Part shown: positions 1 through 64,000 of the stretch, in pieces
How the letters are laid out: each line of letters begins with the position of its first letter
Position numbering within the stretch: position 1 is the first letter of the stretch
Source: Lophium mytilinum
Lineage: Eukaryota
Reading direction: 5' to 3'
Length of the DNA stretch: 64,000 nucleotides
Assembly: GCA_010093605.1 (NCBI GenBank)
Contig: MU004184.1
Coordinates: forward strand, 1,126,801-1,190,800
Position numbers and translations under genes: made by a program
Notes under the pieces: generated by a model
The model's database searches: none
The model's input: the letters and a program-made list of their open reading frames with translations, nothing else
Told to the model about the DNA's origin: nothing

Positions 1-2040
1 GAATTGAGACCACACCGCCGGCGTGGCTTTCACGGATAGCTCACCACTCGCATGCTTGTGTACCCTTTCTTCCCCTGTCACAGGTGCTTCAGCACGCTTT
101 CGGACATTGTAGCAAGATGCAACTCCATCAATTTGAACAGCCGGCAGAGTCGTTGAGCCAGCTCATACGCTCGCGCATTCATTCGACGCAGGCGGGGTCG
201 TAATTGCGCCCTCGTTCCACAGTATGGCTCCCGAAGAGCCGAGATGCAACGTTTTTGACAGGCGAGGCAATCCTTCAACCGGTTCTCGTGCGCAGGTGGC
301 GGATTCCAGGCATCGCGACCTGTTGATTCGTGCTGTTTGGAAATGCCTCGTCATCTTCGCCGTCGAAGCTGCGCACGAGGAGCGAAAAAGATCAACGCCC
401 GCATTGGCCGTCAGTCATGTGAGGCCAGTGTGGATGCCTCTGGGCGAAGTGGTTGGCTCTGCGATAGATGAAGTGGTATCCGAGCTGGAGCACAGCATGG
501 TCCGGAAGGTCGTGGAGGTGCTTCGTCGAATGGCGGTCTGGGAGCCGTCTTTGACCGTTGCAGCAGGCTCTGCAACGCGCAGCCGAAGCGGCGGGCATCG
601 CAGGCTGATGGAGATGTGATTCGCAACGTAGCACGAGCGGTGGTGGTGTTGCACAATAGGATGGAGTCTCTAGCGGCGGTCGCTTTCTGGAGGCCTTGCA
701 GCCATGGTGACGACCGATATCTTATCAATTGAGCATCAAGCATGGCAGGCACAACGCGGTGTTGGCCCTTTCCTGTGTAGTGGCTTACTCAGCAGATGCC
801 GTATCTCTTTCCATCTCACGGCTAGCCAGCTTCCTCGCCCCAACACCAATACAATACATTTTTTCTTCCTGCATACCGAGCTCTCACAACGCACGGCGCG
901 GGCTGGGGTGCAGCTGCGAACGCGGGAGCACAGCGGGCTCGACGACGGCTCCATCATGGCATTTGCACCGGAACGACTGTTCCAATACTGTTCGCTGCAT
1001 GGAGGCGTGTGCTTCACGCATCTGGGCACTGTGATAGTGCAGACGGATCTCACGCTTGTGCCGGCGCCGTCGTCTGTCAAACCAGGATTGCGCTCACATC
1101 TCGAATCTCGCCCGATCCTGCACTCGATTCGACGTCGGGTAGGGGTCCATCTGACCCCCGCTTAGGCCGAGTAAGAGCAGGGAAAACCTGGCCGCGAGCA
1201 CAGCGCGATCTTCTGACCGCTCCTCCCGAGCCGGAGCCAGGCCGGGATACTGGACGGGGCATTCATGCGCAGAAGCAAAGCGAGGCGGGCCAATTCGCCC
1301 GGGCAGGATTGATGAAGAGCGGTGCCGGCCACCTCGGGCCACGACGCTGCCAGCACAGGCGTGCATTTCTCACGGTGCACGATGGGTTCCAGCGCACTGT
1401 GCGTCGGTGGTGCAGCCGTCAGGACGGGGAAATGGTCGTGGCATCGCCAGGGCTTGCGATACGGATATGCCATGCGGGAAGTGCCACGGCCGATGGGCAG
1501 CGTGGAGCGTGGCCGGCCCGCCGAAGCGACCACAGCTCCCCTGTATTAACGGCCATTGCGTCCGATTTAGATTCTTTTAATGTGCTATTAATGGAGTACG
1601 GCAAGAAACACTTTGCGAATCAGCGGGCGGCACTCGCGCCGCCCTACAACCTCCGGCCCTGTCTAACCGCCAGAACAGGGTGCGGGCGGGAAAGCCCCGG
1701 CGCTGGATTGGTGGAGAGTGCTGCAGAGCGCCCAGCCCGTGGTCGAGGACTGGCTCAACGGCCCCAGCGATGTGCCCAGTAGCGACTTCATGCAGCTAAA
1801 CTCGAGTGTGCGCTCTCTCGCTGCCCAAGCATCCCCCAGGATAGCCCCCTAGGATAGCCCAGGGCTGCGCCGCTGCGTCAGCTCTACAAGAGCATCCCTC
1901 GCGCCCTCGCCCAGCGAGTTCAGTTTTTTCGCTATTTTGCTGTCTGAGCGTGCATGCATACCATGATAGAGCGGTACACTGGCAACGGTCTTTGAAATCC
2001 TCAACACTCACTACACCCATCGGCCCCTCGCCCCACAGTC

Positions 2041-4611
2041 ATGGTAGGACCCCACCCCTCACCGCACCCAATTGCCGTGCTCACGGCCGCTCAGCAGGCC
2101 ATGACCCCCATCACGCCGCTGGAGCGCAGCGAGATGTTCCAGCGAGGAAGGCTACAGCCTCTCTTTACACAGCGCACATCGCGGGACCGCCCGCTGTCAG
2201 AAGCCACCGAGATATTCGACACTGATGTCGACGATGACGACTCAAGCGACTTCGAGGAGTACTCGCCCAAGTTCAGCTTCAATTCGGTAAGTACCCGGTC
2301 TGGTGCGACTATGGAACTTGCACTGACGTATATGCAGAACGAGAGCCGGCGAAGTCAGACAACAATCTCAACGCTCGATGAAGTACACACGCCCGAGGAC
2401 CCGGAGTCCAACCGCCGGACTGTTTTCGACTTCGACGTCGAGGCCATGAAGCCATGTATCTCTGGACCCAAAGGACCGCATCTGTTCCGCGCATCGCAAG
2501 TCTCAAGCGACTTTTCCTTCGACGTGACTCTGCAACTGTCTCCTCTACTACCAAAGCAGCCGCCATCGCGCGTGGGGACTGCGTTCCGCTCCCTGTCGCC
2601 CTCCACTGTCGTTCCCCAGCAAGAGTACAACAGTCTCGCCAACGCGGTAGCCCACCTTGACACCGCCGAGGTTCGATCATGGACCTCCCGCGAAGTCGCC
2701 ACCTGGATGTACCAGAACGGATTCGAGTCGGATGTCATCAGCAGGTTCGAGGCGCACGATATCACTGGCGCCGTGCTCCTTGATCTTCAGTTCGACGATC
2801 TCAAAGAGCTCGAGATCCAATCATTCGGCAAGCGACATCAGCTCTGGAACCAGCTCGACTCTCTCAGGGCTGGCGAGGGGCTAATGTCACCCATTGTCCC
2901 TGTTCCGACTCCTTTCCAGGACATCAGCCGACCTTGCACTGGCGCTAGGGAGAGGTCAAAGAGCCGAAAGCGGTCGAAGAGTAGGAATCCGGAGCGTGAC
3001 TGTTCAGGAGATGAGGGCGTCACCCCTGGTGGCGCTAGGCGTCGCAGGGGGCGCAAGAACCGACTGATGGACGAGATTGTCACTCCCATGGAATCCGTGT
3101 CGATTGTTGCCATCGAACAGCTGTTGCCTAAGCCCCACAAGTGTGCCAAAGGCGAACGTTGTGCCAAATGGAGAAAACAGCAACGTCAGCTGGCCCGGCT
3201 TCAGGAAGAACATGGCTTCCCCATCTCGCCGGAAAAGGGAGGCCACATCTTCGTGGCTGGAGATCCAGGAAACCCGCAGTCTGCTAACAAGGTCGTTGAG
3301 AACGTCTACCGTGACAATGCCTACCGTCCCACCTCGGATGCCGTCCCCTCAGTTGTCGCTTCGTCAGATGTCCTTGGGCCGGGTCAACTACCAGACTTCT
3401 CCCTACTCCAGCACCTCGAGCAACGCGACCCACAGGACAATGTAAAGAACTTCTTGTCGCTACAACATCTCGACGAGCCGTACGACAGCTTGACACCCAT
3501 CGAAGCGCCGCCAACCCCACCATTCGAGATGTTCCCATCACGTTGTCAATCAGTCCCAGCATATTACGAACCCCAACAACCCCAATACCATCCACACCCA
3601 CTCCGCCAGTCGTACTTCCCAGACACTGATTTCTCTGCTCCCCCGCTCCATCCGCCAGAGTTCACTCCAGCCCCTCACAATAACCTCAAGAGTCTCCCCA
3701 AACTCAACATCCCTCGCTCGATGTCTGCAGCCCCGCAAGGAAAGCCGAAGAACGTGGTACCTGTACCCGACAGTGCCTTCTCTCCTTGCCACACCGCATC
3801 GCCGGGCGGCGTCTACCGATTCGGTACTCCCTTCTCCGATATGGACGCGCCCGTCACCGCCATTCCAGTGGGCCCCGTTTCCCGTGACACCAGCCAGTCA
3901 GTGCCACCCGACATGCAGTACCGTGACCCAATCCAGCGCACCACATCCCGAGCCGACTGGCGCCGCCCCTCTTTCGCACTACCACCGGTCCACGAAGCCG
4001 AGCTCTTCGAACCCGCCGACCTCAGCGAGAACATTAGCTCGTCCGGGGACTCGGACACCTTGCATGAGGAGTCTACCAGCAACTCTGGCTCCGACTCCGC
4101 AGCCTCGGAATGTAAGACCGTCAAGGCTAAGGCCAAGGGCGGCTTCCACTACGAGGGCGTCAACCATGCTAGTTGGATGAAGAAGCGCCGCACTAGAATG
4201 CTCCGCCATGAGTGGCAGGACCACCACGTCCGCCTCACCGGCACCCAGCTAGCCATGCACCCCAATGAGCTTCCAACGTCAAAAGCCCTTGAGCGTCTTG
4301 ATGTCGACGACTACGCTGTTGCGTGCTCCTCGATCGCCTCCAACAAGCTGTCCGCTAAGATCCGCGCGCTCCGCCTCGCTACCTCTCACCAGCAGAGCAA
4401 GCCAGACACCGCCTTCGAGTTCCAGCTTGTGCCCCAGGCGCTCCAAGACGGCAGGACCACGAAGCGCATCGTGCCGCATGGCAAGACGCACCACTTCGCC
4501 GTCAAGACACGCGACGAGCGCATCGACTGGATGCGTGAGCTTATGCTCGCCAAAGCCCTCAAGGCGAAGGGAGATGGATACGAGGTCAACATCAACGGTG
4601 CTGACATGTAA
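2041..4611 (+). CDS. SAM and PH domain-containing protein (Boi-like architecture without SH3)
   Basis: 856-aa ORF. SAM motif WTSREVATWM...FEAHDITGAVLLDLQFDDLKELEIQSFGKRHQL; C-terminal PH domain (SWMKKR...HHFAVKTRDERIDWMREL). Probable 51-nt intron 2287-2337. Start may be 2101. Confidence 0.85.
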   Translation: MVGPHPSPHPIAVLTAAQQAMTPITPLERSEMFQRGRLQPLFTQRTSRDRPLSEATEIFDTDVDDDDSSDFEEYSPKFSFNSVSTRSGATMELALTYMQNESRRSQTTISTLDEVHTPEDPESNRRTVFDFDVEAMKPCISGPKGPHLFRASQVSSDFSFDVTLQLSPLLPKQPPSRVGTAFRSLSPSTVVPQQEYNSLANAVAHLDTAEVRSWTSREVATWMYQNGFESDVISRFEAHDITGAVLLDLQFDDLKELEIQSFGKRHQLWNQLDSLRAGEGLMSPIVPVPTPFQDISRPCTGARERSKSRKRSKSRNPERDCSGDEGVTPGGARRRRGRKNRLMDEIVTPMESVSIVAIEQLLPKPHKCAKGERCAKWRKQQRQLARLQEEHGFPISPEKGGHIFVAGDPGNPQSANKVVENVYRDNAYRPTSDAVPSVVASSDVLGPGQLPDFSLLQHLEQRDPQDNVKNFLSLQHLDEPYDSLTPIEAPPTPPFEMFPSRCQSVPAYYEPQQPQYHPHPLRQSYFPDTDFSAPPLHPPEFTPAPHNNLKSLPKLNIPRSMSAAPQGKPKNVVPVPDSAFSPCHTASPGGVYRFGTPFSDMDAPVTAIPVGPVSRDTSQSVPPDMQYRDPIQRTTSRADWRRPSFALPPVHEAELFEPADLSENISSSGDSDTLHEESTSNSGSDSAASECKTVKAKAKGGFHYEGVNHASWMKKRRTRMLRHEWQDHHVRLTGTQLAMHPNELPTSKALERLDVDDYAVACSSIASNKLSAKIRALRLATSHQQSKPDTAFEFQLVPQALQDGRTTKRIVPHGKTHHFAVKTRDERIDWMRELMLAKALKAKGDGYEVNINGADM

Positions 4612-5369
4612 ACACCCCTCGTCCCTCCCAAAATCAAAACCAGAAAATTGCATAGAGAAGAGGTTCTACCAAGAACCTCATTCATTCATTTGTGTTTCGG
4701 ATCTCGAGTGCATCATCTTAGCGTGTTTCATTTTTTGCGATTTCATTGTCCATATACCCTTCTTAGCATTGCGAAATTTTTCTGTCGTTTCTTCGCTTCT
4801 ACGTCTCCGCTTCTTTCGAGGGTATGTGATCGGGATCAGATACTTTACGGCCTACTTTAACGAGAACGAGGAACTGGGTGGATTGGGGTTGTGTTTTGAG
4901 AGCAGATAATGGATTGGATTGGAGTTTATTCCAGCATTGAATGGTTTTGCATAGCGATGGTAAAAATTGGACGCTCATTAGAAGGAAAGGGGAGGAACTG
5001 GAATGATGGGGTGCATGGGATGGGATGAGGAGATGACATATTTATATAGGATATCTAGCTAGCAACGAAAGCTATGATAAGGAACTACGCTCTACCGATT
5101 TCTTCTTTTGATGTGCTTGTAGTGCTGTATGCGAGGGAGTTCGGGTTTTTGAAGTCACTACGTAACGAACATCAACAACTCTCACACGTCTGCGGAGGTC
5201 GACCATAACTCAAAACAATTCCTAGCTTGGATGAATCGGTACAGCTCTACGCGCTTAATGAATAGCACTCTTTCGGTTGTATTTGTTTGAGTTTTCGTGG
5301 GCGTTGTGAGCTGTCAAAGTCGTGGTGAGTTTTCGCTTTCGACTTAAAAAGGAAACACACTACCTCCTA

Positions 5370-5574
5370 CAGCACCTTCTCACGTCCGGTGACCTAGCGT
5401 CAAAATCAAGCCACAGAATTACCGTATGGGGTAACGATTCCGGACGCCTTTAGGGGGAAATAACAGCTGCCTGGCCAATAAATTTTCAAGGTAGCTCATT
5501 ATTAGCCCAGAAAAGGAGGTTCACAGGGGTCGACTCAGTTTCCACGCTAGGTCACCGGACGTGAGAAGGTGCTG
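5370..5574. mobile_element. MITE, Tc1/mariner-type (TA TSD), 205 bp
   Basis: Perfect 31-bp TIRs CAGCACCTTCTCACGTCCGGTGACCTAGCGT at 5370-5400 and 5544-5574, flanked by TA on both sides; no ORF. Confidence 0.92.
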
Positions 5575-6046
5575 TACTAACTCTTTCATACGCGGACGCT
5601 AGCCTTCGTTGGCGTATGACAGCCTTGCCGAGCTTCTTCCCAACTTCACTCTTACACCTTACAAACGGCATCATGCGTTCACAAGCTCACGGTCTAGCCC
5701 CTAACATATAGCTTTCCATGAGGATCGCTCGATGGCATGGATCAATGCCAGCGCATGCATGAGCGGCAATGTGGCTGGCTGTGCTGCACTGCTGCCTTCC
5801 AGCCTTGCTTACCTTTCTCATCGCTAACTTAGCTCTCCTGACGAGCTGAGATGAAGCGTGTTTCTAACATCTCTCATGCTCGATACTCGTACCGTATAGC
5901 TCGAAGCTCATATTTACTCAAAGCTAGACTGCGACAGTGAGCCTGTCAGAGCATGAGGAAGCCGATTGGACGTCAATCCTCCTAATCGCGTTCAGCCTCT
6001 CGTAGACTCTGGACGCGCACTTCCTAGGCAATAGTCATCAACCGCC

Positions 6047-8256
6047 ATGGCCGAGCAGGGCGAAAAGACCTTGTTGATGCCCGAGAGCTTAAAGCATGAC
6101 ACTCAGGATATTACTGATATCGATCGTCGGCTGTCACCCCAGCCTTCTCAGGTAAGCACCTTTACGGTAAAATAGGTCGCTGAGAAATACTCAACACGCT
6201 TCAGACATCGAGAACACCTGCAAGGTTAGAGGGGAGCTCGTCCTCAGATGCCACAACCAGCCTTGTGCCTTTCCAATCGTGTTCCACGGTCGACACACCA
6301 CACCAGGCACGGAAGGATGCTGTGAAATTATGCGATAATTGCCGCATGATTGACTTTCAGAAAGTCCTGGAAATCGATGCGGAATCACTTCAGAACCCTG
6401 CCAATGAAGGAGGCATTTACATCGCCAAGCTTGATAAACCCGAGAATGGTTGTGAGCTCTGTAGTCTTTGGTGGTCGGTATTCCCCGATTATCTTGGCCA
6501 ACGCCCATCTCAACTTCTATATGCAAGATCTTCCATTGATCATGATCGCGGGTTCTTGAACGGTGTGGATCGACCAATACTTGAGGCCATTCCTGAAGCA
6601 TTTCTCGATCCCGGAATTGTGTATGATGGAACAGATGTTGGTTGTTTCTTCGCTATAGAGACCTCCGAGGAAATGGACACGCCTGGACAAGTCCCACCCT
6701 ATTTTGAGCCCTCCACCGCGAAACTCTGGATCAATCAGTGCAAGCTACATCACACTTCAAGTTGTACATATAATGGCCAGCCAGTCCAAGGCTTAAAATT
6801 GATCAACTGCGAGACCTACTCAATCACAGCAGTATCCCAGTCAGTATCGTACGTGGCGCTAAGCTACGTGTGGGGGGCCGAAGAGCTAGATATGAGCCTT
6901 AAGCTGGCAGAGTGCAATCGATTACCGCAAAACATCCCCGAAATCATATCGGACGCCATAGCGGCTGCTAAAGCTTTGAGCTACAAATGGATCTGGATCG
7001 ACAAGTATTGTATTGATCAAAGTAACACAGGCAAGATGCGTCATCAGATCAACCAAATGGATGCAATCTATGCAGGGGCGGATCTTACTATCATCGCCGC
7101 TCTCGGGGACAGATTACCTGGGATCGGAGGGAAGATAAGAAAACGCCAGCCCGTCGTGAGGGTTGGTAAAACTACAGTCGCTTCAGCCTTAAGTCACCCA
7201 CATGAGGTCATAAGGTCTTCAAGGTGGTCAACAAGGGGATGGACATATCAAGAAGCCGTACTGTCACTACGACGTTTAATTTTCACGGATGAACAGCTAT
7301 ATTTTGAGTGCCGGGCCGGGCACTTATACGAAAGTCCATTGTACTATTACCCCGGAATGATCTCGCACGAAGATTGGGAAGCAGACTTGAAGCTACCCCA
7401 GAGACCAGGCTTATTTTCCGGCCGCCGCAATCCTACGAACCTCCAATCTCCTGTTACAAAATTATTCGAATTTCAGTGGCATATCGAGGAGTATTCTAAG
7501 CGAGAGTTGAGCTACGAAAATGACTCGCTCAGGGCATTTCTAGGGATCGCGAGATACTATGAACGGTCTCCGGAAATTCATGGGTTTAGTGTGCATCATT
7601 TGTGGGGAGTGCCCTTCTCAACCACGATTTCACCGGAACATAATGCCAACTACAAGTCTCTCCTGTCAGGTTTGCTATGGACATACGACGGAAAGCTAGC
7701 GAAACCAAAGCGGAGGATGGATTTTCCATCGTGGTCATGGACCTCATGGAGTGGACCTCATCATTTCGGCGTCCTTTTGGGAGCCCACTTTCTTACGCTC
7801 TCTTCTCATATCATCGAGTTATACCTGGAGTGCCGGCCAGGCTGTCTTACGGAATTCAGCCACATTGTCCGTACAAACTCAACTCTAGAACTTCCCCACC
7901 CTCGCGCACTTCACATGGACTTATTGGTCTGTCACCCTCCCACTTCTTGGACCGCAGGTAATCATCCCGGAAGAGTGCACTTTAACGGTTTAGTAGCAGA
8001 TTATAGGCCTTTACAAGATCCAAGTAACTGCAAAACCATCCAGGATGCGCTTCATGAAGGAACGTGCCAGCTATTGCTGCTCGGAAGCGGTGAAGTTTCC
8101 GATCTTCCTCATTATCGGTTCTTTCTAGTGTATCTCATGGTCGTCGAGGTTAAAGGAGATTTTGCGTCCCGAATAGGCTTGATGACTGTAGATGGATCCT
8201 TCGAAGAATTCGAAAAACATGTACGATTGGAGCAGCGGCGAGTTTGTCTCATATGA
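6047..8256 (+). CDS. HET-domain (heterokaryon incompatibility) protein
   Basis: Motifs YVALSYVWG, WIDKYCIDQ, WSTRGWTYQE, FPSWSW. Exon 1 6047-6151 and intron 6152-6204 (GTAAGC...CAG) join in frame to the long ORF. Confidence 0.9.
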
Positions 8257-8607
8257 CAGCTTCCAGCAGATCACTTGCACACCACCACACAGACACTGCG
8301 CCTGACAAGGGCTCCTTGGACCGCGAGGAGCACGAAGATGCGCTCTGCACCGTAGCACCATCTGAAAAGCTTGGCCGTTAGTGGAACCATGGTCGAGCTA
8401 TGGGGGCAGTGCCCATGTGCGCTTTCCCATCCCGCACTTGACCTACATTTGAAAAGTAACTGACCACTTCTTCCTTCAGCTTCCAACATCATTCCATCGC
8501 CATCCATAACCGCGACTCACTCTCACACTTACAACACTACCAAGCATCTCTTACCACACTACCACACCACTCTTCCCACGCTCTTCAGAAGAACTCGACC
8601 AGTCAAG

Positions 8608-8954
8608 ATGTTTCGAACCCTGAGTGCTGCTCCCAAGCTTCTGGCCAAACCGAACATCCGAAGCTCCCCTCAATGCTTCCAAGTTGCTTCCAAGCTGTAC
8701 TTCACTCAACAGGCTAGTGACAAGAAAGGCACATATCCCCCAGGGAAACGGAGGTACCAGTCTACTAACTCTAACAAGCAGATGCGCCGGACAAGCCCCC
8801 GACTAGCAGGGACCACCGATTTATCAAGCTCGAGAAAGATATCCAGTATCTCAAGGAAGGAGCCCGCGAGGTGAAGAGGGACATTAGGTTATCTTTCGGC
8901 ATATCCGTCGCACTGGTAACCATTGCAGGAATTGGATTACTTTCAGATTCTTAG
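8608..8954 (+). CDS. Putative small mitochondrial membrane protein (~97 aa; presequence, coiled coil, C-terminal TM)
   Basis: N-terminus MFRTLSAAPKLLAKPNIRSS looks like a presequence. Putative GC-AG intron 8729-8781 with TACTAAC branch gives ...RFIKLEKDIQYLKEGAREVKRDIRLSFGISVALVTIAGIGLLSDS*. Confidence 0.45.
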
Positions 8955-9666
8955 TTTCGGTGGATTGTTTGTGTTCCCGTAGCAAACAAAACTTCTGAGT
9001 ACACGGATTTTTCACTGTATGGCTTTAATGTTGCTCGCTCGCTCGACACCACTGATCTGCGTTGCTTGAAACTCGACTATGCCCTTGAGTCTTCGATTTC
9101 CTGTGGGGGTACCCCAAGCAGTGGCGGACCAGTGTGCCCAGTGGGACCGGCGTAGGTGGCAATACCATCACTTGCTCATCTGAAGCATTCTCTCTCACAC
9201 ATGTGTGGTAGCCCCATGAATATGTACCCGATTCCAACCGTAGAAGTCAAGAACATATCTCACCCTCCATCAACCCCCAGAACCTCAAGATGTCTCCAAA
9301 AGGCATACAGAGTACCGTCATCAATCACTTTCGCACTCACACCAGTCACCGAATCACTCCAACCATTCAGCCAGCAGCGACCAAAGCTTCTTCAACCCTC
9401 TAATCAAAAACACAATCATACACCATCGCTATCCATTTGCCCCGCCCCAAAAATAGAGCCAGATGATATCACTCGCCAAGTCCGCTAAAAGTCGGCTACA
9501 ATGATGTACATTAAAGAAGCATCCCATTCCCGCCCCCCAAATCGGACCTTCCTGAATGACCCGCCTTTTTCAAAGCCCAACATATCTCCTACCGCTCACC
9601 CCCTGCACGCTCGCTCCTCGCCGATTACTTCCAACCGAGCTGTAACCACGAGCCAAGCAGGCTCGA

Positions 9667-12315
9667 CTAGTCATCCATGGGCTTGTCCTCCAGCTGCACG
9701 CCCCTCTCGACCGGCTTCCGCGATAGCCCCGCCGTGCCGTTGGGTTTGGCCCCATCAACCACTGGCGTCGCGTCCGCACCTCCGGGCACCTCGAGCGAAT
9801 TGCGCGCCGCGCCGCCAGTGCCTCTCCGCTCGGTTGGCGAAGCCGTAGACGTGGCAACTGGGAAACGAGTCTCCGGGCCTCCCGAGCTGCGGTCGCGGCG
9901 GTGAGACCGTGGTGACGGTGCCGGAGACGCGGCACGGGAGCGGTTGGCGGCGATGGCGCGTTGGCGCTCTTCCATGTGCGCACGCCTGTTGCTCTCATCA
10001 GTGCTGATGGCACGCGGTCGATTCGCGCCGGACGACGAGTGGGTCAGCGTGCTGGCTCTCTTCAATTCGCCGAAGATGGCGTCCTTATGTGCGAAGAGGT
10101 CGCGGATTAGGCGGTAGGCGTAACGTTCGTTCATCGTCAAGCTGGATTCTTGGCGTGGGCGGAGGATGCATGGCGCTAGTGTTTGTGCCAAAGCTGCGAT
10201 GTACTGTTCGTCTGCCGAAGTGAGCTCGATTAGACGGGTGAAGTGTGTCGTGATAGCATCGAGAGTGGCAATGTTGGCTAGGCGAAGTTGGCCAAGGGTG
10301 GACTGGATGACTGATATACGGGTCTCCTCGCTTGCGTCAGTTGCCGTGGTGCTGTAGATCGTTTTGATGATTTCATAGACGTGCGAAGAAACCAGAGAAT
10401 CTGTATTATGTCAGCGTCCGCATCATAGTCCCTTTACGTCAGAAAAAGTCATACCTGGAAGCTCCAGAAGGTACAGTTTCAGCACACTAGCGACAACCGG
10501 GACTTCAAATTTGTCAAAAGCATCTTGGGGGATCGATTTTCCGGTGTTGATTGCTGCTCGGAGTGCGTGTGTCGCTGCGAGAGGAACATCGACCAGCCAT
10601 ATTCCTCGTCGCGCTTCGTCACCTTCTAGGTCTGGGTAATCTACAAGACAGTGAGCAGAATATCTCTAAGTAGGCATGCATACACTTACGATTATCCAGG
10701 AATGTGAGCACAGTGGTCACAATGATAGGCACCCGTTTCCGGTCGGACCTAGCCCGAGCCTCGAGATCTACACCAAAAGTTTGCTCTATGATCATGTTAG
10801 TAGATTAACAACCTAGAGCTGAGGTTCGTCTCACCATCGACAGAGTTGTAGTAGTTCTCATATGTCTGCACCCTAGGAACGAACTGGCCGGTCCTGTAGT
10901 TCTCGAGGAGGTACCTCAAGTCACCCAGAGGCTGCACCGTCTCCTGGAATAGCATCATGTTGTCAACTGTGCTCTGCAAGCTCGGGATAACGTTGCTGAT
11001 GGCACCTGAGAAGTCCAGAATGACAGACTTGATCGCCTTTAGTCGGTCCAACTCGCATCGCTCCATGAATTTCAAATGATCAACCATTGCTTCTTCCAGG
11101 TTGCAGCGCAGAGAGTCCAACTTTCGCACGGATGCCTTGTACCGATCGTCAGATTCTCTGGCTTCTCGTCGAAGCTTCTCGGCTGGGGTTTCGTTTGGGT
11201 AGGGGTTGTTCAAGGGGTTCCATCCAGCCAAGTATTCTCCTACAGCTCCAACCGGAGAATCAACGCTGTCTGAAGACATGGCCGTGGTGGAACGAACGAG
11301 AGTCTGCTTCTTTTCAGGGATGCCAGTGATTTGGAACACAACCGGCTTCCACTGATAGTTCATCCGCGTGCTGTTGGCGAAGGTGTTGCCCACATTGCCC
11401 ACGAGGCGCAGGAAGTTGTTATTGACCATGTCTTGCCCGATCCTCTCGGCATAGCTGACACTAGAAGCGTTCATGTGCTTTTGGATATATTCCGTGATAT
11501 CGGCGCCACTGGACACATTCTGGTAGGTACCTAGGATGGGGACCCTGGTCTCCCCGATTGTGATGTTTTCCAGCATATGAGTGAGTATGCGCTTGACTTG
11601 CTCGGGCTGATATGTCTCGTCGCCAATGTCGATTGGCTCCTGCTCAGCCTCATCCGGCTCTGACATTTTGATCGTGGGAATATTCTTGAGCTTCGGGCTT
11701 GTAGCCGATTCGTTCTGAGGGTCCTGGAATGCGAGCTTGTCCTCCTCCTCAATGTCCTCGACCAGTCTGCACTTGTTGTAGTATTGGGAGCGGAACTTCC
11801 GAACAGCATCTGCCTGCTTGTCGTGTATCTTGATTCGTGATTGGAGGTCATCTTGGGAATTTTGGACTCGAGCAGCGTGTGCCTCGCACCAGCGACTGAA
11901 AGGGCTCACGACTAACTCTCTGATATTAGAAGCGATCTTGCGGTGGCTGCTCGCTGCCGCGTCCATCTCGCCGCGCACACCTTCGAAAGCCTGCACAGAG
12001 TCAGTCGCAACGTTCGCAAAGCCATGGATAGACCTCTCACCTTCCGTGTGCTTGCACCCTCATCACTGCTAAATCCACCTGGGATTCGGTCTGTTGCTGG
12101 TCCAATCGTAGCCAGGCTCTGTCCATAGGTATCTTCGGCGTCAGCGCGCAAGCGGGCTACATTTAGGATCTGCTGATTTTCCTGTACGCCCTGCTGGAGC
12201 TTTCCAAATAGCACGCCCAAGCCTAGACAGGTCAGCGGAGCTATGTGAAATATTCAGGAGGGTCCGTACCGCCAGCGTAGTCGCTAGACCAGAAGGATGT
12301 TGCAAAGCCTGCCAT
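9667..12315 (-). CDS. Rho GTPase-activating protein with F-BAR (FCH), DEP and RhoGAP domains (Rgd2/Rga8-like)
   Basis: Starts MAGFATSFWSSDYAG; F-BAR helices, DEP-like segment (AERIGQDMVNNNFLRLVG), RhoGAP segments (LKLYLLELP, LAQTLAPCILRP). Multi-exon. Confidence 0.85.
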
Positions 12316-12816
12316 GTTGCAGACTGCAGAGTCCCGCCTGGTTAAAGTCCGGGTTCTTAGGTTGAGGTTCGAAGGGGGCAGCGTATGCCAGAGAAATGGA
12401 GAGGTAATGAGCGTGAGACGTAGGCGTCTAAGGCGTCAATACGGGCTGCAGATGGGGGCTGCTGGTTTGATGGGCGACAGGTGGCCGTGACACGTGGGCG
12501 GGCGTTACACTGGGCGCGCAGCAATGCTCTGATGCTGGCACTGTGCAGAGTGAAAGGTCTTGGTTTGGGGGAGAGAAAGGAACGAGAAAGGATCGTGAGC
12601 TCAGCCGTTGGGGTCTTCAGCTGCATCTCTCTTGGGGAAGGAGGTGCCTGCGCGCGTAAGCCTTGGCGCGCCGTTACGTCCACATTTCCAGGGCTCAGGG
12701 CTCAGGGCCCCTCTACTCCACGTCGCCTGGTCGCCTCGATTCATGTGTCTCAACTGTAGAAATAGCAACATCAGCGCTATATCCCGCCTAGCTGGCGACT
12801 TCACGACACCAGGAGC

Positions 12817-14312
12817 ATGGCCCACAATCCGCCCCCATCAGCCGCTTCTCCTCTCGCCAGCGCAGAGAGCGTGCTGAATCACAAACGACACATTAACTAT
12901 TGGAGACGGTGCTTGAAGACCTTCCTGCCATGGCAGTACACCTCCAACGACTCAAATCGCATGAGCCTGGCATTCTTCATTGTTTCTGCACTAGACCTGC
13001 TCGGGGACTTGGACAACGGCATCTCTGCCGAGGAGCGGCAAGGCTTCATCGACTGGGTGTATCACTGTCAGCATCCTGATGGAGGCTTTCGAGCTTTCCC
13101 AGGCACCGATTTGGGCGAGCTGAGGAACGAGGAGAACAAGATCTGGGATCCGGCAAATGTGCCTGCGACTTTCTTCGCGCTGGGAATTCTCGTCATCCTC
13201 GGCGACGACCTGCAACGGGTGAAGAGACGGGAATGCCTACTGTGGTTGACAAAGATGCAGAGGTTGGAAGGAGGCTTTGGGGAAACTCTCGGCGAGGGTG
13301 GACGAATTGAAGGAGGGAACGACACAAGATTTGGGTACACTGGTTCTGGCATACGGTACATGCTGCGGGGGTATATCACTGGTCCTGTCGACGGAGTACC
13401 CGACATCGATGTGGACAAGCTAGTGCAATGTATAAATATATCAGAGGTACGATATCGATATCGACCTGTTCTATTTGTCCACTCTCTCTGACCAATGTGC
13501 AGTCCTATGACGGCGGCATATCTGAAGCGCCCTTCCATGAAGCTCATGGTTTGCTATGCCTGTTTCCCTGCTACCATTCTTTACTAACAAATTCCAAGCT
13601 GGCTTCACTCATTGTGCAATATCCGCTCTGTACTTCCTAGGTCGTCTTCCGGAATCTTCATCGTCGAGCGACTTTCTACATGACGGCGTTATCCGAGGCA
13701 TAACCAATCTTCCTCTTACTCTACACTGGCTGGCTTCTCGCCAAACTGCCATGCTGGACGAAGAAGACCTGTACGACTCTACGGAAAGCGAATTAGAGCC
13801 CTCGCGCACACAAACGCAATCATCATTCGTGAAACTGTCTAGTTTTCCTCTCAAACCACGCGAAGTGCCACAGCAAGAACCCTGGCCTTCGCCGCGCTCT
13901 CTCCAGTGGGCAGGAATGAACGGACGATGTAATAAGATAGCAGACACGTGTTATGCCTTCTGGGTCTCGGGAGCATTGACTGTAGGTACTCAATCCTCCT
14001 CAGCCGTGTCGTCACTCATCAGGCTGCTAGGTACTCGGTCATTTAAACATCATCGATCACGCTTCTTTGCGTCGCTATCTTCTAGACAAGACACAGCACA
14101 TGGTGGGAGGATTTGGCAAAGTAGCCGGAGACCCACCTGACCTCTATCACGCATACCTCGGATTGGCTACTTTAGCCCTCATGGGAGAACCCGGACTCAA
14201 AAGTTTCCACGCCCCCTTGTGTTTCAGTCAAGACGCAAATGACCGTCTTGACGCGTTAGAATGGAGGAAGAAGTTGGTTGGCGACTGGAAACGGGAGTCA
14301 CTTAAAACTTGA
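12817..14312 (+). CDS. CDC43: Geranylgeranyltransferase type I beta subunit
   Basis: Prenyltransferase repeats; YTSNDSNRMSLAFF, YDGG...EAH, GRCNKIADTCYAFW, PPDLYHAYLGLA. Three introns. Confidence 0.88.
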
Positions 14313-15208
14313 AAGGGCTAGCAGGTCCCTTTCTCACTTATACTTACATCGATAAAAGTCAGGATCCGCGGCTCCAGCTCCATTGATCTTCGCTAAACCA
14401 TCGCTGCGAAACGCGAGCTGCGACACGCAACATACTCTTCGTATTCCGCACGACACACGGAGCCACCTCACACAGCGTCATCATCACGAAAACGACATGT
14501 CTGAAATGAACTGCCAAGGTACATGCAAGAGGCACCACTTCTATTATACGGTTTTGCGAAACTAACGTCTGAAATAGAGCGCTAGGTTACGACATCATAT
14601 CTGACCTTCGGAGGTAGCTGCGCCAATCAACACGTCGTCAAAACGGATACTTCTAGATCCTCATCCGCATCATTTCGAAGGTATTCCACCGTATCAACCA
14701 CGTATATCAGAGCTGTTCCATCAATGCAATTATACTCGCCTGAATTGTTTTGACGTGGCTCGATGTGCTTTCGCGTAGAGAAAAAGTCTTTGCTAAATGC
14801 TGAAATCTAGAACGTAGGAAACCTATCCCTGCCATCGACCTGTCAATCAAAACCATTCCAACATAAACAAACTCCAGGACTCTAGTGGCCAGGGGTGTCT
14901 CAAGGCGTTATGAGTTATTGCAGCGGCGCAGGCTCATCGTGGTAAAATGCGTTATTCCACTAAAACTACGCGTTGTGCTGGACTCGATAATACGCGACGC
15001 GACGCGGAGCAGCAGAGATTCACTAGACATCACGAGATTATGAGCGAACATTCACCAAAATGGCAGCCCTGCGCAACCGAGCACCTCGCACTTCTGTCTA
15101 TAAAGATGAACTGCTTGCACAGCTTTCTATCGACCGCACCACACACTCACCAAACTACCACCTCGCAACCAACACACCTCTTAGACACCACCAATACAAA
15201 GCCTCAGG

Positions 15209-18103
15209 ATGCCTGCATGGCCGAAGCTCCCGACAGAGCTGCACATCGGTGCGTACGTCCAGTACAAGCAGAAGACTGCCTGGCTTGTCGGTTGGCTCCG
15301 AAAAAACTCCAAGGACACAAACAACGATGATCCACCAGCAAAGCCCACCACTCGACAGCTTTTACAGCAAGCCGAGGCCATTGCGAAAGCCCCGAGCCTA
15401 CCCGCCGACCTCGCAGACTTTTCTAATCGCATACACGATGTCATCAACCTAAGAAAGCAAGTGACCAGCTTCTACACTGCGCATCTCATGGGTAACGCGG
15501 AGCACGAATTTTTCACGGGCAAACTAGAGGACATCAGAGACGTCGTCAATAAGAAGGCGAAGGCAAGCACTCATCCGAGAAAGCGGAGGGGCAATAAGAA
15601 GAGCCCATGTGAACCTAGCGACAACACTAGACGTACAACAAACTTGTACATAGTTCTGGCAGAGGATGTTGCAGACAGCGTGGGGGAAGTTGGTTCTGAC
15701 GACGAAGCGCCCATGACGTCTACTCCCAAACCCACCCCTGCGTCTACACCAAGCAATGCTGATGCGGTCAATGAGGCCGGCTCAGAACTCCGCTTTGCTC
15801 TCCTGTGCTTCATATATGACCTGTCGCTAGCTCGACAATTCGTTCAGAAGACCTGGCAGGCTTACAAAGACAACGAAGTGGACTTGGTAACGGCGTCTGT
15901 TACAACGAACGTTGTGATTGCTACTATCAAGCGATCTGTGGCTTGTTTGGATAATGCCGCTGAGGAAATAACGCCTTCTCGACGAGGGAAGTTCTACAGT
16001 GTGACGGCGGCGATGGGGCATGCGTACTCGTCCATCAGCGTCGGCAAGGGTCACGCGCCGTACGACAGAGAAAAAGGATTTGCCCAATTTGGCCCCGATA
16101 TGGAGCGCGTTGCCAATCTGCTCTGCCTACCTGCGGTTATGCATCTGGACATATACCGTCGAGCTACCTCTAAGACACTTGGTTCGGATGAGCGGCTCTC
16201 TGTTGGGGAGAACATCAACGACCTAGAAGTGGCGAGCTTCCTTTCAGTGCTTGGACTCTTCAGATCGCTAAAGATCAAGGCCCCGGCTCTGGACGAGTTG
16301 ACGCGATTCGCGAGTTCCATGACGAAAGAGCTAACTGCTGAGAATCAATGGGCTTGCTTTGCTTTCCAGGTCTATCTAGATATCTTCCAGTGTCTTGGAG
16401 ACGACATATGGGATGGTCTGAAGGAGTTAGTAGTGGGAGGACAGGACCTCAAAACGATGATTGAGGACCACATTCATGATGAAGAGCTCATGGAGCTACG
16501 GGGTACGAGGCTAGATTACATGCTCGTACAGCAGCCAGATTTCTCCGCCCGGTTCAAGGATGTCCTATCGCATATCACTCGCTGGACAGAAGAGGATGTA
16601 ATGGGCAAAGCCCTGAAGCAGGTGGGCTTGAAACGCTCTCCCAAGGGGGACTTCTATTTTCTGGGATCTCACCCGCTGCTTTGCGGTATAATACTCCACA
16701 CTATGCGCCGTCTCGCACAGGAGGTGAGTATTTCGCACACACGATGGCTGATTGCGGCTGTTGCTCACCTGTACAACGCCGCGAGGCAAGTTGGCGGTCT
16801 CGAGGTCCCTTGGAAGGACCTAGAGTATATCATCGACTTCCACTCTGCGAAGCGAGTCTTCGTCGGCGCTGCACCAACTGAGGCTGAACTGTTCTGGGCC
16901 CGTCGTCGCCTAGCATTCGGGGCGAAGTTGGCAAGTTTTGCCCCTCGTCGTCACGGAGAGTATAAGAATGACACGACAAACCGCGGTTTGGTGGCACGTT
17001 CACATCTTCAAGACTTGATCTGGAAACAGCAGATAGATGCTCGGGAGCACGGATGGCTCACGCTCCACCAACTTCTAGAGCATCTTAGTCATAACGATGC
17101 CGGGGCTCACGATCCGAGTGATCTGGACAACGAGCTTCAACACACCATCCAGAGCGTCCCGGATGTGTCAAAAGATGATCCTCAACCAGCCGATACCCAG
17201 CCAACCGATGCGCAGTCAACTGAGGATACTCCAAAGCTCTCGCAAGCACAGAAGAAGCGCCAGAGGCAGAAGGCGAAGAAAGCCGAGCAGGCCGCTGAAA
17301 AGAAGAAGATAGAGTTCCCCGAAGAAGCGCTTCTAGACACGATATCGACCGCAAAAATCGAGACTCCTGAGATTGGCCTCATTCCCCAACTCTCCACTCT
17401 CCGAGAGCTCCTTGCGGTAGACGAGCTTCACTCTCACTTCGACTACCTCTCGTTGTCGCGCCGCTGCATGACCCTTCTTCAGCGTCTGAGAACAGAAGTT
17501 TATGAACGAGAAGTCACCGATTTGGTGCCCTTAGACGCTGAAGTCGAGCTGCCGGGCAACCTAGATCTCATCGACAGGCTGTTTCTCGAGCTAAAGGATA
17601 GGCCAAGGGATCTTACGAAGATAAAGGCTGTGGCGGCTATCTTCAAGGATTTCATCGAGAAGGAGGGAGATATCGAGCTGGAAGACGCTACCGAGCGGAA
17701 GGACGCGAAATCTGTGGTGTGGGAAACTGCGCCTGAAAATCTGGAGGGTGAAGGCCGGGAGCAGGAGGCAGAGGTGGAAGGTATGGCTCCAACCCCCGAA
17801 GCCCTCGAGGCCTCTCAGCACGGAAACGTCGAGCAAGAAGTGGATGAAACTCCTACCGCCACATCTACTGAGACGCTTCAGCACGACGACCAAGAGCACG
17901 AACCGGAGGAGCAGCATCCTGTTCGATCCCCTAAGCTCCGTTCGACGCCTAACTGCGAGACGCAGGTAGCTTCTGATGGCGACACAGATGACGGGGAGGA
18001 GCAATGGGTCGATGCGGAGGAGTCATTTGGAGGACATACCGAGACAATGGCGGACGATCCAATTGCTGCAATGCTATTGGCCCTTAACAGTTGGCAAGAA
18101 TAG
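15209..18103 (+). CDS. Large fungal protein of unknown function (DUF6604-like N-terminus)
   Basis: Single 964-aa ORF. N-terminal YxxYKxxTxxxxxWL, R..V..FY and HxFF motifs recalled for DUF6604; acidic low-complexity tail. Confidence 0.7.
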   Translation: MPAWPKLPTELHIGAYVQYKQKTAWLVGWLRKNSKDTNNDDPPAKPTTRQLLQQAEAIAKAPSLPADLADFSNRIHDVINLRKQVTSFYTAHLMGNAEHEFFTGKLEDIRDVVNKKAKASTHPRKRRGNKKSPCEPSDNTRRTTNLYIVLAEDVADSVGEVGSDDEAPMTSTPKPTPASTPSNADAVNEAGSELRFALLCFIYDLSLARQFVQKTWQAYKDNEVDLVTASVTTNVVIATIKRSVACLDNAAEEITPSRRGKFYSVTAAMGHAYSSISVGKGHAPYDREKGFAQFGPDMERVANLLCLPAVMHLDIYRRATSKTLGSDERLSVGENINDLEVASFLSVLGLFRSLKIKAPALDELTRFASSMTKELTAENQWACFAFQVYLDIFQCLGDDIWDGLKELVVGGQDLKTMIEDHIHDEELMELRGTRLDYMLVQQPDFSARFKDVLSHITRWTEEDVMGKALKQVGLKRSPKGDFYFLGSHPLLCGIILHTMRRLAQEVSISHTRWLIAAVAHLYNAARQVGGLEVPWKDLEYIIDFHSAKRVFVGAAPTEAELFWARRRLAFGAKLASFAPRRHGEYKNDTTNRGLVARSHLQDLIWKQQIDAREHGWLTLHQLLEHLSHNDAGAHDPSDLDNELQHTIQSVPDVSKDDPQPADTQPTDAQSTEDTPKLSQAQKKRQRQKAKKAEQAAEKKKIEFPEEALLDTISTAKIETPEIGLIPQLSTLRELLAVDELHSHFDYLSLSRRCMTLLQRLRTEVYEREVTDLVPLDAEVELPGNLDLIDRLFLELKDRPRDLTKIKAVAAIFKDFIEKEGDIELEDATERKDAKSVVWETAPENLEGEGREQEAEVEGMAPTPEALEASQHGNVEQEVDETPTATSTETLQHDDQEHEPEEQHPVRSPKLRSTPNCETQVASDGDTDDGEEQWVDAEESFGGHTETMADDPIAAMLLALNSWQE

Positions 18104-19397
18104 TTTAGGTCATGATCTTTGTGCACTTGGACAGTGTTTGTGGTAGGTACAGTACCAGATCATAAGTCTGGACACACCTGTATGCGGCTGCTCTGTTTCT
18201 CTCCTGCTCCATTGATACCACTGTGAGGAGTGCCCTAGGTAGCATGTCTCTACTTCGTCAAAAAACAGGGCGATTTCCACTGTGTTGACTATTTCATCAT
18301 ATCCGAAGTCTCCAAACCCTGCCGAAGTACCCCAAGCAGTGGCAAAAGGTGCCCAAACTTATGTTTTAGTACTGTATTTTGGTAAGCTTTCTAGCTTTTG
18401 CTTCTTAATGATGACTTTAATGGATGCTTCGACGACCAAGTCAGCCTTGGAGTGTGGCTAGTGCCAGTTGGGATATCAGTGGCTATAATTGATAGGTGTG
18501 AAATCTGTGACTTCATCGACCGCTCGAAAAAGGCGATCGTTAGCGCCCATCTGGCGAATAGTAGAGACTCTAATGTAGGTGACGAGTTTGAGGCGTCAAT
18601 ACGTATTGCCTGATACTCTTCCATACGACACCAGCTGAGACTGAGTTACTTCGAAAGGCATTTTGACAGCCTGGTACTCACCTCTTTCTCTCTCGTGCTC
18701 CTCCACCGTTCCACGCCCATCTTCGTTTTCATGACGGCCTCCGATCTATTTTTTTTCTTCCTTTCCATATCTTTCTCGTTCTTGACTTTAGCATTAGCAG
18801 ACTCAGCAGACCTAGCGGACTCGGAGCTATCAATATGGTCAATGCATGGCTTCAAAGCAGCCCGTGACTGCGTCCAAGACGCGTTTCATAATTGGTACAG
18901 TGGAGGTCTTTGGCTCGGTGTTTTGTAATGCTACCTGGATGATAAAGGAAACCCGCTGAACGGATGCGCTTGTCAGTGCGACCTTAGACCATTAGCACAG
19001 TCTTACATACCGAACTTCATCAAGTCTGGATGCTCAAGCAACACGGTAGATATCGGAAGCGGGCTCTCACTCTATGATAGTTATTGCGAGACTGCCTTGG
19101 CCACTCATTGTGCTGCATCGTCCTCGAATGCGCCCACTACGGAAGACACGCCTGCACCGCCTACAATCCCGCCGACGGTGACAGGAGTCATCTACCAAAT
19201 AAAGGCAATAGCGATTGAAGAGCATCGAAGAAGGGACCGGGCTCCTGTGATATACTAGAACCTCTTTGAGCCCGCTAATGCCTGTTATATTCAAAGAGCT
19301 CCTTTTTCAGCTTGAAGAGAGTTTAGTCCAGAACTGCATTTTCAATTTCGAGTACGAAGGGAAGACGAGTGCTTAGAAGCTTGAAGAAGGGATCTCT

Positions 19398-20786
19398 TCA
19401 AGTAGTAACCCAGTCATTCCCGCCATGCCTCTCGCAAGACAAATCCATCTTTTTCACATACTCCGGAAACCTCTTCACCACCCAGCCCGACGTAACGTCA
19501 GGCATTTGCGACTTCAACCAATTCACCCCCTTAACCGTCTCATACCCCAACGTCAACTCATCCGAGATCTCACACTTGCCCACCGCATACGCAAACTGCC
19601 GACACTTCGCCAGACTCTCACAAAGCGTCCTACACTGCGTAAACGAAAACCACGCCTCCTGCTCCTCCCGCTCCAGATTCCACCACTCCTTCCCGACCAG
19701 CTGCCGAAACACCTCATCGCTATACTCCGTCGTCCACCCCACCATATTATCCCACCCCCGCCGCGCCGCCGGGAGCCGCGGCAGCACAAGCCCCTTGAAA
19801 ACATCCCGATGCCGCAGCACCGCCCCGGACCCCTCCCACCGCCGCTGCCAGCCCTGCTCAAACTTCCACAACGCACGCCGCTCCTCCGGCCGCATATTCC
19901 CATACGAGACCGGCGCATAGCACCACGGCTGCCTCCCGATCTGCGTAGCGTTGAAATTCAACCCCGCCGGCGCGTCGCCCTGGAAATGCGGATAGGAGCT
20001 GAACATCTCAATCCCGACGTCTTTCAACGCTTGGTACATCAAGATGTCAGCCGCCCACTCGCTTTCAATCAGCGACTCGAAGTTCTTCCGGTGCAAGCTG
20101 ATGTGCGCGAGCATTTTGCGGATCGCGGGCGCAGAGAGCGCGTACCCGGCGTCGCCGTTTGCGAAGACCTGGGGGTGGTTGCCGAGGTGCGCGCGGTTGG
20201 CGATGTACCATGGCTTGCGGGCGTCGAAGCGGGAGAGGTAGGCGAGGAGGTTCGGCCAGACGATGTAGGTGTCGAGGTCGATAAAGACGTACCATTTCGC
20301 GGTGGGGCGGCGGTGGAGGACGTCGTGGAGGGTGGGGATGGTTTTCCATTTTTCGAGGGTGGCGGCGGAGGTGGTGTTTAGGGTGAGGGTGGTGTTCAGG
20401 CCGGCTCGGCCGTGGGTGCGGAGGTGGTTGTAGAGGGCGAATTCTGGGCGGGGGGAGCCGAGAACAGTGGGGAGCGAGGAGAGGGCGTCGTGGATGGGGA
20501 TATCGGCGAGGGATTCGGCGTGGTCGGAGTATATGAGGTAGTTGGGGACGCAGCGGAGGGTGGTTTCTAGGTGGACAGGGAGGTTTTCGAGGACTTCGGT
20601 GGCGGTTGTTTTAAGGATGAGCTGGACGTCGTTGGAGAGGGGGGAAATTGGACAGTACAGGTTAGAGGAGGAGAGACGTATAGAGGAAGTTGGAAGACTG
20701 CTGAGGAAGAAATAGAGTGCTAGTAGACAACAGGCGAGTACGATGAGGATTTTTACGACCCAGTTGCAACCCAATGGAACAATCAT
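19398..20786 (-). CDS. Glycosyltransferase family 31 (Fringe-like) type II membrane protein
   Basis: N-terminal TM anchor; LILKT, KWYVFIDLDTY (DxD), FANGDAGYALS; Cys-containing C-terminal domain. Confidence 0.88.
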   Translation of the reverse strand: MIVPLGCNWVVKILIVLACCLLALYFFLSSLPTSSIRLSSSNLYCPISPLSNDVQLILKTTATEVLENLPVHLETTLRCVPNYLIYSDHAESLADIPIHDALSSLPTVLGSPRPEFALYNHLRTHGRAGLNTTLTLNTTSAATLEKWKTIPTLHDVLHRRPTAKWYVFIDLDTYIVWPNLLAYLSRFDARKPWYIANRAHLGNHPQVFANGDAGYALSAPAIRKMLAHISLHRKNFESLIESEWAADILMYQALKDVGIEMFSSYPHFQGDAPAGLNFNATQIGRQPWCYAPVSYGNMRPEERRALWKFEQGWQRRWEGSGAVLRHRDVFKGLVLPRLPAARRGWDNMVGWTTEYSDEVFRQLVGKEWWNLEREEQEAWFSFTQCRTLCESLAKCRQFAYAVGKCEISDELTLGYETVKGVNWLKSQMPDVTSGWVVKRFPEYVKKMDLSCERHGGNDWVTT

Positions 20787-21661
20787 GCTGATGGAAATGC
20801 CCAGTACCTAGGTAAGAGCGGCGCCTGAGAGTAAGTTGTTCGTAGCCGTCGGAGCAGGTGGTTACTTCGCACGTCGTTGCAAGTACGGTAGCGAAGATGA
20901 GTTGAACCATAGAACTACGGGATCCTGTGAAGTTCGAGAGCGCCAGTAACGGTATTAATAGACAACGAATGTGCAATAAGAACTGAAACGCATTCTAGAC
21001 TTAGCCTGGGTGTTGTTTGGGGTTTGGAAGCATGCTGAATGTGAAGAGGAAGGGGAGGAGAGCATGACGATAGAAGGGACGAGGGGACTTTCAGCGTATA
21101 TATGAAAGGTACCTTGGAGACAACTATTACTAAAGTGAAGCTCTCGGTTATGCTTTTCTTGACAAGTGCCATCACCTTTTTTCCTGTTCGCTTGTATTAA
21201 TGTATTGTGAGGGTTATCGGGAACGAATAATACATGGATCGGAGCAACGAATTTGTTCAACCATTGGAGACCATCAGAAGAGCCCTAACGCTCAGAACCT
21301 AGCGCTGAATATAAGACGTGAGTAACATCAGGGCAATGGTCTCTTATGCTCGTGAATCTGGGATTCGATGACTGGTGATACAGCAGTCCTTTAGATGGGG
21401 TGATGTATCAATCGCGGCTGTTTGGGCCCTGTCGGGCAAATCGAAAGACACGATGGCAGCACCATTCTCGTGCGCCGGAAATGGAAATCATGGTCAATTG
21501 AAAGACACTGTAGAGCATTTGATGGATACTGGTTTAGGAGTTGTAGTGTTATAAATGAAGGAAACGTGACTAGGCGAGCCTTTCGCGCTAAGAACTCCTT
21601 GGTCTTGCATCTCGCGTTGCTGACCGAACAACTGCCATCGACCTGCCCCCAATCAATCGTC

Positions 21662-23066
21662 ATGGCACACAACAAATCTTCGTCTTTCAAGATCGTCAAG
21701 AAAGGCAACTCAATTCGTCACCACACCAATGTTGAACGCGTGCGCTTTTCTATTCGGTAACTATACATACCCCGCCCGAACCCACCTAACACTAAAGACT
21801 AAAACTCATGAAGGAGGATGTGCGGTACGGACATGGTAACTATACGTGTTGGTCCCGAAGCAGTTCCATTCTATGTCCATAAGAGACTCCTGACGTACTG
21901 GTCTCCGTACTTTCGTAACGCGTTCGATGGCTCGTGGATGGAGGCGGATAGAGGAATTAGTCTCAGTGATGTGGAGCCTTGGCTCTTCGAGGTCGTCAAT
22001 GGCTGGCTATACACACAATCAATAGTACTGGAGCCGCCCGCTCAGGAATCATTTGATGCCAGCGACATTACCACTGCTGAGGCGGGATTGGAGTCTGGAG
22101 AGACCACATCCAAAGAACAGATCCCATAGTTATGTTTGAAGCGGACTGTAGACGTCGAAACTCGCCAAGAATTCATTTGTCACAGTGGGTATGGGTCATG
22201 GTGCGATGCAAGAACTATTAGCTTACGAAGACGCAGTCTCGGACACATTGTACTTGATGAAGGAGGTACTCAACGAAGAAGACAAGACTGACGCAGCTTT
22301 GGAATACCTGACGAAAGATTTGGACAGTCTTCTCCTCGAACAGATACCATACCCGATCTATCACCAGACGCGCTTCCTACACGGCCTCGCAAAACTTTTA
22401 CGTCCCCAAAATGCATTTCCAGGGCCTGTAGGAACTACCATTCGCACGCATGCGCAGGCTTTGATCACGAGAGCGCACAATGTGATGTGAGTTAAGAAGC
22501 TCGATAACATCCAAAAATATGGACTATAACTAATAAAGTCAAGGATGACGCATGTTGAAGAATACCGATCAGCCTCTAAAAGGAGTTCTTCACTGTGGAC
22601 TAGCGACTCGGCGCTCGTAGATTTGTACATCTTTGCCGACAAATATGACATGCCCCAGCTTCGAGTAGATGTCATTGACATGGTGCATCAAGAGAACACG
22701 AACTGCATCCATTTTGTACCCAACATCTACGCTGTTGCTAAGGCGTTCGAAAATTTGCCACCTCAATCCGGGCTCTACAGATACTTCTTCGACGTTTATG
22801 TAGGGCAATGGGACGAGGAGGCTATCACGACATGCTCTGCACCATCCCACGTCCCCGTTTTAGACATGCTTCCAAAGTCTTTACTAGCAGCGATAATGTT
22901 AAGGAGATCTGCCGAGTTGAAGCTGGTAAACGTCCCCGATTTCCCTGTACCTGAGTACCCCTTCCGACCCTTACCGCCCTTACCATACGAAAGAAGTCTT
23001 TGCTCTTATCATGATCACGCGCGGAATGAAGGCCGTGGATTCATTCCCTTGCATCTAAACGAGTAA
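21662..23066 (+). CDS. BTB/POZ domain protein (possibly disrupted)
   Basis: VTIRVG...FYVHKRLLTYWSPYFRNAF...WME...FEVVNGWLYT and downstream LVDLYIFADKYDMPQL. The in-frame stop at ~22127 needs an intron I cannot place confidently. Confidence 0.7.
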
Positions 23067-23977
23067 TGGATCAATTTCAATCCCTAAAATTGAGGATTAA
23101 ACGAGAACTCTCAGGCTTCCTAGGCTCAACTAAGCCCTGGCAGTGGGCTTGGCTGCTCGAACCAGGAAATACCAAAGAGACGGCTGCTAGTAGCGAAACT
23201 TTGTGCCCCTAAATCTATGGATTTGGTCTTCGTCGCCTTTCCTTAAGCCTTTGCATCTGGCGAACAGTCAGAAACCAGGTTGATGCATGCGTCCAGAGAG
23301 ACACTTTCAGGAATATGTCGATGCCAAGAGGAAAGCCACGGGGAATTGCCTGGAGGATAGCAAGCCGCTTTACTTGTGACGACGAAGAGCATTGCGTCTC
23401 TTTTCCGAATGAGGTCTTGGGTTGGTAAAGAGAGCAACAGACGTTGTGTTCTCCTCGATCTACTGAAGGCAGTTGGCTGTTGTACTTTAAGGTTCTTCAC
23501 AAGGTTCTCCATTCACCCTGGATCGACGTAGAGCGCGCCAGGGATGTCCGGTGTCTCCGAACGACATAATGGCTGCAATCTTGATCCCGAATGATAACTT
23601 CAGTATAGTAGTGATGATAATATGGCAATAAAAGTCACGTACAAAATGTTATTATGGCTATGCATCTAGATTTGTGTGGGGGAGTCGTAGTAAGTATCAC
23701 GTGCATTTTCACTCATGGCCATATCAAAGTATGTAATTTGATTGCTCGTATTAGCCTTCGATGCAGTGTATCTTGAGCCGCTCTTAATGGATCTGTGAAT
23801 TTTCTGAACGCCTGTCTGAGATGGAGACTCAGAGGATAGACAGCTAGTGCTCCTAAGGGTTCCTGGAACACCATCTAAGCGGGCCCCTGACCTCGTAGAA
23901 GTATTCCGAGACCAATAACGCCATCGCTATGCATGTTCATTACCGTCGTGCTCGTGGCAGACATGGCCCTTGGACAA

Positions 23978-26042
23978 TCAGGATGTTCTGAGTCGCTTGC
24001 CAACGGGTTCGCCATCCGTCACCTGTCGCTCCAATGCCTTCCAGTTTGGCTTCTCCTTCCCCAAGTCTGTTCCAGTGCTCAGGCTTGAGAGTTTAGAGCT
24101 GGAATCTTGTAGCTCACCCATTGTTCCATTGCCATGTTTCTCGGGTCCAGAGGACACTTTCTCTGGCTTTGCGATCGATTGTGGGGACGAGAGTGTCCAT
24201 GGAGCCTCGATAGAGAAGGATAGTAGCTCGCGATCCTTGTTTCGGGAGGTGATTTTCTTCGTCTTACTGCGAATATCCTTGGTCTTTCTCTGGCTTGGCA
24301 AGGCTTCTGTCTTGCGGAACAAGTCGGAGCTCTTGTTCTCCGTCTTCTCGCTGCTGCTATCCTCCCGACCAGCATCTTCCCAGTCGCTGTCTTCGCCAGT
24401 TTTTACATGGCGATTGAAAGCTTTCTCCATTTTCTCAGCTTGGCGTTGCTGGCTTTCGAGGGAGAAGAAGCTCGGTCGACGCTGCTCACGGACCGACGCC
24501 CCTTCGCCATTGCTCTGCGCTTTATCTTCGTCTTCCTCAATGGCTTCGGAGTAATCCCACATCTCTTTGAGTTCGCCGCGGACCAGTGCAGTACCCCACA
24601 AGGAGGCTAGAACGCCCGGAACCAGGTATAGCAGCGCAGGCTGGGCGTGACCATATATTTGCATAACTCCTAGGGTTGTGAGCATACCAACGACATATCC
24701 CACCAGGCTGGCATTGAAATACGTTTTGGGGAACGTGAAATGGGGTTGCTGAGAAGCAAGCAGAAACGAGAAGAGTGGGCGGCCGGTCCAGGTATGTGTC
24801 CAGAAGTGCTCGCTCCAGCGGCCGGAGAGGGAGAAGTACTTCTCCTTGACGACGGTGGGTTTCACGCCGTCACCAAGGTCCAAAGCTGGAGCCGGCTGAG
24901 TTTGCTTTCTTAGGTAGAATAGGTAAAGATCATATCGGAGCGCAAGTCCAATCATGATGCCAGGTAAGACTACGTCACCAAGGCCCAACATTGCGTGTGA
25001 TCGAATGGCAGGATCTGCGCTGGGGGATGAAGGCCGAGGGAACATGAGTTTGATTGGTACATCCAGAGATGTGGCAACAGTGACCATCATGGGGCTTTAG
25101 TTTTGTTAGCTCCATGGGCCGGGAAGGGGTATGACATAGATATGTGACTTACGTGAAGAAGACAAAGTAAATGTCGTATACGAACAGTGCTCCGAGAATG
25201 AGGCTTCCTGTGGCAAAGGTCGTGGGGGACATCAGCTGTAAGGCTCCGTACGAGAAACCAAAACCCATGAGGTTGGTCAGATACCAAGGTTTATCAACGA
25301 AGTTGAAGTAGGTCACCGCCGCAAGAGCTATAACCGCGCCAGCCACACCATGACCTCCAATCTTCATCTTCGCAGCAACAATTCGGTGGACGTACATCCG
25401 AATTGTCCACTTATTGCTAGGCATGGCTCTATCAGCCCATAAAGTATTCCTCACACGAAGAGATAGCGGTATTCGAGACAGGAACCCAGGAAGAGGCGAA
25501 TGGACAACATCGCTGGTTTTCCCGTTGCCATAGACTGGTTTCGCAGTTTTATCTATGTTGCTGACTTGGTACAATGTGCCACCGAGAGCGTAACGTTTCG
25601 GGAATATGAGAGAATGGCCAATGTCCAGAGCGTCCGTGACGAGTCGGGAAACCGAGAACACGCCAAAGATGGCGAAGTATCCATTGAGAATCTTGTTGAG
25701 CAACGCGGGGTCCTTAAGCCACTTGAGCAAGAAGTAGAGTCCAGCCAGAGTTATTCCTGCCATGAGGGGAAACACGAGAGCATCCGTGGGCGACAGACCC
25801 TCCATCCTCTGGTATTCTTCCTCCTCATCTTCTTCGTCGTCCTCGCCCGTCGCAGACTTCTTGTTTCTCTTGTCCGGTTTGGCAGCGGATGACGGGCGGG
25901 ACAGTGACGCGTGAGCACCGGCGTAGATAGGGAAGAGGGCCGACACGAGGAGGTGGAAGTAGGTCGGTAGCATTGGCTGCACGAGCGCGAATTCGTAGGC
26001 AATGCGGCCAAAGGCCTGAGCGATTGGACCTGGATCCGACAT
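23978..26042 (-). CDS. sppA: Signal peptide peptidase (GxGD intramembrane aspartyl protease, A22B)
   Basis: Catalytic YDIYFVF and LGLGD motifs, QPALLYLVP motif, multiple TM segments; one intron near 25097-25152. Confidence 0.92.
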
Positions 26043-27007
26043 GCTGGTGTATATGAGGTGAGGAGAAACAAGAAGGAAAGGATCTCGGATATGCGCTACA
26101 CCATACCGGTGGTGGTGTTCACCAGAAAATTGAAGGTGTACTTGGTGAGTTTGTCGAACTGCGAAGATGTGGTCGTTCGGAAACAAACACACACCCCGCT
26201 AAGGCCCTGCATGACGCAGCGGACGGACCTCTTAGTCGACGACTTCCGTGATTCGTTCTTTCACAGCGAATTTGGGTATCAAGTAAATTGCAGCACTGAA
26301 ATACCATTTTTTGTTCACGCGTTTTCTCAAACGAGACTCGGTGTCTCATGGACCTGAGAGGTTGGTGCTGGCATGTTAAGTAATCCACCAGCAAACCTGC
26401 CTGACATTCCCTAAAATCATGGTCCGATTTGGCGTGCCATTATTTTACATGTGATAAACTGAGAGAACTGAACCCTGCTTATGTTTCTCAACCCTTTGTA
26501 GTGTCCCGGACTTTGTATGGTAAAAGAGCGTAATGATCGCACGACATCCACTGATTCCGGACCCAATTCGCATTTCCGGCAACACCCTGCCACCACCGGA
26601 CACAAAACCCTTCGGTCTGCAAGTTTGGCGTAGATATGCGCGCATCCTTTCTTCGGACATGTCTCGGCATGAGTCCATCTGCGATCCAATCCCCAATACA
26701 GACCCACAGGCACCACCAGTTGATTTGGCATACCGAGCACATCGACCGTCAGCCATACCATCGTTCGACAATGTACTATCTTCTGAACACGGATTGAGGG
26801 TCCTCGAATAGTGGCAGAGAACGTACACAGATCAAGGACGAGGCATTGGAAGACAGCACGCATTTCGAGCCAGAAACCGGAGGCATTGCAAGGAGTTGGC
26901 TTATGAGGCTTTTGGACATTGAATACTCCCCGGGTCAATTGACTATCCGGTGTGTCTACCGTATTGATACATTTGTACATTCGTGCAGCGTTCAGTCGCT
27001 AATGGTA

Positions 27008-27467
27008 TCATATCGTCGACTTGACTAGCTCTGTAACTTTACTCTCAATCGCCTTGTCGTCCAATCCTAGAGAACGTGTCAGTATATTTAGTCCATCACC
27101 CAGATGCGATCTGCCATACCCTTCAGTGTAATCATCTTCTCTTTCCCGAACTCTGTATGCGTAGTTAGCCCCACCCCAATATCAGGCCTAATGCGACCAA
27201 TCGCTGCCGAGTCCACGCACCATATCTCGCATACACCTTCGGCTCAACTCCCAGGGCTTCTCGGATCATGATGGGTGTGTGCGGGTTGTGCTTCTTCATT
27301 GTCGGATAAGTGCGCGTGAGGAATGTCCTGTAGTTGCTTCCATCAGTATGCCTCAACTTGCCTCCCAATCGGACCACATACCTTGCGGCAGCGCTATGCT
27401 CCGACGTCTGACATAGCAGGAACCGCAGCTCCTTCAAAGAATTGGCGAAGCCATACTTGGTAGCCAT
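27008..27467 (-). CDS. NDUFA2: NADH:ubiquinone oxidoreductase B8 / 10.5 kDa subunit
   Basis: LKELRFLLCQTSEHSAAARTFL...KKHNPHTPIMIREA...ARYEFGKE; three introns. Confidence 0.9.
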
Positions 27468-27699
27468 TGTGACGTGTGGTTGGATTGAGTAGAGAAGAGC
27501 TGCAGGTGTCGTTGCTCAAGCTGGAGACCCGAGTCTTGGCACGGCGAAAGCGAGCTCTCCCTCCGAAGCCGCAACCTCTCAACGCCCGGGTAATCACAGT
27601 CAAAGGACGACCCCAGGATCCTCAACCACAGTCACCGCCCTCACTCCTCTCCTCTCCTTCGGTTTTTTCTGCTCGCAATCGCCTGCTACCGCCGCCAAA

Positions 27700-28516
27700 A
27701 TGTCCGCCCGCCCTTCCTACCGCCTCTTCCAGGCGTCCCGGACCTTCTTCCGCCAGCCGCTGCTACGGCGTCGCATCAATACAGCTGCTCAACCAGAGGC
27801 TCCTGCTCAGACCGGCTTTGCGAAAGTATGGAATAGCCCGGTTGGCCCAAAGACGGTTCACTTCTGGTAAGAGCCAGCACTTCCTCTACTCCCAATGACT
27901 ATGACTTTGTGCAAACACCACGAGTTCGCATAGAGTCATCCTTCGGGCATTGAGACTTCAGATATGCTAACATGTCTTCCCAGGGCTCCTATCATGAAGG
28001 TATCCACTCCCCTCCCAACCAATCCAACCTCCAGCGCTCCCGAATACCCTACGTTTCGCGCACGCGACATAAACCAAATCCCCTCATGACTTCCGAACTC
28101 GCAGAGGCTTACATTACCATCCAGTGGGCTCTCGTCCTAGCAGGCGTCTCCGACTTCTACCGCCCCGTAGAAGCCCTCTCGCTCAACACAAACGCCGCCC
28201 TCATGGCCACCGGCGCCATCTGGACCCGATGGTGCTTCGTCATCCGGCCCCAGAACATCTTGTACACAACCTTCCCCCACCTTACCTTACCTTACTCAAG
28301 CGCCCGTACTAACAAGAGAACAGCCTGGCTGCCGTCAACTTCTTCCTCTTCCTCGTGGGCACCACCCAAGTGACTCGCATCATGCTCTGGAAACGCTCGC
28401 AGGAGGGCCAGCCGATCACCGAGGAGGCTAAGGCTCTGGCGGTTGAGGCGAAGGATGGGGTCACGGCGAAGACGCAGGAGGCCGTTGACGCGGCGAAGAA
28501 GTATGCGGGTAAATAA
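27700..28516 (+). CDS. MPC2: Mitochondrial pyruvate carrier subunit
   Basis: WNSPVGPKTVHFWAPIMKWALV...TGAIWTRWCFVIRPQN...AVNFF; includes a 16-nt exon at 27984-27999. Confidence 0.92.
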
Positions 28517-28977
28517 GTGCGTGAAGTGGAGGGGTGAGAGCGGAATGAGATAGAAGTGCCCGTGCTCGGTCAGATTCTAGGCTCGAAAATCATGATTTAT
28601 TGGGCGTATCTGTAACTTTAAGTTCGATTAAACAAGCAGGCGGTTGGTTCTGCAGTGACTTCAAGCCATGAGTAATATATTCAGCGTTTACCTCGTTATA
28701 TCGCAGTGCCTGTGATCGAATTGTTTACGAGTGGTGAAGGATTATTTAGTTTCGTCTTAGCCATATAGTTGACAACAACGCTCAAATGTATGCAGACGTA
28801 TTGCCCTACCTGGGATACTCTAAAACGGAATACCCGTGTCACATCTCTCCGGTGGCATTGGCACGCTTTCGCTCACATCAAGGACCCAATAGTCTTCAAA
28901 AATGTACTCTCATATGCATTGCTAACAAAGAAGAAATAAAAAGGGGGTATCTCAAACAATCTGAACAACCACCACCC

Positions 28978-31900
28978 TCAAACCCTCACCACGACCCTCA
29001 CCCCCAACCCCCTCGCCTCCCTCACACAGCACCCAATACACGACCTCCCGACTCTCCCAACGACCGCATGCAGCCCCCTCTCCGCACACCAGGCCCTTGC
29101 CAGCAACTCCAAACCCCACTCACCCCTAGCATCCAACACAAGCACCTCCCCAACCTCGACTACCCCATCCTCTCCTTCGTCCCAGACCGGCACCTCCAAC
29201 CCCTCCTCTAGCACATCTGCCACACTCACGACCCGGTATTTGTACGACGCGTGTAGCGGATGCGCAGGGAGCGCTTTTCCCTTCAGCGCGAGCCATTCCG
29301 ACTCCGCCTTCGCCTGCTTCTGTGCAGCCATGATCGCTTCTGCATCAACGACGCTAGGGCGAGGGGCGGCGGATTCAGTGTCTGGGGGATGAGAGGCGAG
29401 GGGGTTGAAGCCGTGGGAGCTGCGGCGGGCGAGAGTGATGCGCTTTGAGGCGGTGCGCGATAGGAGACGGGCGTTTGGGTTTGCGGGAGGGATGCAAGGG
29501 AAGGAGGAAATGAATGAGATGTCGTAGGCGAGGGTGAGGGTGTGCGATTTGGAGAGGTTGGAGAATGTGAGGGTGGCGGTTGAAGGGGGATCTGGCGGGT
29601 TCGTGTCGGTGGATAAGAGGGAGTTGGCGTCGACGTCAGCATCCGGGCTGGAGGGGCTAGGGGTGAGAGACCATTCGACGAAGTGGATGGAAGGGAGAGG
29701 TGGAGTGGAGAGGTCAAGTGGTAGGACGAGGTCTTCGGGTTTGACGGCGGAGAGATCCATTCCAGGGATTACGGCCGAGGCGTCAGCGATCCTGTCGCCG
29801 TTTTTTATAAGAGGTTCCTTGTCTGGAGGGGGTTGTTTGCTCGAAGTAGTAACCCAGCCGTCGACGTGTGTTGACGGGAGACATGGAATTGATATCCAGC
29901 CCATGCATTCAACGGCACCGTCAATGCATGATAGGACACGGCCAATGATGCAAGTCTTGCTCCACCAGCACTTGTCTGAATATACAAAACCGCCGTAGAG
30001 ACTTGCTGTGTCCCCAAGCGCGGAAATAGCCAGTTTGTCGTTCTCGAGAAGAGTTGATATCAGGAAGTGCGAGATGGCCTCGCCAGGCAGAACAAGGCCA
30101 GTCAGATAGGACCTGCTCAACCAACCGCCGATGTCAAGAGCGCTCGAAGGGCCATTGCCTATGCTCGAAAGCAGGGCGGCTGAGGGACTTAATCGCACAG
30201 ATCGTTGGGTATTGTCTCGGCTCAAAGCGGGACGTTTGGAAGGTGTACCAAAGTAACTGTTCCTAGCGCTGATAGCAGAACGAGGAGAAGCCAGAGGAGT
30301 GCCATATATGCTAGGAGATGTTGGCGTGGCAGGGTCCAAGTATTTTCCTAGGCCTGGAGGTTTGTCATCGCCATCCTGCGATGAGCCTGGAATAGCTAGC
30401 TTCTGTGCTAAGTCCTCCGTTATGAGATCAATATTAGGCCACTGAAGAGACTCCGCAAAGTGAAGCAGGCCTGAAAGCTGTAGAGATTGATGACGGGGAA
30501 GTAGTAGCAGATCTGGTTCAGAGGCTGTCTGTTGCTCTTCGGACTTTGCTAGAACCGCAGAAAAGAAGCCTCTCAAGCTCGATGATTCGTCTCTCGGTAT
30601 TTCTGGTGTTACTATCACGGCTTGGATATTGTCCAGGAAGCGACGAGCGAGTACCAGATCCCAGTCCGTCTTCCGGGATATGAGGCTTGTGAAACTCTCC
30701 AGTTCCTCCGCTGTCACTTGTGTTGCGCTATCGTCTCCCGAGTTTCCAGATATGGCGTCTAGTCGGATCAGTAGCTCACAAGCTAGGGAAATCTGAAGGA
30801 GAAGGATATCTCGCTCTGACCATGTCTGGTCTGGGTTGCTGATGGCCGGAGACTCGTCGTCAGCTGCTGCATCAGCAGCCGTCCACAGGGTTTGGCCTAG
30901 TCTTATGCGCCACTCCACAAGACTGAAGTCAAACCAAATCCCTCCCAACCTCAGTATCTTCAACAGAGTCTCAATCTGCACTTTGAGCCCTGTGGGGTCA
31001 AGAGTGTCGGCATCGAAGCGCGGAGGCGTGAGAAACTTTCCAAAGAGGTTGGCGTACAATTCTCCCGGAGTATGCTTGTCCAGTATCGTTATGGTAGAGC
31101 TATCTTTCCGCAAAGAAAGCCATAGCTCACCAAATTCGACCAATCGCTCATAGACCATGACCGAATCGACGCTCCGAATCCCAAGCTTTTCAGGGTTGTT
31201 GTTCATCAGCTCCTTGTTCCGTACTTCTTCCGACAGCCCACTCTGGTCGACCACCTCTTCTTTGCCTAAGTCCAGATTATCCGAGATGGGCAACTGGAGG
31301 AAGTGATCGAATCCAACAGTCCCTGGTTCTATTCCGTTGGCGCTGAGCATGCTTGGGACTTCCACGACATCAATGTCATACCCAACATAAGGACTGTTGG
31401 TTTCGTCGAGGGGGATATCCACAAAGGGTGGCACATGGGGCCTCAAGGTAGCGGCAGAGAAAGCTGGATGGCTAAGTGGAAGCGAATCGGAAAGGTTCCG
31501 GGCTTGTGATCCAGAATCCCAGGGACATGATGCAGTTGCCTCGAATTTATATGCTCGGGCCTTGATCGTGTACTGGGGAGCTCCAGAAAAGAGGGTCCGC
31601 AAGTCGGCCTCGCTAACAGTCTCAACATCGTCGTCTTTATGCTCCGGAGGAGGGGTCGGAAGTTGTTCCGGTAGGAGTTGGCTATCTATTTCACTTGTCG
31701 ATACCCCCTTCTTGGGCGCATCCAAAGTTTTCTGCTCGGAGGGTTCGGCGTGCTTCGACTGTTCGGTGTCTTGGCGTGAGATTGAGGGCGGTGGTGGGGT
31801 AGTAATTCGCTGTTTGGAAGGCTTATCAGTTCACTTATCCCGTAAAATGAAAAGGGCCCGGTAGAACATGTATGAAGTAATTACCTCATCCTGCTCCCCT

Positions 31901-32019
31901 GTGTTCCGCCGCCTGGACTTGAAGAAGTCTAGCCATCTGTTCTTCTTCTTCTTCTGCACTTCTGGCTTGTCACCAAGCGCCTCTTGCACAGGCTTCTGGC
32001 GTTTCCGCAGTAGAGCCAT
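28978..32019 (-). CDS. Conserved fungal protein of unknown function (~990 aa)
   Basis: 915-aa ORF plus a short first exon from 32019; C-terminal LARAWCA...SCIGCCVREA Cys motif. Confidence 0.75.
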
Positions 32020-33551
32020 GCTGAGCGAGGAGTTGCGGTACAGACTCGAGGAGCAGTGTCATGCTAGCGATTTGGCCACGAGCGATAACTGTAATTGAAA
32101 CGAAAGCGGGCCAAGGCCTGGGGGTGTTTCGGAACAGCTGCAAGCAAGGCAGCGCAGCACTGCTGGATCCCTGAGGCGGATCTCAAGATAGTGATGGCGT
32201 CCCTGTCGTGCATCCCGCGCCAGCCTGGTCGAGAGCACGCAGCACTCGTCGGTGGCTCCGTTGAGAGCCAGCACGAGCCTGTCATACCGCCATCGAGGCC
32301 TGCAACGCCACAGCTGTGACGACAGCTTGTGCCGTGGCGACGTGGAGAGCGGACAAGGAGCGGGCAGACGAGCCAAACACATTAAGGGAAGCATGAGGCC
32401 TGATACAAAGGGTATAGTGGGCCCGCGTCTCTCACCCGCCTCAAATCTTGGAACCTCCACTCATACGACCATATACCTTGTCAACGCCTCCCGTCCACGT
32501 AGTGTTATTGAGGGGAGTAATCGAGCGAGCACTGCGAGATACCAATCATTTACGTCCACTTGGGGCATATTTGATGGCATACTTCACCCAACAAAGCTCA
32601 TATTCATCTCAACCATCTGCAAGTCCATGAAGCATCCCCAGTAGCCATCAATAGCAGCATAGGCCAATGGCCTGGCACTACATTGCTCCCCCGGATCCCG
32701 ATTCGCCCTACTGCATATTCTTCAGGGCGGAATCCACTTTACCAGGCACTGTTCCTGCTTACATAGTACACGTAGAACTAGAAGCTCGTCACCGAACGCT
32801 GTGCTTACGCCAACACACGTGTAACACCATTCACGGACGCCATCGGACAATAAGCGAGCACCCCTTACCTACCTCCGTCGTTGAATTACCCACAAGTCCC
32901 CTCTAAGAGAGATTTCCTCGCTGGAAGGACCTCGATCGATGGTCTTTCGCCGGCGTCTTTTCCTACGTTTTTGACACACTTAGAGCTTTTCTGTCCGGAC
33001 TAAACTGCGGTAGATATCGCCAGCTCACTTGTCACCTACAGAGACGAGTCGGAGGCACAGATGGACCTGTGTAGGGAACTCGAATGTGCTGAGACACATC
33101 ACGTGATTATCCTTGAGGTTGCAAGACGTATCCATTGATAGGGACGCTACATCATAACGGGGCATGTATTCAATGATTAAAACCTGTATATCGATCACAA
33201 TAACGGATATTTGTGCTACATAGCGAAATCTAATCAAATCAATTGAAAACCATCATGAACGTTATCGAGTCGACCTTTGTTAGAACACCACGAATAGATC
33301 CACCAATCAATCCAACCGACATGAACCATACTCAAGCATGCACGCATGCTAGTTCAAAGTTTGCTGCGATCATTCTGCACCGTTGAGTTTTCTTTTCCCT
33401 GTTCGGATCATCGTTCCCCCGCAAGACATGTGAGAGAAGCCGGTGGTTGGATAACGGGAGAGAAGCTTAAATATAATTTTTGGCGGGGAGAGTGACCCTT
33501 CGACTCATCCCAAACCACGCTTCAACGTCCAATCCTCCCCAAACGCTCACC

Positions 33552-35099
33552 ATGGCCTCGAAACAAGCACCGGCAGAGAACATGCTATGGGGCGGCCGCT
33601 TCACCCGTATGTTTCAACTCCAATTAACGTTGAAAGAGTCATTTCGACATCCTGTCTCAAGCTTCACCCCGCGCAGTACTGACGCTTCGCAGAGGGCCTT
33701 GACCCATTGATGGTCAAATACAACACTTCCCTACCCTACGATAAGATATTCTGGTCGCAAGACATTCGGGGCAGCATTGCTTTTGCGCGCGCCAATCTCG
33801 CTGCTGGCATTCTCACCTCCGGCGAGTTCGCCGCAATCGAAAAGGGGTTTGGGCAGATCGCCGAAGAATGGAGGTCGGGGAAGTTCGAGGAGAAAGAGAA
33901 TGACGAGGACATCCATACTGCAAACGAGCGGAGGCTGAGCGAGCTGCTGGGCAAAGACGTCGGCGGCAAGCTTCACACGGGCAGGAGCCGGAACGAGCAG
34001 ATCGCTACCGATATGAGGCTATGGTTGAGGGATGAGTTGAGGACTCTGGAAGGCTACCTAATGGACCTTATCAAGGTCGCGGTCAGCAGGTCAGAAAAGG
34101 AGATCGATGTCCTGGTAAGAGCCAGCAGCTCCAACATAATCATGAAGAAACCTAGTAGAATCAATCCTAACAACTCCCCAGATGCCCGGCTACACCCACC
34201 TCCAAAAAGCCCAGCCAGTCCGCTGGTCCCACTGGCTCCTCTCCCACGCAACCGCCTTCACCTCCGACCTCGAGCGCCTGCGCGAAGTCATCTCCCGCGT
34301 CAACCGCTCGCCCCTAGGCTGCGGCGCGCTAGCCGGCAACCCCTTCAAGATCGACCGCGAAGCCATGGCCAAAGAGCTCGGCTTCGAAGGCCTCCTCTAC
34401 AACTCCATGAACGCCGTCGCCGACCGCGAATTCGTGCTCGAAACCATGCAGTGGGGCTCCAGCTTCATGCTCAAGATTTCCCGCTGGGCGGAAGACCTAA
34501 TCATCTACTCCTCCCTAGAGTTCGGCTTCGTGCGCCTCGCGGACACGTATTCTACTGGTTCGTCGCTCATGCCGCAAAAGAAGAACGCAGACTCGCTCGA
34601 GCTGCTTCGCGGCAAATCTGGACGCGCGTTTGGGCAGATGGCGGGTCTGTACTGCACTATCAAGGGCCTGCCGACGACCTACAACAAGGACTTGCAGGAG
34701 TCGGTTGAGCCGATGCTCGATCATATCAAGACGGTTGGCGATAGTATGCAGATCGCGACAGGCGTGCTGTCGACGCTGTCGATCCACCCGGATAAGATGC
34801 TCGCGGCGCTTGCGCCTGAGATGCTGGCGACTGAGTTCGCGGATTACCTTGTTCGCAAGGGCGTTCCGTTCCGCGAGGGGCATCACATCTCCGGCCGTGT
34901 GGTGCAGCTCGCGGAAGAGAACAGCGTGCCCATGGATAAGCTGACGGTTGAGCAGCTGCAGGGTATAGATGCGAGATTCGATGAGGATGTCGTATCGTGT
35001 CTGGATTACGAGCGCGCGGTTGAGCTGAAGGACGCGACTGGTGGCACGAGCAAGAGCGCTGTTAGGGAGCAGATTGAGGTCCTCAAGGGGATATTGTAG
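33552..35099 (+). CDS. ARG4: Argininosuccinate lyase
   Basis: [45 protein letters not shown] signature; two introns. Confidence 0.97.
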
Positions 35100-35179
35100 G
35101 TTTTTTCTCATATATGATTCATGAGGACAGGGTGGAGTATGGTCGTGTTGTGATTTGGTAAAAGTGTTTAGATAGGTTA

Positions 35180-35559
35180 CAGTGACAGGCCACAAGTTTG
35201 GGCACACTGAGTCGCCACTGCCAGGAGCCCCCCCCAAAGATTTAGAAGATCTATCGGCGATGTCGGTCTTTAAATAGTGCAGATTAGACTGCCTCTTAAC
35301 TAAATAGCTACTTTGCAGTTAGGCTACCCCCTACAGTGGTATTAAGTAAGCAATATTAGAGCCTAGCAGTAATAGATCCACGTTTTCTAGGATTTCAAAG
35401 AACTAAAGGCAATGTTGAGTTTTAAGTAGTGCAGGTTAGACAGCCTCTTAACTATGTAGCTCCTTAGCAGCCAGGCTACCCCCTACAGTGGTGTCGAGTG
35501 AGCAATACTAAAGCCAATCAGTGACAGTTAGGTGTGCCCAGACTTGTGGCCTAGTACTG
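35180..35559. mobile_element. MITE, Tc1/impala-like (TA TSD), 380 bp, with internal direct repeat
   Basis: 28-bp TIRs CAGTGACAGGCCACAAGTTTGGGCACAC and revcomp CAGTACTAGGCCACAAGTCTGGGCACAC (24/28 identical), TA on both flanks. ~95-bp internal direct repeat at ~35269-35363 and ~35421-35515. Confidence 0.88.
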
Positions 35560-35716
35560 TACGTATTTAATGGTTGAACGCACTTCATACCCACTTTGTT
35601 CGATTCAGAGTCACCGAGTGAGCCTGGGGACTTCAGACAGCGGTAAACAAGAGTCACGAAGCAATGCATCAATCACAGAAAGCGAAGATGAGGCGGATGT
35701 GTTGTATTGATTGAGG

Positions 35717-36178
35717 TTATCGACTAGTGCTATGAGGATATGTATCAGGAGGGGGTATTCGTGAATAAACGAAAGACGACCGAAGCAAAGAAAACCGCTG
35801 TCCACCACTGCTCGACAAGAATGTGCTTAGGGAGATGAAGAAGTGAGTGAAAGTCGACGCCGATCCTGGAGCTGATGCTCTCCAAGCCCTTGCTGGTGCT
35901 GATGCAGTCGGAGGTGTAGCGCCCTGAGACATTGGCCTCATAACCATCGGCTCCCAGTTGCTCCGGTACTGTTCAGTCACCACCTCACTTTTCGACCCGG
36001 GCTCTCGGAGTTCGATTTCCTTCTCTTCTTGTATGATCATGCAGCAAGTACAGATCAAGGACTTGAGACAGTCGTAGAACACGTTCCCCTTAAGATTGTA
36101 TCGATGCCGGATTTCCGTTTCTTGCACGCATGGAAGGATCCATGGGCATCGCAACAGGGTACAGCATTGCGCGATGCA
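35717..36178 (-). pseudogene. PLAC8 (Cys-rich, DUF614) gene, 3' half
   Basis: After acceptor GCTAAC...CAG: CIAQCC...ETEIRHRYNLKGNVFYDCLKSLICTCCMIIQEEKE, the PLAC8 C-terminal motif. Confidence 0.85.
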
Positions 36179-36210
36179 CTGATCGAAGTTAGCTCCATAA
36201 TCGCGATAGG

Positions 36211-36461
36211 AGATGGTGTTTTGGCGGGGATATACGGAAAGGGATCGGTGAGTTTCTTGAAGAGTGATGGTAAGAAGGAGATATATACACCTGTCTGCCA
36301 CTTCTTGGAGTGCTTTAACAAGTTTCCAGATAGCCCAAAACTAATGGCAATCATCTCATTTGTATCTCTTAAAATGTATCGAAGCACCACAAACAGCGGC
36401 AGACAGTTGTATAAGAGGCAGAATGCGGGTTGAGTGTGCCACCTTTTTCATACCACGTGTG
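36211..36461 (+). mobile_element. Transib-like MITE, body and right TIR (split by inversion)
   Basis: Internal sequence similar to the 53280-53469 copy (CACCTGTCTG.CACT.CTTG.AGTGCTT.AACAAGTTTC). Right TIR ends ...CACGTGTG and is followed by GCAGG. Confidence 0.8.
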
Positions 36462-36640
36462 GCAGGCACCTTCTCAACGACGAGATCATGGCTTCTAGTT
36501 TCCACACACATCACATGAAAGAGCGATGTCACCCCTGTCACTTTGTTTATTTAGTCTCCACCGCCTGCGTCTTCTCGACCTTCTCTCTCACATTCCACTC
36601 CGCAGCATTGTCAACCAGCAACACTAAGCTTCCATCCATT

Positions 36641-36698
36641 ACTCTCATCCACTACTCCGCTCTCATCCACTACTCCACTCTCATCCACTACTCCGCTC
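36641..36698. repeat. 18-bp tandem repeat x3 in the PLAC8 5' region
   Basis: (RCTCTCATCCACTACTCC)3. Confidence 0.9.
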
Positions 36699-36809
36699 TC
36701 GTCTCCCTCGCCGTTTCACTGTCGTCGTGTTCTTGTCTCGTTCTCGGCGTTGCTCGACCACTCTCTGGACTTCACATCCCACCGCTTGCATCGTTTCTTT
36801 GCATCCATC

Positions 36810-37127
36810 ATGTCGACCCCCGCCTATCCTCAGACCGCCGGCAGTCCCTCGCAAGACATCGACGTTGAGAATCAGCGTAGAGACAACGTCAACGAATCTG
36901 GATCAGCACCGGCAGCTCCAGCTGGCGAGAAGCAGGACCGCCTGGTCTCGCTCTCTGACTGCTTTGATCCGCCGGGATTATGTAAGTTTGATCACTCGTT
37001 GACCTTATCATGCTCAAGCGGAACTACTGCTGACAAGTGTCTCTGCCCATGTTATATCTTTGGGAAGACGTACCATCGACTGAAGAACAACGGCGACATG
37101 AGCACATTTAGACCGGCCAATGGCCCG
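36810..37127 (+). pseudogene. PLAC8 gene, 5' half
   Basis: MSTPAYP...SLSDCFDPPGLC...CLCPCYIFGKTYHRL...ANGP followed by donor GTACAT at 37128. Confidence 0.85.
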
Positions 37128-37156
37128 GTACATGATCGCTCTACACAGATCTTGAT

Positions 37157-37186
37157 GAGTGTGCCCACTTTTTAATGCCCAGCGTG
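37157..37186 (-). mobile_element. Transib-like MITE, displaced left TIR
   Basis: Revcomp CACGCTGGGCATTAAAAAGTGGGCACACTC. Outer flank CCTGC is the revcomp of GCAGG, matching the TSD at 36462-36466. Confidence 0.85.
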
Positions 37187-37467
37187 CCTGCTAGGTGGGA
37201 AGAAGTCACGCTTGCCATTTCTGTGCAAGCTTCAAGCTCAGCGCCTCATCATAATATGAAAACTCTGGGTGCCGGCTCGGTGGTCATTTCTATCAGCCTA
37301 GCATTCAGGGACCGGCCTAGGTCGGGTGGTGCTGAAATTTGTGCAGACCACATTGGAAGTAGTTAATATCGAATCCGACCTTTATAGGCGGTAGAGTCTA
37401 AACACTGGAAGGGACTCGGAGGGAGGTCCATTCAGTTCTAGGAAGGAGAAGTACCATGACGTGAAGG

Positions 37468-37698
37468 CACGCGGGGCATAAGAAAGGTGGCACTCTTATT
37501 CCAATCAACCCTCGATAGATGTGTACGCGTGTATGCCACTGTTCGGGTTGCCCTAATGCATTTCAGAAACCAAAACGAGAGAGAAGCTCTTCACTCTAGG
37601 CCATCTGAAAACTCGTTAGGGCAACCCAAGCAGTGGCATACACGCGTACACGAGATAGAGTGCTTGAAGGGTGTGCCACTTGTTTCATGCCCAGCGTG
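37468..37698. mobile_element. Transib-like MITE (foldback), 231 bp, TSD GAAGG
   Basis: TIRs CACGCGGGGCATAAGAAAGGTGGCAC and revcomp CACGCTGGGCATGAAACAAGTGGCACAC. GAAGG on both flanks; inner ~35-bp inverted repeat. Confidence 0.88.
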
Positions 37699-38734
37699 GA
37701 AGGGACGCTGGGCCACTGCGAAACGCGCTGTCTACCAATCAATCCAAAGAGGAGGAGCGTGGCCAAGATGTTATGAGGAGCAATGCTCATGACCTGGACG
37801 ATCTTAGTAAGGAGAAGGCGGAAAGGAGAGAGAAAGAGGGACGCTGGGAGCGTCACAGTTGGGCTTGGCTCTAATTCTCACCACCCACTGACGTTCCATG
37901 GAATCAAGAAGCATAACAAGAAGGATTAGAATGAGCAATCAATCCGGATACCAGAACAAGCGAAAAGGAAACTCGTAGATAAAAGTTCATTTATTGATTA
38001 TATCCTCCTATTGGCATAACCTACATTCACGACATCCTCCGAATTCAATTCTGGTAATTCAATATCATCGTTTCAGAAAGGGTAAACCAACCCAACCCAA
38101 ATCCCCCATCATGCTTCCCGGCGAAAAAGATCCAGGAGCTCAAAGACAAACCTTAAATCCATTCCAGTAACAGCCTAGGGGGGAATCTTAATAAAAAGGA
38201 CAAATAAGACTGAGCGCTCACACGCAGCATGCTCCCCAAAAATGACACGCAAAATGAACCAATGTGACCGGAATAAAGACGAAAGCCTCCGAAGGCGAAG
38301 GACATCGCTGAAGCGAATGTAGTGGTAACGTGACTGCAGGCCAAAATGCAATCACTAATCATGTTGCAGAATGAAGCTCATCATCAAAATGCTAGGAAAA
38401 ATATCGAGATCGGTGGGGGCGTATTACTTTGTACAAGGTCTCCGAGAATGGAGTGATGATAGATGAAACCACGCAAGCACGGTTGAGATCGCCCGTGGAG
38501 CCAGTCCCGAGCTAAGAGGGTATTATCGAATAGAAATTTGTTGGAGTGTAGCTCGGAGCTGAACGTAGCGTGTGTCGAAGATCTCGATTGGGCATCTTCG
38601 CTGCCATCACTTAGAAGACATGATGATATAACTTCTTCTCTGAAAAGGCCGTGATAGAGACGTATGGGGACGAGTCAGACGTTTTAGCTGAGAATGACAT
38701 ATCCGTGGAGCTGGTGCTGGTGCTAAGATCCTAT

Positions 38735-41700
38735 TCAATCGAAAGCGCTCTCCTCTTGAACCATGCTAGAATCATCCCTGAGTTTCTGCATTGAGCTCTT
38801 CCGTTGGTTGTTTAGACCCATGTTAACGAGCAGCATACCACTTTCTCTACGCCTCTGTTTGACGTCTCTGGAGTTGTCCACTTGGAGAGCGCCGTTGAGA
38901 CTGCCAAAGCCTTCGCCGTGCGCTTGTGGAGCATTGTACTGAGGCTGGCTATAGTGCGGTGCATCGTAGCTCGGCTGAAGAGGGATGAATCCCGTATCAT
39001 AACCCGCATGTTGTTGATGCTGACCTGGGTGCGGAAATGCACTAGGCTGCTGGAAAGATGTCTGGTTGTATGCCGGCGTGGGTAAGTCTTGGAACATTTG
39101 TCGACGGGGAGAGCGTATAGCGTCAGAGCTAGGAGCTGGAGCGTTGATGGTTATCTCATGAATGGGAGAGTTTGCCTCCTCGACAGGCGTGCCGAAGATG
39201 TCGACATAATCCGTCAAGAACATAGATATGAGCGGAGCAGGAATGTTTAGTGTTGGAGCGAACACAATGCCCACATTCCTGACAGTCATTTTGTTCAGAT
39301 CCGCGTTGTTGACAATGTCAATGAGGAAGGATGAAAGTGCCTGTATCAACTCGCAGTTGGCTCTGGGTAACTTGTGAACAAGTACGTTGAAAGCCGAGAT
39401 TTTCTTCTCTCTTTCGTCAAGATCTATGCGTAATTAGTAAATGGCATGCCATAGTGATATGTGGAGCTACTTACCAAGAACTTTCAGGAAATCAAGATGC
39501 AGTTCGCGAGTCAATATTGATGCTGGCAATTCTCGGAGGTAAAGCTTTAGTAGTGAGGCCACCGCGTGTACATCGTAATACTGTCCATCAAGCAGCCTGA
39601 TGTCGCCCTCGGTATTGAAGCGCTCGCGAAGAGCTTTGATGACAATGTTGGAGCCACTGAGCCTGAAAATACCTTCCTCCTTGTAGGCATTCTTGGCTTT
39701 CAGATACTCCAAGCAGCGATAGACTACAGCAGGAAGGAAGAGGTCTACACCAACAGGCTGGCTACATTCAACTGCCTCCGCAAGTGGAATGCCAAACACA
39801 TTACGAGCTGGGTGGTGAAGTTCCGGTTGCTGGATGGGCTGCCCGATTGAAGGTAGTTGACCAGGCGCGAGATCAGATGATGACCTTCCTCTGAATCCAA
39901 ATATGCTTCGCTTCTTATCTTTCACGTTGGCAGGAGCCAAAGGTTTGTTGCCCCAAAACTCTGCATTCTGGATAACAACACCATTGGTGGGTGCTGAAAT
40001 GGAGGGATGATTGTGCAAGTCTCCAGAGAATGCAGTGTGTTGGGGAGAATCCATCGTCCCGTCACGCTGGTTAGGTCCTCGAGGAACAGGTGCTTCGCCA
40101 GCAACAGTGTCGTCGTATTTCATTCCTTGAAGGGTATCTTGACTCCAACCGTCTGGACTCTCCTTGCCCTTGGGCCGACCAAGTTCTTGAATGCCTTTAG
40201 GGAAGCCAAGCCCACGAGCAGATCCTGGCTCTTTCTCGGTAGGAGATGTTGTTTGATTTGGATCCTGGGAATCAACGTGCTGAAGCAAGGCTTCTACCCA
40301 CATGTCTCGTTCCTCGTCGCTCTCGGCACACAGCACATGGCGAACTAAGCTGGAGGAATCCTTTCGTTTCGGTTCCAAAATGAGGAATGCATGTCGATAC
40401 TGGTTATCAGCATCATCGTCCCGTCGCGATGGAGACTGGTTTGACTGTTGCTGGGATTGCTTGCCAATCTGGGCATTCTGCAATTTGATGGTCCCAAGAT
40501 GTGCGCCGCCAGGAGCCTCGTAATACCGAAATTCAGGGCCTTCAAGAATGAAGTATCGAGCTTTCCATCCACCGAAATTTTTGCCGCGTTTGGTCAAGTA
40601 GCCTTCCTTGCGTGCCTTGCCTTTTGACAGCGATGTGTGTGAGGGGGGAGCAGTCGCGGAATCTGGCGAAGTTCGAGGCTCGTCAGTGTCGGCTCCAATA
40701 ACGTCGCTTGAGAAGAAGCCGCACACCAAGAGTGCGGCTCGTTCATTCATCGGCGTGTCTAGCATGACCTCGAAGTAACTGTTGAGGCTTGTTCTTCGTG
40801 CGTCAATTTTGGCTGGGGCATGTCCACTAAAAAGACTACGATCGGGTAGTTTGCCATGGAAGTCGCAAAGAGCCCTCAATTGCTGGTCAAGATTCGGGAG
40901 CGCAACTATGGTCTTCTCTACCCGCCATAGTTGCTGTCCGTTCGAACGGGCGTAAATCGCTAGAATATAGACAGGGTCTTCCTCCTGAGGTTTCGGCATC
41001 ATGATACTCAATCGCGATGGCCTCATCCGAGATGAGTAGACTTTTACATCGATGGACGGCAACGCATTAGGAGGAAGGAGTAGACCTGGATACTGGTCTG
41101 ACACTAGTCCTCGGTAGATTTGCTCCGCTGGACTAGATGTATCCGAGTCTGGACTGTGCTGGGCTGCTGACGGGGGCATCAGGCGATTCAACGAAGGAAC
41201 TTGTTGGTTCACTTGTTGAGCGTGAGCCTCTGCTCTCGCCAAATGGGGTGAAGTGAAAGAAATGGGTGTATTAGGCGGTAGAGGAATTGGCTGCCGTGGT
41301 GCTCGTGGAGACAGGGGCATACCATTCAATCCGGGTCGTGGAGACATTGGAGGCGACGCCATTGACTGCTTGAGGCCTCTTGGCAAAGGTGAGCCTATCG
41401 GTCTGTCGCCCGGCCTTGGGCTGACGGGGAGTCCAGGGCTCATGAGGGGAGGGGACACGATGCTTCGTTGTGTGATCATAGAGCCCTCCGAGTTTGCAGG
41501 GCTCAACATGGCGTTCAAGGAATTAGAAGCTGGTGGGAGGCGAGGGGAAGCAGGTAGGCCGTAGTTTTGGGCTGGGCTAATGGGGCGATATGCCGGGGCT
41601 TCTGAGATTGGAATTGGCTTCTCCGCAACGGGTTTCTTCTCCTCGACTGTTGGCAGTTCTGATGGTGGCTTGCTTTTGCTTTTGCTCTTTTTCTTCTTTG

Positions 41701-43327
41701 ACCTGCTGCGCGCCTCCTGATCTTTGCTTACAAGAGCTTCCCGGAGACGGTCGTCCTCCTCACGAGTCTTTCGACGCCCACGATCCACGATTGGAATCTC
41801 ATCAACCTCTAAAACATCGTCGTAGTCAGAGTCGTCGTCCCCACCCACAGAAGCTTGATGCAGATGCGAGCTGGGCTTGTTGGGCATCGAAAGATCCAGG
41901 GGGGCCGGAGGTGCCTTTCTCAAGGGCTGTGAAGGTTTGTCCGTAGGGGTCTGGAATCCTCCTCCGCCAATGACTGGGGTTGCTTGGGTCAGCGAAAGCG
42001 ATGGCATCTTCGTGTGATGGCCCTGTGTCACCGGCACAGCAGCTTGCTGATTAACAGACACATGGTTGTCATGAGACTGCTCGAAAGGCTGCGCTCTACT
42101 AGCACCATTTGCAAGCGCATCCAATCCTAGACCCTGGTGGTAGACTTGTAAGGGTTTGACAGCGTAATCCGTCGGAGAAGTGGCAGGCGAAGAACCGTGA
42201 TTAGATGCAGACTCGGTCGGCTGGATTGGAGAGTGCATCAGGTCTGCGTCCTCGTAGGCGTGAGACCTGTCAGCCCTTTGGCCGTGCGGGGAAATTGTAT
42301 GCTCGATGCTATCAATTACGGTCTTGCTGTCCTGTCTCTCGCTTAAGGCTGGAGATTGACTGTCCTCGCGTTCCACAGCAGGGTTAGACTTTTGGGTAGC
42401 GTTGGGTAATGGTGGTACCATAGCCAGGTGCTCTTTTAGCTTCTTTCGGTAACGTTCCTTCTCCTTCAGCGACTTTTCGAGGTCCTTGTTCAAGCCCAGT
42501 ATCATTGCTCTTTGCTTCTCTACCAGTCTCCATAGCTGGGCGTTGTGAGAAGAGGCACTTTGCTTTTGGTTCCATAGCGCCAGGAGAGCGGCTTCCGGGG
42601 ACCCCGCCGTGGCAATAAGGCTAGCCATGTCTGGGGGGTTTGTAGAGGAGGCATCTTGTGATGACTTGTACGAGTGTGATGCGGTGGACTTGTGTGACTG
42701 GGAGGTATTTGAAGATATTGACGAGACCTGCGAATCTATGGAAGTATTGCGGGCAACGGTAGGGCGTGGGTCCGCTCGGTTCGGGCGCGATGGGGGGAGC
42801 ATGGCGATGGGCGAGGACGGAGGGGAGAAGCCGTTGGAGGAGGAAAGGACAGGCGCAGACACGTTTCGAAACTGGGCATACGACGACGCTTTCGGGGTGT
42901 GGGCTCCGCTTCGGTCACTGGGGCTCGGCGGGAATGGTGAGACCTGGTTGGAGTTGTAGGAGCCGTGGCTGGCGGGCTCTTCACTGGCGAGCAGAGCCTC
43001 CAGCTTCTCGCGCGGCGAGCGTGGCGAGTCTTGATAGGAGGCCTGGTATGGCGAGCGCGGCGAATGAGGGTTTCCGTGGTCTATGGTCGAAGTGTGCGTC
43101 GTCTGCTGCAGAGGGCTGGGGATTGGCTTGCGCCGGCTGCTCTGCTGCGATGGGCGGGAGGGGAGGATATTCGGGCGGTTTGTGGTAGACTCGCGCAGGG
43201 CGCGGATGCTGTCGGCCAGAGAGGTGGTGGAGGTTGGCTTTGAGGTCGCAGTCGACGCAGACTGTTGGAGTGAGGATGCTGCGCTGTCGTCCCCGGACGC
43301 GGACGGAGCATTGCGACCCTGGAGCAT
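38735..43327 (-). CDS. BEM3: Cdc42 RhoGAP with PX, PH and RhoGAP domains (Bem3-like)
   Basis: PH motif KEGYLTKRGKNFGGWKARYF; RhoGAP EEGIFRLSG, DVHAVASLLKLYLRELP, NKMTVRNVGIVFAPTL; intron near 39425-39473. Start codon uncertain. Confidence 0.85.
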
Positions 43328-46300
43328 GGCCTGGTCCTGATGCTGGCTCAAACCAGCTTAAGCGGGCGGCGGGCTGTCCAGATTGGACCCCTCTGTAACT
43401 CCAGACAGGCGTGGGGAGGAGTGGTGTTTCGGGCTGCGAGGGGAGTACCTAGGTAGGTAGACGCCGGCACAGCAGCCGTCGACGGACGCCAGGATTTCTA
43501 ACGAGCCTGGAGTCAGCTTCGGTGGGAATCACAGGTCAGATTCGGAGGTGTCGTCGTGACATGGGGCGCGCCATTGACGGGTGCGAGCGGCTGGAGCAGT
43601 GGGAGGGCTGTGGGTAGTCGCAGCTTTATTGCAGGGTTCAGATATGAGGATGGCCGTCCCACGGCGGCCACCAGAAGAAAGACATGCAGGAACACCATCA
43701 CCCGTCCACGCCATGCCCAGCGCAGTGCAGGCCTGGCCTCGTGTGCCAGCCCTCAGAACCACGGCCGCCTGCCTTTGTTCGCTTGGTCCAGCCGCCGCCG
43801 AAAGCGCCGCGCTGAAACGACCCAGAAGGCTCCTCCACAGCACCACCACCGCCACCGACCTGACGAGAGCGCTGCACACGCTGTGCTCCTCAGACCCGTT
43901 GCTCGAGGCGCCAAACTGCGGCCGCGACAAGCAATTGGCTGTCCCCCGCGAGCCCGTCGATGGGGACATGGCCCTCGAGAATGACAGACGACGTTGCCGC
44001 CACCCACAGCTCCACACCCGTCGCAGTCTCGAGGCTCCCATGCTCACCACCATCCATGGCTGCTGGCACGAGCGGCGCTGTGATTGGCTGGATGCGGCGT
44101 CGAGGTGTGATGCTCCCGCGGGCGTGCAGCGCTTCGAGCGGTGAAAAAAGGAGTCGGTGCTGAAAGTCCTTGCGAGCTGTTCGCCGCTGCGGTGCCTTGC
44201 GCCATGATTGGCCGCTGGCTATCGTCATCTCTCAACAGGCGCTGCGAAGCTTTGGGCCTCCGAGATTGAGACCCGGAGCCGTTCCCTTTGGGCGCAGCGT
44301 GCAGCGTGCAGCTTGCAGCTTTCGTGGATTCATACCCGCAGCTTCATCCACGAGACCCGTCAATTCGATCCTCTTGCGCGCGCCTGTCCCCAGTTTGACG
44401 AGAACTGTGCTCGTCCTCGCAGCCACAGGTGCCACGACGGCTGGCGTTTGGGGTTGGGCGCGTGCTACCACCTCCAGCCGAAACGCTGTCACAGCAGAGT
44501 GAATTGGACCTATGGGGCGCTGCACTCCAGAAACCCTCGACTCTCAGACAGCTAGCCGAGTCGTACGATTCTGCCACCCTGATCATCTCTTAGTGATAAA
44601 GCTGGCCGTCGCGCTGCTCCAATATGTTTCCTTTTGAAACGCTCTTGCTGCGGGTCCTCTTCCTAGCACACCTCGAAGCCCTCCGCACCATGGACGCATC
44701 GCCTCTGTGTGCGACACTCCATCTCCGCCAGGATCTATCCGAAGCTTTGATCCAGCTGCAGGCCCCCGCTTGGGCCTCCACCATTTCATTTAGCCGTGGC
44801 TCTCTCTGTCGCTGGCCGTGCAAGGTGCACGCCCCGGGCCCTGCTCGTGCCGGGAGCCGCTAATTGCGCACGCCAAACTACTGCAGGTCCAGATCTGGTG
44901 AGTCGGTGCGTCGATAGCAGTCCGGGGAACGTCCTGCCTTTCCTTGCGCCATCACTGCAACGGCAATATCGCGCCCGCCACGGAATGAACTCCCAATTCG
45001 CACTCGAGTCTTACCCAGCGTGCTCCTCGTGGGGCCCATTACGCAGTTTCACTTCCACCTCGCTCAGTGTAACCACGTAGGCTGCTGTAACGTTACGCTC
45101 ACTCAAGGTAGCCTCAGCCTTACCCGGACCCCATTCGCAGACTGGCTGCTTCTATTCGGCACCATTTTACATTGCCCGGAATCGTCCCGCGATGATCAGA
45201 TACGCATGCCCTACGATCCTCGATCAGATCGCCAAAGGGGCGAGAAGCAATACTGCGCCTCGTCATTGTCAATATGCGCAGCGCCACATCGCAGTGCGAC
45301 GCTTAGTGCGTCCGATATGCTGATCTGATTTCGCTTGATTGCTTCGCAGAGATAACAAGGTGTTAAGTTGGATTTTGACTATTTTTTGTAGCACTCATCG
45401 AGTCTATACTCCTAATGGTATTCACCTGGCGGCTAGGTCTATTTGGACATGTTCTGCCACTTATGGTGCTCTCTCTGCTTACCAGACTGCGACCTAACTA
45501 TTTCGGGTTTCACTAACCACCCAACCGCCTTGATCCTCGCCTTGTCGCCTAAAAGTCAACTACCAGAAGGCCTCACAATACAAACACCACCCGTTGAACT
45601 AGGTTCTAAACACACTCTACGCCCCGTATTTCAGTAACCCCCCGAGCATTATTGCCAAGCTAAGCCGGCTAAACCACTCGAACTCTGAGCACGCCACGAC
45701 CGTGCCCCGGGAGCCCGGCGATCCGATAGACGAGGGCCTCACTAACCCATCCATCGAACGCCCCAAGATTTCGAACTATCCTAGCTTTTATTGAGCCCCC
45801 ACACGTGGGAGACGCACTAGCGCACTTGTCCGGCGGTATTCAGCTGCTTCGATGCGTGATCGAGGCTTGTCGATCGCGTTCGCCCGGCTGTGTCTTACGC
45901 ACACGTCAGCGCGAGGGGGCTTTAGGGAAATGGATGGGATAGAGTGGTTGGCGGTAAGAACTTGGAACAGTGTGTTTCTGACGGATCGTCGGGGAGGGTC
46001 GGACGGGGCACTGCCACTTTTTTGGTGTCTTTAGTGAACTGTAACTGTATTTGGATAATGCAGCGATTTGAGTGTTTGGCTTTCGAACGTTGCTGCCCTA
46101 TAGCATTTGTAGTCATGCAGGTCCCTTTCGAATATCGATGTTCTACAACTCGAGAGTAACTATCCGAGACCGATTCGAAACATTAAGCTACACACAATAC
46201 GTGTTAAAGAGGAAACACAGTCATATTCCTAGCTTATCCTATTTTGAACTTGAACAACAGTCTAGAAACACGACATAGCTCTTATCATATTTGCGACTCT

Positions 46301-46611
46301 GACCTCCCATGTCCTCCAGCCATCGCCATGTCAACTTGAAATTTAATACAACCATACGCCCATTATATGCCAACCGCCCCAACTTTCCCCCGAAATAAGC
46401 GTAAGCATCACGGTTCGTAACTTTAAAAGACGTCTTACATAATAACCAGGCATCAGGCGACAGGTTCTGCTGTTAGAACTCTATTTTGGGTGGGGTCCGA
46501 AAGGCACGTGATTGTGGTTGGGAAGTTCGGGTGTCTGCGGTAGATTTAGTGGCCTGTGGGGGAGCGTATGCTTGGTGTATATGCGTATATGCGAAGTAAG
46601 GGAGAAGGAAT

Positions 46612-46668
46612 ATGGAGTAATGGGAGTAATGGGAGTAATGGGAGTAATGGGAGTAATGGGAGTAATGG
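46612..46668. repeat. 9-bp tandem repeat (ATGGGAGTA)n
   Basis: About 6 tandem units. Confidence 0.9.
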
Positions 46669-47033
46669 CGAGATTCGGCGTATTTGAACGTGACTGGTGA
46701 ACCTAGGATGCCCCGCGTCTCGCTCACCGAAGTCTATGCTCATAAACCTGTTGGAGAAATTCCAAAACCAAGCTGGCAAAGTGAGAAGTTACGCGTGGTG
46801 GATCTACTGAAGCCCTCAGGAAATAGAAGAGCTGGAGACCTCGAGGGTACACATTGGCTCACAATCGTTATTTCTTAGCATATAGAGTCGTTCGGCTAAG
46901 TTGTAGTAATAAAACACATTACCCTTCGACCATACAAAAATTGCATGATTTGGTATATGCTTCATGTTCGTATACGATCCACAGACTCCATTCCCATGTC
47001 CTTCGTACAGTTCATTTCACAGCAAATCGGCCC

Positions 47034-47544
47034 CTACAATGTGTACCTAGGTACGTGATTCAGCCTCCGTGCCGTATTGATCTAGACACAAGTCAGCCAT
47101 GCTCCTTCGACTTCCACAATCATACTTACCTGGGTCCTTGTCCTCTGTCCGCGTACTGGTAGTCCCATAGCATGCCTCCTCCCTCTGTACGTGCCCATGT
47201 CCCTCAACCGCCCTATGTCGTCTCGTATTTGCCGCTTCAGATCGTTCTCGAGCTTCATCTCAGCGAGGTCGGCATTGAGTTGGAGGATCTTTGGATTGGG
47301 GAGCTCGCCGACTCGGATTGTAGGGTGCAGGTAGTGGCGCGCCATGAGGCGTTTGCAGATTTGGGGACCAATGCCAAAGAAAGTCTGCAAGGAATGCTGC
47401 AGCGGATGTATGTCAATGGATGCACAGCGTGTGTGTATGGGGCGCGTACTCTGAGGAGGTCTGGGTCCGCAAAGGGCTTTCCGAAGATGAAAACCTGGCC
47501 TGTGTTAGTCAAAGGAGTCTCATACGACAGAATTGGCCTACCAT
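47034..47544 (-). CDS. SWS2: Mitochondrial ribosomal protein uS13
   Basis: FFGIG...[34 protein letters not shown]; first exon is ATG only. Confidence 0.92.
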
Positions 47545-47750
47545 CTTGAATAGTGAATAATGCTAATTGGCGTATAGCGATGCGTTTCGCTCTCCTGCAA
47601 CTCGTTGCTGTTGGCTGCTGGAAGAAAGCTTGAAGTCACGTTCCGGAGAAATGGTATCGCCTTGCGCCGAGAGCCACCTCTCCCGTTTCATGGCCGCCGT
47701 AGTGCATACAGGAACCCCACCACGGCCCATTGCTTTACATTCAAGACACC

Positions 47751-48642
47751 ATGGCTTCTATACAGAGACTCATTATCTCAGTGCTGCTAATCCTCACCGT
47801 CACTTTCGTCTTCTTCGCGCAGGCGTCTGAAGGAGCGAAGGGGCCAAAGATCACCCACAAGGTACGTGGTAGACGTCACGAATGAGTGTATTGGAAGCTT
47901 ATATGTGTGCTACTACAGGTGTATTTCGACATTGAGCACGATGACAAGCCCCTTGGACGTATCGTGATTGGTCTTTATGGCAAGACCGTACCGAAGGTAA
48001 GCCATCCTGCGTGCCATTCTAGACAGCTGCTAACAAACATCGCAGACAGCGGAGAACTTCCGGTATGCATAGATCACTCGCCATCTGATATAATCCACAA
48101 CTCACATTGAAGTAGCGCTTTGGCTACCGGAGAGAAGGGCTTTGGATATGAGGGTTCTGCATTCCACCGAGTGATCAAGAGCTTCATGATCCAGGGTGGC
48201 GACTTCACCAACGGCGATGGTAAGAGAAATGAGCCTTAAATTGCTTGTCCATGCTGACCTTTGTGCCAGGCACTGGCGGGAAGTCCATCTACGGCAACAA
48301 GTTCCCGGATGAGAACTTCAAGTTGAAGCACAGCAAAAAGGGTCTCCTCAGTAAGCGCCCAGCAAACTAAATGCACCCAAAAGTCCGCGACTAACACGAC
48401 AAATAGGCATGGCCAACTCGGGCAAGGACACCAACGGCAGCCAGTTCTTCATCACCACTGTTGTCACCTCCTGGCTCGACGGGCGACATGTCGTCTTCGG
48501 CGAGGTGCTCGAGGGCTACGAGATCGTGGACCAGATCGAGAACATCCCCAAGGGCGCGGGAGACAAGCCATCCAAGCCCGTGAAGATTGCCAAGAGCGGC
48601 GAGCTCGAGGTGCCAGAAGAAGGTATCCACGTGGAACTCTAA
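47751..48642 (+). CDS. cypB: Cyclophilin B (ER peptidyl-prolyl isomerase)
   Basis: Signal peptide; [42 protein letters not shown]-terminal HVEL. Probable alternative last exon to 48949. Confidence 0.95.
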
Positions 48643-49649
48643 GCCAGCCGGGCCACCGTCTGTCTGCTCTGACAACGCTGATAATTGACCTTCTAAAGAA
48701 GACTTGTTTGGATCAGCAGACGCTGCTGTCCCCGGAGACGACCTGGATGTCACTGTATCGCGACAGCCGTCGCCGGAAAAGGTCGCAGAAACGGGTGGAA
48801 AGGAGTCGCTTGTCTTGGTGTCCGCCGAGGGTCTGTCGATGTTCCATAAGCTATTTTTCATCGGCGCGGTCGTTGGTGTTGTGGGGATCTTCTTGAAAAC
48901 ACGCAAGACCCAGTCGTCGTATGGAGTAAAAGAGAAGAGTATGGCGTAGATAGAGTGTGCATGATGTCGCTGTATGCTTGTTTGTGTTTGCCTGGGCCCT
49001 TCCAATCCATTTTACGAATCGAGAATGAGTACTGAATTGATCCTGTGACGTTCACCAAACATCCTACGAAATCATAGAAAGTCAACAGACAGTAGCAGAT
49101 CATATCAGAACGGTCTCATGAGTTAAATTACAAATTACAAAAAGGTTTGGACAGGGTCGGATACGTGTAGTACTGAAGCGACATATCTTCTCGATGTAAG
49201 CCGGGTGCCAGGTGCGCACGGACGCCGCTTCACTAGCGCGCCCAGTCTTTTTCGGTTTTGCCGCTGAAAATCACGGTCAAAGCCTTTGCCCTTTCCAACC
49301 CTCCTCAACACCACACAACCCCCTCTCTAGTGCATCAACAACTCTTCGTGCACTGCTTTCGTGAAGTCCTTTGTTCTTGCTTGGCTTCACTCTCCTTTCC
49401 TTCTACCGTCACTGGGAAATAGAGGCCCTCCGCCCTCACTTTTCCTGTCACGAACCGGTTCAGGCGCGTTTCCGTCTGCCAGCAACAAGTCGCAATCTTT
49501 GCTTCTGCATCTGCTTGCTTGAATTCCGCCCGCCGGTAAGACGAAGCTCCTGGTCTGCCTGCGTCGCGACCTTTCTAACTCTACTCTCAGGCACCCGACC
49601 GCTCCCTCAACAAAATCTTAGCAATCTTCTCCACCGACTATCCTTCAAC

Positions 49650-52303
<2,654 letters not shown>

Positions 52304-53279
52304 ATCCCTCTACCTCGATACCGAACCCGGTGCCCAGGTTACATCAGTCTCTCTTGGACAGCCTGGGGCCACAAAGCCGTCCTCGACATGGCTCGACACG
52401 GCTCGATTCTCTTTTTATTTCTGTTTTCACGGGTTGATTCTGCTTCACCAGGATTGCAAATCGACACGGAAGTCCGGAACTTGCTCTCATACCCCGATCA
52501 GCATATAGATAGCGTTGAGATTCTTTGCGGACCTGCCTCCTTTATTGAGCTCCATTGCATCAGGATCACGGCGCACAAACGTCGGCTCACATCGAGCTCG
52601 ATCTCATAGAAGGCAGTAGGCATGAGGCCTTATCTCGAGGAAATGCCGTCACGAATATCTTATGCCTTTCCGCTTTCACACCTTGCTGCTTGGGGGGCTA
52701 CCAATCCAGATAGATCTCGTTTCTCCGGCTTTCGAGTGCCGATGGGTCATCTTCTTTTCTTTCCTCTTTTTTCTTTACAGTTTCACAAAAGCGAGCTATC
52801 CCTTTGGTCATTACGTCTCGGACGAACATGCGCTTTTTCGTCGTCATTTGGAAGGATATACCAGCAAGAGTGGGCCTTTTTTTGGACGACGAGGGGGCGG
52901 TGGTCTCTATCGCACATGCATGGCGTTCACAGTGGGTGTTAGGCCTTCTGGCGCCCCTAGTACAGGATCGGCGATGGAAAAAGTCTGCGGTTTACGGCTT
53001 TTCTTTCATGGGAATTGGGGAAATGGAGGGCCCCAACTCGTGGCGGAAGGCTTTGGGCCACTATCTACGCGCTCCGGGCAGCGATAATGACTTTGGGTGA
53101 TAGATCATCAAATCAAAAAAGTGTCTTCGGTCTTAATGGAGGGCGACTTAATAGACTATTCCTATGGAGCGACTTGGACTCTACTCTGCATTTGAAGTGA
53201 TGTGCTTGAGTAGGACCCTTTTCAAGAGGCGATGTCTCAGTCAAAAGCTAACATTCCTCCACTTCTGACTCTATCGCGA

Positions 53280-53469
53280 CACGCTGGGCACAAAAAGGTA
53301 GCACACTCAGCAAGCGTCCTGTCTCGTGCGGTCGGGTATGCACCTGTCTGTCACTGCTTGAAGTGCTTCAACAAGTTTCAACACAGTCGAATGCTGAGAC
53401 TTTCCATCTTGTTGAGTATACACCAGACAGAATGCTCGGTAAGTGTGCCCTTTCATCATGCTCGGTGTG
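53280..53469. mobile_element. Transib-like MITE, 190 bp, TSD CGCGA
   Basis: Left TIR CACGCTGGGCACAAAAAGGTAGCACAC; degenerate right TIR ending GTGTG; CGCGA at 53275-53279 and 53470-53474. Confidence 0.85.
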
Positions 53470-53727
53470 CGCGAGGGCGTAACATCTGTCTGATCACGTG
53501 AGAACGATCACATGCAGCCGGATTAAAGTGCACCCTGGCCCGACGGCCAGGTTCGCGCCTTCACCAGTTCTTGGATTAATAAAGTTCGCGGGAGCGCTAT
53601 CGCTCCAGCTACATATTCGAGAGTCAAGTCCACTGCTGATCATCCACGTCTACGGCATCACTGCACCAACCCCCTGTAATTTCGAAACATTTCCTTGCGC
53701 GCTGCATTGGCGCGACCTGAGCTCGAC

Positions 53728-56242
53728 ATGGATCCGAACACGACACCTCGCGCTGAGGAGCCCGACTCCAGGAACAGTCTTCGCCACATTCTAGCTACGG
53801 AGCCTTCACTAGCCATGGAAGACTTGACTCCTCCGGATCCAGAGCCGTCGCTTCCACCTGATGACGATGACGGTCAGGATGACCGCGCCCCAAAGTCTGC
53901 GACATCGTCCAAGGGACCCGGGTCCGAATTGCCCATGTACACTGCGACCACGACAACGACGCGCCGAAATGCAAATGGAAGCGTTTCATCGGTCTACTCT
54001 GGCAACAAGATACGGCACTTGAAGAAGGATGACGGTATTCCCCTATGGCGTCGAGACATCCAGTACGACTTCCTCCGCTACGTCTTCGAGGACGACCAGC
54101 GGGTGTTCCACAAGGTCTCAGATGGAACAGGCGGGCATACTTTTGCAGACATATACCTAGATGCGATGGCAAAGAGCAGCAAGTGTTCCAAGATCTTGAA
54201 GGATAAACTCCTCACGGAGAGAGCTGCGGCTATCAACATGGCTATGGTCTGTCTGCTGGTGAACGTTGGGAGGATGAACACGACTCTCAACTGTATGTTG
54301 GGATGCGCACACCTGTGCTGACGGAAAGCTAACTCAATCGCAGTTTTCCCCGAAATGCGAGCACAACTCCGAACCTACCACTCAATTCCCTCTCTTCAAG
54401 CGCATCAGGATCCAAACGCATACAAACAGCTACAGGATGCTCCACGGCTGAAATCTATACTTAAGGGAGCTACCGAGGACATTGAACAACCCAGCACTAT
54501 CGAAGACATCAAGAATCACGCCGTCCCCCGTACCAATCCGGTAAATCTGATATTCGTGCTCGCGCAATATGCCCCCAAGATTTCCGAAATACATTTCTAT
54601 CCTCCACGCGACTTCTTTGACTTGGTCATGCGAAGTGCTCTAAGCAGCAGAAGTCGCGCAACAGCGTTTCTGTGGCTAATGTGGTGGTACCTCGAGAGCG
54701 ATTTCACATCAGAGGCTGCGCAGAATAATCCATTCGGACCCGGCCTGCCAGGTACCGAAGGTGACGCTACTGGTGGTATGCCGATCAAATGCCCAGCTTT
54801 CAAGCATCTTACAGAGGATGAAATGGCGCTGGAGAATGTTGACACAGACGAAGAGAAGAATTTCGGCGATATAAAGAGGAAGGAGAGAATAGGTATGAAT
54901 TTCTTGACGCTCAGATGGGCTTCTTATTCTAAACGTTCAGCAGCAATTCTCGCAAGTGATATGGCCCCTGTCGTTACTGGACCCAAACGCACGGGCAAAA
55001 AAGGTTAGTACCAGCGTTTTCTTTTATGCGAAGTGGAGATCGAAGAGTCCCCAATGCTCAACAGTCCTTCATATTGACGGTACCATAGCTTTCAACCAAA
55101 ACCCTGTCTTCTCAGTCCTCGCAGATGACGGAGCCTCCACACCAGGCCGAGATCATCAGTCTCCATCTCATGGTAAATTTGTCCTTTTGGAGGACAATTT
55201 TTAGCATAGCAGCTACTAACTAATCTCAGGGTCGTCGAAGGGTAGCCGCAAACCAATGCCGAATGCAAAGTCCCTAGCAATGGATTATGCGTCTGACACT
55301 GATCGCACACGATCTCCCTCTCCACACCAGAGGCCAACATCTGTTTATGGTGGCATGACTGACAAGAAGGGCACTCCAAACATGCGAATCAACACCCTTC
55401 TCAACGACGAAACTCCGTCGGTTTCTACTCCCCCGAAAGGCCCTGGCCGTGGCAACTGGTCTCGAAACCGCAACAACGGCACAGTGGGTCGGAACGCCTT
55501 CAAAAACAAGCTAGAAGCAAGCCAGGACGGCACTTCCCCATCTACCAACGGCCCCACCGTCTCCCTCCATACTAGCGGTCCCCATGGCTTCTATCTCCCT
55601 CTAAACGGCTCAGATCCCTCGCACAAACGCTCTCGCCCGCTAACCCAACACCAACTAGCAGTCGAGCAATTCCGACGCAAACGCGTCGAAGTGATCCTCG
55701 ATCGCGGTCTCCGTAAGCAGTACAAAGTCGCCAAGCGGCGACGCGAAGACAAAGGCGCTTTCTGGCTCGCGTGGCTGCGATGCAAGCTCTTACCGGACGG
55801 CTACGACACCGACGAGGACGAAAACGAACAAGCTGCTCATTACGGAGACTCGGACATCGGTACTCATGGTAAGCATATCCCGCTCGGCTTTGGCGGACTC
55901 TTACCCGTCCGCGATGCTGAGAAGGTCGACTGCGGCGAGGAAGCCTACAACCGCGCAAAGGTAATGAATCGGGTCGCGAGGAGGCTTGAGCGCTGGGAGG
56001 GCGGTGTCGAGGCCGTCAAGCGAAAGAAGAAGAATGGGACCGACCTCGTATGGGTGGACACGGAAGGCGACCGGGAAGAGCGTGGCGATAGTCAGATGGA
56101 TTATGAGAATGGCGACGGCGATGTCGATGATCAGATGGATGAAGACGATCGCGAGATGCTGGAGGCTGCTGGTGTTTACGATAGCGAGGATGAGCAGATG
56201 GATGACTATGATCGTGAGCTTGAGGCGGCGGAGCAAAGCTGA
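53728..56242 (+). CDS. IES1: INO80 complex subunit Ies1
   Basis: IRHLKKDDGIPLWRRDIQYDFL, LLVNVGRMNTTLNFFPEMRAQLRTYHSIPSLQ, KQLQDAPRLKSILK; multi-exon. Confidence 0.88.
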
Positions 56243-57151
56243 TGGACGATGTGGGGTGACTGGGAGGTACTTGGCGTTTGGGCATGGGCGCATCTGGTAA
56301 AGGTTATTCACTCAAGGGCTGTAATATAGGCTATGGGCTTGCAAGCTTGCGAGCTTCAAAGAATGGGCTAATTAGTGAGTCTTACGAATATCAGGGTGGC
56401 AGTTGTAGGATATAATTGATGAAACCATAGACTTGTTCGGTTTCTGTACGAGCAGCCGTAACATGGGGCTTAATTAATAGTCCAGATTTCGTAATCGGAT
56501 GACATTGCCTTTGAAAATGATCAGACTGTCCCTGTTCACTGCATAGAAGTACATGTTTAAGGGACACCACTGACACCTTCACTGAAGCACCGCCTTCCCA
56601 CCGCTTGTTCAAGTAGTTGAGGTGGATTATGTCTGGATTTCGCAGGCTTCCTTGAAGTAATTCGTCTAGTGGTAAACGATCCCGATCTCGATTATGGGTT
56701 TGAACTGTACACTCGTGAGCCGATTAGGCAGAAAGTGGCAATAAAAATAGGAGTAGTCTGATTGGTGGTAGGCATCTTGCACGTGAGTTTCAGCCTGGTC
56801 GATCTCACACCTCAACCCTCATTCCCAGCCTGACTTCTTCCTTCTTTCCATGGCCCTAGAAGAAGCGCATGAGCTGCCGCCTCTTGTGTCCATACCAGCT
56901 CAAATCACCAGAAAGTATCCAAAATATAGTCAAATCACTGCTACCTCCACTATTGTCCATGTTACCAGATACTCCTTATCGAAGTGATTTAGCTAAGTAG
57001 CATGAAAGTCACCAGTATTGGGGGACACACCGAACTCTATCGTTATAACCCTTACTTCTCGTCGAAAGTTTCCAAAATCTTCAGAGACACTCCAAGTAGA
57101 AGTAGATGAGGATACACGCACTCTCGACGACATACCGCAGCACCCTCGAAA

Positions 57152-57408
57152 ATGAGACTTCTCGACACAAGCACATTTAAAGTGTACGAATCCTTCAGAG
57201 GCACAATTAAACTGCACGAGTTCTTCGGAAACGCAATCCCAAACTACGCCATCCTTTCGCACCGGTGGGAAGATGGCGAAGTCTCGTTCCAGGACTTGCG
57301 AAATCCACAGGTGGCGTCCCGGAAAGCTGGGTGGAGCAAGATAAAGAGGTTCTGCGAGAAAGCCGCTGAGAGTGGATATAGATACGGCTGGATTGACACT
57401 TGTTGCAT
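57152..57408 (+). pseudogene. HET-domain gene (HET-E-type N-terminal HET domain), 5' part interrupted by insertion
   Basis: MRLL...YAILSHRWEDGEVSFQD...KIKRFC...WIDTCCI, then an abrupt AT-rich insertion. Confidence 0.92.
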
Positions 57409-57575
57409 TATATAGAGTCACCATCAATACCTTTACCCTATAAAAGGAGCGGCATATGCCGCTAAATATAGCGGTAGAACGTATATAGCTATTTAATACA
57501 AAGGTAGTCTTAAGTCTTAGTTAGTTATAATTCAACTAAGAAACCTCCTTACAGTATGGCTTTAGAATCCGATCT

Positions 57576-57716
57576 TGTAAGAAGGCTCAGAATCAGGCAC
57601 GGGGCTGAGCAATGGCTGAGCTCATCTTACTACTTAAGTCTGTCGCCATTACTACCTAACAAAGTAACCACTCTTATACACTAGTTCGGCTCGGGCTTGC
57701 ACCGCCACAGCTTACA
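57576..57716. mobile_element. Solo LTR (141 bp), nested
   Basis: TGTAAG...CTTACA termini; ATCT duplicated on both sides; more GC-rich than its surroundings. Confidence 0.8.
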
Positions 57717-57864
57717 ATCTGCTTATATACACTAAAACTTACTAATACCTAAGTCTATTTTAGATTTTAATATTATTAGCTATAAAAGTCTAATATAAGT
57801 TAGTAAGTAAGAACTTAGAACTATTAAATTATCTATATTTTATTCTACTATATCTACTAGGCTA

Positions 57865-57960
57865 TAGTAGCTAAGTATATACTTTATATAGTAGCTAAGT
57901 ATATACTTTATATAGTAGCTAAGTATATACTTTATATAGTAGCTAAGTATATACTTTATA
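57865..57960. repeat. 24-bp tandem repeat x4
   Basis: (TAGTAGCTAAGTATATACTTTATA)4. Confidence 0.92.
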
Positions 57961-58529
57961 TATAGCGCGTACTATATACTTAAAAATACGCTACCTCTAA
58001 CTAGCATTATAATAAAGACTCTCGGAATAATATCTATAAATTATTTCTTTTTCTTCTTTAATTACTCTTACTCTATAAATATATTTTTCTAATCTCTACC
58101 TATAAAAGTAGGGTGCTAACTAAAGCTATTAACGCCGTTAGCCTATAACTCTTCTATTAGTGCGCTATAGACCCTAATCTTTATACTAATATTTACTAGT
58201 TAACTAAAACCTTTATAAGCCGGCGTAAAGAAACGCTCTATTAAGTCTTAAAAAGAAAATATAATAAAGAAGGTTAGAAATCTTAAGCTATCTATATTAA
58301 GAATATTACTTATATAGTACTAAAGAATATTCTACTCCCTAAAGAGATAATTTTTTAGTTATAGAGAGAAGAATAAAAGCCTAAGAAACTATAAATTTTC
58401 TTAGGCTCTAATTAGCAACCTTTACCTTTTAAAGTTAAGAAGCGTAACCTAAATTCTATTATCTTACTTACGCGGCACTTACTTTTTATAGATAAGAATA
58501 AGGATAATAATAATATAGAGTGGGGCACG

Positions 58530-59600
58530 TATAAAGAACTTAAATCTAGTACTTTTATAAAGGTTTTCTATATAACTTATTCTAAGATACTAGGTTTAAG
58601 CTATACTATAAAGATTCTAAATAAACGCCCTAAAAGAATTAATACAGCTATACTAGAGGCTTTCGCCTCTATCTTATTAAAGTACTTACCCTATATTATT
58701 AAAATTATTAATTTATAGATTAGAAGTAGATTATTTAATCTTACTACACTTATAGTACTTATGCTGCCCTTAGTAAATAGTAGGCATCTAGGTAATTAAC
58801 TACGCACGCTTTTAGTTAGTAGGGGGAGTGCTAATATACTACTTTAGATTAAGACTTAAATCTTTTAATAGATATATTATTTAGTAAGAATATTAGATAA
58901 AATTTATAGAACTAGCTATATATATAGAGATATAAAACTAGAAAATATTTTTATCTATAATAACTCTATACTCTATACTAATTTTAGTTTTTATAAATTT
59001 TAAACGCATTTAATAGACCTAAAGTAGATATCTAGCGGGTCTACCGTAGAAATAGTACTAGTCCCGCCTATAGACGGCTAGAAATTAGAGAACTATAATT
59101 ATCTATATAATTATAGTTTAGAGCGGCTACTCTAAGATAATAAACTTTTAAAATATAAACCTCTAATACGGGTAGAACCTAGAGAGACGCTAAATAAGGT
59201 TATAGAAATAGGTAAAATTAGTAGTAATATTTTTAATCTTAGATAGATTATCTATAAGATACTCTAGGTAGTAACTTCTACTTTAGTTTATAGGAGAAAG
59301 CTACTATATCAGCTAATAGTAAAGATTTTTATATAGGATAGATAGTAATAATTCCTTACACTAATTAATAAAATCTTAAGATTATTACCGCCTTCTAATA
59401 TAACTCTAGAAGTTTTAAAAGAGCCTGCGCGTTATACTAAGCTTACTTAGAAGTTACTAAGTATTATTATCTATAATATAGTTATTTCTACTACCGCTAA
59501 TTAGAAGCCTTTAGGGAAAGTTACTAAGCTTATTAAAGATATAATAGACTTATATAAGATAGCTCTAGATACTTATTATACTAGAGATAGTAGACTAGTT
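58530..59600 (+). pseudogene. RIP-mutated Ser/Thr protein kinase relic
   Basis: Reversing C>T/G>A in one frame gives ELGSGAF.KV (58536), YA.K, HRDIKPENIFI (58923) and LYTDFG (58971); SDIF.LG follows downstream. Ends approximate. Confidence 0.85.
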
Positions 59601-60699
59601 TATAAGCCCTAGTAGACTTAAAGAGTAGTCTAAGTTATAATTATAGTTATATATCTTTTTTAAATTTATAATTAATCTATTATATTCTATCTATCGCCGT
59701 AGCTATTAGCTAGCCTTACGAGCACGTTCTTTAAGCACGTTCTTATTAGCGTATTAATTAATCTAGATTAAAGCTACTATATAGCCTCTTTAACTTATAG
59801 ATTATATTACTTATTTAAAACTTTATATATAAGCTAATAGCTAGTAGATATAATATAATTTATAACTTTTTAATAATTTCTAAGTAATCTATCTATTTAC
59901 CGTCTAATAGTAGCTACTATATCTAACGCCTATAAGTATAAGATATAGTTAATATAGAATTAATAGTTTTGCATTTTTTATATTTCTAGTCGCCTTTTAC
60001 TATAATAACTACTATAAAGAATAGTATTTACGCTTTCTATATAATTATTTATAGGTATAGTTAGTTTCTAATAGTAGTATTAAAACTTAAATAGCTTTTA
60101 GTAGGTCTCTTAGTTATTAAACTTATTAGTATATATTCTAAGAGAACTTCTTAGCTACCTACCTTATTATTTAGCGGATTAGATCTACCTATTATTACTA
60201 CTAGTACTTAGTTTAGTAAATTAGCAGCTTCGCGTTTATAGAAGTAAGAGTCTAGGTACTTAAATAGATAGGTATAAAAGCCTAATATAATTAAGAGAGA
60301 GATTTTTTTAGATAGAAATTAGAGGGAAGTAGCTTAATCTATATATATATATTATTAGGCGCCCTAGATTAATAGCTTATTCTAGAAGCAGGTTTAGGTA
60401 TAGCCCTAGTCTAACCGCGTAGATGCTAAGTATAGCAGCGTGCATATAGATATTAAAGAAATAAACTATTAAGTATAGCCCTTAAACTTAATAGAATAAA
60501 AAGTAATACTTAAATTATCTAAATTATACCTATTTAATAAAATTAAAGTTATTTTATATTTACTATAGGTGTCCCTAGTTCTTTCTTAGGTCTTTAAAGT
60601 ATAAAATAGCTTAATTTAAAGCGTCTTATATATATAAATACTATTAAATCCCCCTCTAAGTTAATTTACTATAACTAAGACTTCCCTATTGCATTTAAT

Positions 60700-62580
60700 T
60701 TCCTTAATTATTTACTAAGGGACAGGCTATAGTCTAATAAGAATACCCTCTATTTTAAATCCTTATATTAGCAGTTTCTAATTTAAGTTAAACTTAAAAT
60801 TTGCGACTATTTAGGCTTCTTTTCTCTAAAGAAGTATACTATTACGGCTAAACGCCTTAGTTAGACTTATTTATTTACCTTAAATATAGAAATAATACTA
60901 TTTAGCGTAGCTTTAATATATATATATATATAGGTAAGATTTATTCCCTATATTATCTCTATATAGGTTAGTTATTATAATAAGTTAGTAGGCTCTAATA
61001 GTTAGTTTAGAAAATAATGCTATAACTTTAGTTTCTATAATCTATATAGAAGTAGACTCTCTATCTATAACTAGAGCGGTAAAAAAATAGATACAAGAAT
61101 ACCGCTGCGCAGTATACCTTAATAAAAACTTATTCCGGCCTACCCGCCTTATTAATATTAGAAGGTTGGCTAATTAACGTTATATTATAATAATTAAGAT
61201 AAATAGAATATTAATTCTAGAATATACTTATCTCTCTTATTACTAGAGAGCCTCTTAACTAATTATAAACTTAATTACCCGCAAATTATCTCTAGAAGAA
61301 TAAAAGATTAAGATATATAAGCTACTATAGATAATATAAAACTCTATTTATATATTATATTAGTTTTAGTATTAATATATATAGGTTAATAGCCTCTATA
61401 TATTCTAAGATAATATTATAGATAAAGAGAAAGAAATTATTTTAATATCTTAAATCTATAAAAGTTCCGCCCTTATAATATATATATTAACGGCTTAGTT
61501 ATATAAGAAAGGTTTTCTTTAACTGCGGCTTAAATATAGTAAATTTTAGCTCTAGATTAGTATACCTAGTAATAAAGTTAGTAGAGTCTACCTAGATAGA
61601 ATTAAGTAGTTTTTTCTACCCGCTAAAGAGGTATTAGGTATATAAGCCTAGGCATTATAAGAAAGGTTACTCTCGCCCCGTTTACTAGAGTATAGTTAGA
61701 GAACTGTAAGGTAGACTTACTTCTATACTAAGAGGTATAATAGATACTAGCCTCTACTAGTAGAAATTACTTAAGAAGATAAGAGCCTAATTATAGTAAA
61801 TTATAACCTTTTTAGCTATCTTAACCTAATAGGGCTACGGCGCATTATTTAATATAGAAAAGAGCTTTTTATCTACTAGATTAAAGTTATTAAATAGTAT
61901 ACCCGTTAGAATCTTATATTTTCTAATAATAGACTTACTGCTATTAGTATAATTACAGTAGAAGTTTAAGAAAGGACTAGAGTACCTTATCTTATAGAAT
62001 TATAAGATTATAAAAAGCTTCTATTTCTACTATTATAGAGAAATATATTGCCTCTTTAGAAACTTCTTTTATAACTATTAATATTGCGTGCACCTTTATA
62101 GTTATAGGCTAGTATTAATAGTCTAGTATTAATAAATTATAGTAAAGAGTTAGTATTATTATTTAGAATTATAGATAGAGAAGTCTCTAGTAGCTTTAGT
62201 ATATTAGTATAAGGGTTAATTACTATTAAAGGCCGTATTTAAAGAGATCTATAGTAGACTAATAGATTTAATTAGTAGAAATATTAACTAATATTAGAGG
62301 ATTTAACTTAAGTTACTTTAACTAGGCACGATCTAGAAATTAATATTTAGCCTAACTATATTAATAAGATATTTACTATTAAAGATAATATAATTATAGT
62401 ATTTCCGGGTTTAGGTTTAGTATTTTTAGCTATTAGAGTGGCAAACTAGAACTATAATCTCGTTCGCGGGTTAGTTCTAGCGAGATAGGATAAGAAGTAT
62501 TATAGAAGGGTGGCCTTTTTCCAATTATATAGTAAGTAGAGTGCTACTATAATAGTAGACTAGCGAGTAGAAGCTATATA
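60700..62580 (+). pseudogene. RIP-mutated HET-domain gene relic
   Basis: One frame de-RIPs to PTRLIDI, YACLSHCWG (61223), WVDSLCIFQD (61382), RAWALQERLLSPRLL (61643), RAPSWSWAS (62087) and GLVL...YRRV (62501). Ends approximate. Confidence 0.9.
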
Positions 62581-63236
62581 TATTAAGTAGTATAAACTAT
62601 TATAATAAATTTATTCTAGAATCTATAACCTTTTAGTTAATAATATATCTAGAATATAAGTTAAATTAAAGGCTTTTAAATAATACTATATTTAGCACTA
62701 AATAAAAGGGTTTATAGGATTAAGAGGCTATTAAAATTATAAATTTTAGTGGGGTATAAAGGCCTATTATATAGTAAATAAACTATATAACCTAGTATAG
62801 CTACTTAAAAAGAGACTTTATATAAGATTACTTTGCAGGTTAATATTTATCGCTGTTTTTAAGTTAAATCTACCCTTAGCATACACCCGACTAGGCTAGT
62901 TAATAGTAGACAGCCTTTGCGAATAGTTGTCCTATGTAAGAGGCTGTCCTATGTAAGTGGACAGCCTCTGCTTAAATTTTTAGACCTAGTAGACATTCAT
63001 CTGCCTTAGCGGTCCTGGAAATGGGACCCTGCGTGAGAGGGTGAACCGCAACCCGGAAGGGGGGAGTCTATTTTCAGGCCCTTAAGCGGAACAGGGACTA
63101 TAAAATCTAAAAATAGTTATAGAGTAATTAGAAAGTACTTAAGGATAAATAACACCGTGTGGAATGTAAACCATAAAAATTACAGGTGTAAAAAAGGTTT
63201 AATAAAGTCAATATTGTCGCATTTGTACAATAAGTC

Positions 63237-64000
63237 TGTATCAACAAAATAAGCAGCTCCGAGTTATCGGAGTCCATAAATTCGATGTATCAATGGTATA
63301 AGAACGCCAGCGATCGTTTTGTGTACTTGAGCGATGTGACGACCGAGATTGAGGAGCCGTGGCGCGCGGGTGTGGAGAACGTTGAACACGAGTCACTACC
63401 GTCGGTCTATCAACAGTTTGCCGAAAGCCAGTGGTTCACAAGAGGTTGGACTCTTCAAGAGCTTATTGCACCGAAGCGCGTCCTTTTCTACGATACAAAG
63501 TGGCAGTCCCTCGGCAGGAAAGAGATATTGCTTGATCCGCTTGCCCAGATAACAGGGGTGGACTTCTATGTTCTAGAAGGGATACGCGACCCTTCATCCG
63601 TGAGCGTGGCGAAGAGGATGTCTTGGGCATCAGCAAGAGAGACGGCTAGAGAGGAGGATATGGCGTACTGTCTGCTCGGCCTATTCGATGTCAACATGCC
63701 AATGCTCTATGGGGAAGGAAAGAAGGCGTTCGTGAGATTACAAGAAGAGATCTTGAAGACCTCCGATGATCACTCCATATTCGCATGGACTATGTTTTCC
63801 CCGGAGGACGAGTACAGTTTCAATGGGCTTTTGGCGGAGTCACCAGCTGCCTTCAGCAAATCGTCTTCCATTGAATCCCTTGATCACACGAATATCGGCG
63901 ATTACGGAGATCACGAGTATAGCATGACGAACAAGGGATTGAAAATTACCCTTCAATTGATACCGTGGGGCGTAGACGTATATCTTGCTCCTTTGCGGTG
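63237..64000 (+). pseudogene. HET-domain gene, 3' part (runs off the window)
   Basis: Open frame CINKISSSELSESINSMYQWY...WFTRGWTLQELIAP...KRMSWA...REEDMAYCLLGLF...MLYGEG...RLQEEI...SIFAW. Confidence 0.92.

Follow-up and report, generated by a model that had tools for sequence, protein, structure and literature searches.

A sub-kilobase inversion probably split a PLAC8-domain gene and a nearby MITE, leaving the two halves of the gene on opposite strands

Inversions within chromosomes are described as frequent in the Dothideomycetes, with an excess of simple repeats near their breakpoints (PMC3516569). The locus reported here resembles these mesosynteny inversions, as that account presents them, in that the rearrangement is likewise confined to one chromosome and has simple or alternating tracts at both breaks (PMC3516569). 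It differs in scale, as the inverted piece, at 858 bp, is far smaller than the inversions of gene blocks described there (PMC3516569). It also differs in its outcome, with one break in an intron that would destroy a gene instead of merely reordering genes, and the other break in the palindrome of a MITE.

The gene in question belongs to the PLAC8 (DUF614) family, the members of which include fungal FCR1, plant PCR and mammalian Onzin, and the cadmium tolerance and other roles given in that source are those of distant members only (PMC6488628). In common with this family, the product would be a small protein with the same Cys-rich PLAC8 domain, collinear with the fungal members. It departs from them in that its coding sequence is broken into two, with one part on each strand, and in a 15-residue insertion in its N-terminal Cys motif.

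The MITE family can be compared with Transib, for which a 5-bp TSD, CAC termini and a TIR consisting of a heptamer, a 12/23 spacer and an A-rich nonamer have been described (PMC1131882). Among fungi, that description places Transib in soybean rust only (PMC1131882), and one survey gives it as absent from fungi (PMC5751038). The MITE family shares the 5-bp TSD and the CAC termini (PMC1131882), but the A-run in its TIR begins at about position 13 after a spacer of ~5, which is not the heptamer-spacer-nonamer layout. Because of this misfit the family is left here without a superfamily; no transposase for it was seen. Inversions produced by alternative (aberrant) transposition of Ac/Ds use the transposon termini. 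The present inversion likewise has one breakpoint in a transposon, but both of its new junctions fall 43 nt into the element, and the termini and TSDs are untouched.

The PLAC8 gene lies in the window, the 64-kb stretch of DNA that we analysed. It is flanked by an argininosuccinate lyase gene on the + strand (to ~35.1 kb) and by a RhoGAP/PH gene on the − strand (from ~38.7 kb). Its 5′ half (36810-37127, + strand) starts with an ATG, comprises 106 codons if read through and ends directly before a GTACAT donor. Its 3′ half (35717-36178, − strand) is preceded by GCTAAC...CAG and contains 153 codons, from 36178 to 35720, closed by a TAA at 35719-35717. Rejoined, the frame would be 259 codons long. 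The two halves are divergent, their broken ends lie ~950 nt apart, and there is no continuous transcription unit that includes both.

Run exhaustively with the 3′ half as query, phmmer returned 242 proteins at E ≤ 0.001, the top match being a 219-residue PLAC8-domain protein (P0001). The 5′ half aligns to residues 1-88 of this protein (E 4e-25) and the 3′ half to residues 91-197 (E 1e-18). The closest two relatives both come from dothideomycetes, and identity to the nearest protein in the library is only 42-45%. The Pfam profile PF04749 gave a complementary pattern, with the 5′ half covering profile positions 9-38 (E 0.015; 16.6 bits, under the cut-off of 34.4) and the 3′ half positions 51-101 (E 1.9e-10; 42.0 bits, over the same cut-off). 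A seven-row alignment that included five relatives shows the halves covering the family one after the other, with zero overlap and collinear with its full-length members. The proposal in the first-pass annotation that a PLAC8 gene is split over opposite strands is thus borne out by P0001, by Pfam and by this alignment. No other PLAC8 copy was found in the window by tblastn. Word-indexed protein searches, run with the 3′ half at near lengths and with the 5′ half at longer lengths, gave no match, a weak negative given that phmmer found 242 proteins; a metagenome scan with the 3′ half protein also gave no match. One tblastn match of the 3′ half stretched to 36259, which we attribute to alignment drift, as 36179-36340 could not be aligned to either P0001 or the 5′ half. 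This lack of PLAC8 similarity in 36179-36340 places the start of the 3′ exon at 36178.

The space between the halves is shared with a MITE that has been divided in the same way. Elements of this family consist of a TIR, an internal palindrome and a second TIR, and the window contains four copies (E1, E2, c51 and c53), with a length of 190-231 nt and TIRs of ~30-40 nt. E2 (37468-37698, + strand), which we used as the family reference, is intact, with its palindrome at 37521-37651 and direct GAAGG TSDs at 37463-37467 and 37699-37703. Also intact is c53 (53280-53469), which is flanked by direct CGCGA TSDs. The termini of both are inverted and begin with CACGC or CACAC. In E1, by contrast, the body and right TIR (36286-36461, + strand, outer end 36461), which hold the palindrome at 36284-36413, are separated from a detached terminal arm (37144-37186, + strand, outer end 37186) that is now direct, not inverted, relative to its partner. 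The two arms are 683 nt apart and match at 31 of the 43 positions aligned. By sequence inspection, the body is followed by GCAGG at 36462-36466 and the detached arm by its reverse complement at 37187-37191. Perfect 5-bp TSDs are thus present in all three elements with both ends available, as GAAGG in E2, CGCGA in c53 and, on opposite strands, GCAGG in E1.

The presence of TIRs, a TSD of fixed length and multiple small dispersed copies without coding capacity identifies the family as MITEs; an ORF that crosses E2 has no Pfam match. Further copies with the same internal joint are present in MITE contigs from public sequencing runs, at a summed depth several-fold over that of the flanks. As DNA, the E1 palindrome folds at −22.2 kcal/mol (z −3.0). 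Two candidate features of these elements were discarded. A pairing of the detached TIR (37155-37189) with 37465-37499 was rejected because the partner of the latter is 37663-37698, with which it shares GAAGG, and a match of the MITE hairpin to mir-49 in Rfam (35000-38000 scanned) reached 22.8 bits against a threshold of 60 (E 0.23) and was taken as chance.

A single flip of the intervening piece restores the collinearity of PLAC8, the continuity of the MITE with inverted TIRs, and a direct 5-bp TSD. The earlier suggestion that a flip would reunite the MITE and place GCAGG on both of its ends therefore held up, as the TSDs of E1 are on opposite strands where those of E2 and c53 are direct. We put a probability of roughly 0.8 on a real, conservative two-break inversion that split both the PLAC8 gene and the MITE and that most likely inactivated the gene. 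The gene and the MITE, the latter with its TSD, are independent records of the flip, so that no outgroup is needed to reconstruct the ancestral state to within ±2 nt.

The breaks lie at 36285|36286 and 37143|37144, each to ±2 nt because TA is common to both break sites. The inverted piece, 36286-37143, is ~858 bp long and contains the MITE body, an upstream region at 36467-36809 (+ strand; presumed promoter and 5′ UTR, with an 18-nt tandem repeat present three times at 36641-36703) and the 5′ coding half, all of which now face the other way. The rebuilt intron, ~123 nt, would join a 5′ stub with the GTACAT donor (37128-37143, + strand) to a 3′ part (36179-36285, − strand) that carries a branch-point-like GCTAAC at 36193-36188 and the acceptor CAG at 36181-36179. 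This exceeds the length of both introns observed in the neighbouring lyase gene (67 and 86 nt).

Evidence for these positions comes from the other MITE copies, from joints between contigs and from a second genomic copy of 36187-36285. The first-pass annotation had placed the breaks at 36210|36211 and 37152|37153. In a six-row MAFFT alignment, E2, c51 and c53 have no counterpart of 36211-36285, such that this flip would need a 75-nt insertion absent from the other copies, whereas joining 37144/37145 to 36286 aligns straight through. Three public runs cover the stretch, two of them (X1 and X2) being DNA from one sample and the third (X3) coming from another study. At least two contig joints link 36286 to 37144/37145 on opposite strands, with depths in X1/X2 of 161/175 and 142/116, like those of single-copy flanks; one of these joints carries a 76-nt internal gap. 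They are other MITE copies in which the internal join is exact. Moreover, 36187-36285 is contiguous in its second genomic copy, which is not expected had the inversion created 36210|36211.

The breaks are accordingly 75 nt and 8-9 nt away from where they had been drawn, and several features built on the earlier positions change with them. The piece shrinks from ~940 to ~858 bp, and the rebuilt intron grows from 57 to ~123 nt. The break in the MITE had been put ~5 bp into a TIR; it is 43 nt away from the terminus, at the foot of the palindrome and 2 nt inside it. The AGAT/ATCT microhomology dissolves into a chance-level 4-mer, as the two breakpoint zones have 16 inverted 4-mer matches compared with 28 ± 6.5 in shuffles, and at most the 2-nt palindrome TA is left. 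The case illustrates how a breakpoint drawn by eye can be led astray by a neat microhomology or an 'ideal' intron length.

The 99-nt segment 36187-36285 bears on how the left junction formed. Its second copy, elsewhere in the genome, is 98% identical (two differences), begins 8 nt from the acceptor and ends exactly at breakpoint 36285; its depth in X3 is 14.8. No known RNA family was found for it in Rfam (35000-38000 scanned), folding of both strands gave no structure signal (z ~0), and a metagenome scan with a 38-nt stretch of the repeat gave no match. The segment may be a small repeat, a copy of the intron or junction filler. In the last case, the inversion would have taken place with a copy of the other locus inserted during repair and with most of the original intron lost. 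The exact coincidence of the second copy with the breakpoint would suit this version of events, as would a 123-nt intron, which is long for this genome judging by two examples. However, the segment contains the branch-point-like GCTAAC, at the usual distance from CAG, which speaks for original 3′-end sequence of the intron, and we consider insertion of filler unlikely.

A different possibility is that the assembler flipped or mis-joined the piece and that the genome contains an intact gene. The evidence available on this point consists of contigs from a k=31 graph, which drop rare variants, with 15 of 69 joints and 23 of 1,255 pieces listed. X1 and X2 may be the source data of the window assembly, and X3 may be from the same strain. 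X3 behaves as RNA, as it is the only run in which the lyase gene has GT..AG joints (86 and 67 nt). The right junction, at which the intron stub lies beside the inner end of the TIR, is spanned in X1 and X2 by a 1,413-nt contig (36231-37643) and in X3 by one of 619 nt (37001-37619, depth 4.4), with zero differences in each. It is thus found in two studies, and the contigs that contain it have depths like those of single-copy flanks. Between X1/X2 and X3, zero letters differ over the pieces listed, so that the runs possibly represent one strain; the inversion may, but need not, be 'fixed' as had been proposed.

Support at the left junction is less direct. Contigs with the 3′ half (35533-36216 and 35705-36216) end at 36216, only 6 nt beyond the left junction proposed earlier, and the long contig begins at 36231. 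The sole listed contig over 36222 has a C where the window has a T, and among the pieces listed none extends from the 3′-half exon into the MITE body. Three overlapping pieces bridge the junction, passing through the 99-nt stretch that is present twice, and this pattern fits a single-letter bubble of that stretch that collapsed in the k=31 graph. The contigs alone are therefore insufficient for the left adjacency, which depends on how the window was assembled and on the two junctions being reciprocal.

An assembly error would gain from these same facts, because the left junction edges a repeat that is not spanned from unique to unique sequence among the contigs listed, the contig over 36222 differs from the window, and MITEs crowd the interval. 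Against it, beyond the exact right junction in all three runs, bins 36515-36916 are at the depth of the long contig only, which gives no sign of a second intact 5′ half; the piece is not bordered by inverted repeats of k-mer length through which it could be flipped in a graph; and a mis-join is unlikely to yield exactly reciprocal junctions in a gene and a MITE. We therefore regard an artefact as quite improbable. At this locus, the contigs of the three runs have only the orientation of the window (15 of 69 joints listed), and rare cells may have the other.

The orientation seen in the contigs also touches on the earlier idea that the piece is a programmed, invertible ON/OFF switch for the promoter and 5′ exons. 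The content of the piece would suit a switch, as it holds the upstream region and 5′ exons, and flipping it back restores an open gene. Yet no inverted repeats flank the piece (astride 36285/36286 and 37143/37144), where only matches of 2-4 nt at chance level occur, and the neighbours are argininosuccinate lyase and RhoGAP genes, not a recombinase. A search of seven large ORFs at 28-43 kb for recombinase domains found none, the domains there being Lyase_1/ASL_C2, RhoGAP and PH only. The opposite-strand joints listed have a 76-nt gap or sides of 43-45 nt and fit other MITE copies. Finally, the TIRs of the MITE are now direct repeats, between which recombination would delete the 5′ half, not re-invert it. 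A programmed switch is thus extremely unlikely, and the lack of flanking inverted repeats and of a recombinase domain nearby makes site-specific inversion in general unlikely.

Trans-splicing of divergent half-transcripts into a full PLAC8 mRNA, which the first-pass annotation had also entertained, would have an intact-looking donor and acceptor to work with on the two halves, but it merits next to no credence, as the X3 contig over the donor (37001-37619) is unspliced and collinear with DNA, the 3′ half has no evident promoter, and a joint from 37127 to 36178, and hence a joined transcript, is absent among the 15 of 69 joints listed. Trans-splicing of nuclear mRNAs is not known to be established in filamentous ascomycetes. 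The X3 depths at this locus (no cover over 35711-36112, and 3-5 over the 5′ half and upstream region) are given no weight for or against expression.

With these explanations weighed, the two-break inversion can be set out as a sequence of probable steps. The ancestor would have had a single − strand PLAC8 gene between the argininosuccinate lyase and RhoGAP genes, with a 220-nt MITE, bordered by its 5-bp TSD, ~350 nt upstream of the PLAC8 start codon. Two double-strand breaks, the first in the last intron of PLAC8 and the second at the foot of the MITE palindrome, 43 nt from the end of the element, would then have released the piece, the ends of which were presumably rejoined in reverse, apparently without losing anything on the MITE side and with microhomology of at most the 2-nt TA. 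This absence of loss, together with so short an overlap, suggests end joining.

The inferred ancestral breaks both fall in alternating R/Y tracts. The tract in the MITE measures 9 nt and is centred on an 8-nt palindrome, and that in the intron measures 7 nt. Such tracts of at least 7 nt take up 4.2% of window positions, although the argument is post hoc and concerns one event. Their presence at both breaks points to fragile local DNA as the likeliest trigger, not a transposase or recombinase. The earlier view of a fixed, inactivating and possibly transposase-associated inversion is thus upheld as regards an inversion that was most likely inactivating, and the link to a transposase is not supported. 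A transposase cut is unlikely because the new junctions are inside the MITE and its termini and TSDs are intact.

In the present arrangement, the 5′ half is parted from the 3′ exon. Its frame now passes the old donor into the detached MITE arm and meets a stop after 15 more codons, and the 3′ half lacks a start and an upstream region of its own. The gene has probably been inactivated by the inversion. One further oddity in the 5′ half is independent of it. A 56-nt GT..AG segment that resembles an intron (36982-37037, + strand), recognized by alignment and frame reading, is out of phase; splicing it would cause a frameshift and a stop 24 codons further on, and reading through it adds 15 residues (codons 36990-37034) that are missing in all five relatives. 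These residues sit in the N-terminal Cys motif, in which the spacing before CPC is no longer intact. The first-pass annotation had described the first intron as damaged and taken this to favour decay; the observation is correct, but the age of the event cannot be read from it, nor from the half-frames, both of which are still open, with the insertion as the sole sign of decay in the sequence. The splice donor consensus has a G at position 5, and the GTACAT donor of the broken intron lacks it.

A gene broken by a small inversion is a known kind of event and an ordinary one for a dothideomycete-like genome, in a group of fungi that rearrange their chromosomes mainly by inversion, and nothing suggests a new mechanism. 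The biological outcome is probably the loss of one non-essential PLAC8 gene. The interest of the locus is that it represents gene loss by micro-inversion at base-pair resolution. It may be useful as ground truth, as annotation pipelines would call two fragments or nothing here, and as material on the origin of inversions in fungi in which intrachromosomal inversions are frequent. It is possible, if rather doubtful, that MITE palindromes and R/Y tracts act more generally as fragile sites that are conservatively rejoined and so seed inversions of less than a kilobase. If so, MITE-rich intergenic DNA would feed the mesosynteny of Dothideomycetes, and this locus would show one such event at single-base resolution, noticed because one break hit an intron.

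The wider setting is unexceptional. The window has a GC content of ~52%, apart from a block of 26% GC at 58-62 kb, and with its intron-bearing genes and nearest proteins from dothideomycetes it resembles a chromosome arm of a filamentous ascomycete.

The intron of the PLAC8 gene that is broken by the inversion includes a 99-nt stretch (36187-36285) with a 98% identical second copy elsewhere in the genome, which differs by T>C at 36222 and by one further change. The inversion breakpoint falls at the exact end of this second copy, which is also contained in X3, an RNA-like run from another study.

The MITE family cut by the inversion has four copies in the window, namely the split element (36286-36461 and 37144-37186), 37468-37698, 53280-53469 and ~51368-51502. 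Target duplications were 5 bp long and perfect in all three elements checked, and the termini start with CAC. These two features are shared with Transib elements, of which they are quoted as hallmarks (PMC1131882), but the family does not match the heptamer-spacer-nonamer layout of Transib and was therefore not assigned to a superfamily. As for fungi, Transib is stated to be absent in one survey (PMC5751038) and is mentioned from soybean rust only in another source (PMC1131882).

Run X3 contains spliced RNA: the neighbouring argininosuccinate lyase gene is well covered, and a 1,535-nt contig lacks two of its GT..AG introns (33607-33692, 86 nt; 34114-34180, 67 nt). A further X3 contig (36301-36845; 545 nt, depth 5.2, no differences) begins in the MITE body, takes in the entire upstream region and reaches 36 nt into the PLAC8 frame, suggesting that the presumed PLAC8 promoter is transcribed through at a low level. 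Upstream of the start codon, an 18-nt unit is repeated three times in tandem (36641-36703; 93-100% alike).

Beside the lyase gene lies a MITE-like element distinct from the family above (35178-35561), with 43-nt inverted arms separated by 298 nt and an internal direct repeat of 137 nt (35239-35375 and 35391-35527). Its summed contig depth was 20-50 times that of the flanks and variant contigs were numerous; it therefore belongs to a high-copy family. Elsewhere, 58001-62000 (26% GC compared with ~52% in the rest of the window) looks like an AT-rich island of repeat-degraded (RIP-like) sequence.

Follow-up and report, generated by a model that had tools for sequence, protein, structure and literature searches.

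The window, which is the whole 64,000-nucleotide stretch of Lophium mytilinum DNA that was analysed, contained a host gene of the HET+PF26640 type that was split by a 5.8 kb insertion. The inner part of this insertion was saturated with RIP mutations and held the relics of a stand-alone protein kinase gene and a second HET-domain gene. We favor, at about even probability, a single transposable element-like insertion that has unique ends and a duplicated two-gene cargo. The features, in window coordinates, were as follows.

57152..57411, + strand: 5' portion of the split host gene, up to ...GWIDTCCI; it matched positions 1-57 of the Pfam HET profile (E 6.2e-5) and aligned with homologues up to ...DTCCI.
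57406..57411: TGCATT, the target-site duplication on the left side; a seventh base, A, matched as well, so that its length is 6 bp or perhaps 7 bp.
57412..57731: left end of the insertion, with light RIP mutation; it has neither a TIR nor an LTR, and nothing in it recurs at the right end.
57732..62833: core with saturating RIP (inner 5.1 kb), delimited by dinucleotide indices and sharp RIP edges.
57863..57966: perfect tandem repeat (24 bp x 4.4) within the core, at which short-read contigs break.
58503..59615, + strand: relic of the stand-alone protein kinase gene, from the catalytic domain to the C-terminus, in one frame without indels.
59616..61078: stretch between the relics with no recognisable homology and a weak coding score, probably intergenic.
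61079..62125, + strand: remains of a WxDSLCIxQDD-type HET-domain gene, all in one frame and probably extending to ~62600.
62834..63236: right end of the insertion, with light RIP mutation.
63237..63242: TGTATC, the target-site duplication on the right side, from the host alignment and edge comparison.
63240..63998, + strand: 3' portion of the split host gene, INKISSSELSES..., matching positions 63-146 of the Pfam HET profile and open up to the window end.

The host gene was split exactly between WIDTCCI and NK. The initial annotation had claimed a precise interruption of an otherwise open HET gene at this point, and both the homologue alignments and the two Pfam half-matches agreed with it. 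When the two pieces were aligned with eight host homologues, seven of these showed the left piece ending (...DTCCI) at residue n and the right piece resuming, from 63237 onwards, at residue n-1; the remaining homologue contained two HET domains. This overlap indicates a true insertion at 57412-63236 with a duplicated target at its edges. The two copies of the target differed by two transitions, one of RIP type in each copy, each at a CpA>TpA site. An assembly chimera was rejected because both junctions fell within contigs that were assembled independently from the source reads.

An insertion of unclassified transposon-like origin would have entered the host gene through a staggered cut, leaving the 6-7 bp duplication. 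A staggered break that was mended with captured DNA could yield the same duplication. The insertion may represent a one-off capture of a duplicated genomic fragment, a kinase-HET locus together with some flank, when a break in the host HET gene was repaired without the action of a transposon. The absence of transposon hallmarks other than the short duplication and the single-copy state of the block among the source contigs are consistent with such a capture. We nevertheless consider it unlikely, as a clean duplication without loss of host sequence is more typical of enzyme-made staggered cuts, and a fully duplicated fragment should carry RIP up to its ends.

The AT-rich block had a GC content of 0.273, compared with 0.53 in the remainder of the window. 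Its TA/AT ratio was 1.67 (0.69 in the rest of the window) and its (CA+TG)/(AC+GT) ratio was 0.25 (1.22 in the rest); against the reference level, CA/TG stood at 0.09 and TA at 5.5 times. The block thus showed the TpA excess and the CpA/TpG depletion relative to the genome that mark RIP-mutated DNA, and a NUMT or mitochondrial origin was dropped because the substitutions were of RIP type. In composition, dinucleotide bias, and spill-over to the flanks, the block resembled ordinary RIP-degraded repeats in AT-rich blocks, whereas its content differed from these, consisting of two cellular-type genes instead of a retrotransposon or DNA transposase.

Saturating RIP halted sharply at 57732 and 62833, which lie 320-400 bp inward of the insertion ends. 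The left terminus had 1-7 CA+TG per 50 bp, compared with 0-1 in the core, and its TA/AT and (CA+TG)/(AC+GT) ratios were 1.67 and 0.80, respectively. The host HET gene, like the termini, carried light RIP only. An 11 bp perfect hairpin was present near 62938-62968 in the right terminus; its fold z of -2.15 was not striking. Light RIP in the termini and the confinement of saturation to the core suggest that duplication at the time of RIP was limited to the inner 5.1 kb; the two-gene core was duplicated and the insertion as a whole probably was not, although weaker RIP at the edges of a duplicated segment could imitate unique ends. Under the favored reading, the core would have been present in at least two copies through one or more sexual cycles, and RIP would consequently have mutated it to saturation, while the single-copy sequence, namely the termini of 0.3-0.4 kb and the host gene, would have received spill-over mutation only. 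Unique ends around a duplicated cargo fit a 'Pack'-type element or transduplication better than a multicopy transposon.

The contigs of two sequencing runs of the probable source sample contained no further copy of the block, the core, or the ends at ≥80% identity. This threshold was right at the ~80% likeness that we estimate, from the dinucleotide rates, for two independently RIP-mutated copies. One low-depth source contig contained a back-joint (58688>58074) that was not explained. The multicopy element that had been proposed in the initial annotation is not supported, since saturating RIP points to duplication of the inner 5.1 kb alone, the ends are lightly mutated, and no other copy was seen at ≥80%. 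It is possible, but on the unlikely side, that the entire 5.8 kb is a multicopy non-autonomous element that was moved by an enzyme supplied in trans, perhaps a tyrosine recombinase of the kind used by Cryptons and Starships, and that attracted RIP through its own copy number. RIP indicates at least two copies of the core, and a 6 bp flanking direct repeat without TIR or LTR agrees with fungal CryptonF elements, in which TIRs are reported to be absent and the terminal direct repeats to be mostly 6 bp long (PMC3212892); the light mutation of the termini, the copy search, and the absence of a recombinase from the six-frame Pfam matches argue against it. The sharp RIP boundaries within the insertion would also be produced if an element of ~0.7 kb (57412-57731 plus 62834-63236) had arrived first and a repeated 5.1 kb unit had later inserted inside it. 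Such nesting is highly improbable, as it needs two hits at one place and the inner boundaries showed no duplication or repeat by eye.

Six-frame Pfam scanning of the block (X at stops, E≤10) detected just two families, Pkinase (E 0.028) and HET (E 0.13), both on the + strand. The initial annotation had suggested a Pfam Pkinase/HET search of a deRIP consensus and had read a kinase and a HET gene on one strand, killed by RIP; Pfam, RIP-aware alignment, and compatibility counts all support that description. RIP-aware profile alignment of the kinase relic reached 233.5 bits (z 166) in a single frame, with a null maximum of 22.6. Its X-read-through translation, searched with phmmer against 1.84 billion representatives, yielded three matches at E≤0.001 (best 7.5e-18), all of which were Pkinase proteins. 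Of the 87 family-invariant columns, 82 were aligned, with 36 identical, 39 RIP-compatible, and 7 incompatible residues (control mean 14.8, maximum 27 in 2000 draws); 75 of the 82 were thus either unchanged or accounted for by C>T/G>A. The PF00069 hallmarks, namely the VAIK lysine, the HRD..N loop, and DFG, were recognised: K137, D260, and N265 were retained, and H258 and D277 were altered in a RIP-compatible manner. The open reading frame probably started at ~57900 to 58260, and the RIP-channel coding score favored this frame from ~57900.

Relatives of the kinase include proteins from Hyaloscypha hepaticicola (PMD15684.1), Hyaloscypha sp. (KAH8751848.1), and Monosporascus (RYP74042.1). ESM Atlas gave Ascomycota 'kinase-like protein' clusters only, and a metagenome scan with the kinase alignment recovered generic kinases alone, at ≤52% identity over short segments without usable context. 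A profile search with A1 recovered the clusters of the query itself, followed by generic kinases scoring ≤57 bits; it missed the cluster of P0123 itself and therefore says little about the size of the kinase family.

The HET relic lay 1.46 kb downstream of the kinase relic in another frame, and belonged to a subfamily different from that of the host gene. Its ordered HET blocks, as expected for PF06985, occurred in one frame at 61223-61246, 61379-61414, 61661-61681, and 62090-62113. The Pfam match was below the Pfam cut-off, and RIP-aware alignment gave z values of 5.6 and 9.0. When compared with P0121, an intact HET protein encoded in the window, 140 of 323 aligned codons were identical or RIP-compatible (control 55 +/- 6.6, maximum 76). 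The RIP-mutated read-through retrieved no homologous proteins at E≤10 and nothing in a PDB search, and at the 3' end of the relic neither stop density nor the RIP-channel coding score was strong enough for decoding. A kinase-HET fusion, offered initially as an option, was rejected because the kinase homology stops at the family C-terminal KPW, followed by a stop codon, and because the related kinases, 393-495 aa long, all stand alone; the separate frame and position of the HET relic also make it unlikely. Both relics were full-length and free of indels and frameshifts, and both host halves were still open, which indicates that the events were recent. Both cargo genes would have been intact before RIP.

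No transposase, RT, or recombinase was detected by six-frame Pfam scanning of the block, in line with the earlier remark that no mobility gene could be recognised; sensitivity on RIP-mutated DNA was low, as even the complete kinase reached only E 0.028. Between the relics (59616-61078), Pfam on six frames found nothing, a PDB search with two of the six frames found nothing meaningful, and the stretch could not be decoded from its weak stop-density and RIP-channel coding scores. Rfam and tRNA scans gave no matches. Terminal inverted repeats, as in Class II TIR transposons, and the long terminal direct repeats of LTR retrotransposons were absent from the insertion, also with a RIP-collapsed alphabet, and no RT/integrase was detected, with low sensitivity for RT. 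Helitrons insert between A and T without duplication, and the 6 bp duplication observed does not fit this pattern. No tyrosine recombinase or captain gene was matched by Pfam in the block, and a non-autonomous Crypton or Starship derivative would lack such a gene anyway.

Several known systems share features with the insertion. In Dothideomycetes, the 14 kb non-autonomous cargo transposon ToxhAT/ToxTA is described as bearing genes but no working transposase of its own, and some species have it as one heavily RIP-mutated copy; the duplication of ToxTA is TA and its TIRs span 74 bp, whereas the insertion has a 6-7 bp duplication, no TIR, and a kinase plus HET cargo (PMC12506042). Cryptons and Starships are reported, like the insertion, to lack TIRs and LTRs at their ends and to be flanked by short direct repeats of 4-6 bp (PMC3212892; 10.1101/2021.12.13.472469). 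Starships bear cargo, including NLR genes, and are given as tens to hundreds of kb in size, compared with 5.8 kb here (10.1101/2021.12.13.472469). They differ further in that no YR or DUF3435 gene was detected in the insertion. Cryphonectria vic loci described as two-gene allorecognition loci likewise link a HET gene to a second, unrelated gene (PMC7849911). In comparison with the vic loci, what the sequence shows here is linkage of a kinase and a HET gene, and an interaction or a polymorphism of the two would be hypothetical. The vic4 locus involves a kinase-like gene and is not known to include a HET gene. The literature search found no described mobile kinase plus HET cassette.

Mobility of the cassette, if real, would mean that genes for cell death and allorecognition in fungi can ride on small elements without an enzyme and break genes paralogous to themselves, which would provide one route to fast turnover of the HET repertoire. 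A toxin/antidote or module function of the pair, as raised in the initial annotation, would be hypothetical. A bolder and very doubtful reading is that a small cassette lacking enzymes and TIRs, perhaps served by a tyrosine recombinase in trans, ferries the kinase-HET pair between genomes and inserts by preference where other HET genes encode their conserved core, WIDTCCI; one death gene would then be knocked out while another is delivered, as in a selfish incompatibility module. As it stands, the locus represents a clean, recent case of RIP silencing a duplicated two-gene segment, and X-read-through queries combined with RIP-aware alignment can still match such heavily mutated genes to their intact relatives.

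A RIP-killed insertion containing a kinase and a HET gene inside another HET gene was confirmed. The block at 57412-63236 was AT-rich and had sharp edges, with a GC of 0.27 vs. about 0.52 on either side, a TA/AT ratio of 1.67 (0.69 in the rest of the window), and a (CA+TG)/(AC+GT) ratio of 0.25 (1.22 in the rest of the window). Within it, CA/TG, CG, and CC/GG were at 0.09, 0.24, and 0.32 of the reference level, respectively, and TA was increased 5.5-fold. Heavy RIP is the cause of this composition, and the AT-rich, RIP-mutated block recognized in the initial annotation was thus borne out. The window contained no other AT-rich blocks. The same annotation had the block interrupt an otherwise open HET gene between WIDTCCI and NK, which agreed with the division of the Pfam HET profile between the two host pieces and with homologue alignment:

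57152-57411, ORF, 5' part of the host HET gene, Pfam HET profile positions 1-57
63240-63998, frame of the 3' part of the host HET gene, Pfam HET profile positions 63-146

The reading frame was still open in both pieces, and contigs from an independent assembly of the source reads spanned both junctions. Of the 120 homologues listed, 8 were aligned to both pieces, and the closest among those listed was a HET+PF26640 protein (66% identity) named from Mytilinidion resinicola. The left piece stopped at ...DTCCI, residue n, in 7/8 homologues, and the right piece (CINK..., from 63237) began at residue n-1 in the same seven; in the remaining homologue, which had a pair of HET domains, the right piece matched the other domain. 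The Cys-Ile codons therefore occur twice, the left copy being TGCATT and the right one TGTATC. These differ at two positions, each a C>T change at a CpA site, and the following base (A) also matches. Together they form a target-site duplication of 6 bp or possibly 7 bp, and no host sequence was lost.

A Pfam scan of the six frames, with X in place of stops, had just two families at E ≤ 10. Pkinase scored E 0.028 and HET scored E 0.13, and the two shared the + strand, as had been proposed for the pair. Kinases also made up 7/11 weak matches in the PDB search, aligned at the catalytic loop. The X-read-through translation of 58380-59600, searched against 1.84 billion representative proteins, had three matches at E ≤ 0.001, namely P0122 (7.5e-18), P0123 (1.4e-13), and P0124 (7.6e-4), all of which are Pkinase proteins that stand alone (393-480 aa) and have cluster members named from Hyaloscypha hepaticicola, Hyaloscypha sp. 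PMI_1271, and Monosporascus sp. 5C6A. In a RIP-aware codon-level local alignment, which summed over the codons that could have preceded RIP (T from C, A from G) with context weighting and was calibrated via codon permutation, the block scored 233.5 bits against a profile of seven kinase relatives (alignment A1), vs. a null maximum of 22.6 bits across frames. The match ran in a single frame from nt 58509 to 59615, spanning positions 85-436 of the 441 in the profile, and terminated at the C-terminal KPW of the family, followed by a stop. Among the invariant columns of A1, 82/87 were aligned (36 identical, 39 explained by C>T/G>A, and 7 unexplained); in 2000 draws of random codons from the same stretch, compatible positions averaged 14.8 and never exceeded 27. 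The VAIK lysine, HRD aspartate, and catalytic-loop asparagine were kept, and the HRD histidine and DFG aspartate carried RIP-compatible changes. Because the match runs in one frame to the C-terminal end and includes these conserved residues, the ancestor was probably a complete, stand-alone kinase, predicted to be active, which speaks against the single kinase-HET fusion offered earlier as an option.

A profile made from 107 host-type HET proteins reached a z of 5.6 at 61163-61471 of the block, and pairwise RIP-aware alignment to P0121, the intact HET protein of the window, reached a z of 9.0 at 61079-62125 (P0121 residues 179-525, single frame). Identical or RIP-compatible codons numbered 140 of the 323 aligned, vs. 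55 ± 6.6 (maximum 76) for shuffled codons, and YxxLSYxW, WxDSLCIxQDD, ERLLSPR, and PSWSW-like blocks were visible. These blocks show that the relic belongs to a HET subfamily other than the host WIDTCCI(N/D)K type, and the insert thus did not arise by copying the host gene. The intact HET-domain gene at 6184-8256 (+), located 50 kb upstream of the block, encodes 690 aa of the WIWIDKYCIDQSN type (Pfam HET E 4.9e-29); the window thus contains three HET genes of three subtypes, relic included.

RIP targets duplicated DNA, and can spill over into adjacent unique DNA. CA+TG counts per 50 bp, which were 4-7 before about 57732, dropped there to 0-1 and recovered at about 62834. The termini (57412-57731 and 62834-63236) showed light RIP (TA/AT 1.3-1.8, (CA+TG)/(AC+GT) 0.65-0.95), and the host flanks even less. 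On the simplest reading, the inner 5.1 kb alone, comprising the two genes with flanks, was duplicated, and the insertion ends and host gene were single-copy. A unique-ended carrier with duplicated cargo, through transduplication or a donor locus elsewhere, fits the confinement of saturating RIP to this inner part, whereas identical 5.8 kb elements forming a family fit less well with termini that carry only light RIP. The light mutation of these ends speaks against the view of the initial annotation that the whole unit had been multicopy, and the contigs of two runs of the probable source sample yielded no second copy of the block at ≥80% likeness; this negative is weak because two independently RIP-mutated copies were estimated, from dinucleotide context rates, to be only about 80% alike. 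The only extra pieces at this threshold matched the HET motif region 63432-63476 over short lengths, apart from one back-joining contig. The latter, a low-depth contig (45 against 90) of X1, one of the two runs, carried 8 extra letters at a joint leading from 58688 back to 58074, and may reflect an assembly artefact, a variant with a tandem duplication, or a second copy that has diverged. The edge duplication and RIP damage favour a transposon-like origin; that the module was mobile, multicopy, and selfish is hypothesized.

LTRs and TIRs were absent, also in the RIP-collapsed alphabet, and the block had no tRNA or Rfam matches. No homology was detectable at 59616-61078 in Pfam (six frames) or PDB (2/6 frames, nothing meaningful), and a RIP-channel coding score pointed to the kinase frame downstream of about 57900 and was uninformative elsewhere. 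As noted before, no transposase, RT, or recombinase was recognisable in the six-frame Pfam scan, whose detection power on the block was poor (the complete kinase reached only E 0.028); a degraded transposase may therefore be present, although no more than about 1.4 kb is unaccounted for. ToxhAT/ToxTA is described as a 14 kb non-autonomous cargo transposon that has 74 bp TIRs and a TA duplication and undergoes RIP (PMC12506042). [quoted passage not shown] The ends of the insert are similar (6 bp direct repeat, no TIR), which would make it at most a candidate Crypton, but a recombinase was not seen in the insert. Starships are reported to have a DUF3435 captain gene with cargo behind it (10.1101/2021.12.13.472469). 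Two-gene incompatibility loci including a HET gene are known (PMC7849911), and full-text literature searching found no description of a kinase and HET mobile cassette.

A perfect tandem repeat (24 bp x 4.4) at 57863-57966 lies within the RIP-mutated core, and therefore arose after RIP or escaped it; its copy number is uncertain because both short-read contig sets break there. The right terminus contained a GC-rich island (62900-63060) with a perfect 11 bp hairpin and a duplicated TGTCCTATGTAAG motif, with a fold z of only -2.15. The genes in 1-56300 looked ordinary and housekeeping-like, including those encoding a SAM/PH protein, RhoGAP, DEP, prenyltransferase, DUF6604, signal peptide peptidase, argininosuccinate lyase, and DEAD-box helicase.
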